DNA from: a virus
Taxonomy: Duplodnaviria > Heunggongvirae > Uroviricota > Caudoviricetes
IMG/VR virus record: IMGVR_UViG_2681813205_000018
Coordinates: 1 to 9,671 of that record
Length of the DNA: 9,671 nt
Reading direction: 5' to 3' (one strand)
This document shows positions 1 to 9,671 of the stretch, piece by piece. The notes under the pieces are model-generated. The model worked only from the letters and a program-made list of their open reading frames with translations. It searched no databases and was not told where the DNA came from. The position numbers and the translations under genes are program-made. How positions within the stretch are numbered: position 1 is the first letter of the stretch; the number at the start of each line of letters is the position of its first letter.

Positions 1-94
1 CATACGCCTCAGGCTGGCTACTTAACCCCTGACCACTGCCGGGTAACTCGAAGTATTGCCCTGCGTTCTGTGGGGCGGGGTGGGTTTATGGATA

Positions 95-150
95 CAATTT
101 ACAAATTAAAATTTAACTGGTCAACATGTTTATTATTAAATTTGTAATTG
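95..150 (-). promoter_or_regulatory. OL/PL-like operator and leftward promoter region
   Basis: Imperfect inverted repeat CAATTTACAAATTAAA (95-110) / TTAAATTTGTAATTG (136-150). On the minus strand a sigma70-like -35 TTGACC (rc of 119-124) and -10 TAAATT (rc of 96-101) with a 17-nt spacer point leftward out of the window. Shares the exact 14-mer TTAAATTTGTAATT with the repressor/cro intergenic region (1378-1391). Confidence 0.35.
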
Positions 151-192
151 CGGGCTGTTGCATCAGTCCCAAAATGGGACTACTATACAGTT

Positions 193-495
193 ATGAAGAT
201 TATCTCAGTTAAAACACTCAGGGATTTTTGGGCGGAGAATCCTGATGCAGAACAACCGCTAAGGGCATGGGTGGATGAGGCGGCAAAAGCTGACTGGAAA
301 AGCCCAGCAGACATTAAGGCACAATACCGAACGGCCAGTATATTGAAAAACCGGCGCGTGGTATTCAACATAAAAGGTAATCATTACCGTTTAATTGTTG
401 CAATTGCGTATCAGCGAGGATGGGTATTTGTTAAATTCATCGGAAACCACAAGGAATACGATGCTATTGATGCTGATACCATCGAACTGGAGTAA
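193..495 (+). CDS. higB: Type II toxin HigB (RelE-fold mRNA interferase family)
   Basis: Same frame as track ORF 148..495, but started at ATG 193 because the track start is a TTG. About 100 aa. Alignable by eye to E. coli HigB (N-terminal I..K.L.D, central VFN..GN..R.V, C-terminal HKEYD). Toxin-first gene order with an HTH antitoxin gene 2 nt downstream. Confidence 0.8.
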   Translation: MKIISVKTLRDFWAENPDAEQPLRAWVDEAAKADWKSPADIKAQYRTASILKNRRVVFNIKGNHYRLIVAIAYQRGWVFVKFIGNHKEYDAIDADTIELE

Positions 496-497
496 GC

Positions 498-857
498 ATG
501 AACATCAAACCTATTCGTACAGAGCAAGATTATGAAGCCGCGTTGCGTGCTGTTGAACCCATGTTCGACAATGAGCCCGAAATTGACACGCCTGAGGGGG
601 ATTTTTTTGAGGTGATGTGTTTGCTAATAGAGGAATATGAAAAAAAACATTATCCCATTGAGCCACCATCCCCAATTGAAGCTATAAGATTTCGCATGGA
701 ACAGCAGGGGCTGACTGTGAAAGATTTGGAACCCGCAATTGGGAAAAAAAATCGGGTTTATGAGGTGTTGAATGGTACCAGAAGCCTTACGTTACCAATG
801 ATTCGCCGTCTTCATAATCAATTTGGTATCCCCCTGGAAAGCCTGGTTGGATTATAA
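498..857 (+). CDS. higA: Antitoxin HigA (XRE-family HTH)
   Basis: 119-aa ORF starting 2 nt after the higB stop. C-terminal HTH segment LTVKDLEPAIGKKNRVYEVLNGTRSLTLPMIRRLHNQFGIP is alignable to the HigA HTH region. Confidence 0.8.
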   Translation: MNIKPIRTEQDYEAALRAVEPMFDNEPEIDTPEGDFFEVMCLLIEEYEKKHYPIEPPSPIEAIRFRMEQQGLTVKDLEPAIGKKNRVYEVLNGTRSLTLPMIRRLHNQFGIPLESLVGL

Positions 858-872
858 AATCTGCTAGTCATT

Positions 873-921
873 TGCCTGATGCTCGTTCCAGAAAAGGAAT
901 GCATCAGGCAGTTTTGTTTTT
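873..921 (+). terminator. Candidate intrinsic terminator after higBA
   Basis: 10-bp inverted repeat TGCCTGATGC (873-882) / GCATCAGGCA (901-910) with inner TTCC/GGAA pairing, followed by GTTTTGTTTTT. Lies between the convergent higA and repressor genes; the 3' arm overlaps the repressor stop codon. Confidence 0.45.
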
Positions 922-1296
922 CTGCCGCAGTAACTCTTCAAGTTTCCGTTTATAGAAATCGCGTTTTTGCTCCATATCACGAATGATCTGCTCTGCGTCG
1001 CTTTGAGGTAACTCATCTAAAAGCGATATGATTTTTCGTTGTTGTTCTGTAAGTTGCGGTTGGTTGTCATTACTGGATACAGCCATTTTATCGCCGAGAG
1101 TTTCTTCTTCCATAAAGAACCAATGGACGGGATGTTGTGAGAGCTCTGCTAATTTTTCCAGTTTATCCATTCTTGGCATCACGCCTTTCAACCAACCTTG
1201 CACGGATTGGGGTTTTACACCAAGACGTCTTCCCAGCTCTGACTGGTTTATATTCAATTCCTGCAACACCTGCTGAAGGCGTTTTACAAAGATCAT
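904..1296 (-). CDS. Prophage repressor, Cro/CI-type HTH (RacR-like)
   Basis: Minus-strand ORF. ATG at 1294-1296 is preceded by GAGGGG; the track start at 1302 is a GTG. N-terminal HTH QSELGRRLGVKPQSVQGWLKG and a charged helical C-terminal tail resembling RacR-type repressors as I recall them. Divergent from the cro-like gene. Confidence 0.7.
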   Translation of the reverse strand: MIFVKRLQQVLQELNINQSELGRRLGVKPQSVQGWLKGVMPRMDKLEKLAELSQHPVHWFFMEEETLGDKMAVSSNDNQPQLTEQQRKIISLLDELPQSDAEQIIRDMEQKRDFYKRKLEELLRQKNKTA

Positions 1297-1338
1297 CACC
1301 ACCCCTCGTAAACTAGTTCCGCGATCCTACAGAAAAAA

Positions 1339-1395
1339 TTGATAAGTGGCATTACAAATAGAAGTTGAAATTTAAATTTAAATTTGTAATTATCG
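1339..1395 (+). promoter_or_regulatory. OR-like operator/promoter region of the immunity switch
   Basis: Intergenic region between the divergent repressor and ydaS-like genes. Palindromic half-sites TTACAAAT (1352-1359) / ATTTGTAA (1382-1389) around an AAATTTAAATTT core. Candidate rightward promoter: -35 TTGAAA (1365-1370), -10 TAATTA (1387-1392). GGAGGG RBS at 1413-1418 precedes ATG 1423. Confidence 0.4.
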
Positions 1396-1422
1396 GTGTC
1401 ATCGTAAAGTTCGGAGGGAAAC

Positions 1423-1683
1423 ATGCAAAAAAGTACTCAAGTGAAAATCCTGTCAATAATGAGCCAATCAGAATTAGGGCGTCGTCTTGGTAAAACACCG
1501 CAAACCATAAGTGGGTGGTTTAAAAAACGAGTGCCAGCGGAGGAGGTTATACCAGCATGTGAGGCGCTTGACTGGGGAGTAACTCCGCATGAATTGCGCC
1601 CTGATAAATACCCTAATCCAACCGATGGTTTACCTGTTGAGTATCAGGCTAACGCACAAGCAGCGGCGGGAGTTGATTCATGA
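1423..1683 (+). CDS. ydaS: Cro-like HTH regulator, YdaS family
   Basis: 86-aa ORF with a strong RBS and an HTH (SQSELGRRLGKTPQTISGWFKK). Occupies the cro position, divergent from the repressor. Its stop overlaps the next start (ATGA at 1680-1683). Confidence 0.75.
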   Translation: MQKSTQVKILSIMSQSELGRRLGKTPQTISGWFKKRVPAEEVIPACEALDWGVTPHELRPDKYPNPTDGLPVEYQANAQAAAGVDS

Positions 1684-2117
1684 AAATCAAGCATGAGCAC
1701 ATCCGCATGGCGATGAATGCGTGGCTGCTTTATCCGAGGGTAGGGCGCAAAAAAATCGCTGATGATATAGCGACAGCATATTTTGAGCTTGAAATGACTT
1801 ATCCACCAATGCATGACACCTCTACGACAGAGGGTATTGGATTGAACATACAAAATATTTTTCGCTGGCTTGAAAAGGATACGCCTGATGCTGTTGAAAA
1901 AATTCAGGCACTAATTCCAGCTATCCTGACTGTTCTTCCGCGTGAACTGCGTTATCACCTCAGTATTTTTGACACTGTTGAGCGCCGTGCATTACTGGCG
2001 GCCCAGGAAGCGTTGAGCACGGCAATTGATGCGCATGATGATGCAGTCCAGGCAGTTTACCGGAAAGCGTATTTCAGCGACGGCGGGTCATCCGGCGAGT
2101 CTGTTGTGGTGCATTGA
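1680..2117 (+). CDS. ydaT: YdaT-like protein (cII-position, Rac prophage toxic protein family)
   Basis: 145-aa ORF translationally coupled to the ydaS-like gene. N-terminus MKIKHEHI and C-terminal RRALLAAQEALSTAIDAHDDAVQAVYRKAYFS match my recollection of E. coli Rac YdaT. Confidence 0.75.
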   Translation: MKIKHEHIRMAMNAWLLYPRVGRKKIADDIATAYFELEMTYPPMHDTSTTEGIGLNIQNIFRWLEKDTPDAVEKIQALIPAILTVLPRELRYHLSIFDTVERRALLAAQEALSTAIDAHDDAVQAVYRKAYFSDGGSSGESVVVH

Positions 2118-2203
2118 TATTTATGCCAGACCCCTGCTGATTCTGTTGATTGGGGAATCACAGAATATCACCAGAGGATGGTTCGTCACAAGATGAGGCA
2201 ATT

Positions 2204-3214
2204 ATGGCCGCATTACCATACATGCAACTGTACATAGCTGATTACCTGGCTGACACCATGCATTTGTCCGCAGAGGAGCACGGTGCGTATTTGTTGCTGA
2301 TGTTCAATTACTGGCAAACAGGGAAACCAATACCTAAAAACAGGCTGGCAAAAATTTCCCGTCTGACTAACGAGCGATGGGCTGATGTGGAACCATCCTT
2401 GCGGGAGTTTTTTTGCGATAACAGCGATGAATGGGTGCATCTTCGGATTGAGGAAGATCTGGCATCAGTCAGGGAAAAATTGACCAAAAAATCAGCCGCC
2501 GGAAAAGCATCTGTTCAGGCCAGAAGAAGCAGAAAGGAAGCATATGTTCAAACAAAACAAGAGAGAGATTTAACAGGTGTTCAAACAAATGTTGGTGTTG
2601 TGTTTGAACATGACGCAAACACAAAAGCAACTAATAAAGATACAGATCTAAAAGAATTAAACCCCACACATAACGTGCGTGAACGCGAGAGTATTCCGAC
2701 CAGTGAGTCGCATGGTGCGCCGTTGCAGACAGCCGAACCTGAATACCTGGACGGCATGAGCGAACCGATCGGGAAATTTTCGATGACTACTGTCTGGCAG
2801 CCGTCGCCGGATTTTCGACAACGGGCAGCAGTGTGGGGTATGGCTCTGCCTGAGCCGGAATTTACACCTGCTGAGCTTGCCGCATTCCGGGATTACTGGA
2901 TGGCGGAGGGGAAGGTTTTCACGCAGGTTCAGTGGGAGCAGAAATTTGCCCGCCACGTGCAGCACGTCAGGGCACAGGTAAAACCAGTCAGCAAGGGGGT
3001 AAGCCATGCAGCATCAGGTGGCACGGCATCACGGGCAGTTCAGGAAATCCGGGCAGCACGCGAACAGTGGGAACGTGAAAACGGATTTATCAGCAACGGA
3101 AACGGCCTGGAAGCTGTGGGAGCTTATGGGGGAGGTGTATTCGAACCGCTGGACTCAGAAGAACGGGGCCGCACCTTCGAAGCTCTGGATTGCCCAGATT
3201 GGTGCGATGACTGA
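2204..3214 (+). CDS. ydaU: Replication initiator, O-like (YdaU/DUF1376 N-terminal domain + DnaT-like C-terminal domain)
   Basis: Frame of track ORF 2150..3214, which starts at a TTG. Chosen start is ATG 2204 (MAALPYMQLYIADYL) with GAGG 7 nt upstream. N-terminal DUF1376-type domain, a low-complexity linker, and a C-terminal FTPAELAAFRDYWMAEG segment resembling the DnaT DNA-binding domain. Immediately precedes the P-like gene. Confidence 0.7.
   Translation: MAALPYMQLYIADYLADTMHLSAEEHGAYLLLMFNYWQTGKPIPKNRLAKISRLTNERWADVEPSLREFFCDNSDEWVHLRIEEDLASVREKLTKKSAAGKASVQARRSRKEAYVQTKQERDLTGVQTNVGVVFEHDANTKATNKDTDLKELNPTHNVRERESIPTSESHGAPLQTAEPEYLDGMSEPIGKFSMTTVWQPSPDFRQRAAVWGMALPEPEFTPAELAAFRDYWMAEGKVFTQVQWEQKFARHVQHVRAQVKPVSKGVSHAASGGTASRAVQEIRAAREQWERENGFISNGNGLEAVGAYGGGVFEPLDSEERGRTFEALDCPDWCDD
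2545..2610. repeat. Candidate origin iterons inside the O-like gene
   Basis: 10-mer TGTTCAAACA occurs directly at 2545 and 2578 and inverted (TGTTTGAACA) at 2601, followed by an A-rich stretch (2615-2660). Lies in the inter-domain linker of the O-like initiator, as ori-lambda lies within O. Confidence 0.3.
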
Positions 3215-3668
3215 ACAGCAAATCCGTCTGGTCTGCCGTCAGTGCATGGACCGCTGCCGGGCGGGTGAAACGTGGCCCCCGGACCTGGCTGAGTTTGTTG
3301 CGCTGATTTCGGAGAGTGGGGCAAATCCATTTGGTCTTACGGTGGATGCCGTGATGGAAGAGTACCGGCGCTGGCGCAATGAATCCTGGCGATACGACGG
3401 GAGTGATAAATACCCGTGGCCACAGCCTGTGCTGTACCACATCTGCCTCGAAATGCGTACCAGAGGGATTGAGCGCCAGATGACGCAGGGTGAGTTAAAA
3501 CTACTTGCAGAACGGCAACTGACGAAATGGGCAAAGCATGTTGGTAACGGGATGAGTGTTCCGCCAGTGCGACGACAACTGGAAGGGGCGAAACACCCGC
3601 AAGGGCCAACGCCAATTGAGCGGCTGAAACAGGAATACGAACGCCGGAAGGCAGCTGGTTTTATTTGA
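3126..3668 (+). CDS. Replication protein P-like (DnaB helicase loader)
   Basis: By-eye alignment to lambda P as I recall it: PPDLAEFVA vs PSPGQFVA, YPW motif, and a C-terminal LT..EL...A...L.......G...P.PV.Q pattern. Start is uncertain: ATG 3126 (GGGAG upstream) is chosen; ATG 3006 would overlap the O-like gene by about 200 nt; ATG 3207 overlaps the O stop. Confidence 0.6.
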   Translation: MGEVYSNRWTQKNGAAPSKLWIAQIGAMTEQQIRLVCRQCMDRCRAGETWPPDLAEFVALISESGANPFGLTVDAVMEEYRRWRNESWRYDGSDKYPWPQPVLYHICLEMRTRGIERQMTQGELKLLAERQLTKWAKHVGNGMSVPPVRRQLEGAKHPQGPTPIERLKQEYERRKAAGFI

Positions 3669-3701
3669 ATCTGAGAAACGATTTTGTCGGAGGAAATTTT
3701 A

Positions 3702-4418
3702 ATGGAAACCGTATTTGACGCACTGAAAGCACTGAAAAGAGCCTCTTCACAGGTAGTGGCGGCCCGCCTTGGAATCAGCCGTGAAGATGCGGTCAACGAA
3801 CTGTGGAAACTGAAGCGCCGCGGTGAAGCGGATAACAAGGGGTCGATGTGGTGGCTGATTCAGGCTGGTGAAAGTGAACCGGTGTCACCGGTACCGAAAG
3901 TGACAGCGCAAATGCTGACTGAGGCGATTGAACAACATGGCCCACAAACGGCGGATGAGCTGGCACTGATGTTCGGGATTACCTCCCGCCGGGCGAATTC
4001 ATCGCTGGCCATGGTAATCAGCAAAGGGCGTCTGATTCGCGTGAATCAGGGCGGTAAATTTCGTTACTGCATACCGGGCGCTGATTTACCGGCAGAGCCG
4101 GAAGCTGCATCCGTAGCGGAAACCGATGGTAAAGCCTTTCCTCAGCCAGCAGGTGTTGCGTTACCAGCTCGGGAAGCAGAAACACAGGAAGAAATAAAAA
4201 CGGAAAGTGTGGCGGTCACAGTGCAGTCACAGCCGTCGTTCACCAGAAAGCATCCGGATGGTCTGATTTTACCATCGCTGCATGTGGCTAACCGCGAGCT
4301 GCGCCGGGCAAAAGGTCAGGTTCAGAAGTGGGAGCGAGTCTGCGCCGCGCTGCGGGAGCTGAACAAGTGCCGGGATATTCTCCGGGATATTACCGCCACC
4401 AGAGAACAGCAGCGGTGA
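3702..4418 (+). CDS. Hypothetical phage protein with two winged-helix-like segments
   Basis: Track ORF 3684..4418 starts at a TTG. ATG 3702 has GGAGG 7 nt upstream. Two HTH-like stretches ([20 protein letters not shown] and [22 protein letters not shown]). Family not recognised. Confidence 0.55.
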
Positions 4419-4450
4419 GTGGGTGGAAGACGTGGTGCCGGGCGGAAATC

Positions 4451-4732
4451 ATGATACTCCGGCAGTGTGCGGGAACGATGAAGGTAAAAAGCGTTGGCGC
4501 ACTTATCGGACGAACTGAAGCGGCAGTGAGAACGAAGGCACGGGAGCTGGGCATCAGCATGATGTTACGTGGTGATTTTCACCCGTCGGCAAAATATTCT
4601 CAGCGTGATATTGAGCTGGCGCGGCAACTGCATCAGAGAGGCATGCAAAGAAGGGAAATTGCCAGAAAATTAGGCATGCCGCTGCGCATAGTGAATAACT
4701 ACGTTTATTTCGACAGGAGGGTGTCTGCGTGA
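4451..4732 (+). CDS. Hypothetical small HTH protein
   Basis: Track ORF 4328..4732 starts at a GTG and overlaps the previous gene. First in-frame ATG after the upstream stop is 4451; ATG 4478 is an alternative. C-terminal QRREIARKLGMPLRIV resembles a sigma-70 region 4 / resolvase-type HTH. Confidence 0.45.
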   Translation: MILRQCAGTMKVKSVGALIGRTEAAVRTKARELGISMMLRGDFHPSAKYSQRDIELARQLHQRGMQRREIARKLGMPLRIVNNYVYFDRRVSA

Positions 4733-4956
4733 AAATCCTGTATCAGGATTACGGCCCGGTGGGGCAGGTGGTTATCAGCAGTACTGTAATGGAGTTTCGG
4801 AAGCATAACCGTGTGGTGGATGCTGTGCTGTTAACCTGTCCGGGGATATCGGCGAGTCGTGCAGGTGTGTTTATTATGAAGACGAAATTATATGGCAGTA
4901 AGGCGTGGATAAAGAAGGCGTATCGTGTAGCGTTGCAGGAGGTTAACAGTGAGTGA
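4729..4956 (+). CDS. Hypothetical protein
   Basis: GTG start at 4729 overlaps the upstream stop (GTGA) and has AGGAGGG 8 nt upstream. 75 aa. No recognisable family. Confidence 0.45.
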   Translation: MKILYQDYGPVGQVVISSTVMEFRKHNRVVDAVLLTCPGISASRAGVFIMKTKLYGSKAWIKKAYRVALQEVNSE

Positions 4957-5260
4957 AATTAAAGAAATGCCGGTAGTTCGTGACGGATATGGCTACTGGA
5001 CACATCCTGAATATGAAAAATTCTGTGATGGTCGGGAATATATTTCAACGGAAGAGTTTAACGCCTGGATGGAGGAAAATAATCTTCAATACGTCCTCTG
5101 CTTCAGAGATGAAGGATGTGCTGACCTTGATGCGTGTGATGCTGATATTTCTGCATGGGAACCGGAACGACCAGAGGGCGATGGCTGGTTTATTGGTTCC
5201 ATTCATGATACGGAAGATGGCCCGGTTTGTGTCTGGTTGCGAAATAAGGCTGAAGCATAA
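4949..5260 (+). CDS. Hypothetical acidic phage protein
   Basis: GTG start at 4949 with AGGAGG 6 nt upstream, overlapping the previous stop. 103 aa, Cys/Asp-rich. The competing track ORF 4980..5285 is in another frame and lacks an RBS. Confidence 0.5.
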   Translation: MSEIKEMPVVRDGYGYWTHPEYEKFCDGREYISTEEFNAWMEENNLQYVLCFRDEGCADLDACDADISAWEPERPEGDGWFIGSIHDTEDGPVCVWLRNKAEA

Positions 5261-5359
5261 AGGCGATAAACCAACTAACAACTAAATACTGAAGATTTAA
5301 ATCAGAAACGATTTTTATTAAATCCTTAACCGGAGGGATTCCTGCACCCTCAGAACATC

Positions 5360-5390
5360 AGGAGGCCGCCCGAAAGGGCGGTAAGAAATG
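5360..5390 (+). promoter_or_regulatory. Shine-Dalgarno plus hairpin translation-initiation structure
   Basis: AGGAGG (5360-5365) lies 22 nt upstream of ATG 5388, but a 6-7 bp GC hairpin (CCGCCC 5366-5371, GAAA loop, GGGCGG 5376-5381) between them would bring the SD to about 6 nt from the start codon when folded. Confidence 0.4.
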
Positions 5391-5606
5391 AAACATTATT
5401 TAGAAAAAAATTACCCACGAAAGAGCAGAACAACAGAGTTTCTGTTTTTCATTCTGTTTATAGTGTTGATGATACCGATATCCCCGCTATTACTGGTCTG
5501 GATAATTGGAAGGACATTTGAACCAGTTATTGAGCTATATACCGATGTGACATGGGAATCATTCAGCGCACTGCACAATAAAATTAATCCGTATAAGGAA
5601 AACTGA
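5388..5606 (+). CDS. Small single-pass membrane protein (hypothetical)
   Basis: 72-aa ORF in a visibly AT-rich segment. One strongly hydrophobic stretch, FLFFILFIVLMIPISPLLLVWIIG, after a basic N-terminus. Confidence 0.5.
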   Translation: MKHYLEKNYPRKSRTTEFLFFILFIVLMIPISPLLLVWIIGRTFEPVIELYTDVTWESFSALHNKINPYKEN

Positions 5607-5607
5607 T

Positions 5608-6165
5608 ATGAGCACTATTACCAGAGAACGCGCGGAGATTAAATCATACATCACAGGCTTCCTGAGCGACTCGGCGCACGATAACAAGTCTTCAGACAGC
5701 CTGCTGGCTAATGTGTTTCGTATCGCGCTGGCATCACTGGAAGCAGAGCCGATAGCAATGGTAGTGCCTGATGAAATGGATTTGCTTACCTGCCATCTCG
5801 ACGGTGTAACTAAAACATATGCTGATGGCTGGAACGCCTGCCGCGTCGCCATGCTTCAGGCCGGAAACTTTCGGGAAAATAAGAATTCGTCAACCAACAA
5901 TTTTCGGGAAATCTCGGAAACGTCAACCAGATCTCCGATAACTCTGGATGGCTGGATAAGCTGTACTGAGCGAATGCCTGAAAAGAGCCAGAACGTGCTT
6001 ATTTCGATGAATATCGATAGCGAGGCTGGGCCATTAATATATTCCGCACGCTATCTCGGAGGCACGTTCCGGCGCGGAGGTATAGCAGTTAGTCCGGGTA
6101 ATGATCTTAGGCAAGCAACCCACTGGATGTCGCTACCAGAACCGCCGCAGGAGGTGAATCAATGA
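5608..6165 (+). CDS. DUF551 domain-containing phage protein
   Basis: ATG 5608 is 1 nt after the upstream stop, with AAGGA upstream. C-terminal WISCTERMPE...THWMSLPEPP matches the DUF551 signature as I recall it. Confidence 0.65.
   Translation: MSTITRERAEIKSYITGFLSDSAHDNKSSDSLLANVFRIALASLEAEPIAMVVPDEMDLLTCHLDGVTKTYADGWNACRVAMLQAGNFRENKNSSTNNFREISETSTRSPITLDGWISCTERMPEKSQNVLISMNIDSEAGPLIYSARYLGGTFRRGGIAVSPGNDLRQATHWMSLPEPPQEVNQ
5866..5931 (+). repeat. Imperfect 33-bp tandem duplication inside the DUF551 gene
   Basis: AACTTTCGGGAAAATAAGAATTCGTCAACCAAC (5866-5898) and AATTTTCGGGAAATCTCGGAAACGTCAACCAGA (5899-5931). Encodes an 11-aa repeat NFRENKNSSTN / NFREISETSTR. Confidence 0.6.
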
Positions 6166-6245
6166 CCTGGCCTGAAGCATTCACAACGGTAGGAATTGCG
6201 ATGGCGGTGGCGCTGGTGGTGTATTCGATTTGCCGCTGGGGATAA
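6162..6245 (+). CDS. Unannotated 27-aa hydrophobic peptide
   Basis: ATG 6162 overlaps the DUF551 stop (ATGA) and has AGGAGG 8 nt upstream (6148-6153). Encodes MTWPEAFTTVGIAMAVALVVYSICRWG, a single predicted TM helix. Absent from the ORF track because of its length. Confidence 0.35.
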   Translation: MTWPEAFTTVGIAMAVALVVYSICRWG

Positions 6246-6503
6246 AAACGGTTTGCGGGAAAAGGATAGTTAAGTAGAATTGCAGCGGGTGCTTGAGGCT
6301 ATCTGCCTCGGGCATGAACACCAACGGCAGATAGAGAAAAGCCCCAGTTAACATTACGCGTCCTGCAAGACGCTTAACATTAATCTGAGGCTCAATCCAT
6401 GCTGAACACATGTAGGTTAGCCTCTTACGTGCCGAAAGGCAAGGAGAAGCAGGCTATTGTTAACACCAAGCTGTAATGTCCCCTTTGAACCATTCTAAAA
6501 TGT

Positions 6504-6530
6504 CCCCAGACAATTCTCTGGGGGATTTTT
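6504..6530 (+). terminator. Terminator-like hairpin immediately upstream of the transposase start
   Basis: Perfect 7-bp stem CCCCAGA (6504-6510) / TCTGGGG (6517-6523) with a 6-nt loop, then ATTTTTC, ending 1 nt before ATG 6532. Confidence 0.4.
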
Positions 6531-6531
6531 C

Positions 6532-7872
6532 ATGATCAAAGAGACTGTTACGATGAGTCATAAGGAACTCCACCGACTTCAGATTATTCAGGAGTCAATT
6601 AATCGACATATTACTCAGGAACAAGCTGCGGCACGCATTGGCATTTCTATTCGGCAGGTTAAACGTCTGGTGCAACGGTATAGAAATGAAGGGCCTTCTG
6701 GTCTGGTTTCCCACCGACGTGGAAAGCGTCCTAATAATTCCTTTTCTACTGAATTCAGAGCAACAGTAATTTCACTCCTCAAAGGCCGTTACGCTGATTT
6801 TGGACCTACGTTTGCGTGCGAAAAATTGCGCGAGATACACGGTTTATCTTTATCCGTTGAAACTCTCAGAAAGTGGATGATAGAAGAGGGGTTATGGCGT
6901 GAACGCCGTCGTAAAATTGCCCGTATATATCAACGCCGCATGCGACGACCATCTTACGGTGAACTGATCCAGATTGATGGCTCACCTCATGACTGGTTTG
7001 AAAATCGAGGCCCCAGATGTACACTGATCGTTTTCATTGATGATGCCACCAGTGCGTTGATGGCGTTGCGTTTTGTGCCTGCTGAAACAACCCGGGCTTA
7101 CATGGAAACCCTCCGGGGTTACCTTGATGATCATGGCGTACCGCTCGCTCTCTACTCTGATAGACACAGTATATTCAGGGTAAATAACCCAGAGCGGGAA
7201 GGTGAGCTGACCCAGTTCACTCGTGCGATAAAGACACTGGGCATCGAGCCAATCCATGCCAACAGCCCGCAGGCAAAAGGGCGGGTAGAGCGCGCCAATC
7301 AGACACTACAGGACAGGCTGGTCAAAGAAATGCGGCTTCAGAATATCAGTGATATTGAAACAGCAAATGCATGGTTGCCGACCTTTATTGAAGCCTATAA
7401 CAACCGGTTCGCTACGTCGCCTCGTACTACTGATAATGCTCATCTTGATGTGCACCATTCTGAAGAGGAACTGGGTTATATCTTCAGCCTACAGGCGAAG
7501 CGCGTTCTGTCTAAAAATCTCACTTTCCAGTACAAAAGCAGTGCGTTTCAGGTACGCAGTGAGGGCCGGGGATATCGACTTAGGCATTCGGTTGTTACTG
7601 TATGCGAGAACTTTGACGGTGAAATTAACGTTCTGTATGACGGGAAAGCGCTGGGCTGGGAAAAGTATGTTGATGGCCCGGAGCCTATACCACTGGATGA
7701 TGAAAAGAGTGTCCATGAACGAGTGGATAATGCCCGTATTGATTTACGCTCAAAATACTATGTTAAACCTAAAGCTGACCATCCCTGGCTTACGCGCCGA
7801 ACGCAAAGTCATCAGCAAGTTAAGCCCCCGAAGTTACCTAAAAAGAAGCCTGATCCCGATAAAATAGATTGA
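6532..7872 (+). CDS. DDE transposase, IS481/ISNCY-like (rve integrase core, N-terminal HTH)
   Basis: 446-aa ORF. N-terminal HTH (ITQEQAAARIGISIRQVKRLVQRY). Catalytic triad candidates in LIQIDGS, LYSDRHS and AKGRVERANQ with integrase-like spacing. Pattern resembles IS481-family transposases (IVFIDDATS..., PQAKGRVE). Alternative start ATG 6553. Confidence 0.8.
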   Translation: MIKETVTMSHKELHRLQIIQESINRHITQEQAAARIGISIRQVKRLVQRYRNEGPSGLVSHRRGKRPNNSFSTEFRATVISLLKGRYADFGPTFACEKLREIHGLSLSVETLRKWMIEEGLWRERRRKIARIYQRRMRRPSYGELIQIDGSPHDWFENRGPRCTLIVFIDDATSALMALRFVPAETTRAYMETLRGYLDDHGVPLALYSDRHSIFRVNNPEREGELTQFTRAIKTLGIEPIHANSPQAKGRVERANQTLQDRLVKEMRLQNISDIETANAWLPTFIEAYNNRFATSPRTTDNAHLDVHHSEEELGYIFSLQAKRVLSKNLTFQYKSSAFQVRSEGRGYRLRHSVVTVCENFDGEINVLYDGKALGWEKYVDGPEPIPLDDEKSVHERVDNARIDLRSKYYVKPKADHPWLTRRTQSHQQVKPPKLPKKKPDPDKID

Positions 7873-7926
7873 AACCAAGATCGATTCGGTTGAGTGCATA
7901 TCCATTCATAGGGTAGATTCTTAAGT

Positions 7927-7993
7927 CGCGTTTCTGGTGTTCATTTTCGGGGGGGGGGGTTACTTGTTTTACCGGGGATATGCCAGAAACGCG
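7927..7993. repeat. Perfect 11-bp inverted repeat enclosing a G11 homopolymer
   Basis: CGCGTTTCTGG (7927-7937) and its exact reverse complement CCAGAAACGCG (7983-7993), separated by 45 nt that contain eleven consecutive G (7949-7959). Confidence 0.6.
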
Positions 7994-8190
7994 CTGAGTC
8001 AGTCTGGGCGGTGCGCGTAATGGGACGTTATGGTAAATACCATTCTGCAATAACTATCCATGTATAGATCATCCTTTATCTCCGTATGGCATAACCCATC
8101 AGAATCCATTAAGCATGACAAAACCTTCTTTATAAATAGCACTTTCAGTAGTACTTGATGTAGAAAATTGATTGGCATTTGTGTTTTTAC

Positions 8191-8219
8191 TTGATATCTC
8201 CGTGATATACTGATATTAA
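8191..8219 (+). promoter_or_regulatory. Candidate sigma70 promoter for the two-gene cassette
   Basis: -35 TTGATA (8191-8196), 17-nt spacer, -10 TATTAA (8214-8219) in an AT-rich intergenic region about 50 nt upstream of ATG 8273. Confidence 0.3.
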
Positions 8220-8272
8220 TTAAAGCGTAAATTATCTAAAACTAGATTTTCAATATGTTATAGGTGGTTCAA

Positions 8273-8806
8273 ATGCCAGGTACTAGGTGTGTTACTGTTC
8301 TTACTGCTCGTGGAATTACTGAGATTTTAAAAACAGGTGGAAGCAAAGCCTGGAGACTCAATGCAACCCATGCAGGAAAATGTTCGTATGTTGTTTGCGT
8401 TCAGAACTCGAAGATTGATTGGGGAACCCAGGAGGCAAAGCATCACCATGCTTTTATGATTGGCCGTATTTCTGGGATTAGCAGGATTCCAGACCATCCC
8501 AAGAAGCGTTGGATAATCAACATTGATTCTTATGCTGAGATTGATATCCCTGACCAATGGGATGGAAACCGGAATCCGGTTTCTTACCGAAACCTTGAGG
8601 ATATGGGGATAGATCTTGATACTCTCGATTTTAAACCTGTTGGTCATATTGTATCTGGAATAAAACAGACTAGTGGTGACGAATACGATGAGTATGAAGA
8701 AGTTGATGTCAGCGATAGACCTTTAAGCCTGAAAGAAGCTAAGGCTGGTCTAGCACTTCATTTTGGCGTCAATGAGGATGACATTCAGATCACTATTAAG
8801 GGGTGA
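8273..8806 (+). CDS. Hypothetical protein (unrecognised family; first gene of IS-flanked cassette)
   Basis: ATG 8273 with AGGTGG 5 nt upstream; the track start at 8264 is a GTG. 177 aa: basic N-terminal domain of about 120 aa, acidic linker (DEYDEYEEVDVSD), short C-terminal segment (LSLKEAKAGLALHFGVNEDDIQITIKG). AT-rich codon usage unlike the flanking phage genes. Confidence 0.6.
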   Translation: MPGTRCVTVLTARGITEILKTGGSKAWRLNATHAGKCSYVVCVQNSKIDWGTQEAKHHHAFMIGRISGISRIPDHPKKRWIINIDSYAEIDIPDQWDGNRNPVSYRNLEDMGIDLDTLDFKPVGHIVSGIKQTSGDEYDEYEEVDVSDRPLSLKEAKAGLALHFGVNEDDIQITIKG

Positions 8807-8811
8807 CCTTT

Positions 8812-9396
8812 ATGGAATCATTCTCTGTTGAGCATTGGTTACCACAGGCTACTGCTGGAGATAGTCAGGCTAGATTTTATTTGGGGAAGATATTCTCATG
8901 CGGGCTGGGTGTTCATCAGGATTATAAGCTGGCTATATACTGGTTTCAGCTTGCAGCGGAGCAAGGCCATGATGATGCCCAGTTTAATCTTGGGTGGGTA
9001 TATCATTTGGGGTTAGGTGGATATAAACATGTCCAAAAAGCGTCTGAATGGTATCAGAAGGCCGCTCTGCAAGGTCATGCAGAGGCTCAGTTTCATCTAG
9101 GAAGGCTGTATGCTTTCTCTTATTTAAGAAATGATGGGCTTGCAGTTGAATGGTTTCTCTGTGCCGCGAAGCAAGGCTATAGTAGTGCGCAATTTAAACT
9201 TGGCTGGATGTATCATCTCGGTATGGGCGTTGAGCAAAGTGACAGGCAGGCTTTCCATTGGTTTATTCGGGCTGCTGAGCAAGATCATGCAGGGGCTCAG
9301 GCATCTCTTGGTGAGATGTATAAGCATGGGTGGGGAGTCGAGCAAGACGAAACGATGGCACAGTATTGGTTTCGACTCGCAAGAACAATGCCATAG
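8812..9396 (+). CDS. Sel1-repeat (TPR-like) protein
   Basis: ATG 8812 with AAGGGG 8 nt upstream, 5 nt after the upstream stop. At least five tandem Sel1-type repeats (e.g. AIYWFQLAAEQGHDDAQFNLGWVYHLGLG; ASEWYQKAALQGHAEAQFHLGRLY; AFHWFIRAAEQDHAGAQASLGEMYKHGWGV). No signal peptide evident. Confidence 0.8.
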   Translation: MESFSVEHWLPQATAGDSQARFYLGKIFSCGLGVHQDYKLAIYWFQLAAEQGHDDAQFNLGWVYHLGLGGYKHVQKASEWYQKAALQGHAEAQFHLGRLYAFSYLRNDGLAVEWFLCAAKQGYSSAQFKLGWMYHLGMGVEQSDRQAFHWFIRAAEQDHAGAQASLGEMYKHGWGVEQDETMAQYWFRLARTMP

Positions 9397-9400
9397 CATC

Positions 9401-9424
9401 AAGCCCGCCCTGCGGGCTTTTTTA
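9401..9424 (+). terminator. Rho-independent terminator of the cassette
   Basis: 8-bp stem AAGCCCGC (9401-9408) / GCGGGCTT (9412-9419) with a 3-nt loop, followed by a T-run, 5 nt after the Sel1 gene stop. Confidence 0.7.
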
Positions 9425-9671
9425 TGTGTCAAGGCTAAGTTCAGATGTCCGTCGTAGGGCAAAGTTCAAATGTCCTCTCTGTGCCTATAACCTCTTCTGA
9501 GTAAAAGGTGAGGTGTACTGGCAATAGCGGACACTACCATTTGTTCTTTTTTTAAGCAGCCATCTGATGATATTTTTCCCTGAAGGCTGCCGGGGAGATA
9601 TTCCCCAGACGAGAGTGACGACGCTGACGATTGTAGAAAATCTCAATGTATTCCCGTATTACTGAGATGGC
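9425..9671 (-). mobile_element. IS3-family insertion sequence, 3' end (continues beyond window)
   Basis: Contains the C-terminal end of an IS3-family OrfB on the minus strand. Plus-strand TGTGTCAAGG at 9425 is consistent with an IS3-type ...CA terminus. Subterminal direct repeats AAGTTCAGATGTCC (9438-9450) / AAGTTCAAATGTCC (9463-9476). Exact end not established. Confidence 0.45.
9552..9671 (-). CDS. IS3-family transposase OrfB, C-terminal fragment (truncated by window edge)
   Basis: Minus-strand translation from the window edge reads AISVIREYIEIFYNRQRRHSRLGNISPAAFREKYHQMAA then stop (plus 9552-9554). The FYNRQRRHS.LG..SP..F motif is the conserved C-terminus of IS3-family OrfB transposases. 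Confidence 0.7.
   Translation of the reverse strand, partial: AISVIREYIEIFYNRQRRHSRLGNISPAAFREKYHQMAA

Follow-up and report, generated by a model that had tools for sequence, protein, structure and literature searches.

Prophage CP-933P (Sp12) of Escherichia coli O157:H7, with its PaaR2-PaaA2-ParE2, YdaS, and YdaT proteins, has divergent repressor and YdaS-like cro genes, a toxin-antitoxin pair between the repressor gene and the leftward promoter PL, and a conserved leader with a ydfABC-dicB operon downstream of PL (PMC8630535, PMC9986795). Its PL is repressed by PaaR2 and YdaS through operators that resemble those of OR, and both promoters show footprints of YdaS (PMC8630535). For Qin, repression of dicBp by DicA is documented (PMC10448788, PMC3441716). 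Lambda likewise uses one repressor and one Cro at operators in two divergent control regions flanking the repressor gene, with accessory genes (rexAB, between cI and OL) inside the immunity region.

The window analyzed here, a 9,671-nt stretch of viral DNA, starts where the immunity region has its left edge in a lambdoid prophage of the Rac/Qin/CP-933P kind, found in enterohemorrhagic E. coli (EHEC) O26/O103. To the left of the repressor region lie int, xis, exo, dicB, DicF, and ydfC on the minus strand, and to its right lie the cro-like gene, ydaT, and replication genes. Most likely, the TTACAAAT/ATTTGTAA sites at the two ends of the repressor region are the left and right operators of a lambda-like prophage switch, and higBA is a self-regulated cassette between them (Table 1). 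The layout has experimental precedents in CP-933P and Qin, and the systems nearest to it are CP-933P, Qin DicA/dicBp, and Rac; most likely it is the textbook arrangement carrying a new operator sequence, of an immunity type uncharacterized so far.

Table 1. Positions of genes, candidate promoters, and predicted operator sites in the window
Feature	Position	Strand	Description
OL promoter-proximal site	96-116	-	Hexamer TTACAA 99-104 (8-mer 99-106), over PL -10 and spacer
Candidate PL	96-124	-	-35 TTGACC 124-119, 17-nt spacer, -10 TAAATT 101-96; promoter scan
OL distal site	136-149	+	Hexamer TTGTAA 142-147 (8-mer 140-147); exact 14-mer and 8-mer
Candidate higB promoter	158-186	+	-35 TTGCAT 158-163, 17-nt spacer, -10 TACTAT 181-186; direct reading
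Candidate HigA operator	166-180	.	Perfect palindrome GTCCCAAAATGGGAC (GTCCCA-AAA-TGGGAC), in higB promoter spacer
higB	193-495	+	Pfam HigB_toxin, E 4.8e-33
higA	498-857	+	HTH_3; resembles E. coli HigA structures 5ifg and 5ycl, E about 3e-9
Likely higBA terminator	873-921	+	Hairpin and T-run: perfect 10-nt inverted repeat 873-882/901-910, T-run 911-921; overlaps repressor stop codon
Immunity repressor (130 aa)	904-1296	-	Pfam HTH_3; HTH 1-61, flexible linker 62-83, C-terminal helical hairpin 84-129
Candidate PRM (repressor gene promoter)	1324-1352	-	-35 ATGCCA 1352-1347, 17-nt spacer, -10 TAGGAT 1329-1324; suggested by direct reading
OR distal site	1351-1359	+	Hexamer TTACAA 1352-1357; exact 8-mer; abuts candidate PRM -35
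Candidate PR	1365-1393	+	-35 TTGAAA 1365-1370, extended -10 TGtAATTAT 1385-1393; promoter scan, ungapped cross-lineage conservation
OR proximal site	1378-1391	+	Hexamer TTGTAA 1384-1389 (8-mer 1382-1389); overlaps PR spacer and -10; exact 14-mer
Cro-like (YdaS-family) regulator	1423-1683	+	Pfam YdaS_toxin and HTH_3
YdaT (CII-like) operator	1673-1690	+	TTGATT-N6-AATCAA, zero mismatches, at cro-stop/ydaT-start junction

Direct reading and pattern searches confirmed all of the shared half-sites that had been described upstream of higB and between the repressor and cro genes, as well as the identical 14-mer. The 14-mer TTAAATTTGTAATT is found exactly at 136-149 and 1378-1391, with no other exact copy in the window by pattern search, and when up to three mismatches were allowed all 8 matches fell within the two regions (1.76 expected; none of 200 shuffles gave 8). 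Exact copies of TTACAAAT number four in the window, at 99-106(+), 140-147(-), 1352-1359(+), and 1382-1389(-), against 0.45 expected, a count reached in only 1 of 200 shuffles. As each region has one copy on the plus strand and one on the minus strand, each is a single inverted pair, with hexamers 43 bp apart, center to center, in the left region and 32 bp apart in the right. Copies with one mismatch are not enriched in the window (9 matches versus 11.8 expected), so the signal of TTACAAAT lies in the exact copies and their arrangement. An inverted match longer than the 14-mer, joining 99-116 to 1372-1389 at 17 of 18 bases, marks the left and right regions as mirror-image promoter/operator units. 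Across 26 kb of the same prophage the half-site is similarly concentrated: four of five TTACAAAT copies, and the only two copies of the 14-mer, are in these regions. Chance repetition of AT-rich sequence as the origin of the sites was rejected on the shuffles and above all on conservation across genera. When a viral collection was scanned with the 17-mer TACAAATTAAAATTTAA, 88 contigs were recovered, 24 with the repressor and 64 as AT-rich chance matches; the 17-mer alone is thus not diagnostic outside enterobacterial-type DNA.

Of 5,426 complete E. coli genomes, 148 have the module, most of them EHEC of serogroups O26, O103, O111, and O45; Salmonella, Sodalis, and Arsenophonus have relatives of it. 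In these three genera, loci whose repressors are as little as 47% identical keep T[TC][AG]CAA and TTG[TC]A[AG], with a spacing of ~32 bp at OR and ~43 bp at OL. The OL of Arsenophonus, Phlomobacter, and Sodalis stands directly downstream of the repressor stop codon, without higBA; the slot is empty of higBA in Arsenophonus and Sodalis and filled by other cargo in Salmonella. The two Salmonella relatives with other cargo (L022 and L024) have no recognizable OL or PL and are uninformative for OL. The sites were observed to travel with the repressor family and its Cro-like partner across genera whether or not higBA is present, in agreement with the original prediction of one immunity module with an OL and an OR. 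From this co-occurrence and conservation, we infer that the repressor, and probably the Cro-like protein too, would bind at both regions.

On the left, the motif recurs at a second region beyond the repressor gene, where it overlaps a candidate leftward early promoter. This promoter, like all others described here, was recognized by consensus matches in AT-rich DNA, where chance matches and small palindromes come easily, and promoter identities, start sites, and regulatory signs are given as predictions. The full OL pattern, AAT[CT]TACAAAT.AAAA..TAA...GT[CT]AA...AA[TA]TTG[TC]A[AG], is found in 11 loci with a spacing of 42 to 44 bp; the proximal block (AAT[CT]TACAAAT.AAAA..TAA) varies little or not at all over the range from E. 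coli to Arsenophonus, and the distal AA[TA]TTG[TC]A[AG] keeps its 42- to 44-bp distance from the proximal site in all lineages. Within the pattern, four of the five Arsenophonus-group loci have TTGACA as the PL -35 and the fifth, L006, has TTAACA; Salmonella and Sodalis read TTGACT at this position, and E. coli reads either TTGACC or TTGACT. Most lineages carry TAGATT as the -10, and Sodalis carries TAGAGT. The distal site precedes the PL -35 by 15 bp and the higB -35 by 10 bp. We rejected a rightward promoter built on the left 14-mer copy, as its -10 (AATTGC or TAATTG) comes with a poor -35 and no conservation. Leftward of PL on the minus strand are ydfA/B/C, DicF, dicB, exo, xis, and int, ydfA and ydfB being absent from the O26 reference genome, where ~600 bp separate PL from ydfC. 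Transcription from PL is predicted to start near 88-90, and the leader found left of position ~90 in the window is also present after the heteroimmune OLs of Rac and of a PaaR2-type locus, which places the module boundary at the predicted PL start site. A search of OL and the leader against Rfam returned only DicF and a sub-threshold STnc100, both further left, and RNAalifold found neither consensus structure nor covariation in the conserved leader.

On the right, the divergent repressor and cro-like genes are separated, in lambdoid fashion, by repeats that overlap the predicted PR and abut the candidate PRM. The OR pattern CA[TC]T[AG]CAA...TTG.AA...TG[TC]AAT is an ungapped block of ~40 bp with diverged flanks among loci whose repressors share 47 to 89% identity. 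Its distal element CA[TC]T[AG]CAA, 5 bp upstream of the PR -35, is kept in all nine aligned lineages; its proximal element [TC]TG[TC]AAT is conserved as well. The spacing between the two is 31 bp in E. coli, three Salmonella, Sodalis, and three Arsenophonus loci, and 24 bp in two other Arsenophonus loci. PR is the candidate promoter for the cro-like gene, ydaT, and replication genes, and a third hexamer lies over its -35 only in some lineages, such as Salmonella L020 and Sodalis, where the -35 is TTGCAA, a full site. Around the candidate PRM, E. coli and Salmonella share the conserved block CTACAG...TTGATA, of which Sodalis has part; an alternative PRM from the promoter scan (1402-1375) was discarded as lacking conservation even among E. 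coli variants. PL and PR are mirror-image homologues, each running from the distal site through the -35 and a spacer with AAATTTG to the -10, with 11 bp more between distal site and -35 at OL than at OR.

Pfam assigns the repressor only HTH_3 and HTH_26, and its AlphaFold2 model consists of an HTH domain, closest to P22 c2, 434 Cro, and SinR, followed by a disordered linker and a helical hairpin, with no S24 self-cleavage (peptidase) domain in either. Besides the query's own sequence there are 76 homologues, in which VKPQSVQ and the next W are invariant down to 47% identity; no solved close relative was found. The HTH of the Cro-like protein (QSELGRRLGKTPQTISGW) nearly equals that of the repressor (QSELGRRLGVKPQSVQGW): the two are near-identical through the beginning of the recognition helix (QSELGRRLG-x-x-PQ[ST][IV]), identity to the repressor HTH is 58% over Cro-like residues 13-38, and the Cro-like HTH is conserved in all lineages.

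The gene arrangement of CP-933P described at the outset recurs here, with a candidate PL whose predicted operators resemble those at OR, together with a short repressor without a cleavage domain and a YdaT CII analogue with TTGATT-N6-AATCAA at the ydaS/ydaT junction. The operator at that junction is of the same sequence class and position as OM of CP-933P (PMC9986795), and YdaT of the window matches PDB 8bt1 (E 5e-29; Pfam YdaT_toxin). The differences lie in the repressor, the operators, and the cargo. Homology of the repressor to PaaR2 was rejected, as none is detectable against the PaaR2-position protein of locus L122 (BLASTP E 12), whose N-terminal domain matches lambda CI while that of the window repressor does not. 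CP-933P operators are four evenly spaced 18-bp repeats with the consensus GTTTAGTAA, compared to TT[AG][CT]AA hexamers 32 or 43 bp apart here, and the CP-933P toxin-antitoxin genes are cotranscribed with the repressor, whereas higBA is on the opposite strand, convergent, with its own candidate promoter and operator.

Qin DicA aligns with the window repressor over its full length (22% identity over 125 residues, pairwise E 2e-7), and shares the HTH and the C-terminal 'LP.S[DE]' helix; the pairwise alignment suggests distant homology. A RecA cleavage site is likewise absent. In Qin, too, the repressed promoter for ydfA-ydfB-ydfC-dicF-dicB comes next after the repressor gene, on the same strand. 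However, Oc, the operator of DicA, consists of one contiguous 20-bp dyad, TTGTTAGTcataACTAACAA, unrelated in sequence to the window sites, and the Oc-type dyad TTGTTAGT-N4-ACTAACAA, present in Qin (PMC3441716), is absent from OL and OR here. DicC has no similarity to the Cro-like protein, and no cargo lies between dicA and dicBp. Rac (RacR/YdaS/YdaT) has the same gene order and the conserved leader after an OL that flanks a minus-strand TTGACA -35, but its repeats around the -35 differ in sequence, [AT]AGG[TC][AT]ATGCCTAAT, and are direct, and its slot holds no toxin-antitoxin pair. The description of the repressor as RacR-like stands only for architecture and position; in sequence it is weakly similar to RacR, a 158-aa protein (23% identity, pairwise E 4e-5), and DicA is about equally close. 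Lambda differs in its three tandem 17-bp dyads per region and its S24 self-cleavage domain, neither of which is found here, and in that cargo at this locus is transcribed against the repressor gene from its own candidate promoter. Looping between OL and OR is a possible further parallel, the regions being ~2.4 kb apart in lambda and ~1.25 kb apart here.

By position, higBA (193-857) does lie between OL (96-149) and the repressor gene (904-1296), as had been proposed, and it has the gene order of a type II HigBA pair, a HigB (RelE-like) toxin gene upstream of an HTH antitoxin gene. The accompanying claim that the higBA promoter overlaps repressor operators was not upheld: the promoter that overlaps them is the leftward PL, and higB has its own candidate promoter and palindrome. 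The promoter pattern TTGnnn-N17-TAnnAT is kept in four E. coli variants, Salmonella L020, and three of four plasmid homologues, the -35 being TTTACA in L118. The ATG at 193 has no Shine-Dalgarno sequence, and the higB mRNA is therefore probably leaderless. At the position of the palindrome, GTCC[CT]-N5-GGGAC recurs in Salmonella L020 and in plasmid-borne higBA of E. coli, Citrobacter, and Diaphorobacter, and no TTACAAAT-type sites were found upstream of the plasmid homologues (HigB identity 69 to 90%) or at the L020 palindrome. The palindrome is a candidate HigA operator, placed in the candidate promoter of higBA itself, through which the antitoxin would autoregulate the pair.

A type II antitoxin typically binds to palindromes within the promoter of its own genes. 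HigA belongs to the HTH proteins, the left region is just upstream of higB, and each of the 148 E. coli genomes with the module has higBA alongside the repressor, all of which could be taken to mean that the shared sites are HigA or HigBA operators, serving autoregulation at 95-150 and cross-regulation of the prophage switch at 1350-1391. Yet OL and OR sites are kept in the Arsenophonus, Phlomobacter, and Sodalis loci without higBA, and plasmid higBA loci lack them while sharing the motif found here at 166-180. Because of this double dissociation we reject HigA as the binder of the TTACAAAT sites; the left sites moreover flank the leftward promoter rather than that of higB, and we regard such a role for HigA as scarcely tenable. 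Action at the hexamers by the Cro-like protein alone, with the 904-1296 protein recognizing something else or working indirectly, seems very improbable. Across lineages, the HTH of the Cro-like protein equals that of the repressor in degree of conservation, and YdaS footprints both CP-933P promoters (PMC8630535), but the near identity of the two HTH segments through the start of the recognition helix makes shared operators the simplest expectation, as in lambda, 434, P22, and CP-933P.

The shared sequence might instead be promoter architecture only, PL and PR deriving from one AT-rich promoter with its -35, spacer, -10, and UP-like flank, and true operators, if any, being elsewhere or not shared. 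The 17/18 match does span the spacer and -10 of both predicted promoters, the 17-mer arises by chance in the 64 contigs without the repressor, and none of the hexamers has a convincing dyad partner beside it. Conservation of the proximal sites may also partly reflect promoter function alone, as these sites are inseparable from core promoter sequence. Against this, the distal hexamers lie outside the core promoters as inverted copies of the proximal ones, at spacings (31 bp; 42 to 44 bp) kept despite diverged flanks. The spacers here hardly vary, although the spacer of a sigma-70 promoter is normally unconstrained in sequence. In Rac, Qin, and the PaaR2-type locus, furthermore, different repeats stand at exactly the same positions around the same -35 and leader, and different repeats at identical positions in heteroimmune relatives are the signature of immunity-specific operators. 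We therefore consider a purely promoter-based origin improbable.

As operators, the sites are not of the classical kind. Classical tandem dyads of ~17 bp, three per region, were not found; each region has two conserved hexamers instead. No good second half-site was found 10 to 12 bp from any hexamer, and 434-type (ACAA-N6-TTGT) or Oc-type dyad partners beside each hexamer reached two of four bases at best per site. The repressor may have an unusual binding mode, in which single hexamers three or four helical turns apart, rather than contiguous dyads, bracket the -35.

In the mechanism we propose, the repressor, and probably also the Cro-like protein, would recognize TT[AG][CT]AA hexamers with AT-rich flanks. 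Each region would offer two sites, a proximal one over the spacer and -10 of an outward lytic promoter and a distal, inverted one upstream of the -35. At OR (1351-1391), the outward promoter would be PR, the distal site abutting the candidate PRM of the repressor; at OL, it would be PL, leading through the conserved leader into a ydfC-dicF-dicB-exo-xis-int operon. Because the hexamers are ~3 helical turns apart at OR and ~4 at OL, they would lie on one face of the DNA, and the flexible linker of ~20 residues and C-terminal hairpin suggest an oligomer that sits on both sites together and excludes RNA polymerase. Since the repressor lacks a self-cleavage domain, induction would depend on an antirepressor or on a switch driven by Cro, as in Qin. 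As for higBA, it would be independent cargo that has entered between the repressor stop codon and OL; its transcription would run convergently to that of the repressor from a promoter of its own, with autoregulation through the HigA palindrome. A coupling of higBA to lysogeny is conceivable but rather unlikely; in that case the repressor would modulate the near-leaderless higBA promoter through the distal OL hexamer (142-147) or through an OL-OR loop enclosing higBA and the repressor gene. If such coupling were true, HigB activity would shift on prophage induction or superinfection, making the pair an immunity-wired addiction or abortive-infection device.

These results do not overturn the lambda paradigm; their value lies in annotation and in a ready set of testable sites, with operator motif, promoters, and module boundaries now defined for an uncharacterized immunity type. 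They also add, after CP-933P, a second, independent toxin-antitoxin pair in the cargo slot between repressor and OL, here clearly as a self-contained insertion. With higBA, a PLD-family protein, and PaaA2 among its occupants, the repressor-OL slot is a hot spot for defense and addiction cargo.

The left and right regions that border higBA and the repressor gene carry the same sites, and this sharing is real and non-random. Direct reading of the sequence confirmed every coordinate in the original prediction for the half-sites and the 14-mer. The 14-mer is neither random nor widespread: all eight matches in the window at ≤3 mismatches fell within the two regions, against 1.76 expected, a count reached in none of 200 shuffles. 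Exact copies of the 8-mer TTACAAAT numbered four across both strands of the 9.7-kb window versus 0.45 expected (four were reached in 1 of 200 shuffles), and no enrichment was found in the window at one mismatch, so the signal lies in exact copies arranged as two inverted pairs. The longest left-right match, located with a repeat finder and overlooked earlier, is itself inverted, joining 99-116 to 1372-1389 at 17 of 18 bases. Hexamer centers are 43 bp apart in the left region and 32 bp apart in the right region.

Features of the immunity region and related loci (window positions unless a locus is named)
Feature	Position	Strand	Basis or detail
8-mer TTACAAAT	99-106; 1352-1359		direct reading of sequence
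ATTTGTAA, complement of TTACAAAT	140-147; 1382-1389		direct reading of sequence
14-mer TTAAATTTGTAATT	136-149; 1378-1391		direct reading of sequence; exact
Candidate PL	TTGACC 124-119; TAAATT 101-96	minus	promoter scan; 17-nt spacer
Candidate higB promoter	TTGCAT 158-163; TACTAT 181-186		17-nt spacer; encloses palindrome 166-180
HigB	193-495	plus	Pfam
HTH antitoxin	498-857	plus	Pfam
HTH_3 protein (repressor)	904-1296	minus	Pfam
Candidate PR	1365-1393	plus	promoter scan; TTGAAA, 17-nt spacer, AATTAT, TG before -10
YdaS-family Cro-like protein	1423-1683	plus	Pfam
YdaT-family protein	1680-2117		Pfam
DUF1376/DnaT-like and P-like replication proteins	within window		Pfam
Leader copy, Rac (L123)	2020-2115 of locus
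Leader copy, PaaR2-type locus (L122)	3090-3180 of locus
Leader copy, Sodalis (L026)
Leader copies, Arsenophonus/Phlomobacter (L006-L010)			two per locus

Over its first 2.2 kb, the window is identical to a prophage carried by EHEC O26:H11 11368, O103:H2 12009, and many related strains. Its Pfam gene set, together with the match of its YdaT to the solved CP-933P YdaT (8bt1, E 5e-29), identifies a lambdoid immunity region of the Rac/Qin/CP-933P type. To the left of the window, the O26 record encodes ydfC, dicB, a DUF1482 gene, an exonuclease, DUF4224 (xis-like), and a frameshifted integrase, all on the minus strand, with the DicF RNA between ydfC and dicB. Close E. coli relatives have DUF1391 (ydfA) as the first leftward gene, then ydfB and ydfC. 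These leftward genes make up the dicB operon of Qin, in which DicA represses the promoter dicBp (PMC10448788), and the left region is for this reason best read as a predicted PL/OL firing leftward. The O26 reference (L001) lacks ydfA and ydfB; positions 11486-12000 of that locus, left of the window, instead hold unrelated sequence with a plus-strand "ECs_2282 family zinc-binding" ORF, placing PL ~600 bp from ydfC there. Farther right, the window encodes a transposase (6532-7872), with an HTH and an rve_3 integrase core, and a Sel1-repeat protein (8803-9396). At the corresponding distance, the O26 11368 annotation has other genes, so a different strain variant is the probable source of the right part of the window.

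Within E. coli, the repressor and higBA could not be separated, as the module is present in 148 of 5,426 genomes with higBA alongside in every case, and the comparison was therefore extended to other genera. Repressor homologues with 47 to 89% identity were found in Salmonella, Sodalis, Arsenophonus, Phlomobacter, and Serratia, all with an invariant VKPQSVQ and next W. Five Arsenophonus/Phlomobacter loci and one Sodalis locus lack higBA, and all six carry AATCTACAAATTAAAATTTAAATTGTCAAT, ~17 AT-rich bases, and AATTTGTAA immediately after the repressor stop codon. OL is identical in type at the Salmonella higBA-bearing locus (L020). Across 11 aligned loci, the PL -10/spacer/-35 block is nearly invariant and the distal AA[TA]TTG[TC]A[AG] is kept, with OL hexamers 42 to 44 bp apart in every lineage compared. 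OR aligns without gaps and is conserved from CA[TC]T[AG]CAA through TG[TC]AAT, while 5' untranslated regions diverge on both sides. Two Arsenophonus loci have an OR spacing of 24 bp; in three other Arsenophonus loci, as in E. coli, three Salmonella, and Sodalis, it is 31 bp. The converse comparison used plasmid higBA homologues from E. coli (two plasmids), Citrobacter, and Diaphorobacter, with 69 to 90% HigB identity. A TTACAAAT-type site was found upstream of higBA in none of these four, all of which share a palindrome, GTCC[CT]-N5-GGGAC, immediately preceding a TAnnAT -10. Since repressor loci without higBA keep the hexamers and plasmid higBA lacks them, the two motifs segregate cleanly: TT[AG][CT]AA hexamers accompany the repressor, and GTCC[CT]-N5-GGGAC accompanies higBA. 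Comparative evidence thus lends good support to the original reading of the two regions as OL and OR of one immunity module, carrying predicted repressor operators.

When each is read in its own direction of transcription, the left and right predicted promoter units are homologous. The left unit consists of ATTACAAAT, N16, TTGACC, a spacer ending AATTTG, and TAAATT, and the right unit of ATTACAAAT, N5, TTGAAA, a spacer ending AATTTG, and TAATTA. In both, the proximal hexamer lies over the spacer and -10 and the distal hexamer upstream of the -35, with ~11 additional bp between distal site and -35 in the left unit. In Salmonella L020 and Sodalis L026, the PR -35 TTGAAA (1365-1371) reads TTGCAA, which makes it a perfect self-complementary operator hexamer. 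Three sites then result, at spacings of 13 and 19 bp, hinting at a third operator over the PR -35 in some lineages.

The proposal that the higBA promoter overlaps these operators was not borne out. OL overlaps the candidate leftward PL instead, and higBA has its own candidate promoter, predicted to be HigA controlled, 10 bp past the distal OL hexamer and containing the GTCC[CT]-N5-GGGAC palindrome. Its -10 ends at 186, six bases ahead of the ATG (193), with no Shine-Dalgarno sequence, and higB appears leaderless. A comparable 6- to 7-nt gap is found in Salmonella L020 and three plasmid homologues; in the other, L118, the leader is 25 nt long and includes a Shine-Dalgarno sequence. A perfect 10-bp hairpin (873-882/901-910) followed by a T-run (to 921) probably serves as the higBA terminator, and the convergent repressor gene takes in the right arm of the hairpin and the T-run at its 3' end. 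From the repressor stop codon to OL, cargo varies among loci (L020, L022, L024, L026, and L006-L010): higBA in E. coli and one Salmonella, a 424-aa PLD-family protein in S. diarizonae, PaaA2 plus a TM2-domain protein in S. Javiana, and nothing (~70 bp) in Arsenophonus.

The Cro-like HTH (QSELGRRLGKTPQTISGW) and repressor HTH (QSELGRRLGVKPQSVQGW) are 58% identical over 26 residues, and the former is conserved in every lineage examined. With HTHs so alike and retained throughout, the two proteins would be expected to share operators, as in lambda, 434, P22, and CP-933P. An AF2 model of the repressor (mean pLDDT, 75.6) comprises a five-helix HTH (1-61) that superposes on P22 c2, 434 Cro, and SinR at 1 to 2 Å, a low-confidence linker (62-83), and a C-terminal helical hairpin (84-129). 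The 904-1296 protein lacks a peptidase domain and would not be expected to undergo RecA-dependent self-cleavage. At 32 and 43 bp, the sites are ~3 and ~4 helical turns apart, which, with a flexible linker, suggests an oligomer that would contact two hexamers on one DNA face, bracketing the -35, a geometry we infer.

Window positions 3-86 match phages of other immunity at 92 to 95%, and this ~90-nt leader (1-90, minus strand) recurs after heteroimmune OLs in Rac, the PaaR2-type locus, Sodalis, and Arsenophonus. Immediately right of each copy is a distinct repeat set around a minus-strand TTGAC-type -35. A common leader beside differing repeats places the start of immunity-specific sequence at ~87-95, where PL transcription is predicted to begin, and this boundary is the mosaic joint expected of lambdoid phages. 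In the Salmonella higBA locus, the same OL adjoins a different leader, tying OL to the repressor module rather than to the leader. Invariant leader blocks are CAATAC, CGAGTTA, and TAAGTAGCCAGCC.GAGGCGTATGAACATGA.GGC. The leader ends with a Shine-Dalgarno sequence and the ATG of a ~22-codon ORF ahead of ydfA, and the two Arsenophonus copies are ~1.9 kb apart. The leader had no match in Rfam, and no consensus fold was found across conserved copies.

The closest experimental precedent is CP-933P, where PaaR2 and YdaS footprint OR and also repress a PL whose operators are similar, and where a toxin-antitoxin pair, paaA2-parE2, lies between paaR2 and PL (PMC8630535). The window repressor, however, has no detectable relation to the PaaR2-type protein, the operator motif differs, and the toxin-antitoxin genes form a convergent, self-promoted cassette outside the repressor operon. 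Both switches share the YdaT arm: positions 1673-1690, in the overlap of the cro-like stop and ydaT start, hold an exact TTGATT-N6-AATCAA, the YdaT operator consensus (TTGATTcatgaaAATCAA), and CP-933P YdaT has a high-affinity OM operator in the corresponding place (PMC9986795). This implies a putative PRE-like, YdaT-controlled leftward promoter there. DicA of Qin (22% identity, E 2e-7) and RacR (23%, E 4e-5) share the architecture and position of the repressor, but their recognition sequences are unrelated to the window motif (PMC3441716). No description of this higBA-containing immunity type was found in the literature searched; the module belongs to a well-known kind of system, the heteroimmune lambdoid switch that carries toxin-antitoxin cargo.

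Follow-up and report, generated by a model that had tools for sequence, protein, structure and literature searches.

A HigB/HigA toxin-antitoxin module in the rexAB-equivalent slot of an Escherichia coli prophage immunity region, with addiction as its probable primary role

In phage lambda, the slot between the repressor gene and PL/OL is occupied by rexA-rexB, which are co-transcribed with cI from PRM. Other modules have been described from corresponding positions or from the gene family considered here. In the immunity region of the O157:H7 prophage CP-933P (Sp12), paaR2-paaA2-parE2 is a toxin-antitoxin (TA) system adjoining PL/OL that was experimentally shown to be addictive (PMC8630535). 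The K-12 HigB-HigA pair (YgjN-YgjM) relies on one upstream promoter, marked by an inverted repeat; HigA autoregulates the pair, and its induction proceeds through Lon (PMC2814082). HigBAC, known from E. coli NT1F31 and from the phages H-19B, Stx1a, and Stx2a_WGPS9, senses phage through a SecB-like chaperone and the ChAD tail of its HigA, with gpV competing for the chaperone, and removal of the ChAD leaves HigBA inert. PD-lambda-2 (Vassallo et al. 2022) is an abortive-infection defense against lambda-vir. Its B protein (about 400 amino acids), which joins a HigA-like HTH to an ImmA/IrrE peptidase at the C terminus, is toxic and rescued by A, and defense also needs C, the third gene, which lies downstream and has a P4 antitoxin as a relative (PMC9519451).

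According to our analysis, positions 193 to 857 of the window, by which we mean the whole 9,671-nucleotide stretch of DNA that was analyzed, encode a toxin-first HigB/HigA pair, and both the identity and the extent proposed for it in the initial annotation proved exact. The gene higB (193 to 495, plus strand) encodes a RelE-superfamily toxin of 100 amino acids, which matches the Pfam family PF09907 (HigB_toxin) over the full-length profile (113.7 bits, cut-off 27, E 4.8e-33) and with which K-12 HigB (PDB 5IFG/5YCL) aligns from residue 1 (phmmer, E 3e-7). The structures of K-12 HigB and HigA were the sole significant sequence matches in the PDB (E about 1e-7 to 1e-9), the Pfam matches of the two proteins consisted solely of HigB_toxin and HTH_3, with none of the Rex families among them, and a search of NCBIfam returned no match for either HigB or HigA. 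The loss of conserved residues on alignment, which had been named as an outcome that would count against the assignment, was not observed: F58, N59, G62, N63, R66, H86, and Y89 are present and 100% conserved across 81 sequences, and D90 is conserved in 94% of them. In the alignment, the former seven, family-invariant and putative active-site residues, correspond to F60, N61, G64, N65, R68, H88, and Y91 of K-12 HigB, and D90 corresponds to D92. A longer higB ORF starting from the TTG at 148 was ruled out, as the alignments with K-12 HigB and with the homologues from 80 loci begin at the ATG at 193; that start is also disfavored because promoter and operator would fall within the extension. In all, higBA is an ordinary member of a characterized family, and TA or defense modules in the rexAB slot have been published for its relatives; a literature search through the RefSeq protein accession found no work on this exact module.

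The antitoxin gene higA (498 to 857, plus strand) follows on the same strand after a gap of 2 nt and encodes a protein of 119 amino acids with a C-terminal XRE-type HTH (HTH_3 at residues 63 to 115, 27.1 bits, cut-off 23), residues 6 to 112 of which are matched by K-12 HigA (PDB 5IFG_B, E 3e-9). A GGAG at 489 to 492 lies 5 nt ahead of its ATG, and higA is predicted to be translationally coupled to higB. Downstream, a hairpin at 872 to 910 followed by GTTTTGTTTTTCT constitutes a predicted intrinsic terminator of higBA (872 to 923, plus strand), recognized by its fold and as inverted repeat I16. The hairpin has a folding energy of -25.5 kcal/mol (z -3.5), none of 200 shuffled sequences being equally stable, and it extends over the final codons and the stop codon of the repressor gene, which is convergent; the higBA transcript would end here. 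The terminator was found by folding and the promoter by comparative alignment, a simple promoter and terminator scan having found neither, in the case of the terminator because the scan allows only loops of 3 to 8 nt.

The candidate promoter of higBA reads TTGCAT, 17 nt, TACTAT, 6 nt, ATG. Its candidate -35 element (TTGCAT, 158 to 163, plus strand) matches the consensus at merely three of six positions and was missed by the simple scan, yet its TTG is invariant in three diverged E. coli copies (TTGCAT/TTGAAT/TTGTAA), in which the TAnnAT of the candidate -10 element (181 to 186, plus strand) is kept as well (TACTAT/TAACAT/TATCAT). A TAnnnT ending 4 to 8 nt ahead of the start codon was present in 47 of 80 homologous loci, and the complete sigma-70-type arrangement TTGnnn-N16-18-TAnnnT-N4-8-start in 31 of 74, compared with 0.2% of control ATGs. 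Since the -10 element lies only 6 nt from the ATG, a leaderless or nearly leaderless higB mRNA is implied, with the first nucleotide of the transcript probably being the A of the start codon or a neighbor of it. The promoter spacer, between -35 and -10, contains the palindrome GTCCCAaaaTGGGAC (166 to 180), the predicted operator for HigA (HigBA), whose core GTCCC-N5-GGGAC is invariant in the diverged copies L002 and L003. Of 80 homologous loci, which come from many phyla, 72 have the more general form T[CA]CC-N5-GG[GT]A within the 75 nt that precede higB, against a background expectation of 0.0024 per 75 nt. DNA homology to the copies in other genera, enterobacterial ones included, is confined to 165 to 850, and no phage repressor lies near those copies. 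The palindrome points to autoregulation of higBA, and its family-wide conservation suggests that the C-terminal HTH of HigA would repress the operon at GTCCC-N5-GGGAC. A TCCC-N5-GGGA operator within a promoter that abuts the start codon represents a family-wide cis-regulatory signature, from which leaderless higB mRNAs are predicted across phyla.

On both sides of this transcription unit we found elements of a phage immunity region. The 18-nt motif TTAAATTTNAATTTGTAA has six matches in the window at up to three mismatches, against 0.04 expected by chance, all of them within 99 to 147 or 1352 to 1389. An exact copy, with no mismatch, forms an OL-like operator at 99 to 116 (minus strand; 94% inverted match to 1372 to 1389), and a second OL-like operator lies at 130 to 148 (plus strand; three mismatches, 86% to 1371 to 1391). 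The promoter scan identified a putative PL-like promoter by its match to the consensus (TTGACC, 17 nt, TAAATT; 96 to 124, minus strand), in which, as in the PR-like site at 1365 to 1393, an operator lies over the spacer, and whose position is analogous to that of PL933P in CP-933P (PMC8630535). The OR-like operators, a 40-bp near-palindrome at 1352 to 1389, overlap the PR-like promoter (1365 to 1393, plus strand) and a PRM-like promoter (1402 to 1375, minus strand). The repressor gene (904 to 1296, minus strand, RefSeq coordinates), convergent with higBA, encodes a DicA-like protein that consists of an HTH (HTH_3) without an S24 peptidase domain and matches the NCBIfam DicA subfamily below cut-off. 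The motif matches together with the leftward promoter-like site at 124 to 96 therefore place higBA between the OL/PL-like region and the repressor gene, as the initial annotation had it. To the left, homology with prophages of other immunity types ends at about position 86, and the conserved flank from 1 to 86 (minus strand) probably forms the beginning of the leftward early transcript (PL). Close to the right-hand boundary of the cassette lies a Cro/YdaS-like regulator (1423 to 1683, plus strand; Pfam YdaS_toxin/HTH_3), YdaS being a Cro analogue (PMC8630535), followed by a CII-like YdaT gene (1680 to 2117), to the right of which Pfam identified O-like and P replication genes.

The proximity of these operators bears on the suggestion that the higBA promoter is under prophage repressor control. 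Repressor bound at the OL-like operator at 130 to 148 would then repress or activate higBA, so that TA levels report the state of the repressor and the module acts at induction or superinfection. With the PL promoter on one side and the divergent higBA promoter on the other, this operator leaves 10 bp between its end and the higBA -35 element downstream, and it is conserved in the two divergent copies mentioned above. It occupies positions -63 to -46, about where several enterobacterial homologues carry a distal second HigA palindrome (about -58 to -42), and the TA system in the equivalent slot of CP-933P is fully wired into a CI/Cro/CII-like circuit (PMC8630535). However, the operator overlaps neither the -35 element, the spacer, nor the -10 element, its placement is fully explained by the divergent PL-like promoter, and the distal palindrome occurs in only 6 of 80 homologues, while the core promoter retains the family's own operator. 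With a HigA-type palindrome in the core and the phage operator off the -35 element, promoter anatomy does not appear to support repressor control, and we deem such lysogeny-coupled expression unlikely.

The host element looks like a defective lambda-like, Rac/Qin-type lambdoid E. coli prophage. Positions 1 to 2200 of the window are 100% identical to a prophage in enterohemorrhagic E. coli (EHEC) strains of O26/O103, in which a HigB-family toxin is already annotated by RefSeq. The identity to O26/O103 prophages is limited to the left part of the window, and the part from 5200 to 9671 is contiguous in no complete E. coli genome of the collection, with at most 44% covered. The integrase is frameshifted in the O26 11368 copy of the prophage, and an IS insertion lies inside the window, as might be expected if higBA were itself a decaying, nonfunctional remnant in a cryptic prophage. 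Against such decay, both ORFs are intact in every copy examined, codon changes are mostly synonymous (synonymous to nonsynonymous 5:1, 9:3, 13:1, and 16:3, the last two in higA), the invariant HigB residues are kept, and promoter and operator are conserved, which makes a remnant very improbable.

A search of 5,426 E. coli genomes located higBA in 148 of them, at 149 places, and gave identical figures for the repressor/OR segment, a comparison of counts and not of genome lists; 136 of the 148 higBA copies are at least 99% identical. The flank from 1 to 86 is matched at 89 to 98% in about 3030 of the 5,426 genomes, and the full-length segment from 1 to 160 in only 148. The initial annotation regarded TA modules at this position as plausible abortive-infection or addiction functions, and the presence of TA or defense modules in the rexAB slot has experimental precedent in relatives, such as the addictive module of CP-933P (PMC8630535). 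In O157 prophages the corresponding slot is taken by paaA2-parE2 and in H-19B-type Stx phages by the defense system HigBAC, whereas three further Rac/Qin-type prophages that were examined have nothing in it. The rexAB-equivalent slot of Rac/Qin-type prophages can be regarded as a variable cargo site, useful for mining defense and addiction genes in EHEC prophages.

We consider it reasonably probable (roughly 0.6) that higBA is a functional, self-contained two-gene type II TA system of the K-12 HigB/HigA (PF09907) family whose role is primarily addiction. Judged from its family, HigB would have the RelE fold and stop translation, most probably through cleavage of mRNA on the ribosome, and HigA would bind and neutralize it. 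SehA, a HigB-like toxin of Salmonella, was reported to inhibit RNase III rather than to cleave mRNA (PMC12817084), which counts against a firm assignment of the molecular target within the family. Upon loss or replacement of the immunity cassette or of the prophage, by deletion or heteroimmune recombination, the labile HigA would be lost and HigB would poison the cell, and addiction of this kind would keep higBA and repressor together. The equal counts of higBA and repressor, next to a flank common to some 3030 genomes, argue for this role, and so does the apparently defective state of the prophage. Furthermore, paaA2-parE2 in the CP-933P slot has a plasmid-stabilizing effect, and a role in shielding the immunity region from recombination has been proposed for it (PMC8630535); in single cells, type II TA systems needed at least 1 h for passive activation, longer than a phage cycle lasts (PMC10899753). 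On the other hand, the equal counts could reflect recent common ancestry, and the closest characterized relatives by slot or family with a demonstrated function in phage biology, HigBAC and PD-lambda-2, are defense systems. The matching counts offer a natural test of whether TA modules guard immunity cassettes against recombinational swapping.

These defense relatives give substance to the alternative that higBA serves abortive infection or exclusion in the manner of rexAB. Infection would free HigB, by shutting off host transcription or because a phage factor displaces HigA or lowers its level, and the lysogen would stop translating before the invader completes its cycle. Besides the shared slot, HigB matches the PADLOC profile PD-Lambda-2_A (1e-40) and HigA the first 119 positions of PD-Lambda-2_B, from a system with abortive-infection activity (PMC9519451), and HigB and HigA are 42% and 43% identical to their counterparts in the HigBAC that is flanked by cI and N in H-19B-type Stx phages. 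The NT1F31 HigBAC, with a HigA of 218 amino acids (ChAD at 122 to 218), defends against lambda-vir and Bas25. In both systems, however, activity depends on parts beyond the core pair, namely, the chaperone and the ChAD tail in HigBAC, and the third gene and the toxic, peptidase-fused B protein in PD-lambda-2 (PMC9519451), whereas HigA here comprises only 119 residues and is followed by the convergent repressor gene. The reported slowness of passive antitoxin decay relative to the phage cycle (PMC10899753) is a further objection. A two-gene module that defends without a sensor component would be more interesting if true; the evidence does not favor it, and exclusion as the primary role, although the main rival of addiction, seems rather unlikely, while a secondary contribution to the exclusion of superinfecting phages is possible alongside addiction.

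The relationship to HigBAC also allows for cross-talk between prophages, in which the ChAD-less, chaperone-independent HigA would bind the operators or toxin of a co-resident Stx-phage HigBAC and damp or modulate it, thereby acting as an anti-addiction or anti-defense element. The five best HigBAC matches (E2865, RM10386, RM8426, 2014C-3057, and 2012C-4606) also carry the window module, the operator core GTCCC-N5-GGGAC resembles the TTCCC-N5-GGGAA that occurs twice ahead of HigBAC, and the identity of the HigA proteins extends across the entire neutralizing and HTH region. Yet identities of 42 to 43% are usually too low for cross-neutralization among TA paralogues, and the co-occurrence may merely reflect O26/O103 EHEC lineages; we therefore judge cross-talk to be quite improbable. 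The same low probability is given to a combined scenario in which a phage-repressor operator in place of the distal HigA operator, together with the operator core shared with HigBAC, would create a lysogeny-coupled TA node that cross-regulates or disarms the defense system of another prophage; if true, it would mean regulatory cross-talk among the TA modules of different EHEC prophages.

Compared with the known systems, the module shares with K-12 HigB-HigA the toxin-first bicistron, the toxin Pfam family, the invariant residues, the C-terminal HTH of the antitoxin, and an upstream promoter with an inverted repeat, the autoregulation shown in K-12 (PMC2814082) being predicted here. The similarity is remote (phmmer E 3e-7 for HigB and 3e-9 for HigA), and the window module belongs to a distinct, widespread subfamily, recognizable by its TCCC-N5-GGGA operator and by a -10 element abutting the start codon; it is also prophage-borne, whereas the K-12 pair is a chromosomal core locus. 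With HigBAC it shares the HigB Pfam family (42% identity), an antitoxin core (residues 9 to 120 of the HigBAC HigA are 43% identical to the window HigA), the slot between the repressor gene and PL/N, and the TCCC-N5-GGGA operator core. Membership in HigBAC, or in the TAC systems, was rejected, as HigA has 119 amino acids instead of 218 and lacks the ChAD extension (residues 122 to 218). A gene for a SecB-like chaperone is absent from the window and present in the locus L088 (PADLOC PD-T4-9_C, 3e-11). Without ChAD and chaperone, the phage-sensing mechanism of HigBAC cannot apply. HigBAC is moreover co-oriented with cI, whereas higBA here runs opposite to the repressor gene.

The likeness to PD-lambda-2 extends over HigB against the A profiles (1e-40) and over HigA against the N-terminal 119 positions of B (1.7e-42). 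Membership was likewise rejected, since HigA covers only 1 to 119 of the 402-position B profile, without the C-terminal ImmA/IrrE peptidase (120 to 402), and no third co-oriented gene follows, the convergent repressor gene at 904 to 1296 coming next. A partner of about 400 amino acids accompanies HigB in just 1 of 80 homologous loci (L047). The prophage type (YdaS/YdaT, dicB, and the conserved left flank) and the slot are those of paaR2-paaA2-parE2 in CP-933P/Sp12. There, the toxin is unrelated (ParE, a gyrase poison), the antitoxin has no DNA-binding domain, and the TA pair shares its transcript with the CI-like PaaR2, which regulates it, whereas the TA genes in the window are convergent with the repressor gene and have their own HTH antitoxin, operator, and promoter.

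With lambda rexA-rexB, finally, higBA has in common the position between the repressor gene and PL/OL and an accessory function outside the lysis-lysogeny decision. The lambda genes encode a membrane ion channel with its sensor, whereas the toxin here is, by family, a cytoplasmic RNase-type protein. The rexAB equivalence proposed in the initial annotation therefore holds for position and not for expression, since higBA, convergent with the repressor gene and equipped with its own predicted promoter, operator, and terminator, would be expressed autonomously and not from PRM as rexAB are.

The genes at 193-495 and 498-857, both on the + strand, encode a HigB toxin of 100 amino acids and a HigA antitoxin of 119 amino acids with a C-terminal HTH_3 domain, respectively. 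The first open reading frame matched the full PF09907 (HigB_toxin) Pfam profile with 113.7 bits (cut-off 27; E value, 4.8e-33) and aligns from residue 1 with K-12 HigB (PDB 5IFG/5YCL/6KML; E value, ~3e-7), while the product of the second matches K-12 HigA (5IFG_B; E value, 3e-9). The two genes are co-oriented and 2 nt apart, and a GGAG motif lies 5 nt ahead of the ATG of higA. The profile and K-12 matches, together with the adjoining co-oriented genes, support the toxin-first HigB/HigA pair proposed at 193-857 in the initial annotation, which held that loss of the conserved catalytic residues would speak against it. In an alignment of 81 HigB sequences, comprising that of the window, those of 79 loci of other genomes, and K-12 HigB, residues F58, N59, G62, N63, R66, H86, and Y89 are 100% conserved and D90 is conserved in 94% (K-12 F60, N61, G64, N65, R68, H88, Y91, and D92), and the window HigB keeps every one of these positions, so that no such loss is seen. 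When codons were compared with those of two diverged E. coli copies (DNA identity, 96.5% and 94.1%), the ratios of synonymous to nonsynonymous changes were 5:1 and 9:3 in higB and 13:1 and 16:3 in higA, and both genes are under purifying selection. Judging from the family, HigB would arrest translation, probably via ribosome-dependent mRNA cleavage, while HigA would neutralize HigB and repress the higBA promoter. The reported inhibition of RNase III by the Salmonella HigB-like toxin SehA (PMC12817084) calls for caution as to the molecular target of HigB.

The window from 1 to 2200 is 100% identical to a prophage of EHEC strains, e.g., O26:H11 11368 and O103:H2 12009, in which the toxin already bears the RefSeq label "type II toxin-antitoxin system HigB family toxin." The neighbors of higBA form a Rac/Qin-type lambdoid immunity region, with a DicA-like HTH repressor encoded at 904-1296 on the - strand (profile matches and RefSeq), a Cro/YdaS-like gene at 1423-1683, and the CII-like YdaT gene at 1680-2117; the equivalence of YdaS to Cro and of YdaT to CII comes from the related prophage CP-933P (PMC8630535). 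Also among the neighbors are the replication genes for P and for an O-like protein that combines DUF1376 with a DnaT domain, and in the O26 genome ydfC, dicB, and an exonuclease gene lie on the - strand to the left of higBA. The 18-nt operator motif TTAAATTTNAATTTGTAA has six matches in the window at ≤3 mismatches, versus 0.04 expected by chance, all confined to 99-147 or 1352-1389. A promoter scan revealed promoter-like sites overlapping these operators at 124 to 96 (leftward, - strand), 1365-1393 (rightward, + strand), and 1402 to 1375 (leftward, - strand), which would be expected to be the equivalents of PL, PR, and PRM, respectively. Since it has the operators and the PL-like site on its left and the repressor gene on its right, higBA occupies the slot in which lambda keeps rexAB, as had been claimed. 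However, rexAB is co-transcribed with cI, whereas higBA converges on the repressor gene.

HigB relatives were sought in one genome per species; more than 525 were obtained and 80 loci were kept, spanning from Enterobacterales (84-88% identical) to Bacteroidota, Chloroflexota, and Cyanobacteria (53-60%). A T[CA]CC-N5-GG[GT]A palindrome is located within 75 nt 5' of higB in 72 of the 80 loci, against a background of 0.0024 per 75 nt in the same loci, and its copy in the window, GTCCCAaaaTGGGAC (166-180), is the predicted HigA operator. The arrangement of TTGnnn, a 16- to 18-nt spacer containing the palindrome, TAnnnT, 4 to 8 nt, and the start codon is found at 31 of 74 loci versus 0.2% of control ATGs and occurs in proteobacterial and several other phyla; in the Bacteroidota loci the palindrome is followed instead by TAnnTTTG, the Bacteroidetes -7 promoter element. 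The candidate higBA promoter on the + strand of the window consists of TTGCAT (158-163), 17 nt, TACTAT (181-186), and 6 nt before the ATG at 193. The TTG, the GTCCC...GGGAC core, and TAnnAT are kept in three diverged E. coli copies, with the positions in between varying. We infer that the TTGCAT/TACTAT pair is the promoter and that the palindrome is where HigA, alone or in complex with HigB, represses it; autoregulation of higBA by HigA has been described for K-12 (PMC2814082; PMC11980606). Since the mRNA would start at or next to the ATG, it is predicted to be leaderless. Control of this promoter by the prophage repressor, also suggested in the initial annotation, is possible but not indicated: the phage operator at 130-148 lies near the -35 element, roughly where some enterobacterial relatives carry a second HigA palindrome, but it stops 10 bp upstream of that element, clear of the core promoter, and the divergent PL-like promoter accounts for its placement. 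A hairpin at 872-910 (fold, -25.5 kcal/mol; z, -3.5) with GTTTTGTTTTTCT after it is the likely higBA terminator and overlaps the convergent repressor gene at its stop codon. Similarity at the DNA level to copies in other enterobacterial genera is limited to 165-850, and no phage repressor or Cro homologue was found near higBA at those loci; the higBA unit is therefore a cassette of ~700 bp captured by the phage.

A search of 5,426 complete E. coli genomes detected higBA (150-870) in 148 of them at 149 places, and the repressor-plus-OR segment (880-1425) likewise in 148 at 149 places, while the left flank (1-86) is far commoner, being present in about 3030 genomes at ~89-98% whatever the immunity type. 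By this comparison of counts rather than of genome lists, and at least for the genomes of this collection, higBA is a fixed component of this immunity cassette. As 136 of the 148 higBA copies are ≥99% identical, much of its linkage with the repressor is explained by common descent. The flank homology breaks at ~87, where the operators begin; segment 1-86, for which Rfam returned no family at the gathering threshold, is probably both the PL transcript leader and the boundary at which immunity cassettes recombine on their left side.

Past the replication genes, the window differs from the O26/O103 reference prophages, since none of the complete E. coli genomes in the collection has 5200-9671 as a contiguous stretch, the highest coverage being 44%. 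A second, unrelated toxin-antitoxin (TA) system is indicated at 6287-6458 (+), a short distance upstream of an insertion sequence, by a match to Rfam RF01794 (sok antitoxin, hok/sok type I TA; 107.7 bits; gathering score, 59). A 446-aa transposase with HTH domains and an rve_3 integrase core is encoded at 6532-7872 (+), and E. coli genomes contain similar copies labeled "IS1202-like element ISEsa1 family transposase." The overlapping genes at 8264-8806 and 8803-9396 (+), encoding a 180-aa product with no match in Pfam or PADLOC and a 197-aa product with five Sel1 repeats, are possibly accessory cargo beside the insertion sequence. E. coli A34 (L003 1676-2238) has another TA, a RelE/ParE toxin with a Phd/YefM antitoxin, in the left arm of a prophage of the same type, where it and a "tRNA-OTHER" feature lie after kil/Rha and before the immunity region; prophages of this type therefore accumulate several TA modules. 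The version of the prophage in O26:H11 11368 also has a ParD/ParE-family TA pair (L001 20419-20981), which is located ~8 kb rightward from higBA in a region replaced in the window.

In a prophage of O157:H7 N8B7-2 with the same flank (L004 3708-4571), the slot holds ParE_toxin and PaaA2 antitoxin genes, downstream of a repressor-like gene and co-oriented with it. This locus is the paaR2-paaA2-parE2 studied by Jurenas et al. In RefSeq, the PaaR2 equivalent (the repressor-like gene) appears as "hypothetical protein" and the antitoxin gene as "RelB family." The slot is empty in the same-flank prophages of O104:H4, ST648 (racR), and O155 strains (one each examined). The paaA2-parE2 pair stabilizes plasmids, and a role in preventing replacement of the immunity region by recombination has been proposed for it (PMC8630535). 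For higBA we favor a role in addiction, stabilizing the immunity cassette or the prophage, because it is co-inherited with the repressor, because of the paaA2-parE2 precedent in the same slot, and because the prophage is defective. Phage exclusion is a serious rival, given that the validated relatives of higBA are defense systems; however, these depend on sensor parts absent from higBA, and passive activation of type II TA systems takes at least 1 h in single cells (PMC10899753), too slow for abortive infection, which likewise argues for addiction. The higBA in the rexAB-equivalent slot is a real, intact module and was correctly spotted. That TA or defense cargo can fill this slot was an idea already known, as were the HigB family and the toxin annotation, and a literature search retrieved no publication on this particular module; what is added here is a signature of operator and leaderless promoter common to the family, the limits of the cassette, its linkage to immunity type, and the comparison of slot contents in related prophages.

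Lambdoid Stx phages (H-19B, many Stx1a phages, and Stx2a_WGPS9) carry three co-oriented genes between cI and N, encoding a PF09907 HigB 42% identical to that of the window, a 218-aa HigA-like protein (43% identical over residues 9-120), and a protein matching the SecB-like chaperone profile PD-T4-9_C. This HigBAC-type TAC (L088 3501-4842 in Stx2a_WGPS9; L089 3001-4400 in H-19B, whose original GenBank record has nothing annotated there) is preceded by two TTCCC-N5-GGGAA palindromes and agrees with what has been described for HigBAC of E. coli NT1F31, with the HigA ChAD at residues 122-218. It was detected in 88 complete E. coli genomes; the five best matches come from strains that also carry the higBA of the window. 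HigBAC requires the ChAD tail on HigA and the chaperone, whereas the window higBA has neither and is ruled out as a HigBAC; without ChAD, the HigBA pair of HigBAC is inert and stably neutralized. In PADLOC, HigB strongly matched PD-Lambda-2_A (1e-40) and HigA strongly matched PD-Lambda-2_B (1.7e-42, profile positions 1-119 of 402 only). PD-lambda-2 is defined by a HigA-peptidase fusion, itself the toxic part, and by a third gene needed for defense (PMC9519451); higBA lacks both and is ruled out as PD-lambda-2. The partners at the 80 homologous loci are nearly all of 116-153 aa, with ~400 aa in one only; members of this HigB family are therefore normally organized as two genes.

Follow-up and report, generated by a model that had tools for sequence, protein, structure and literature searches.

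Gene content of the locus and domains of the initiator

The stretch of DNA analysed here, a window of 9671 nt, represents the early-right part of a lambdoid prophage of E. coli; between nt 1400 and 4000 it shows 100% identity to prophages of STEC strains, O26 and O103 among them. The genes follow the order repressor, cro-like, YdaT-like, initiator and P-like loader, within this set of annotated features:

193-857: HigB/HTH toxin-antitoxin pair
904-1296, minus strand: HTH repressor gene, leftward
1365-1393, plus strand: promoter-like site in the divergent repressor/cro-like intergenic region (consensus match only)
1423-1683: Cro/YdaS-like gene, rightward operon
1680-2117: YdaT-family gene in the cII position, rightward operon
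2204-3214, plus strand: initiator gene (336 aa), with a DUF1376/YdaU N-domain, a linker and a DnaT-like C-domain
2216-2464, plus strand: DUF1376 domain (aa 5-87), which presumably reads the repeats
2753-2983, plus strand: DnaT-like ssDNA-binding domain (aa 184-260)
3207-3668, plus strand: lambda-P-family helicase-loader gene (start according to PGAP; a longer in-frame ORF begins at 3006)
3684-4418 (PGAP: 3702-4427): DUF1627 gene

The promoter-like site at 1365-1393 could drive the cro-like, YdaT-like, initiator and P-like genes, with transcription passing through the candidate origin described below. The loader was assigned through matches to PF06992 (E 4.9e-15), phrog_109 and, in BLASTP, lambda P (2e-5).

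An identical copy of the 2204-3214 gene is labelled 'DUF1376 domain-containing protein' in RefSeq, and its product scores 90.6 bits against the DUF1376/YdaU family PF07120, above the cut-off of 30.1. For aa 1-110, AlphaFold2 predicts a winged helix and, after it, a long basic helix reaching to aa 109 (nt 2530), with a pLDDT of 90.5. The C-terminal part matches the DnaT-like ssDNA-binding domain PF17948 (E 2.8e-17), the corresponding NCBIfam region and the structures PDB 6aep/4ou6 (E ~1e-20); the score of 94.6 bits against the DnaT equivalog NF002770 lies far below the cut-off of 201, and the match is confined to the C-terminal ssDNA-binding domain. Such proteins are labelled 'primosomal protein' or 'replication initiation protein' in PHROGs. 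The gene had been described as O-like from the sequence, which is appropriate for its position and architecture but not for its sequence: there was no match to Phage_rep_O (PF04492) in the 2204-3214 product, although lambda O itself matched with 5.7e-36, and BLASTP against lambda O gave no similarity (E = 3.2). A homologue of lambda O was therefore ruled out, the protein combining a DUF1376/YdaU domain with a DnaT-like domain instead.

A repeat array and an A-rich tract in the initiator linker

The sequence encoding the linker contains the following elements:

2545-2554, plus strand: R1, TGTTCAAACA, a near-palindrome (TGTT-CA-AACA)
2578-2587, plus strand: R2, TGTTCAAACA, 33 bp past R1
2601-2610, minus strand: R3, TGTTCAAACA (top strand TGTTTGAACA), 23 bp past R2
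2545-2621: array of 11 AACA/TGTT half-sites, made up of R1-R3 and partial sites at 2556, 2572, 2590, 2596 and 2618
2612-2660: A-rich low-stability tract, a candidate unwinding element, GACGCAAACACAAAAGCAACTAATAAAGATACAGATCTAAAAGAATTAA, with one GATC at 2645
2634-2661: module junction, at which an N-module found in Rac-type prophages (1896-2661) meets a C-module found in O157 prophages (2634 onward)

The original prediction of three TGTTCAAACA copies, two direct and one inverted, followed by an A-rich stretch was confirmed, with exact copies at 2545, 2578 (both plus strand) and 2601 (minus strand), and the predicted placement in the linker was likewise accurate, the repeats and the tract encoding aa 114-152 between the DUF1376 domain, whose helix reaches aa 109, and the DnaT-like domain. 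The element had been given as three 10-mers, which are present, but it is larger and comprises the array of about 11 half-sites.

The copies have the form of a near-palindromic 10-mer, TGTT-nn-AACA, and the extended arms of R1 and R3, 16 nt each (2544-2559 and 2596-2611), are 94% complementary. No further TGTTCAAACA copies beyond R1-R3 were found in the 9671-nt window with one mismatch permitted. In 1000 dinucleotide-preserving shuffles of the full window, three non-overlapping copies of any 10-mer on either strand within 70 nt or less never occurred, the maximum being two. An unbiased 9-mer scan allowing one mismatch returned the R1-R3 region as the top repeat cluster of the window; the same scan recovered the annotated lambda ori iterons as a positive control and, in the K-12 Rac locus, likewise placed the ydaU repeats on top. 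The segment 2533-2627 (95 nt) contains 11 AACA/TGTT half-sites where 1.1 would be expected (p = 1e-8), and the runner-up 95-nt stretch of the window holds six. By the shuffles, the de novo scan and the half-site count, the repeats are thus far beyond chance.

Selection on the repeats acts on the DNA itself, the codon choices building the sites, and the peptide sequence does not account for them. When synonymous codons were redrawn from local usage with the peptide AYVQTKQERDLTGVQTNVGVVFEHDANTK kept fixed, 3.2 +/- 1.3 half-sites were obtained, with a maximum of 9, and none of 20000 resamplings contained three TGTTnnAACA. Shuffling of the codon order yielded 11 half-sites in 0.015% of trials and three palindromes never. 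R1 and R2 encode V-Q-T and the inverted R3 encodes V-F-E-H, and in the Rahnella relatives introduced below the copies lie 11 bp apart, hence in different reading frames; repeat orientation and reading frames therefore exclude codon repetition. Among 41 Rac-type haplotypes, common polymorphisms affected none of the 30 positions that make up the three 10-mers, compared with 21 of 128 in the remaining linker (p = 0.0085). This is modest support; the difference is not significant at a threshold of 2, and many of these loci are decaying cryptic prophages.

The top strand of 2612-2660 consists of 57% A and 14% T, and the GC content drops to 0.33 at 2550-2649. Among the coding 40-mers of the window, 2621-2660 has the lowest stability; overall it is the fifth least stable, the four less stable ones all being intergenic. 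The tract is kept in relatives as AACTAATAAAGAT(A/C)CAGAT...GATCTAAAAGA. Its reverse complement GATCTGTATCTTT differs, as judged by eye, at two positions from the oriC 13-mer GATCTnTTnTTTT, and a single GATC is present. A search for DnaA boxes gave no perfect one, and the nearest boxes with one mismatch lie well away from the array, at 1799 and 4283. The terminator scan gave a weak hairpin on the minus strand (2663-2683), a result within the expectation from shuffles, and the ssDNA fold was uninformative (z = -2.3).

Mosaic prophages and distant relatives

In the Rac prophage of K-12, ydaU is 94.3% identical to window positions 2204-2661, covering the N-part and the linker, and homology stops at 2661. 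The K-12 locus resembles the window in the N-domain, the three sites and the A-rich tract (94% identical) and in the gene offsets of the sites (342, 375 and 398), whose flanking bases differ; the sites are predicted at MG1655 1,421,511-1,421,576. Past 2661, it differs: the C-terminus of YdaU is unrelated and is followed by the DnaC/IstB-type loader YdaV, instead of a DnaT-like domain and a P-like loader. The converse arrangement is found in the initiator of a prophage of O157:H7 TW14359 (WP_001262402), the C-half of which is 96% identical from aa 151 and which is likewise followed by a P-like loader and a DUF1627 gene, whereas its N-domain is unrelated and has no Pfam match. Exactly at the place of the TGTTCAAACA sites, this O157-type gene carries different repeats, five copies of (A/T)GTCACGAC with a spacing of 10-11 bp, which adjoin the same kind of A-rich tract (GATAAAGATACAGA...GAATTAAACCCC). 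A second GTCACG cluster, with four copies, is located in the N-domain coding region of the O157-type gene. The same initiator arrangement is present in a prophage of strain UTME-9.

Across all fetched loci, BLAST homology blocks end at 2661 in at least 60 IMG/VR loci and begin at 2634 in the O157-type loci, indicating that the two modules were joined within the A-rich tract. The comparison of K-12 Rac, the window and O157 further indicates that the repeats travel with the N-domain and not with the C-domain or the loader. We consider these natural mosaics, as a comparison of sequences, the strongest evidence for an origin at this place. Repeats that go with the initiator N-domain are a pattern described for lambdoid O genes.

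The more distant relatives comprised 14 enterobacterial genomes with 54-83% N-domain identity and the Pseudomonas phages UFJF_PfDIW6 and AH02. In these relatives, the corresponding gene offset (~320-420) holds 7-10 half-sites of the type AACG/CGTT (p 1e-4 to 1e-7), with carriers in Citrobacter, Kluyvera, Enterobacter, Klebsiella, Rahnella and others as well as both Pseudomonas phages. The sites are often CCGTTCAACGG-type palindromes or direct 11-bp repeats, and AACTAATAAAGAT..CAGATCTAAAAGA or (GATACA)n comes after the arrays. AACG is absent from the E. coli Rac type and from Citrobacter braakii, in which the half-sites read AACA/TGTT instead, and mixed half-site types were observed at three loci. 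The fourth base of about ten half-sites has thus switched together, which is hard to explain except by a function at the DNA level that co-evolves with its reader. Seven N-domain positions separate the A-type from the G-type, including residue 84 (Asp/Glu versus Arg); as the switch is essentially one evolutionary event, this covariation is anecdotal and only a lead. The de novo 9-mer scan picked the linker only in the Rac type, Rahnella and the lambda control, and in the other genera it picked operator-like or unrelated repeats. It missed the arrays there because the sites are short and degenerate; the half-site count is the informative measure.

An AACR array is missing from relatives that have a T5orf172 insertion ahead of the DnaT-like domain; they carry CTACG/CGTAG arrays instead, at an offset of ~370-680. 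Their DUF1376 domains match at 54-75% (best tblastn segment), with 74-75% for two loci (L020 and L023). Given these different arrays, DUF1376 is perhaps not the only, or not the actual, sequence reader; the reader may include more than the DUF1376 fold, or it may have been replaced in the T5orf172 lineage.

A candidate replication origin within the initiator gene

On the basis of sequence features and of the analogy to lambda, we regard it as likely that this lambdoid prophage has its replication origin at 2545-2660, inside the gene of its own initiator. The original prediction had proposed a candidate origin that mirrors ori-lambda, and this reading is supported: gene offset, iteron-type repeats, A-rich tract and P-family loader all matched, and each sequence-based prediction that we tested held. 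As in ori-lambda, the sites lie within the initiator gene, with offsets of 342-407 compared with 349-433 for the lambda iterons, and dyad-symmetric repeats about two turns apart are followed by a tract of ~40-50 bp that is A-rich on the coding strand (PMC5043065). The setting in a rightward operon, downstream of cro and the cII-position gene and with a P-family loader next, and the linkage of the repeats to the initiator N-domain are shared as well. The differences concern the initiator, which is unrelated to lambda O (no PF04492, BLASTP E > 3) and has a DnaT-like C-domain, and the sites, which are three perfect 10-bp sites plus half-sites as opposed to the four 19-bp iterons of lambda; the small number and the shortness of the perfect sites count against an origin. 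The initiator also differs from the winged-helix initiators of iteron plasmids, such as staphylococcal RepA_N (PDB 4pta), and from DnaD-type replisome organisers, being no member of these sequence families. Plasmid iterons usually bind monomers and are located outside the rep gene. The O157:H7 DnaT-like initiator of TW14359 corresponds in its C-half, the A-rich tract, the P-like loader, the DUF1627 gene and the position of repeats before the tract, but differs in its unrelated N-domain and in the repeat, (A/T)GTCACGAC.

Rac has been reported to possess an active origin, oriJ (PMC3945230), and De Paepe et al. used primers 'framing oriJ', which map to K-12 ydaV, ~650 bp downstream of the repeats. 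Neither a repeat cluster nor AACA/TGTT half-sites occur in this primer segment, and the window lacks ydaV. Plasmids based on oriJ are said to feature in work by Potrykus et al. from 2000. In the literature that was covered, a search on DUF1376, ydaU and oriJ yielded no paper with an origin mapped within a DUF1376 gene. The candidate element is almost certainly of the same origin type as that of K-12 Rac and is probably Rac oriJ itself.

The following course of events is modelled, beyond the transcription step, on lambda O/P (PMC5043065) and on the homologies described above. After derepression, the initiator would be made from the rightward transcript that runs through its gene. Its N-terminal ~110 residues, with the winged helix and the basic helix, would then bind the dyad-symmetric sites at 2545-2621, probably as dimers, with about 2-3 helical turns between the sites. 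Aided by supercoiling and by transcription through the gene, the nucleoprotein complex so formed could open the A-rich tract at 2612-2660, whereupon the DnaT-like domain may capture the single strand, dock the P-like loader, or do both, bringing in host DnaB. The A-rich tract would also provide the microhomology for swaps between prophages, in which N-modules made up of reader and sites are exchanged, as are C-modules made up of the DnaT-like domain and the loader.

Several other explanations have to be weighed against an origin at 2545-2660. Chance or codon repetition in a low-complexity linker has a negligible probability as the source of the repeats: R1 and R2 do share a frame and a V-Q-T peptide, and the linker composition is biased, but shuffles and codon resampling reject this explanation, R3 is inverted, and the copies of the relatives are out of frame. 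The original prediction had named mere codon repetition without conservation as one way in which it could fail, and the resampling, the inverted R3 and the arrays of the relatives dispose of that concern. It is also highly improbable that the repeats serve as an R1:R3 mRNA hairpin tuning translation or stability of the initiator message. Such a hairpin is predicted for RNA 2535-2635, with -21.8 kcal/mol and z = -2.3, but the z value is modest, 4 of 200 shuffles fold equally well, and any inverted DNA repeat yields such pairing automatically. The Rahnella copies (L019, L021) and the O157-type repeats are direct only, so the hairpin is not a conserved property, and the relatives showed no compensatory changes of the kind that preserve pairing while the site sequence is lost.

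The remaining two explanations accept the tract or the array and assign it another role. The A-rich tract could be merely a recombination joint acting through microhomology, with the repeats as functionless passengers, and this fits the boundaries of homology blocks that dozens of loci have at 2634-2661. We nevertheless consider it very unlikely, because it leaves unexplained why codons are chosen so as to build 11 half-sites, why AACG changed to AACA in concert across genera and why the O157-type gene has an independent set of repeats in the same position; moreover, an origin at this position also predicts a joint there. A somewhat more serious, though still unlikely, option is that the array is a true protein-binding cluster and not the replication start, the origin being elsewhere, for example in or near the loader gene. 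The array could then serve autoregulation of the initiator or copy control, or it could be bound by a different protein of the phage or the host. The placement of the 'oriJ' amplicon of De Paepe et al. in ydaV favours such a role, as does the second GTCACG cluster in the N-domain coding region of the O157-type gene, from which it follows that not every cluster need be an unwinding site. Against it stand the lack of any other repeat cluster or half-site array in the window or the K-12 locus, the conservation of the array although the loader differs (DnaC-type in K-12, P-type in the window), and its invariable position directly before an A-rich tract of low stability, as in origins.

The proposed origin would give DUF1376/YdaU, of 'unknown function' in Pfam, a testable role in origin recognition by phage initiators. 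More generally, and tentatively, DUF1376 might be the origin-binding winged-helix domain of a widespread family of phage initiators, ranging from enterobacterial prophages to Pseudomonas phages, with the origin always in the linker of the initiator's own gene. If this were true, the switch of about ten half-sites from AACG to AACA together with Arg84 to Asp/Glu would record the co-evolution of initiator and origin, and the correlation between the half-sites and residue 84, plus a few other residues, could be read as a recognition code. The common A-rich or (GATACA)n tract would act universally as the element that is unwound, and also as a recombination joint, and unrelated modules of reader plus sites would be pluggable onto one DnaT-like/P-like loading module. 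Mechanistically, the design would be unsurprising, as it is the lambda plan rebuilt from non-homologous parts.

Rac-type prophages are common in Shiga-toxin-producing E. coli, strains in which induction and gene dosage are influenced by how efficiently a prophage replicates. The three-way mosaic offers a natural specificity-swap set, in which one reader is combined with different loaders and one loader with different readers and sites. For the Rac-type prophages, the proposed origin amounts to a prediction at the nucleotide level, which in K-12 would place oriJ at approximately MG1655 1,421,511-1,421,626.

Repeat arrays in other initiator architectures

The DnaT-like initiator genes of two relatives, the O157:H7 TW14359 prophage (L028) and the UTME-9 prophage (L029), encode an unrelated N-domain without a Pfam match, and each carries two clusters of (A/T)GTCACGAC repeats, located in L028 at 1656-1716 and 1937-1986. 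One cluster (4 copies) lies within the N-domain coding region, and the other (5 copies at 10-11-bp spacing) is found immediately 5′ of the A-rich tract. A third architecture, DUF1376 + T5orf172/MUG113 + DnaT-like, was observed in L020, L022, L023 and L026; in these four genes the array of AACR (AACA or AACG) half-sites is absent, and dense arrays of CTACG/CGTAG (GTAGCTACG-type) palindromes occupy the T5orf172-coding part (gene offsets ~370-680) at a density about 25-fold above background.

The A-rich tract and known origins

The A-rich tract contains the hexamer GATACA, which codes for Asp-Thr, in 1 to 5 tandem copies that differ among relatives, including the following loci:
L019 (Rahnella), offset 411-440 within the initiator gene
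L112, offset 380-410 within the initiator gene
L014
L012
In the relative L015, three AAAGATCT units stand in place of GATACA, and by eye the reverse complement of this unit resembles the oriC 13-mer GATCTnTTnTTTT. The 9-mer ACACAAAAG is common to the window (2619-2627) and lambda (L030, 1121-1129) and is similarly placed in the window and ori-lambda, after the last repeat, where the A-rich tract begins; this sharing may be a coincidence. For the Rac prophage origin oriJ, a primer pair has been given as "framing oriJ" (PMC3945230). These primers delimit a 155-bp amplicon inside MG1655 ydaV (Rac locus L001, 5241-5395), outside ydaU, the gene with the repeat array.

Initiator residue 84 and the loader gene

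Two features bear on the proteins themselves:
2453-2455, plus strand, codon for N-domain residue 84 of the initiator
3006, start of the longer in-frame ORF for the P-like helicase loader, overlapping the initiator gene at 3006-3214
Every locus with AACA-type half-sites has Asp/Glu at residue 84, and every locus whose half-sites are AACG-type or mixed has Arg; this makes residue 84 a candidate specificity residue, with a correlation that rests on one evolutionary transition. The long P-like ORF would overlap the last 69 codons of the initiator by 209 nt in a different frame. PGAP places the P gene start at 3207, and the phrog_109 (P-like loader) alignment begins at residue 11 of the long form. 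The 482-position phrog_15931 aligns with aa 93-335 of the initiator and also with the P-like protein, suggesting that fused or frameshifted versions of the two exist elsewhere.

Other genes of the window

Strain E2865 is identical to the window over 1400-4000 and diverges past about 4400. Further downstream, the ORF at 6532-7872 encodes an IS transposase (HTH_28/HTH_29 and rve_3 integrase-core domains), and 8803-9396 holds the gene for a Sel1-repeat protein. Directly beside the prophage repressor gene, at 148-857, lie the genes for a HigB-family toxin and an HTH antitoxin-like protein; the UTME-9 prophage has a RelE/RelB pair at the matching position.

Follow-up and report, generated by a model that had tools for sequence, protein, structure and literature searches.

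A stable hairpin between Shine-Dalgarno sequence and start codon in lambdoid prophages of E. coli: a probable split translation-initiation region carried as a portable unit

A small gene in a prophage of E. coli O157:H7 has a strong Shine-Dalgarno (SD) sequence that stands much further from the start codon than is usual, and the gap between them is filled by a hairpin. This raises the question of what the hairpin does, and in particular whether ribosomes could use the SD across it. The window (the whole stretch of DNA that was analysed, 9,671 nt) is a lambdoid prophage of E. coli O157:H7. In it, O/P-like replication genes (2150-3668) are followed by a DUF1627 gene, small ORFs and a 127-nt intergenic region (5261-5387), and then by a DUF4014 gene, a DUF551 gene, a hok/sok locus (6181-6458), an IS transposase gene and nin-like genes. 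The features around the start codon are:

5360-5365, + strand: Shine-Dalgarno sequence AGGAGG, by direct reading of the sequence.
5365-5382, + strand: hairpin B, as folded by RNAfold, with six G-C pairs (CCGCCC 5366-5371 with GGGCGG 5376-5381), the loop GAAA at 5372-5375, and an optional extra closing pair G5365.U5382.
5382-5387, + strand: A-rich linker UAAGAA, 6 nt, by direct reading.
5388-5606, + strand: DUF4014 gene, 72 aa with one hydrophobic helix, starting at ATG 5388 (Pfam PF13198, E = 1e-24, residues 1-72 of 72).
5608-6165, + strand: DUF551 gene, which starts 1 nt past the DUF4014 stop and lies in the same operon.

Two of the neighbouring loci deserve a brief description. The hok/sok locus is of the type I toxin-antitoxin kind, with a sok RNA that matches Rfam RF01794 at 107.7 bits; the Hok ORF appears on the - strand in the ORF list of the window, and in O157 an annotated Hok/Gef gene lies just downstream of DUF551. 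The transposase (446 aa, HTH_28/HTH_29 with an rve_3 integrase core, 6532-7872) is inserted between hok/sok and the nin-like genes.

The DUF4014 product is annotated as WP_000683609.1 in O157:H7, and its single hydrophobic stretch agrees with its initial description as a small membrane protein. The triplet TAA 5382-5384 is an in-frame stop that ends the upstream reading frame; because of it, and because the DUF4014 alignment is full length, ATG 5388 is the only possible start, so the alternative of a different start codon falls away. A leader peptide is also ruled out. Leader ORFs ending at TAA 5382 or at TGA 5389 have no canonical start codon in either frame back to the previous stop. DUF4014 homologues that do not belong to the module described below have an ordinary contiguous SD, as in 933W, where the gene abuts L0068 and the arrangement is AAGGAG-N6-GTG, or in other homologues GGGAG-N5-ATG. 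An SD is thus usual in the family, and the present gene has none other than AGGAGG on the far side of the hairpin. Neither the hairpin sequence nor the term DUF4014 was found in the literature searched.

The SD lies 22 nt from ATG 5388 in the linear sequence, as had been noted at the outset, and this is beyond the normal SD range (more than about 13 nt). When the 16-nt hairpin is looped out the distance becomes 6 nt, which is inside the range of about 5-11 nt, and the initial proposal that folding brings the SD to a functional spacing agrees with this geometry. RNAfold predicts the hairpin with 7 pairs, including G5365.U5382, and an energy of -15.5 kcal/mol; a 61-nt stretch around it has a z-score of -2.88, and only 1 of 200 shuffles folds equally well. 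Among 24-nt local folds on the + strand of the whole 9.7-kb window it ranks second, the first being a hok/sok fold. The window has a single copy of the 22-mer made of SD and hairpin, where 0 would be expected.

The SD and the AUG are both outside the stem, and the AUG is predicted to be unpaired (P about 0.9); the last base of the SD, G5365, is able to form the G.U pair with U5382. The stem is predicted to remain folded across 20-90°C, with a pair probability of at least 0.98 up to 80°C. It is concluded that hairpin B is, as far as folding predictions go, a permanently folded spacer and not a labile switch or a thermosensor. An RNA thermometer or a hairpin that sequesters the SD was rejected on the same two grounds, the position of SD and AUG outside the stem and the high pair probability. 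The initial annotation had also suggested that an unfolded hairpin would leave the gene poorly translated. Given the predicted stability to above 80°C, this does not hold as a physiological control and would apply to the phenotype of a mutant only.

A hairpin of this kind might also act in transcription, either as an intrinsic terminator or as a boxB-like or put-like antitermination site. The GCCC-GAAA-GGGC core of hairpin B resembles lambda boxB (GCCCU-GAAAA-AGGGC), and the position of the element, with the replication genes on one side and the nin-like region on the other, is that of tR2 in lambda. The stem is followed by UAAGAAAUG on the + strand and CCUCCUGAUG on the - strand, and there is no T-run (U run in the RNA) on either, which argues that hairpin B is not an intrinsic (Rho-independent) terminator. 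A terminator scan of 4900-5900 returned 0 sites, and promoter and terminator scans of the + strand near the element returned nothing; the terminator reading is largely refuted. A nut site (boxA plus boxB, as in lambdoid N antitermination) was rejected, there being no CGCUCUUA-like boxA in 5262-5365 and the element following O/P-like replication genes instead of standing just downstream of an early promoter. Against a transcription signal in general are the distance of the site from any early promoter, which amounts to kilobases, its position in other phages, where it occupies the leftward ea region, the lack of a boxA-like CGCTCTT in the same interval, and the lack of an Rfam match. The best Rfam scores in 5250-5420 were 20.5 and 18.3 bits against thresholds of 45, and an Rfam search of the whole window gave no match at the element. 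We consider a transcription signal highly improbable.

Terminator-like hairpins with T-runs do occur elsewhere in the window, at 6503-6530 and 9402-9425. The first (CCCCAGA/TCTGGGG followed by AUUUUU) stands just before the transposase ATG at 6532. The second (AGCCCGC/GCGGGCU followed by UUUUU) lies past an ORF that ends at 9396, and has a weak match to the Rfam Trp_leader family.

Hairpin B does not stand alone, being the 3' end of a longer intergenic element that was delimited by BLAST and by its information profile:

5317-5383, + strand: intergenic module of about 67 nt, consisting of AUUAAAUCCUUAACCGGAGGGAUUCCUGCACCCUCAGAACAUCAGGAGG, the hairpin and UA, with sharp mosaic boundaries on both sides.

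In BLAST searches the interval 5317-5383/5390 alone matches sequences upstream of other genes, with 93-97% identity, in many E. coli genomes and phages. When IMG/VR was scanned with an anchor that did not include the hairpin, at least 120 loci came back. The information per position is about 2 bits throughout 5317-5383 and about 0.5 bits in both flanks (77 distinct loci). The module is present in 2312 of 5426 complete E. coli genomes (about 43%), where it occupies 3196 places, with up to 4 copies per genome, and is annotated in none of them. The anchored scans fix its SD by design, so that it cannot vary in them; in one related locus type GGGAGG replaces AGGAGG. In loci that share the adjacent DUF7167 gene, the nucleotide diversity of the module is 0.055-0.069, compared to 0.183 at the third codon positions of DUF7167, or about one third of that at neighbouring synonymous sites.

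The host range is narrow. A scan of genome contigs in which the G/C stems were left free (pattern TCAGGAGGCSSSSSGAAASSSSSG) found the element only in Shigella/E. coli, in Citrobacter braakii and in one probably contaminated MAG. The other 30 matches were unrelated G+C-rich sequences or true terminators, and no diverged homologues of the element were seen in that scan; nhmmer with a module profile over all 272 loci likewise found no diverged copies of the hairpin. The Rac and Qin prophages of E. coli K-12 do not have the element, and K-12 data sets from structure probing and ribosome profiling are therefore unusable here.

One record sits oddly with this range. The module is present at 96% identity at 11347-11421 of PP818812.1, which is named 'Actinobacillus phage vB_Apl-pPE4'. 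Since the element is elsewhere limited to E. coli and Citrobacter, this host is unexpected, and contamination or a mistaken host assignment may explain it.

Such a distribution invites the suggestion that there is no function at the RNA level, and that the module is a conserved DNA linker, recently spread, at which homologous recombination shuffles the flanking lambdoid accessory genes. According to the module theory of Susskind and Botstein, conserved boundary or linker sequences are reportedly found at the mosaic junctions of lambdoid phages, and like them the present element is a short conserved intergenic sequence between interchangeable genes. The mosaic junctions fall exactly at both ends of the module, the gene sets differ on both sides, many loci have a gene between the two halves of the module, and the range is limited to E. 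coli/Shigella and Citrobacter braakii. All of these would be expected of a linker. The roughly three-fold lower diversity relative to adjacent synonymous sites argues against it, as does the constant position of the start codon relative to the hairpin; in this fixed relation to start codons, and in being apparently constrained at the level of RNA, the element differs from the lambdoid linkers.

The pattern of substitutions in the stem bears on the same point. Two changes of C to U in the 5' arm, both of which keep a G.U pair, are common: CCGUCC (pair 4) occurs in at least 20 contigs and CCGCCU (pair 6) in at least 24, and the two variants are found with different downstream genes. For the mirror changes of G to A, which give a C.A mismatch, complete scans of IMG/VR yielded 0 contigs at pair 4 and 4 contigs at pair 6. 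Mutation alone would give U.G and C.A equally, and the excess of U.G thus points to selection for pairing in the + strand RNA. Since the contigs are not independent, the evidence that hairpin B is under such selection is suggestive. Compensatory U-A double changes at pairs 4 and 6 were absent from two directed scans. No pair was changed on both sides among 27 distinct sequences, six of the seven stem pairs show one-sided variation only, and the pair counts were not above those of shuffles because the element is nearly invariant. A DNA role does not predict the asymmetry between the strands, and we regard the idea of a linker with no RNA function as very doubtful.

The genes that follow the hairpin are varied. 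The distance from the hairpin to the first long ORF is 6-11 nt in 250 instances, most commonly 6, 7 or 9 nt. There are at least five unrelated gene starts, the downstream genes being DUF4014, DUF7167, a DUF551-type gene (product starting with MTELTKE), a gene for a protein that starts with MQEIKE, a 43-aa ORF and a gene resembling the Q antiterminator. The linkers, among them UAAGAA, UAGUUAA, UAAUGAAAA and AACAGAUA, are A/U-rich and have no SD of their own, with the exception of the Q-like gene, which stands behind the hairpin and has its own GGAG. In ArgO145 and in 83 IMG/VR contigs the SD and hairpin are also found on their own, with no 5' half attached. In this minimal unit AGGAGG lies 4 nt past the TAA of a 70-aa gene (MLNTQK...SYHND), and the downstream genes are again variable. 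The initial view of the hairpin as a spacer for the small membrane protein gene therefore holds for its geometry; as to its specificity it has to be amended, given that the hairpin is not particular to that gene and forms part of a mobile 67-nt module.

Other arrangements of SD, hairpin and ATG are rare in 2.6 Mb of related prophage DNA, where just one was found, in contig L087. It reads GGAGG-ACUGGC-AAAAAC-GCCAG-CAAGAAGAAA-AUG and precedes a 72-aa ORF (MPGKRLSVRICM...). A copy before a small-terminase gene of P2 type, in contig L130, was dropped. Comparison with Fels-2, RE-2010 and Klebsiella P2-like phages places the start of this gene (gene M) about 70 nt earlier, right after gene N, so the string lies inside the coding region and is not an independent copy. 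It is nonetheless an exact match of 25 nt (TCAGGAGGCCGCCCGAAAGGGCGG, at 11452-11476, within the codons for QAQEAARKGG) in a G+C-rich contig of a metagenomic phage. In several phages, HNH endonuclease genes are located directly 3' of genes served by the cassette, for example at 5439-6024 in ArgO145 (contig L128) and at 1979-2344 in contig L003.

The arrangement is known, if uncommon, as had been recognized initially, and T4 genes 38 and 25 have initiation regions that are built in the same way. A hairpin cuts the spacing between SD and AUG from 22 to 5 nt in T4 gene 38, and mutations in the stem lower translation (PMC3014915, PMC7297116; Gold 1988); in T4 gene 25 the spacing is cut from 27 to 11 nt, with the same effect of stem mutations (PMC3014915, PMC7297116; Nivinskas 1999; Malys and Nivinskas 2009). 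The likeness to gene 38 is close: in both cases a strong SD stands 22 nt from the AUG of a phage gene, a stable hairpin fills the gap to leave a short distance (about 5 nt there, 6 nt here), and SD and AUG are outside the stem. The two sequences are unrelated, however, and the T4 site belongs to a single gene, whereas the present unit stands before several genes that are unrelated to each other and is contained in a larger module that is itself conserved. The T4 mechanism has also been proven by mutation, and ours is proposed from the sequence. Gene 25, at the 26-25 junction, is a parallel for the minimal unit described above, in that the site is intercistronic and comes right after the upstream gene, and its hairpin too is conserved among close relatives only. 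It differs in that the upstream coding sequence runs into the T4 hairpin, while hairpin B contains no coding sequence at all and is capped by a GNRA tetraloop.

E. coli thrS and rpmE are a more distant comparison, being described as having noncontiguous ribosome-binding sites (Sacerdot 1998; PMC7297116). They have in common with the present case that a stable stem-loop is tolerated within the ribosome-binding region and organizes the elements of initiation. Their hairpin, however, is an operator bound by the product of the gene itself, and no autoregulatory protein is indicated here; moreover it separates an upstream enhancer from the SD, and not the SD from the AUG.

We therefore favour the reading, with a probability that we would put at roughly 0.55, that the translation-initiation region is split (noncontiguous), with hairpin B as its structural spacer, and that this hairpin forms part of a portable unit of SD and hairpin. 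The G-C stem with its GAAA tetraloop would always be folded in the mRNA, so looping out 16 nt, and AGGAGG would then lie 6 nt from AUG 5388, and 6-9 nt from the start codon in most other contexts. This spacing would let the 30S subunit pair with the SD while the start codon sits in the P site. Recombination in lambdoid prophages of E. coli would have put the SD and hairpin before several unrelated accessory genes, the unit being carried either as the 3' end of the 67-nt module or directly past the stop codon of an upstream gene. The analogy of T4 genes 38 and 25 makes it most likely that ribosomes use AGGAGG across the hairpin. The split site takes in the observed geometry, stability, conservation and portability and the bias towards substitutions that preserve pairing. 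Points against it are the lack of compensatory changes, the occurrence of the hairpin without a start codon, the GGAG that the Q-like gene has of its own, the predicted pairing of AGGA within the SD, and the inhibition of translation that is usual for hairpins close before a start codon; the second, the fourth and the last are taken up below.

Split ribosome-binding sites are known from a handful of genes, namely T4 genes 38 and 25 and, more loosely, thrS and rpmE. Thousands of E. coli prophages, those of O157:H7 among them, carry the unit described here, and if confirmed it would be the first split site to act as a portable unit for several unrelated genes. Gene finders and ribosome-binding-site calculators that consider contiguous SD sequences only would then misjudge such starts. 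The 22-nt unit could serve as a natural part with which to probe how the 30S subunit accommodates a helix between SD and P site, and the module is a clean example of non-coding sequence that is under selection exactly at a phage mosaic junction.

In some places the hairpin is kept where no gene follows. In at least seven contigs, and in Citrobacter braakii, there is no gene on the + strand past the SD and hairpin, and a convergent gene for a membrane protein, with its stop 12 nt from the hairpin, is found instead; in L136, L166, L248 and L293 the hairpin ends the string of + strand genes. That the hairpin is kept without a following gene suggests that another or an additional role is possible, such as protection of an RNA end or the marking of a recombination boundary. 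It might accordingly be supposed that the hairpin is mainly an element of mRNA stability or an operon boundary, acting as a barrier to 3'-to-5' exonucleases or protecting the downstream message, and that it may even damp translation; AGGAGG would then be a leftover, and the genes would start weakly and independently of an SD on the A-rich linker. The Q-like gene with its own GGAG would fit this too. As a rule, a hairpin in the last 40 nt ahead of the start codon inhibits translation (PMC4631060). The lambdoid average over this 40-nt stretch is about -6.5 (PMC4631060), and hairpin B greatly exceeds it in stability. Nevertheless, the position of SD and AUG outside the stem is the design of a split site and not of a sequestering one, and linkers of 6-9 nt that have no SD stand before five types of gene. 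In addition, DUF4014 homologues elsewhere use a contiguous SD, and the minimal version of the unit keeps AGGAGG together with the hairpin. We therefore think it unlikely, although less so than the other rivals considered here, that stability is the main role.

The 5' half of the module is as conserved as hairpin B, and the split site does not by itself explain this. The predicted elements of this half are:

5323-5326, + strand: UCCU, anti-SD-like, with predicted weak pairing to AGGA 5360-5363 (folds of 5316-5392 and 5262-5450).
5333-5351, + strand: hairpin A, in which GAGGG 5333-5337 pairs with CCCUC 5347-5351 around a 9-nt loop (predicted folds).

Across loci the stem of hairpin A is nearly invariant, and its loop is variable in sequence and length. 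The helix of UCCU with AGGA has 4 pairs, shows no covariation, and is predicted to close around hairpin A and to adjoin hairpin B. In the predicted folds the AGGA of the SD is mostly paired with the upstream UCCU or UCCUG (P unpaired about 0.1-0.2), and in alternatives that differ by no more than 1-2 kcal/mol the SD is paired to UCCUG 5340-5344 or to CCUC. The 5' half also has a second SD-like sequence, GGAGGG at 5332-5337. In related loci (L136 and similar) the GGAGG of the 5' half is a real SD, in the arrangement AAUCCUUAACCGGAGG-N7-ATG of the 70-aa gene. Because this gene starts behind the 5' half, the canonical module looks like two initiation regions joined by about 22 nt, and it may have arisen by a deletion that fused them.

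From these pairings the whole 67-nt module could be imagined as a regulated translational switch, in which UCCU, GGAGGG, CCCUC and the SD form mutually exclusive pairs, hairpin B is a scaffold that stacks on the regulatory helix, and a factor acting in trans decides access to the SD. The factor might be CsrA, bound to the two GGA motifs, or else a small RNA, a protein of the phage or a ribosome upstream. The predicted helix around hairpin A, the close alternatives in energy and the conservation of the 5' half are what such a switch would need. The 5' half might in this way gate the SD. The helices are of 4-5 pairs only, and there is zero covariation; besides, the SD and hairpin stand before the same genes without the 5' half, the 5' half in related loci is simply the SD region of another gene, and Rfam has no match. 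A switch of this kind appears to us improbable.

A broader version of the split site is that the 67-nt module is a self-contained expression cassette, in which the rigid GNRA hairpin both positions and insulates the SD and the 5' half is a small switch that couples or gates translation. We hold this to be possible, but more probably wrong than right. Deletion or disruption of the hairpin in silico, in 7 gene contexts, gave no consistent change in the accessibility of SD or AUG, and the insulating role is thus unsupported. If true, the cassette would be a mobile part of regulatory RNA that travels independently of the genes it serves, which would explain why it has been retained almost unchanged in 43% of E. 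coli genomes.

Two further observations concern hairpin A. In some copies of the module (L127, L224, L236, L262 and L065) the AUUU of its loop is replaced by a poly-G run of about 7-12 G, the length of which varies between contigs; it could be a tract prone to slippage or a sequencing error. A motif resembling hairpin A, GGGAUUUGUUCACCCU, recurs about 15 nt upstream of GAGGU-type SD sequences of other early genes (in L004, L012, L025, L047, L081 and others), the products of which start with MSKVFICAA... and MSADKEE..., and this suggests a second recurrent structured leader in these prophages.

Follow-up and report, generated by a model that had tools for sequence, protein, structure and literature searches.

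The window, a stretch of 9,671 nucleotides comprising positions 1–9,671 of the IMG/VR virus record IMGVR_UViG_2681813205_000018, covers the early-right region of a lambdoid prophage. Its replication and regulation genes include HigB/HigA, cI-like and Cro-like repressors, a DUF1376/DnaT replication protein and a lambda-P-like protein, and a nin-like block holds a DUF4014 gene, a DUF551 gene and the 27-codon open reading frame (ORF) analyzed here (Table 1). The HigB-type toxin and HTH antitoxin genes lie beside the cI-like repressor gene and form a second toxin–antitoxin module in this prophage fragment.

Table 1 Features of the window and of compared loci. Positions with an L prefix refer to other loci; all others refer to the window.
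Feature	Position	Strand	Basis or remark
HigB-type toxin gene	193–495	+	PF09907, E = 5e-33
HTH antitoxin gene	498–857	+
Upstream DUF551 gene, 185 aa	5608–6165	+	Pfam PF04448, 72.5 bits, E = 5e-20; RefSeq: DUF551 domain-containing protein
Putative adaptor at DUF551 3′ end	6140–6165; loci L148–L227; K-12 yfdS/yfdT L283:11835–11894
Shine–Dalgarno (SD) sequence AGGAGG	6149–6154	+	7-nt spacer to ATG; within DUF551 gene end ...PEPPQEV
Putative 27-codon microprotein gene, MTWPEAFTTVGIAMAVALVVYSICRWG + TAA	6162–6245	+	ATG 6162–6164, TAA 6243–6245; read directly
ATGA start/stop overlap of ORF and DUF551 gene	6162–6165	+	DUF551 stop TGA at 6163–6165
Conserved N-terminal heptapeptide M-[T/S/N/I]-W-P-E-A-F, net charge −1	6162–6182	+	Column counts, 41 variants
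Predicted transmembrane helix, residues 6–24	6177–6233	+	Kyte–Doolittle mean 2.11
Conserved C-terminal motif Y-S-I-C-R-W-G, net charge +1	6222–6242	+	Column counts, 41 variants
sok, 5′ part of hok/sok cassette	6287–6458	+	Rfam RF01794, 107.7 bits
IS1202-like ISEsa1 element	~6458–8039		Transposase 6532–7872
180-aa ORF	8264–8806	+	No Pfam match
Sel1-repeat gene	8803–9396	+	Five repeats, E = 5e-42
Sub-threshold Trp_leader match	9361–9425	+	Rfam, 25 bits versus gathering score 41
Antisense ORF, POCJ13 gp73	L229:1506–1634	−
Antisense ORF, Stx2 II ORF C38	L228:1001–1750	−
Tiny contig, Xanthomonas pisi	L132		431 nt
Tiny contig, Acinetobacter idrijaensis	L140		369 nt

An earlier note on this DNA had described an AGGAGG ribosome-binding site, an ATGA overlap and a 27-codon frame, and all three can be read directly in the window. 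Across 77 distinct contexts of the ORF, ATGA was found at the start in every one (77/77), the upstream stop ends on the A of the ATG (TGATG or TAATG) in 11, and an SD tetramer (GGAG, GAGG or AGGA) is located 5–11 nt before the ATG, mostly at 7 or 9 nt, in 74. Codon 2 always begins with A because the overlapping TGA stop requires it. A stop/start overlap with an SD 5–11 nt upstream in the preceding gene is the layout of translational coupling, and these comparisons support an ORF arranged for coupling to its upstream gene. Generic coupled pairs with an ATGA or TGATG overlap display the same 4-nt or 1-nt overlap and the same SD within the upstream gene. Compared to these, the 27-codon ORF is mechanistically ordinary, and what stands out is the apparent use of the DUF551 3′ end as a universal adaptor for alternative genes. 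Termination–reinitiation at ATGA and TGATG overlaps is reportedly the topic of Huber et al. 2019.

In a translated search, 94 phage records matched the ORF at 59–100% identity. The records examined were ArgO145, 933W, VT1-Sakai, a 133–134-kb phage record, Stx2 II, POCJ13 and PhiR12_1, together with three RefSeq E. coli loci and a 98-kb plasmid. Every examined match begins 4 nt (or 1 nt) before the end of the upstream annotated gene, and all of them, in phage records, RefSeq loci and plasmid with no exception, are unannotated on their own strand. The ORF is 27 codons long in ArgO145, 933W, VT1-Sakai and the 133–134-kb record although the flanks differ. A degenerate DNA pattern for M-x-WPEAF run on viral contigs gave 125 matches, 109 of which measured exactly 27 codons. 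As the same 27-codon frame and junction recur in many contexts, the ORF goes beyond what chance would produce; its hydropathy rank by itself is only mildly unusual.

To quantify selection, the loci were pooled into a set of 153 instances representing 77–78 distinct contexts, 60 distinct DNA variants and 41 distinct peptides. Codon-position entropy was highest at third positions (0.85, compared to 0.49 and 0.30 at the other positions), which also took 99 of 181 substitution events. Parsimony on a neighbour-joining tree assigned 90 synonymous and 90 nonsynonymous events to codons 8–27, corresponding to a dN/dS of ~0.39 (binomial p = 3e-10), a value that indicates only moderate constraint and derives from many non-independent copies in closely related E. 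coli prophages. The two shifted frames gave dN/dS values of 1.20 and 1.48, and one of them contains stop codons in 47 of 56 sequences, so the synonymous excess is specific to the ORF frame. No RNA-structure signal was detected, as the predicted fold was no stabler than that of shuffled sequence (z = +1.19). Frame and length are conserved behind four upstream gene types and in front of ~10 downstream contexts. Conservation of the ORF, which the earlier note had proposed as a check, was therefore borne out both by frame-specific selection and by a sample of DUF551 loci described below. From these patterns, the 27-codon ORF is very probably a real protein-coding gene under purifying selection.

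The gene is dispensable, since at least one natural pseudogene and disrupted alleles exist. In the pseudogene (ATGACCTGACCTG; L176, IMGVR_UViG_2802429244_000003), which lies directly behind a DUF551 stop, codon 3 reads TGA instead of TGG (W3 to stop), and a few other copies carry the disruptive changes V20E or G11R. No copy is present in lambda, phage 24B or the K-12 prophages Qin, CPS-53 and Rac; ribosome-profiling data from lambda and these K-12 prophages therefore cannot inform on its translation. A RIBOseq study of EHEC (Sakai) left out ORFs of <30 aa and duplicated ORFs by design, and none of the supplements searched, including the supplementary text of PMC11188072, contained the peptide.

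The earlier note had tied the ORF specifically to the DUF551 gene, a link that finds no support from either side. Upstream of the ORF, at least four unrelated C-termini were distinguished, namely diverse DUF551 domains, a coiled-coil end (...NDLKNIEQEVNR, for example 933W L0139), a ...KAMDYLKRNGLISAEDVLR domain and an EaA-like end. Conversely, when 80 DUF551 loci were sampled by a DUF551-domain alignment scan of viral contigs that made no use of the peptide motif, only 36 were found to precede the ORF. Eight of these 36 carry an altered N-terminal motif (altered forms in this sample were WPDAI, WSDVI, WRDAI and WPEAL) and still comprise 27 codons with a ...SICRWG end, and the L176 pseudogene also comes from this sample. 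At the remaining DUF551 loci the same CCGCCGCAGGAGGTG and stop/start overlap are followed by different genes, and K-12 yfdS–yfdT is another case of this linker with a different next gene. Because the linker also feeds other genes, the AGGAGG site is a generic adaptor of the DUF551 3′ end. The strong ribosome-binding site and overlap that had been attributed to the 27-codon ORF are thus present but not peculiar to it, as the same junction ends DUF551 genes that precede other genes. The DUF551 ...PEPPQEV end (CCGCCGCAGGAGGTG) doubles as SD and overlap for at least five different downstream genes, and resembles a universal adaptor for joining modules in lambdoid accessory regions.

Similarity between contexts stops at the stop codon of the ORF, leaving a conserved block that extends from the SD to the stop. 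Approximately ten downstream context classes were distinguished, among them a RelE/ParD pair on the opposite strand, xis-int, ea22-like genes and several hairpin-like sequences; hok/sok comes next in 44 of 153 instances (~29%). The ORF occupies a nin-like region in the window and an exo-xis/ea22-xis-int region elsewhere, and is also located on phage-plasmids. Judged by these comparisons, SD and ORF together act as a small mobile module that moves between early-operon positions, a portable protein-coding microgene of temperate (lambdoid) phages.

The 84-nt sequence was found in 1,634 of 5,426 complete E. coli genomes (~30%), at 3,110 places in all, with up to seven per genome and 163 on plasmids, and the microgene is retained in decayed prophages. 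A search with the exact motif pattern in one genome per species returned genuine 27-mers in Escherichia and Shigella only. Two copies of the E. coli Stx-phage type with a DUF551-type linker were seen on tiny non-enterobacterial contigs assigned to Xanthomonas and Acinetobacter (Table 1), and are most likely assembly contamination. A 133–134-kb record labeled Vequintavirinae carries a copy beside ea22/EaA-like genes; it may be a chimeric assembly and was not used to claim presence in virulent phages. Published phage 24B experiments on ea22 were considered as a possible disturbance of the ORF and rejected, because the DUF551-ended gene of 24B precedes a different gene and no copy is present.

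That the ORF is unannotated, as the earlier note stated, was confirmed by its absence from the RefSeq annotation. In GenBank, the exact peptide and several variants occur in a few records, only as 'hypothetical protein' or 'bacteriophage protein', and on the 98-kb plasmid (NZ_CP013030.1) a gap between annotated genes corresponds almost exactly to the ORF. Antisense ORFs have been annotated across the 27-codon gene in some phage records (Table 1); because selection is frame-specific on the plus strand, these are probably mis-annotations. The peptide showed no significant match to a Pfam, NCBIfam, PHROG or PADLOC family, and neither the peptide nor its immediate neighbours matched a PADLOC defence system. 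A borderline match to phrog_4612 was obtained for the peptide (16.3 bits, E = 0.019) and for a version extended upstream in frame (20.1 bits, E = 0.0012), and phrog_4612 could represent this ORF with a start codon wrongly predicted further upstream. In the literature searched, no paper mentioning the peptide was found, the strings WPEAF and ICRWG occurred in no relevant text, and the ORF goes unmentioned in the exo-xis papers.

The hydrophobic character of the product, also pointed out previously, stands: residues 6–24 rank at the top (2.11) of the 47 ATG-initiated ORFs of 20–40 aa in the six frames of the window. Small residues G11, A13, A15 and A17 are conserved in the helix with small-xxx-small spacing, and across the 41 peptide variants G11 is kept in 40, A15 in 39 and A17 in 38. 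Toward the C-terminus, Y21 is retained in 39 variants, C24 in 38, R25 in 37 and W26 in 40. The N-terminal tail has a charge of −1 in 40 of 41 variants and the C-terminal tail +1 in 35, while W3 and W26 flank the hydrophobic stretch 23 residues apart. The predicted peptide therefore combines a bilayer-spanning stretch with flanking aromatic and charged residues. From this composition, the product probably forms a membrane helix, and is most likely a tiny single-pass membrane protein. Gene, coupling and membrane helix together form the core of the explanation that we favour, and we consider this combination, taken jointly, reasonably likely.

In the mechanism that we propose, ribosomes ending the upstream early gene would reinitiate at the overlapping ATG (ATGA or TGATG, with an SD 7–9 nt upstream), so that synthesis of the peptide would accompany translation of the early operon after infection or induction. 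Insertion would have to be post-translational, since 27 residues would be released before leaving the ribosome tunnel. The peptide would then insert into the inner membrane as a single N-out/C-in helix with its acidic N-tail (E5) outside and its basic C-tail (R25) inside, so that W3 and W26 would each sit at one membrane interface. More speculatively, the G11/A13/A15/A17 face and the conserved termini could mediate sequence-specific packing with itself or with a host inner-membrane protein. On this basis we tentatively suggest, with less than even confidence, that the peptide may act as a partner-binding accessory modulator rather than as a non-specific membrane poison. A partner-binding role is favoured over a membrane toxin because no silencing apparatus accompanies the gene, several copies occur per genome and copies survive in decayed prophages; this preference is the weakest link of the argument. 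Between the two guesses of the earlier note, 'membrane regulator' reads as more plausible than 'small toxin'.

The main competitor to a modulator is a membrane-damaging effector that would depolarise or permeabilise the inner membrane when the early operon fires, resembling a type I toxin or serving abortive infection or superinfection exclusion. Size and composition are like those of known small hydrophobic toxins such as DinQ (27 aa), ShoB (26 aa) and TisB (29 aa), the small-xxx-small motifs could equally drive self-oligomerization, and toxin–antitoxin cassettes often adjoin the ORF, with hok/sok next in 44 of 153 instances and RelE/ParD on the opposite strand elsewhere. This proximity may, however, merely reflect a shared accessory-gene hot spot, and up to seven copies per genome and retention in decayed prophages speak against a toxin. 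The peptide has no Pfam or NCBIfam match to Hok/Gef or any other toxin family, nor a PADLOC match. Because the ORF overlaps the upstream gene it would have no promoter or leader of its own, and because the flanks are not conserved between contexts no antisense-RNA partner travels with it; the flanks compared thus lack the regulatory parts of a type I toxin, in addition to the missing family membership. The likeness to type I toxins, including the downstream Hok/Gef, is that of a short hydrophobic prophage peptide adjoining hok/sok in ~29% of instances. Unlike Hok/Gef, the ORF is without homology to that family, its own promoter, a fold-back structured leader and a travelling antisense RNA, and while Hok/Gef is silent, the ORF is predicted to be translated by coupling to the upstream gene. 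We therefore regard a toxic effector as unlikely.

Three further explanations dispense with an independent functional peptide. The ORF could serve, by −1 frameshifting or as the remnant of an ancestral fusion, to give a fraction of the upstream protein a C-terminal membrane anchor. Its frame is open for ~14 codons upstream of the ATG within the DUF551 gene, pipelines have named fragments such as GGESMTWPEAF... 'DUF551 domain-containing protein, partial', and the internal SD near the stop recalls the prfB frameshift site, in which an internal SD lies close to the stop codon. The 'partial DUF551' entries are, however, contig-edge fragments in the ORF's own frame. No protein carrying the peptide as an in-frame fusion was encountered. 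The peptide is missing from the 121-aa DUF551 proteins that fall into its 90% cluster; a fusion suggested by clustering with such 121-aa proteins from Shigella proved on inspection to be a chaining artefact. By eye, no canonical slippery heptamer was seen before the junction in the sequences read, whereas the ATG and its ideally spaced SD are conserved behind four unrelated upstream genes with differing last codons, and a second codon starting with A fits an ATGA restart. These points make an anchor very unlikely. Conservation might instead act at the DNA or RNA level, with the ORF incidental to a recombination linker, a terminator or a sequence upstream of the hok promoter. Lambdoid mosaic genomes do have conserved short boundary sequences, and the hok mRNA leader starts ~40 nt after the ORF stop (Rfam sok model from 6287), a position set by the Rfam model boundary only because the promoter scan flagged no hok promoter after the ORF. 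Against this, three-base periodicity and synonymous excess are confined to the ORF frame, length is fixed at 27 codons, hok/sok is missing from most ORF contexts and high-GC phages keep the motif with different codons. We consider DNA- or RNA-level conservation largely refuted by these comparisons and of negligible probability, and reject an RNA-structure explanation in view of the fold score (z = +1.19). It is also conceivable that the ORF is translated into a functionless peptide, with translation itself keeping ribosomes on the end of the early transcript against polarity or decay. The ORF is often the last before a terminator-like hairpin, and the pseudogene and disrupted alleles would be compatible with such a role. 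Yet the amino acid sequence itself is conserved (W3, G11, A15, Y21, C24, R25 and W26, with conservative hydrophobic replacements), dN/dS is 0.39 and equivalent short ORFs with the same N-terminal motif recur in unrelated phages, so a role in translation only is very unlikely. The reading that we prefer is thus a coupled gene whose product is probably a membrane helix.

Some matches in viral contigs of non-E. coli-like DNA (GC 0.40–0.66) likewise encode MxWPEAF followed by a hydrophobic stretch. A second scan, limited to codons absent from the E. coli copies and dropping the ATGA overlap as a requirement, yielded 49 matches. About 13 of these are ORFs of 21–56 aa with a hydrophobic helix and usually a basic C-terminal end, and they usually display a GGAGG-like SD and a stop/start overlap with the upstream ORF. 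Short and hydrophobic ORFs accounted for 22% of motif matches compared to 0.67% of other ATGs in the same contigs (p = 3e-14), and ORFs that were coupled as well for 8 of 49 (16%) compared to 7 of 11,784 (0.06%; p = 7e-18). Looser 'MxWPEAF + helix' ORFs were detected in phage contigs of 40–71% GC, with the motif kept in different codons at high GC. The invariance of MxWPEAF outside E. coli is partly circular because the scan imposes the N-terminal motif. Neighbours of the divergent ORFs include helicase and primase, sliding clamp or integrase genes, or a terminase downstream, which places these ORFs at early-module ends and not in lysis cassettes. A 65-aa ORF beginning MTWPEAFAIVGVAFATGASIAAVVWACVF... 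behind GGGAGG was also noticed in a Pseudobdellovibrionaceae MAG (L129, minus strand; pattern match on the plus strand at 7624–7655). It resembles the divergent viral members with the exception of a long polar tail, and may be a distant cellular or prophage relative.

As a speculation that we judge rather improbable, the E. coli 27-mer could be the local member of an unrecognised, phage-wide family of MxWPEAF microproteins (21–56 aa, with the heptapeptide, one helix and a basic C-terminal end, in phages whose hosts span ~40–71% GC and coupled to the gene that closes an early or replication module), in which the motif would dock onto a broadly conserved bacterial inner-membrane machine. If true, MxWPEAF docking would represent a new mechanism of host takeover or exclusion. 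The motif also offers a handle on relatives that length filters discard.

Several small bacterial proteins, including KdpF (29 aa), PmrR (29 aa), MgtS (31 aa), AcrZ (49 aa) and MgrB (47 aa), bind and modulate larger membrane proteins. The predicted peptide shares with them its size, a single hydrophobic helix, short charged tails and conserved small-residue positions that would suit helix packing, but differs from KdpF-type proteins in being phage-borne, mobile, multi-copy and without a fixed partner gene. There is no sequence relationship; the best NCBIfam match, KdpF (TIGR02115), scored 14.7 bits against a cutoff of 26.85. The Entero67K set, predicted conserved intergenic micro-ORFs of Enterobacteriaceae (PMC11188072), and the large phage small-gene catalogues covered in a review (PMC11323111) contain the same general class of ORF, unannotated and hydrophobic, evolving under purifying selection and with no Pfam domain. 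New relative to these resources are the way the ORF behaves as a module, its conserved coupling junction and the MxWPEAF motif shared across phages. The advance is modest, as predictions of conserved hydrophobic micro-ORFs in enterobacteria already number in the tens of thousands. The putative gene is nevertheless found in ~30% of complete E. coli genomes, frequently at more than one place, and in Shiga-toxin phages such as 933W and the Sakai prophages, while being absent from RefSeq and from the family libraries searched. Its recognition would correct gene annotation in the exo-xis and nin accessory regions of Stx phages, regions with genes that influence the lysis–lysogeny decision, and the peptide would be a compact, easily synthesized candidate for studying phage microproteins in the host membrane.

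Beyond the ORF, the hok/sok cassette of the window is cut inside the hok ATG by the ISEsa1-like insertion sequence (GCAGGCTAT|TGTTAAC, junction 6457/6458), and similarity to intact loci ends at 6457. The window retains the sok/mok leader but contains no hok coding sequence, which leaves an orphan antitoxin-RNA region. The same hok/IS junction was found in 789 complete E. coli genomes and marks a Qin-type prophage, of which K-12 keeps only a right-hand IS remnant annotated as ydfW. Further downstream, the 180-aa ORF overlaps the Sel1-repeat gene by 4 nt; this pair lies outside the Qin-type post-IS sequence of other genomes, since the match to these ends at ~8039. The sub-threshold Trp_leader match at the end of the Sel1-repeat gene comprises a GC hairpin and a T-run, and is probably an intrinsic terminator following that gene.

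Follow-up and report, generated by a model that had tools for sequence, protein, structure and literature searches.

A plasmid-derived cassette in a Rac-like prophage carries a putative mobile-element conflict gene with a predicted PUA-like domain

Introduction

A precedent for PUA-like sensors in bacterial defence is provided by Metis and PUA-Cal-HAD, which sense m6dAMP; in these systems the sensor is joined to a metallophosphatase, to a calcineurin-like enzyme or to a membrane effector, and there is a MisB or HAD partner as well. EVE domains occur in toxin–antitoxin (TA) and type IV restriction systems (PMC7641849). The gpQ–gpA locus of P2 is a published defence hotspot (Rousset et al. 2022, PMC9122126), whose cargo is mostly defence and rarely anti-defence and is exchanged with plasmids (PMC13586616).

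Here we describe a two-gene cassette in a stretch of 9,671 nucleotides from a Caudoviricetes record (IMG/VR IMGVR_UViG_2681813205_000018, positions 1–9,671), referred to as the window. Its first gene, gene A, is like Metis (MisA) and PUA-Cal-HAD in having a PUA-like sensor domain, here a predicted one, in its E. coli and related hosts, and in a proposed abortive-infection logic. Gene A belongs to neither system, however, as domain scans and operon content reveal neither an effector fusion nor a MisB or HAD gene, and the partner of gene A, where there is one, is a Sel1 repeat protein. Compared with the EVE/YTH/ASCH readers (PH1033, THYN1, YTHDC1 and the EVE domains of VcaM4I and PD-T4-3), gene A has no detectable similarity to the Pfam models, carries no fused nuclease or effector and possesses its own conserved 28-residue C-terminal tail. 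A type IV restriction enzyme of the EVE-nuclease kind was likewise rejected, since Pfam, NCBIfam and PADLOC searches found no second domain (HNH, GIY-YIG, PD-(D/E)xK or PLD), the C-terminal 28 residues are too short and the neighbours are a Sel1 gene and insertion sequences (IS). The cassette recalls MazEF-type TA operons in its two small genes 4–5 nt apart and the palindromic repeat over its candidate promoter, and one family member is an N-domain–MazE antitoxin fusion followed by MazF; unlike those operons, the second gene, gene B, encodes a Sel1 scaffold with no toxin domain, and gene A is mostly partnerless. Finally, like the tin/old-type cargo of P2, gene A has relatives beside defence genes in gpQ–gpA and belongs to a family shared with plasmids, whereas the window gene itself is part of a plasmid fragment that is bounded by IS and lodged in a Rac-like lambdoid prophage.

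Results

About 1.5 kb of a small ColE1-type plasmid, copied into a Rac-like prophage of an O26-like E. coli strain, make up the cassette. By blastn, positions 7895–9427 (plus strand), which hold the upstream region, both genes and the terminator, are 97.7–99.5% identical to small enterobacterial plasmids; homology starts at 7895 and all plasmid matches end at 9427, right past the terminator. Identity is 97.7% to E. coli pLST424C-10, 97.9% to pEr982-3 (match from 7951) and 99.5% to a Citrobacter IncFIB plasmid (match from 8018). The first-pass annotation had suggested recent acquisition, and this high plasmid identity, with its end just after the terminator, supports that suggestion in a more specific form than was proposed. 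DNA near-identical to the cassette was found neither in complete E. coli genomes nor in phage records, and the literature on pLST424C-10 and pHW114A yielded no functional information.

Up to position 6457, where a hok gene is interrupted, the flanking prophage shows 100% identity to E. coli O26 prophages, and the window copy of gene A lies in the early region of this lambdoid prophage, past a DUF551 gene and the truncated hok. The IS expected on the left is an ISNCY-family element (6458–7894, plus strand, right end approximate) with a transposase at 6532–7872 that matches NCBIfam ISNCY_2 at 1.4e-139. Its left end adjoins the first two bases of the hok start codon, and it is 73% identical to the ISNCY element of the Citrobacter plasmid, which occupies the identical hok position; a search for terminal inverted repeats of the element found none. 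On the right, nucleotide identity and translation place the end of an IS600 element, of the IS3 family as predicted, at 9492–9671 on the minus strand, from where it runs past the window edge. Across 2908 E. coli genomes, annotated copies of IS600 share 97–98% nucleotide identity with this end, and the transposase C terminus that it encodes ends in FYNRQRRHSRLGNISPAAFREKYHQMAA. It does not adjoin the terminator, however, but starts at about 9492, beyond a 64-nt spacer (9428–9491) that contains an imperfect direct repeat (AAGTTCAGATGTCC / AAGTTCAAATGTCC) and has no match in the plasmid copies, in IS600 or in any of the loci fetched. A composite transposon was rejected because the two flanking elements belong to different families and this unrelated spacer intervenes.

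Gene A (8273–8806, plus strand) starts with ATG and encodes 177 residues, with a Shine-Dalgarno sequence, AGGTGG, at 8262–8267. Gene B (8812–9396, plus strand) encodes 194 residues with five Sel1 repeats and no signal peptide; its Shine-Dalgarno sequence, AAGGGG, lies at 8798–8803 and the gap between the genes (8807–8811) is exactly 5 nt, as had been read at first. The description of the cassette as markedly AT-rich proved overstated. Its AT-richness is modest, with a GC content of 43.8% (gene A 42.7%, gene B 46.8%) against 48.4% for the prophage part, whose ORFs span 36 to 57%, and only the upstream intergenic region (7961–8272, 35.9% GC) is clearly AT-rich. Reading of this end of the block also revealed an 11-bp perfect inverted repeat, CGCGTTTCTGG / CCAGAAACGCG, around a run of twelve G at 7925–7996; a degenerate form is present in the plasmid copy too.

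A candidate sigma-70 promoter (TTGATA-17 nt-TATTAA with a TGn extended -10) can be read at 8191–8219 on the plus strand, and is conserved in the 99% plasmid copies. While the motif, which the first-pass annotation had already picked out, is plausible, it is without statistical support, because a consensus scan did not call it and located one promoter-like site in this region, where shuffled sequences lead one to expect 4.0. Conservation and enrichment point to a candidate operator at 8150–8195 (plus strand), composed of an AGTACT palindrome (8150–8155) and two TACTTGAT repeats (8152–8159 and 8188–8195), the only two occurrences in the whole window, of which the second overlaps the proposed -35. 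AGTAC is one of the few invariant blocks among eight otherwise diverged upstream regions, AGTACT is enriched 16-fold upstream of gene A across loci, and Acinetobacter copies carry six GTAC in 200 nt, equalled by 0 of 5000 shuffles; the AGTACT motif is missing from clades with at most 47% identity. At the other end, the intrinsic terminator recognised at the outset (9401–9424, plus strand; AAGCCCGC-CCT-GCGGGCTT then TTTTAT) was called by a terminator scan at 9401–9419, the hairpin having an 8-bp stem with six GC pairs and a T-run after it. The sole Rfam match, a sub-threshold Trp_leader at 9361–9425, is this same hairpin.

The protein encoded by gene A comprises an N-terminal domain (residues ~1–122), a disordered acidic linker (127–147) and a conserved C-terminal tail (149–177). 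The N-terminal domain, of about 120 residues, is predicted to be a PUA-like β-barrel of the EVE/YTH/ASCH type, the predicted fold being a pseudo-barrel whose closest structural relatives are non-catalytic readers. Its invariant positions include many aromatic residues as well as Arg, His, Asn and Cys (W27, F61, Y87, W96, Y105, H57, N45, R79 and also Cys42), and the first eight of these are compatible with a predicted aromatic/hydrophobic pocket for a modified base. The linker is variable and disordered across the family, the tail is 28 residues long and conserved, and the architecture is uniform. Comparison of the tail with the HTH segment of HigA gave a weak similarity that was not significant (E 0.31); its interpretation as half of an AbrB/MazE swapped hairpin was rejected at an hhalign probability below 1%. 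No hydrophobic segment occurs in the products of either gene, and both proteins are therefore probably cytoplasmic, as had been thought for the Sel1 protein.

It had been remarked that the first gene matches no recognisable family. This holds for Pfam (E ≤ 0.1), NCBIfam and PADLOC-DB v2.0.0 (0 families), none of which revealed an effector domain in the standard gene A protein, but gene A does match PHROG 37247 (4e-64) and belongs to a family that comprises at least 967 clusters when grouped at 50% identity. The family is mostly proteobacterial, is carried by mobile elements and has neither a name nor a Pfam model. At E ≤ 10, the Pfam PUA-clan models (including EVE PF01878, ASCH and YTH) matched 0 of 59 family members, which likewise shared no other consistent family; a PDB sequence search gave only chance matches to eL37 (E ≥ 0.29), and BFVD returned only two uncharacterised small phage proteins, of Aeromonas phage phiAS5 and Erwinia phage Yoloswag. 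No system model in PADLOC-DB v2 was matched by gene A or gene B.

Gene A usually stands alone. It is the sole accessory gene on Rep3+Mob plasmids of Acinetobacter, occurs solo on ColE1 plasmids (three annotated) and has homologues in a lytic jumbo phage. A look into known defence islands, advised at the outset, placed relatives of 69–71% identity between the portal gene gpQ and the replication gene gpA of P2-like prophages, adjoining Old-like, PD-T7-4-like, DndB/DpdB-like and PDC-M03 genes; the P2-like phages with gene A encode a Dam-type methylase too. The window copy itself lies outside this hotspot, where gene A is variable cargo, as just 8 of 5426 E. coli genomes carry it there. Two fusions were found, each a single representative among the 150 listed: one joins the N-domain to AbiTii and adjoins an Abi_2 gene, and the other joins it to a MazE antitoxin and is followed by an overlapping PemK/MazF gene. 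Outside the P2 hotspot, a survey of the two genes on either side in about 45 non-redundant loci found heterogeneous neighbours (ParA, Mob, TraD, phage tail, terminase and integrase beside solo copies), which led us to reject a hidden conserved partner. Defence genes were only sporadic in this survey, which turned up one HmaA/SNF2 helicase, one protein that weakly matched PbeA and type IV REase, and matches to DpdH, AbiEi and MTase models. An SOS/translesion link (umuDC in Comamonas, polB in Acidovorax, a DinI-like gene in P2) was not recurrent, and AGTACT is no LexA box.

Gene B is a Sel1 repeat protein, as first proposed (PF08238, 4.1e-42, 141.6 bits against a cut-off of 30.7, five repeats), with a hydropathy maximum of 0.66. 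Pfam, NCBIfam and PADLOC searches found no toxin-like domain in it, and PADLOC-DB v2 gave only a 17-bit partial match to the PtuA model. In plasmids, Sel1 genes of this type (at least 80% identity) always lie immediately downstream of gene A, 4–5 nt away, an adjacency seen in three sublineages. Although the pairing is strict from the side of gene B, gene B is present in only 23 of 183 gene-A plasmids and is confined to a single plasmid clade. A search for Sel1 ORFs within 5 kb on either side of gene A found none in 70 of the 74 loci scanned, and none lies near gene A in the three annotated ColE1 plasmids or in the jumbo phage. In most lineages, then, gene A works on its own; the toxin/immunity module mentioned in the first-pass annotation is therefore unlikely in the form of an obligate pair. 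The two genes also differ from a type II TA pair, as they are not conserved as a unit throughout the family and gene B contains Sel1 repeats only. To our knowledge, no effector activity has been described for Sel1-only proteins.

Discussion

Gene A is probably a mobile-element conflict gene with a putative role in phage exclusion. We infer a defence function from its context, namely the neighbours in the P2 hotspot and the AbiTii and MazE fusions, and tentatively favour, as possible though somewhat short of probable, a stand-alone modified-base sensor that acts in phage exclusion, the Sel1 protein being an adaptor specific to one clade. The N-terminal domain would offer a pocket for a modified nucleobase, held either in nucleic acid or in a free nucleotide such as m6dAMP, and gene A would be the sensor of an abortive-infection-like function whose beneficiary is its plasmid or prophage. 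The C-terminal tail, which would take the position of AbiTii, or of MazE with MazF downstream, in the fusion relatives, may serve as the output or partner-binding element. For the ColE1 clade, the translationally coupled Sel1 protein may be an adaptor that joins gene A to a protein target, or alternatively an effector restrained by gene A. At the candidate promoter, the AGTACT/TACTTGAT repeats would be an operator through which, on the simplest view, gene A regulates its own expression.

The same protein could also serve the opposite side. Gene A might shield methylated or otherwise modified bases of incoming plasmid or phage DNA from type IV (modification-dependent) restriction enzymes, or act as a sponge for the m6dAMP-type alarm signals that trigger Metis and PUA-Cal-HAD. 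A reader-type fold with no effector domain, carried as sole cargo on multicopy plasmids and resembling small proteins of phiAS5 and Yoloswag in BFVD, would suit such a role; m6dAMP is a validated ligand class of PUA-like sensors, and the presence of a Dam-type methylase in the P2-like phages that bear gene A points the same way. For the homologues in the lytic jumbo phage, anti-defence fits at least as well as phage exclusion. We consider the anti-defence reading unlikely, given that anti-defence genes are rare in P2 hotspots (PMC13586616), that the fusions to AbiTii and to the MazE antitoxin of MazEF indicate a sensor–effector role, and that a prophage or plasmid would gain little by disabling abortive infection in its host. 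Less likely again is an autoregulated, antitoxin-like DNA-binding protein that binds the AGTACT repeats and governs its own operon and perhaps functions of the plasmid or prophage, with the PUA-like domain as a ligand-sensing or DNA-binding module and gene B, in the ColE1 clade, as the regulated or neutralised partner of a TA-like pair. Conservation of AGTACT/GTACT repeats upstream in replicons that share gene A alone, and their overlap with the -35 in the window, argue for such a regulator, as do the operon layout, which is like that of N-domain–MazE and MazF, the spacing of 4–5 nt and the faint HigA-like character of the tail. Yet the tail measures only about 28 residues and does not significantly resemble AbrB/MazE or HTH domains, a toxin-like domain is missing from gene B, most copies of gene A lack a downstream partner, and clades with 47% identity or less do not have the motif.

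We regard as improbable an enzyme of the ASCH/PUA type whose substrate would be a modified nucleotide or nucleic acid, comparable with the amidohydrolase YqfB or the ribonuclease ZmASCH. In that case Cys42, His57, Asn45 and Arg79, all invariant, would be catalytic instead of binding residues, but a sequence match to ASCH is absent and the closest folds are those of non-catalytic readers. An equally slim chance is given to a neutral hitch-hiker, in which the cassette would have no function in the prophage and would be debris of IS-mediated recombination with a plasmid. Two unrelated flanking IS, the truncated hok, the orphan 64-nt spacer and the absence of the cassette from complete E. coli genomes are what such debris might leave. 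Both ORFs are nevertheless intact and 99.4–99.5% identical to plasmid copies, the promoter region, Shine-Dalgarno sequences and terminator are all kept, and the family is conserved across about 1000 clusters.

On a broader and more speculative level, which we think unlikely, gene A may represent a new class of PUA-like proteins, widespread on plasmids and phages, that lack an effector. These would act by binding a modified nucleotide or modified DNA alone, either as a single-gene phage-exclusion factor or as a sponge or shield that silences immunity based on sensing of methyl-nucleotides or on DNA modification (Metis, PUA-Cal-HAD, type IV restriction), with a Sel1 adaptor recruited in one plasmid clade and autoregulation through AGTACT.

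The family, large as it is, is absent from Pfam and PADLOC-DB v2.0.0, and gene A is found on many of the small 'cryptic' plasmids in Enterobacteriaceae and Acinetobacter, often as their only cargo. Should gene A prove to be a stand-alone modified-base sensor that works in phage exclusion or in counter-defence, the growing set of PUA-like immune sensors would gain an architecture with no effector, and the gene would provide a compact, easily cloned test case of 0.5–1.2 kb. It would also explain what keeps such plasmids in clinical and environmental strains.

Results

Origin of the cassette

The two genes considered here, gene A (encoding a 177-aa protein) and gene B (encoding a Sel1-repeat protein), lie in a block, window 7895-9427, that has close copies on three plasmids: E. 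coli pLST424C-10 (97.7% identity), pEr982-3 of Enterobacter (4.6 kb; 97.9%) and an IncFIB plasmid of Citrobacter (99.5%). The three matches share a right edge at 9427, three bases past the terminator, and searches of both complete E. coli genomes and phage records returned no copy of this DNA. The near-identical plasmid copies bear out the acquisition from elsewhere suggested by the first-pass annotation, which had also correctly placed an IS element on either side: on the left an ISNCY-like element (left end 6458; transposase 6532-7872, NCBIfam 1e-139), and on the right IS600, of the IS3 family, from about 9492. Because the plasmid matches end at 9427 and the flanks are ISNCY and IS600, the cassette is, on sequence grounds, a piece of plasmid that was captured and now lies between two IS elements that are unrelated, which rules out a composite transposon.

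The 64-nt orphan spacer from the end of the block to IS600 (9428-9491) has no match among the comparison loci and holds an imperfect direct repeat, AAGTTCAGATGTCC / AAGTTCAAATGTCC (9439-9452 and 9463-9476). Inside the block, a G12 run (7949-7960), a potential slippage site, is bracketed by an 11-bp perfect inverted repeat, CGCGTTTCTGG...CCAGAAACGCG (7925-7996), which survives in degenerate form in pLST424C-10 (locus L002, about 730-795) and could be a plasmid hairpin element of ssi-like type.

E. coli O26 strains carry a Rac-like prophage with which window 4900-6457 agrees at 100% identity; the agreement ends at the ISNCY left end. In the O26 prophage a hok/gef gene starts at the equivalent of window 6456, its annotation placing the Hok/Gef CDS at the insertion spot, and the remainder of hok reappears nowhere in the window. 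The Citrobacter IncFIB plasmid carries a 73% identical ISNCY copy at the same insertion point (window 6418-6460; L003 433-475), both copies lying directly after the 'AT' of the hok start codon, downstream of TAGCCTCTTA...GCAAGGAGAAG.AGGC.AT, which we take, in view of the R1 hok/sok sequence, to be the hok translation-initiation region. This looks like hok-locus target specificity in the ISNCY group, or an old insertion travelling with hok'. Elsewhere in the prophage part, the left end of the window (148-857) has two small neighbouring ORFs of 115 and 119 aa, separated by 3 nt, that look by eye from their translations like a putative HigB/HigA-type toxin-antitoxin pair, and the lowest-GC ORF (5388-5606, 72 aa, 35.6% GC) matches PHROG 1832, 'released from the phage upon host infection', at 1e-44.

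Layout and composition

Gene A (8273-8806, plus strand) has an ATG start, with a Shine-Dalgarno sequence, AGGTGG, five bases ahead of it. Gene B (8812-9396, plus strand; 194 aa) begins after a gap of 5 nt and contains five Sel1 repeats (Pfam 4e-42), and the terminator scan calls an intrinsic terminator at 9401-9424, with an 8-bp stem of 6 GC pairs and a T-run; in these three respects the original description holds. Neither protein has a hydrophobic segment. The proposed promoter at 8191-8219 does show TTGATA-17-TATTAA and an extended -10 (TGn). The consensus scan did not call it, however, and returned for the whole region one promoter-like site against 4.0 in shuffles, so that we consider this promoter plausible only. 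The marked AT-richness claimed for the cassette applies clearly to just the 312-nt spacer upstream of gene A (35.9% GC); the cassette as a whole has 43.8% GC against 48.4% for the prophage part, where individual ORFs range from 36 to 57%.

Gene A family

Gene A was at first thought to match no family, which is true of Pfam, NCBIfam and PADLOC, but it does match PHROG 37247 (function not assigned) at 4e-64. A word-indexed search found 131 homologues and an exhaustive profile search 967 clusters (50% identity), with 757 scoring below 1e-10. Members are with few exceptions 160-195 aa long and have a common layout, comprising a conserved N-domain of ~120 aa (invariants W27, VCVQN41-45, H57, F61, R79, Y87, W96, N101, P102 and Y105), a variable acidic linker and a conserved C-tail, PLTIxEAKAGLAxxFGVxxxxIEITI. 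Across the 59 family members scanned, the PUA-clan Pfam models give zero matches even at E ≤ 10; we therefore place gene A outside EVE, YTH and ASCH, in a sequence family that is new and whose fold is predicted to be PUA-like.

Pairing with gene B

By tblastn, gene A is present on 183 plasmids, mostly small and mobilizable, in Acinetobacter (60), Salmonella, Escherichia, Enterobacter, Citrobacter and Klebsiella. A gene B-type Sel1 gene (at least 85% identity) occurs on 23 of these, directly after gene A each time; in a third lineage a gene B of 80% identity is likewise found directly behind the gene A C terminus, 4 nt away, and beyond these the relatives of gene B fall to 39% identity and lie in unrelated contexts. 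The two main sublineages are 73% identical in gene A and 87% in gene B. Gene A stands without a partner on ColE1 plasmids of K. oxytoca, Rahnella (pHW114A) and C. freundii, and is the only accessory gene on Acinetobacter Rep3+Mob plasmids. The co-occurrence check thus supports the supposed two-gene unit as strict adjacency in one clade, but not beyond it (23/183 plasmids; a Sel1 ORF within ±5 kb of gene A at 4/74 loci, all four being the paired plasmids). As gene A mostly occurs without gene B and the pairing is confined to one clade, gene A is self-sufficient and gene B a late, clade-specific addition.

A TIR-Sel1 fusion protein encoded beside a Fic/MarR gene (L088 220-1218; L089 248-1246) is related to gene B (45% identity, 78% query coverage), and such Sel1 arrays can therefore join a classic immune effector domain.

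Genomic contexts and fusions

Fifteen viral contigs with gene A at 69-71% identity are P2-like prophages, in which it lies between the terminase/portal genes (gpP/gpQ) and the replication protein gene gpA, adjoining a variable slot with Old-like, PD-T7-4-like, DndB/DpdB-like or PDC-M03 genes; a PGAP-annotated E. coli example has an equal layout. The gpQ-gpA interval is the P2 defence hotspot (PMC9122126), and the defence-island check places these relatives within it. Since 8/5426 complete E. coli genomes carry gene A, it is variable cargo and not backbone. Outside the P2 hotspot its neighbours are heterogeneous, with no recurrent partner. The candidate system PDC-M03 occupies the slot in E. 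coli A41 (L091 2793-4444) and in L065 (2795-4443), its B protein being a HIRAN-domain protein per PGAP. In the P2-like prophages with gene A, a gene for a Dam-type N6-adenine methylase of the D12 class lies just beyond gpA (L058 8780-9721; L091 8795-9652).

Relatives with fused domains join the N-domain to an AbiTii abortive-infection domain, adjoining an Abi_2 gene, or to a MazE antitoxin domain, with a PemK/MazF toxin gene overlapping downstream (one representative each); in a third type it is tandemly duplicated. In the fusions the N-domain appears to serve Abi- or TA-type effectors as an accessory sensor, a role like that of the PUA-like m6dAMP sensors of Metis and PUA-Cal-HAD and in agreement with that predicted for EVE domains (PMC7641849).

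Upstream element

AGTAC is invariant in the otherwise diverged gene A upstream regions of eight plasmids, and across loci, on ColE1 plasmids and in P2 prophages alike, the 200 nt before gene A show a 16-fold enrichment of AGTACT; the consensus is A-GTAC-T. In these 200 nt Acinetobacter plasmids have six GTAC cores, a number reached by 0/5000 shuffles, two of the six falling inside a long perfect palindrome whose symmetry is kept by compensatory changes. In the window, AGTACT lies at 8150-8155, and the whole 9671-base window has just two copies of TACTTGAT, one at 8152 and one at 8188, the latter over the proposed -35. Because gene A is the only gene common to these replicons, the simplest reading is a candidate operator through which gene A would regulate itself. 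The perfect palindrome upstream of gene A in Acinetobacter-type plasmids, ATACAAATAAAACCGCATGTACTAATATTAGTACATGCGGTTTTATTTGTAT (L010 about 4060-4115; L015 about 3110-3165), has ~22-bp arms that stay symmetric between the two loci by compensatory changes; it may bind a protein or act as a bidirectional terminator.

Discussion

PUA-like sensors are already known in defence. The libraries and papers searched contain no description of a PUA-like protein that lacks an effector, has a conserved tail of its own, is spread over about 1000 clusters, is often the sole cargo of small plasmids and in one clade is paired with a Sel1 protein.

Several functions must be weighed. Gene A could be an anti-defence shield or sponge, a reading that fits its lack of an effector domain and its homologues in a lytic jumbo phage; we think this unlikely, and according to a 2026 survey the cargo of P2 hotspots consists largely of defence genes, rarely of anti-defence ones, and is exchanged with plasmids (PMC13586616). 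That it is foremost an autoregulated regulator, or half of a TA-like pair, seems quite unlikely; similarity of the C-tail to AbrB/MazE or HTH domains was not significant. An ASCH-type enzyme is very improbable, and we are just as sceptical that the cassette is non-functional debris, against which stand its intact ORFs, with 99.4-99.5% identity to the plasmid copies.

The best explanation, which we advance tentatively and with rather more doubt than conviction, is that gene A encodes a stand-alone sensor that would bind a modified nucleobase and act in phage exclusion, to the benefit of its own plasmid or prophage. The C-tail would then be an output or partner-binding element, and the Sel1 protein, presumably contacting the gene A protein, may be a clade-specific adaptor or a held effector. 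If gene A reads m6A, the D12 methylase of the P2-like prophages would be relevant.
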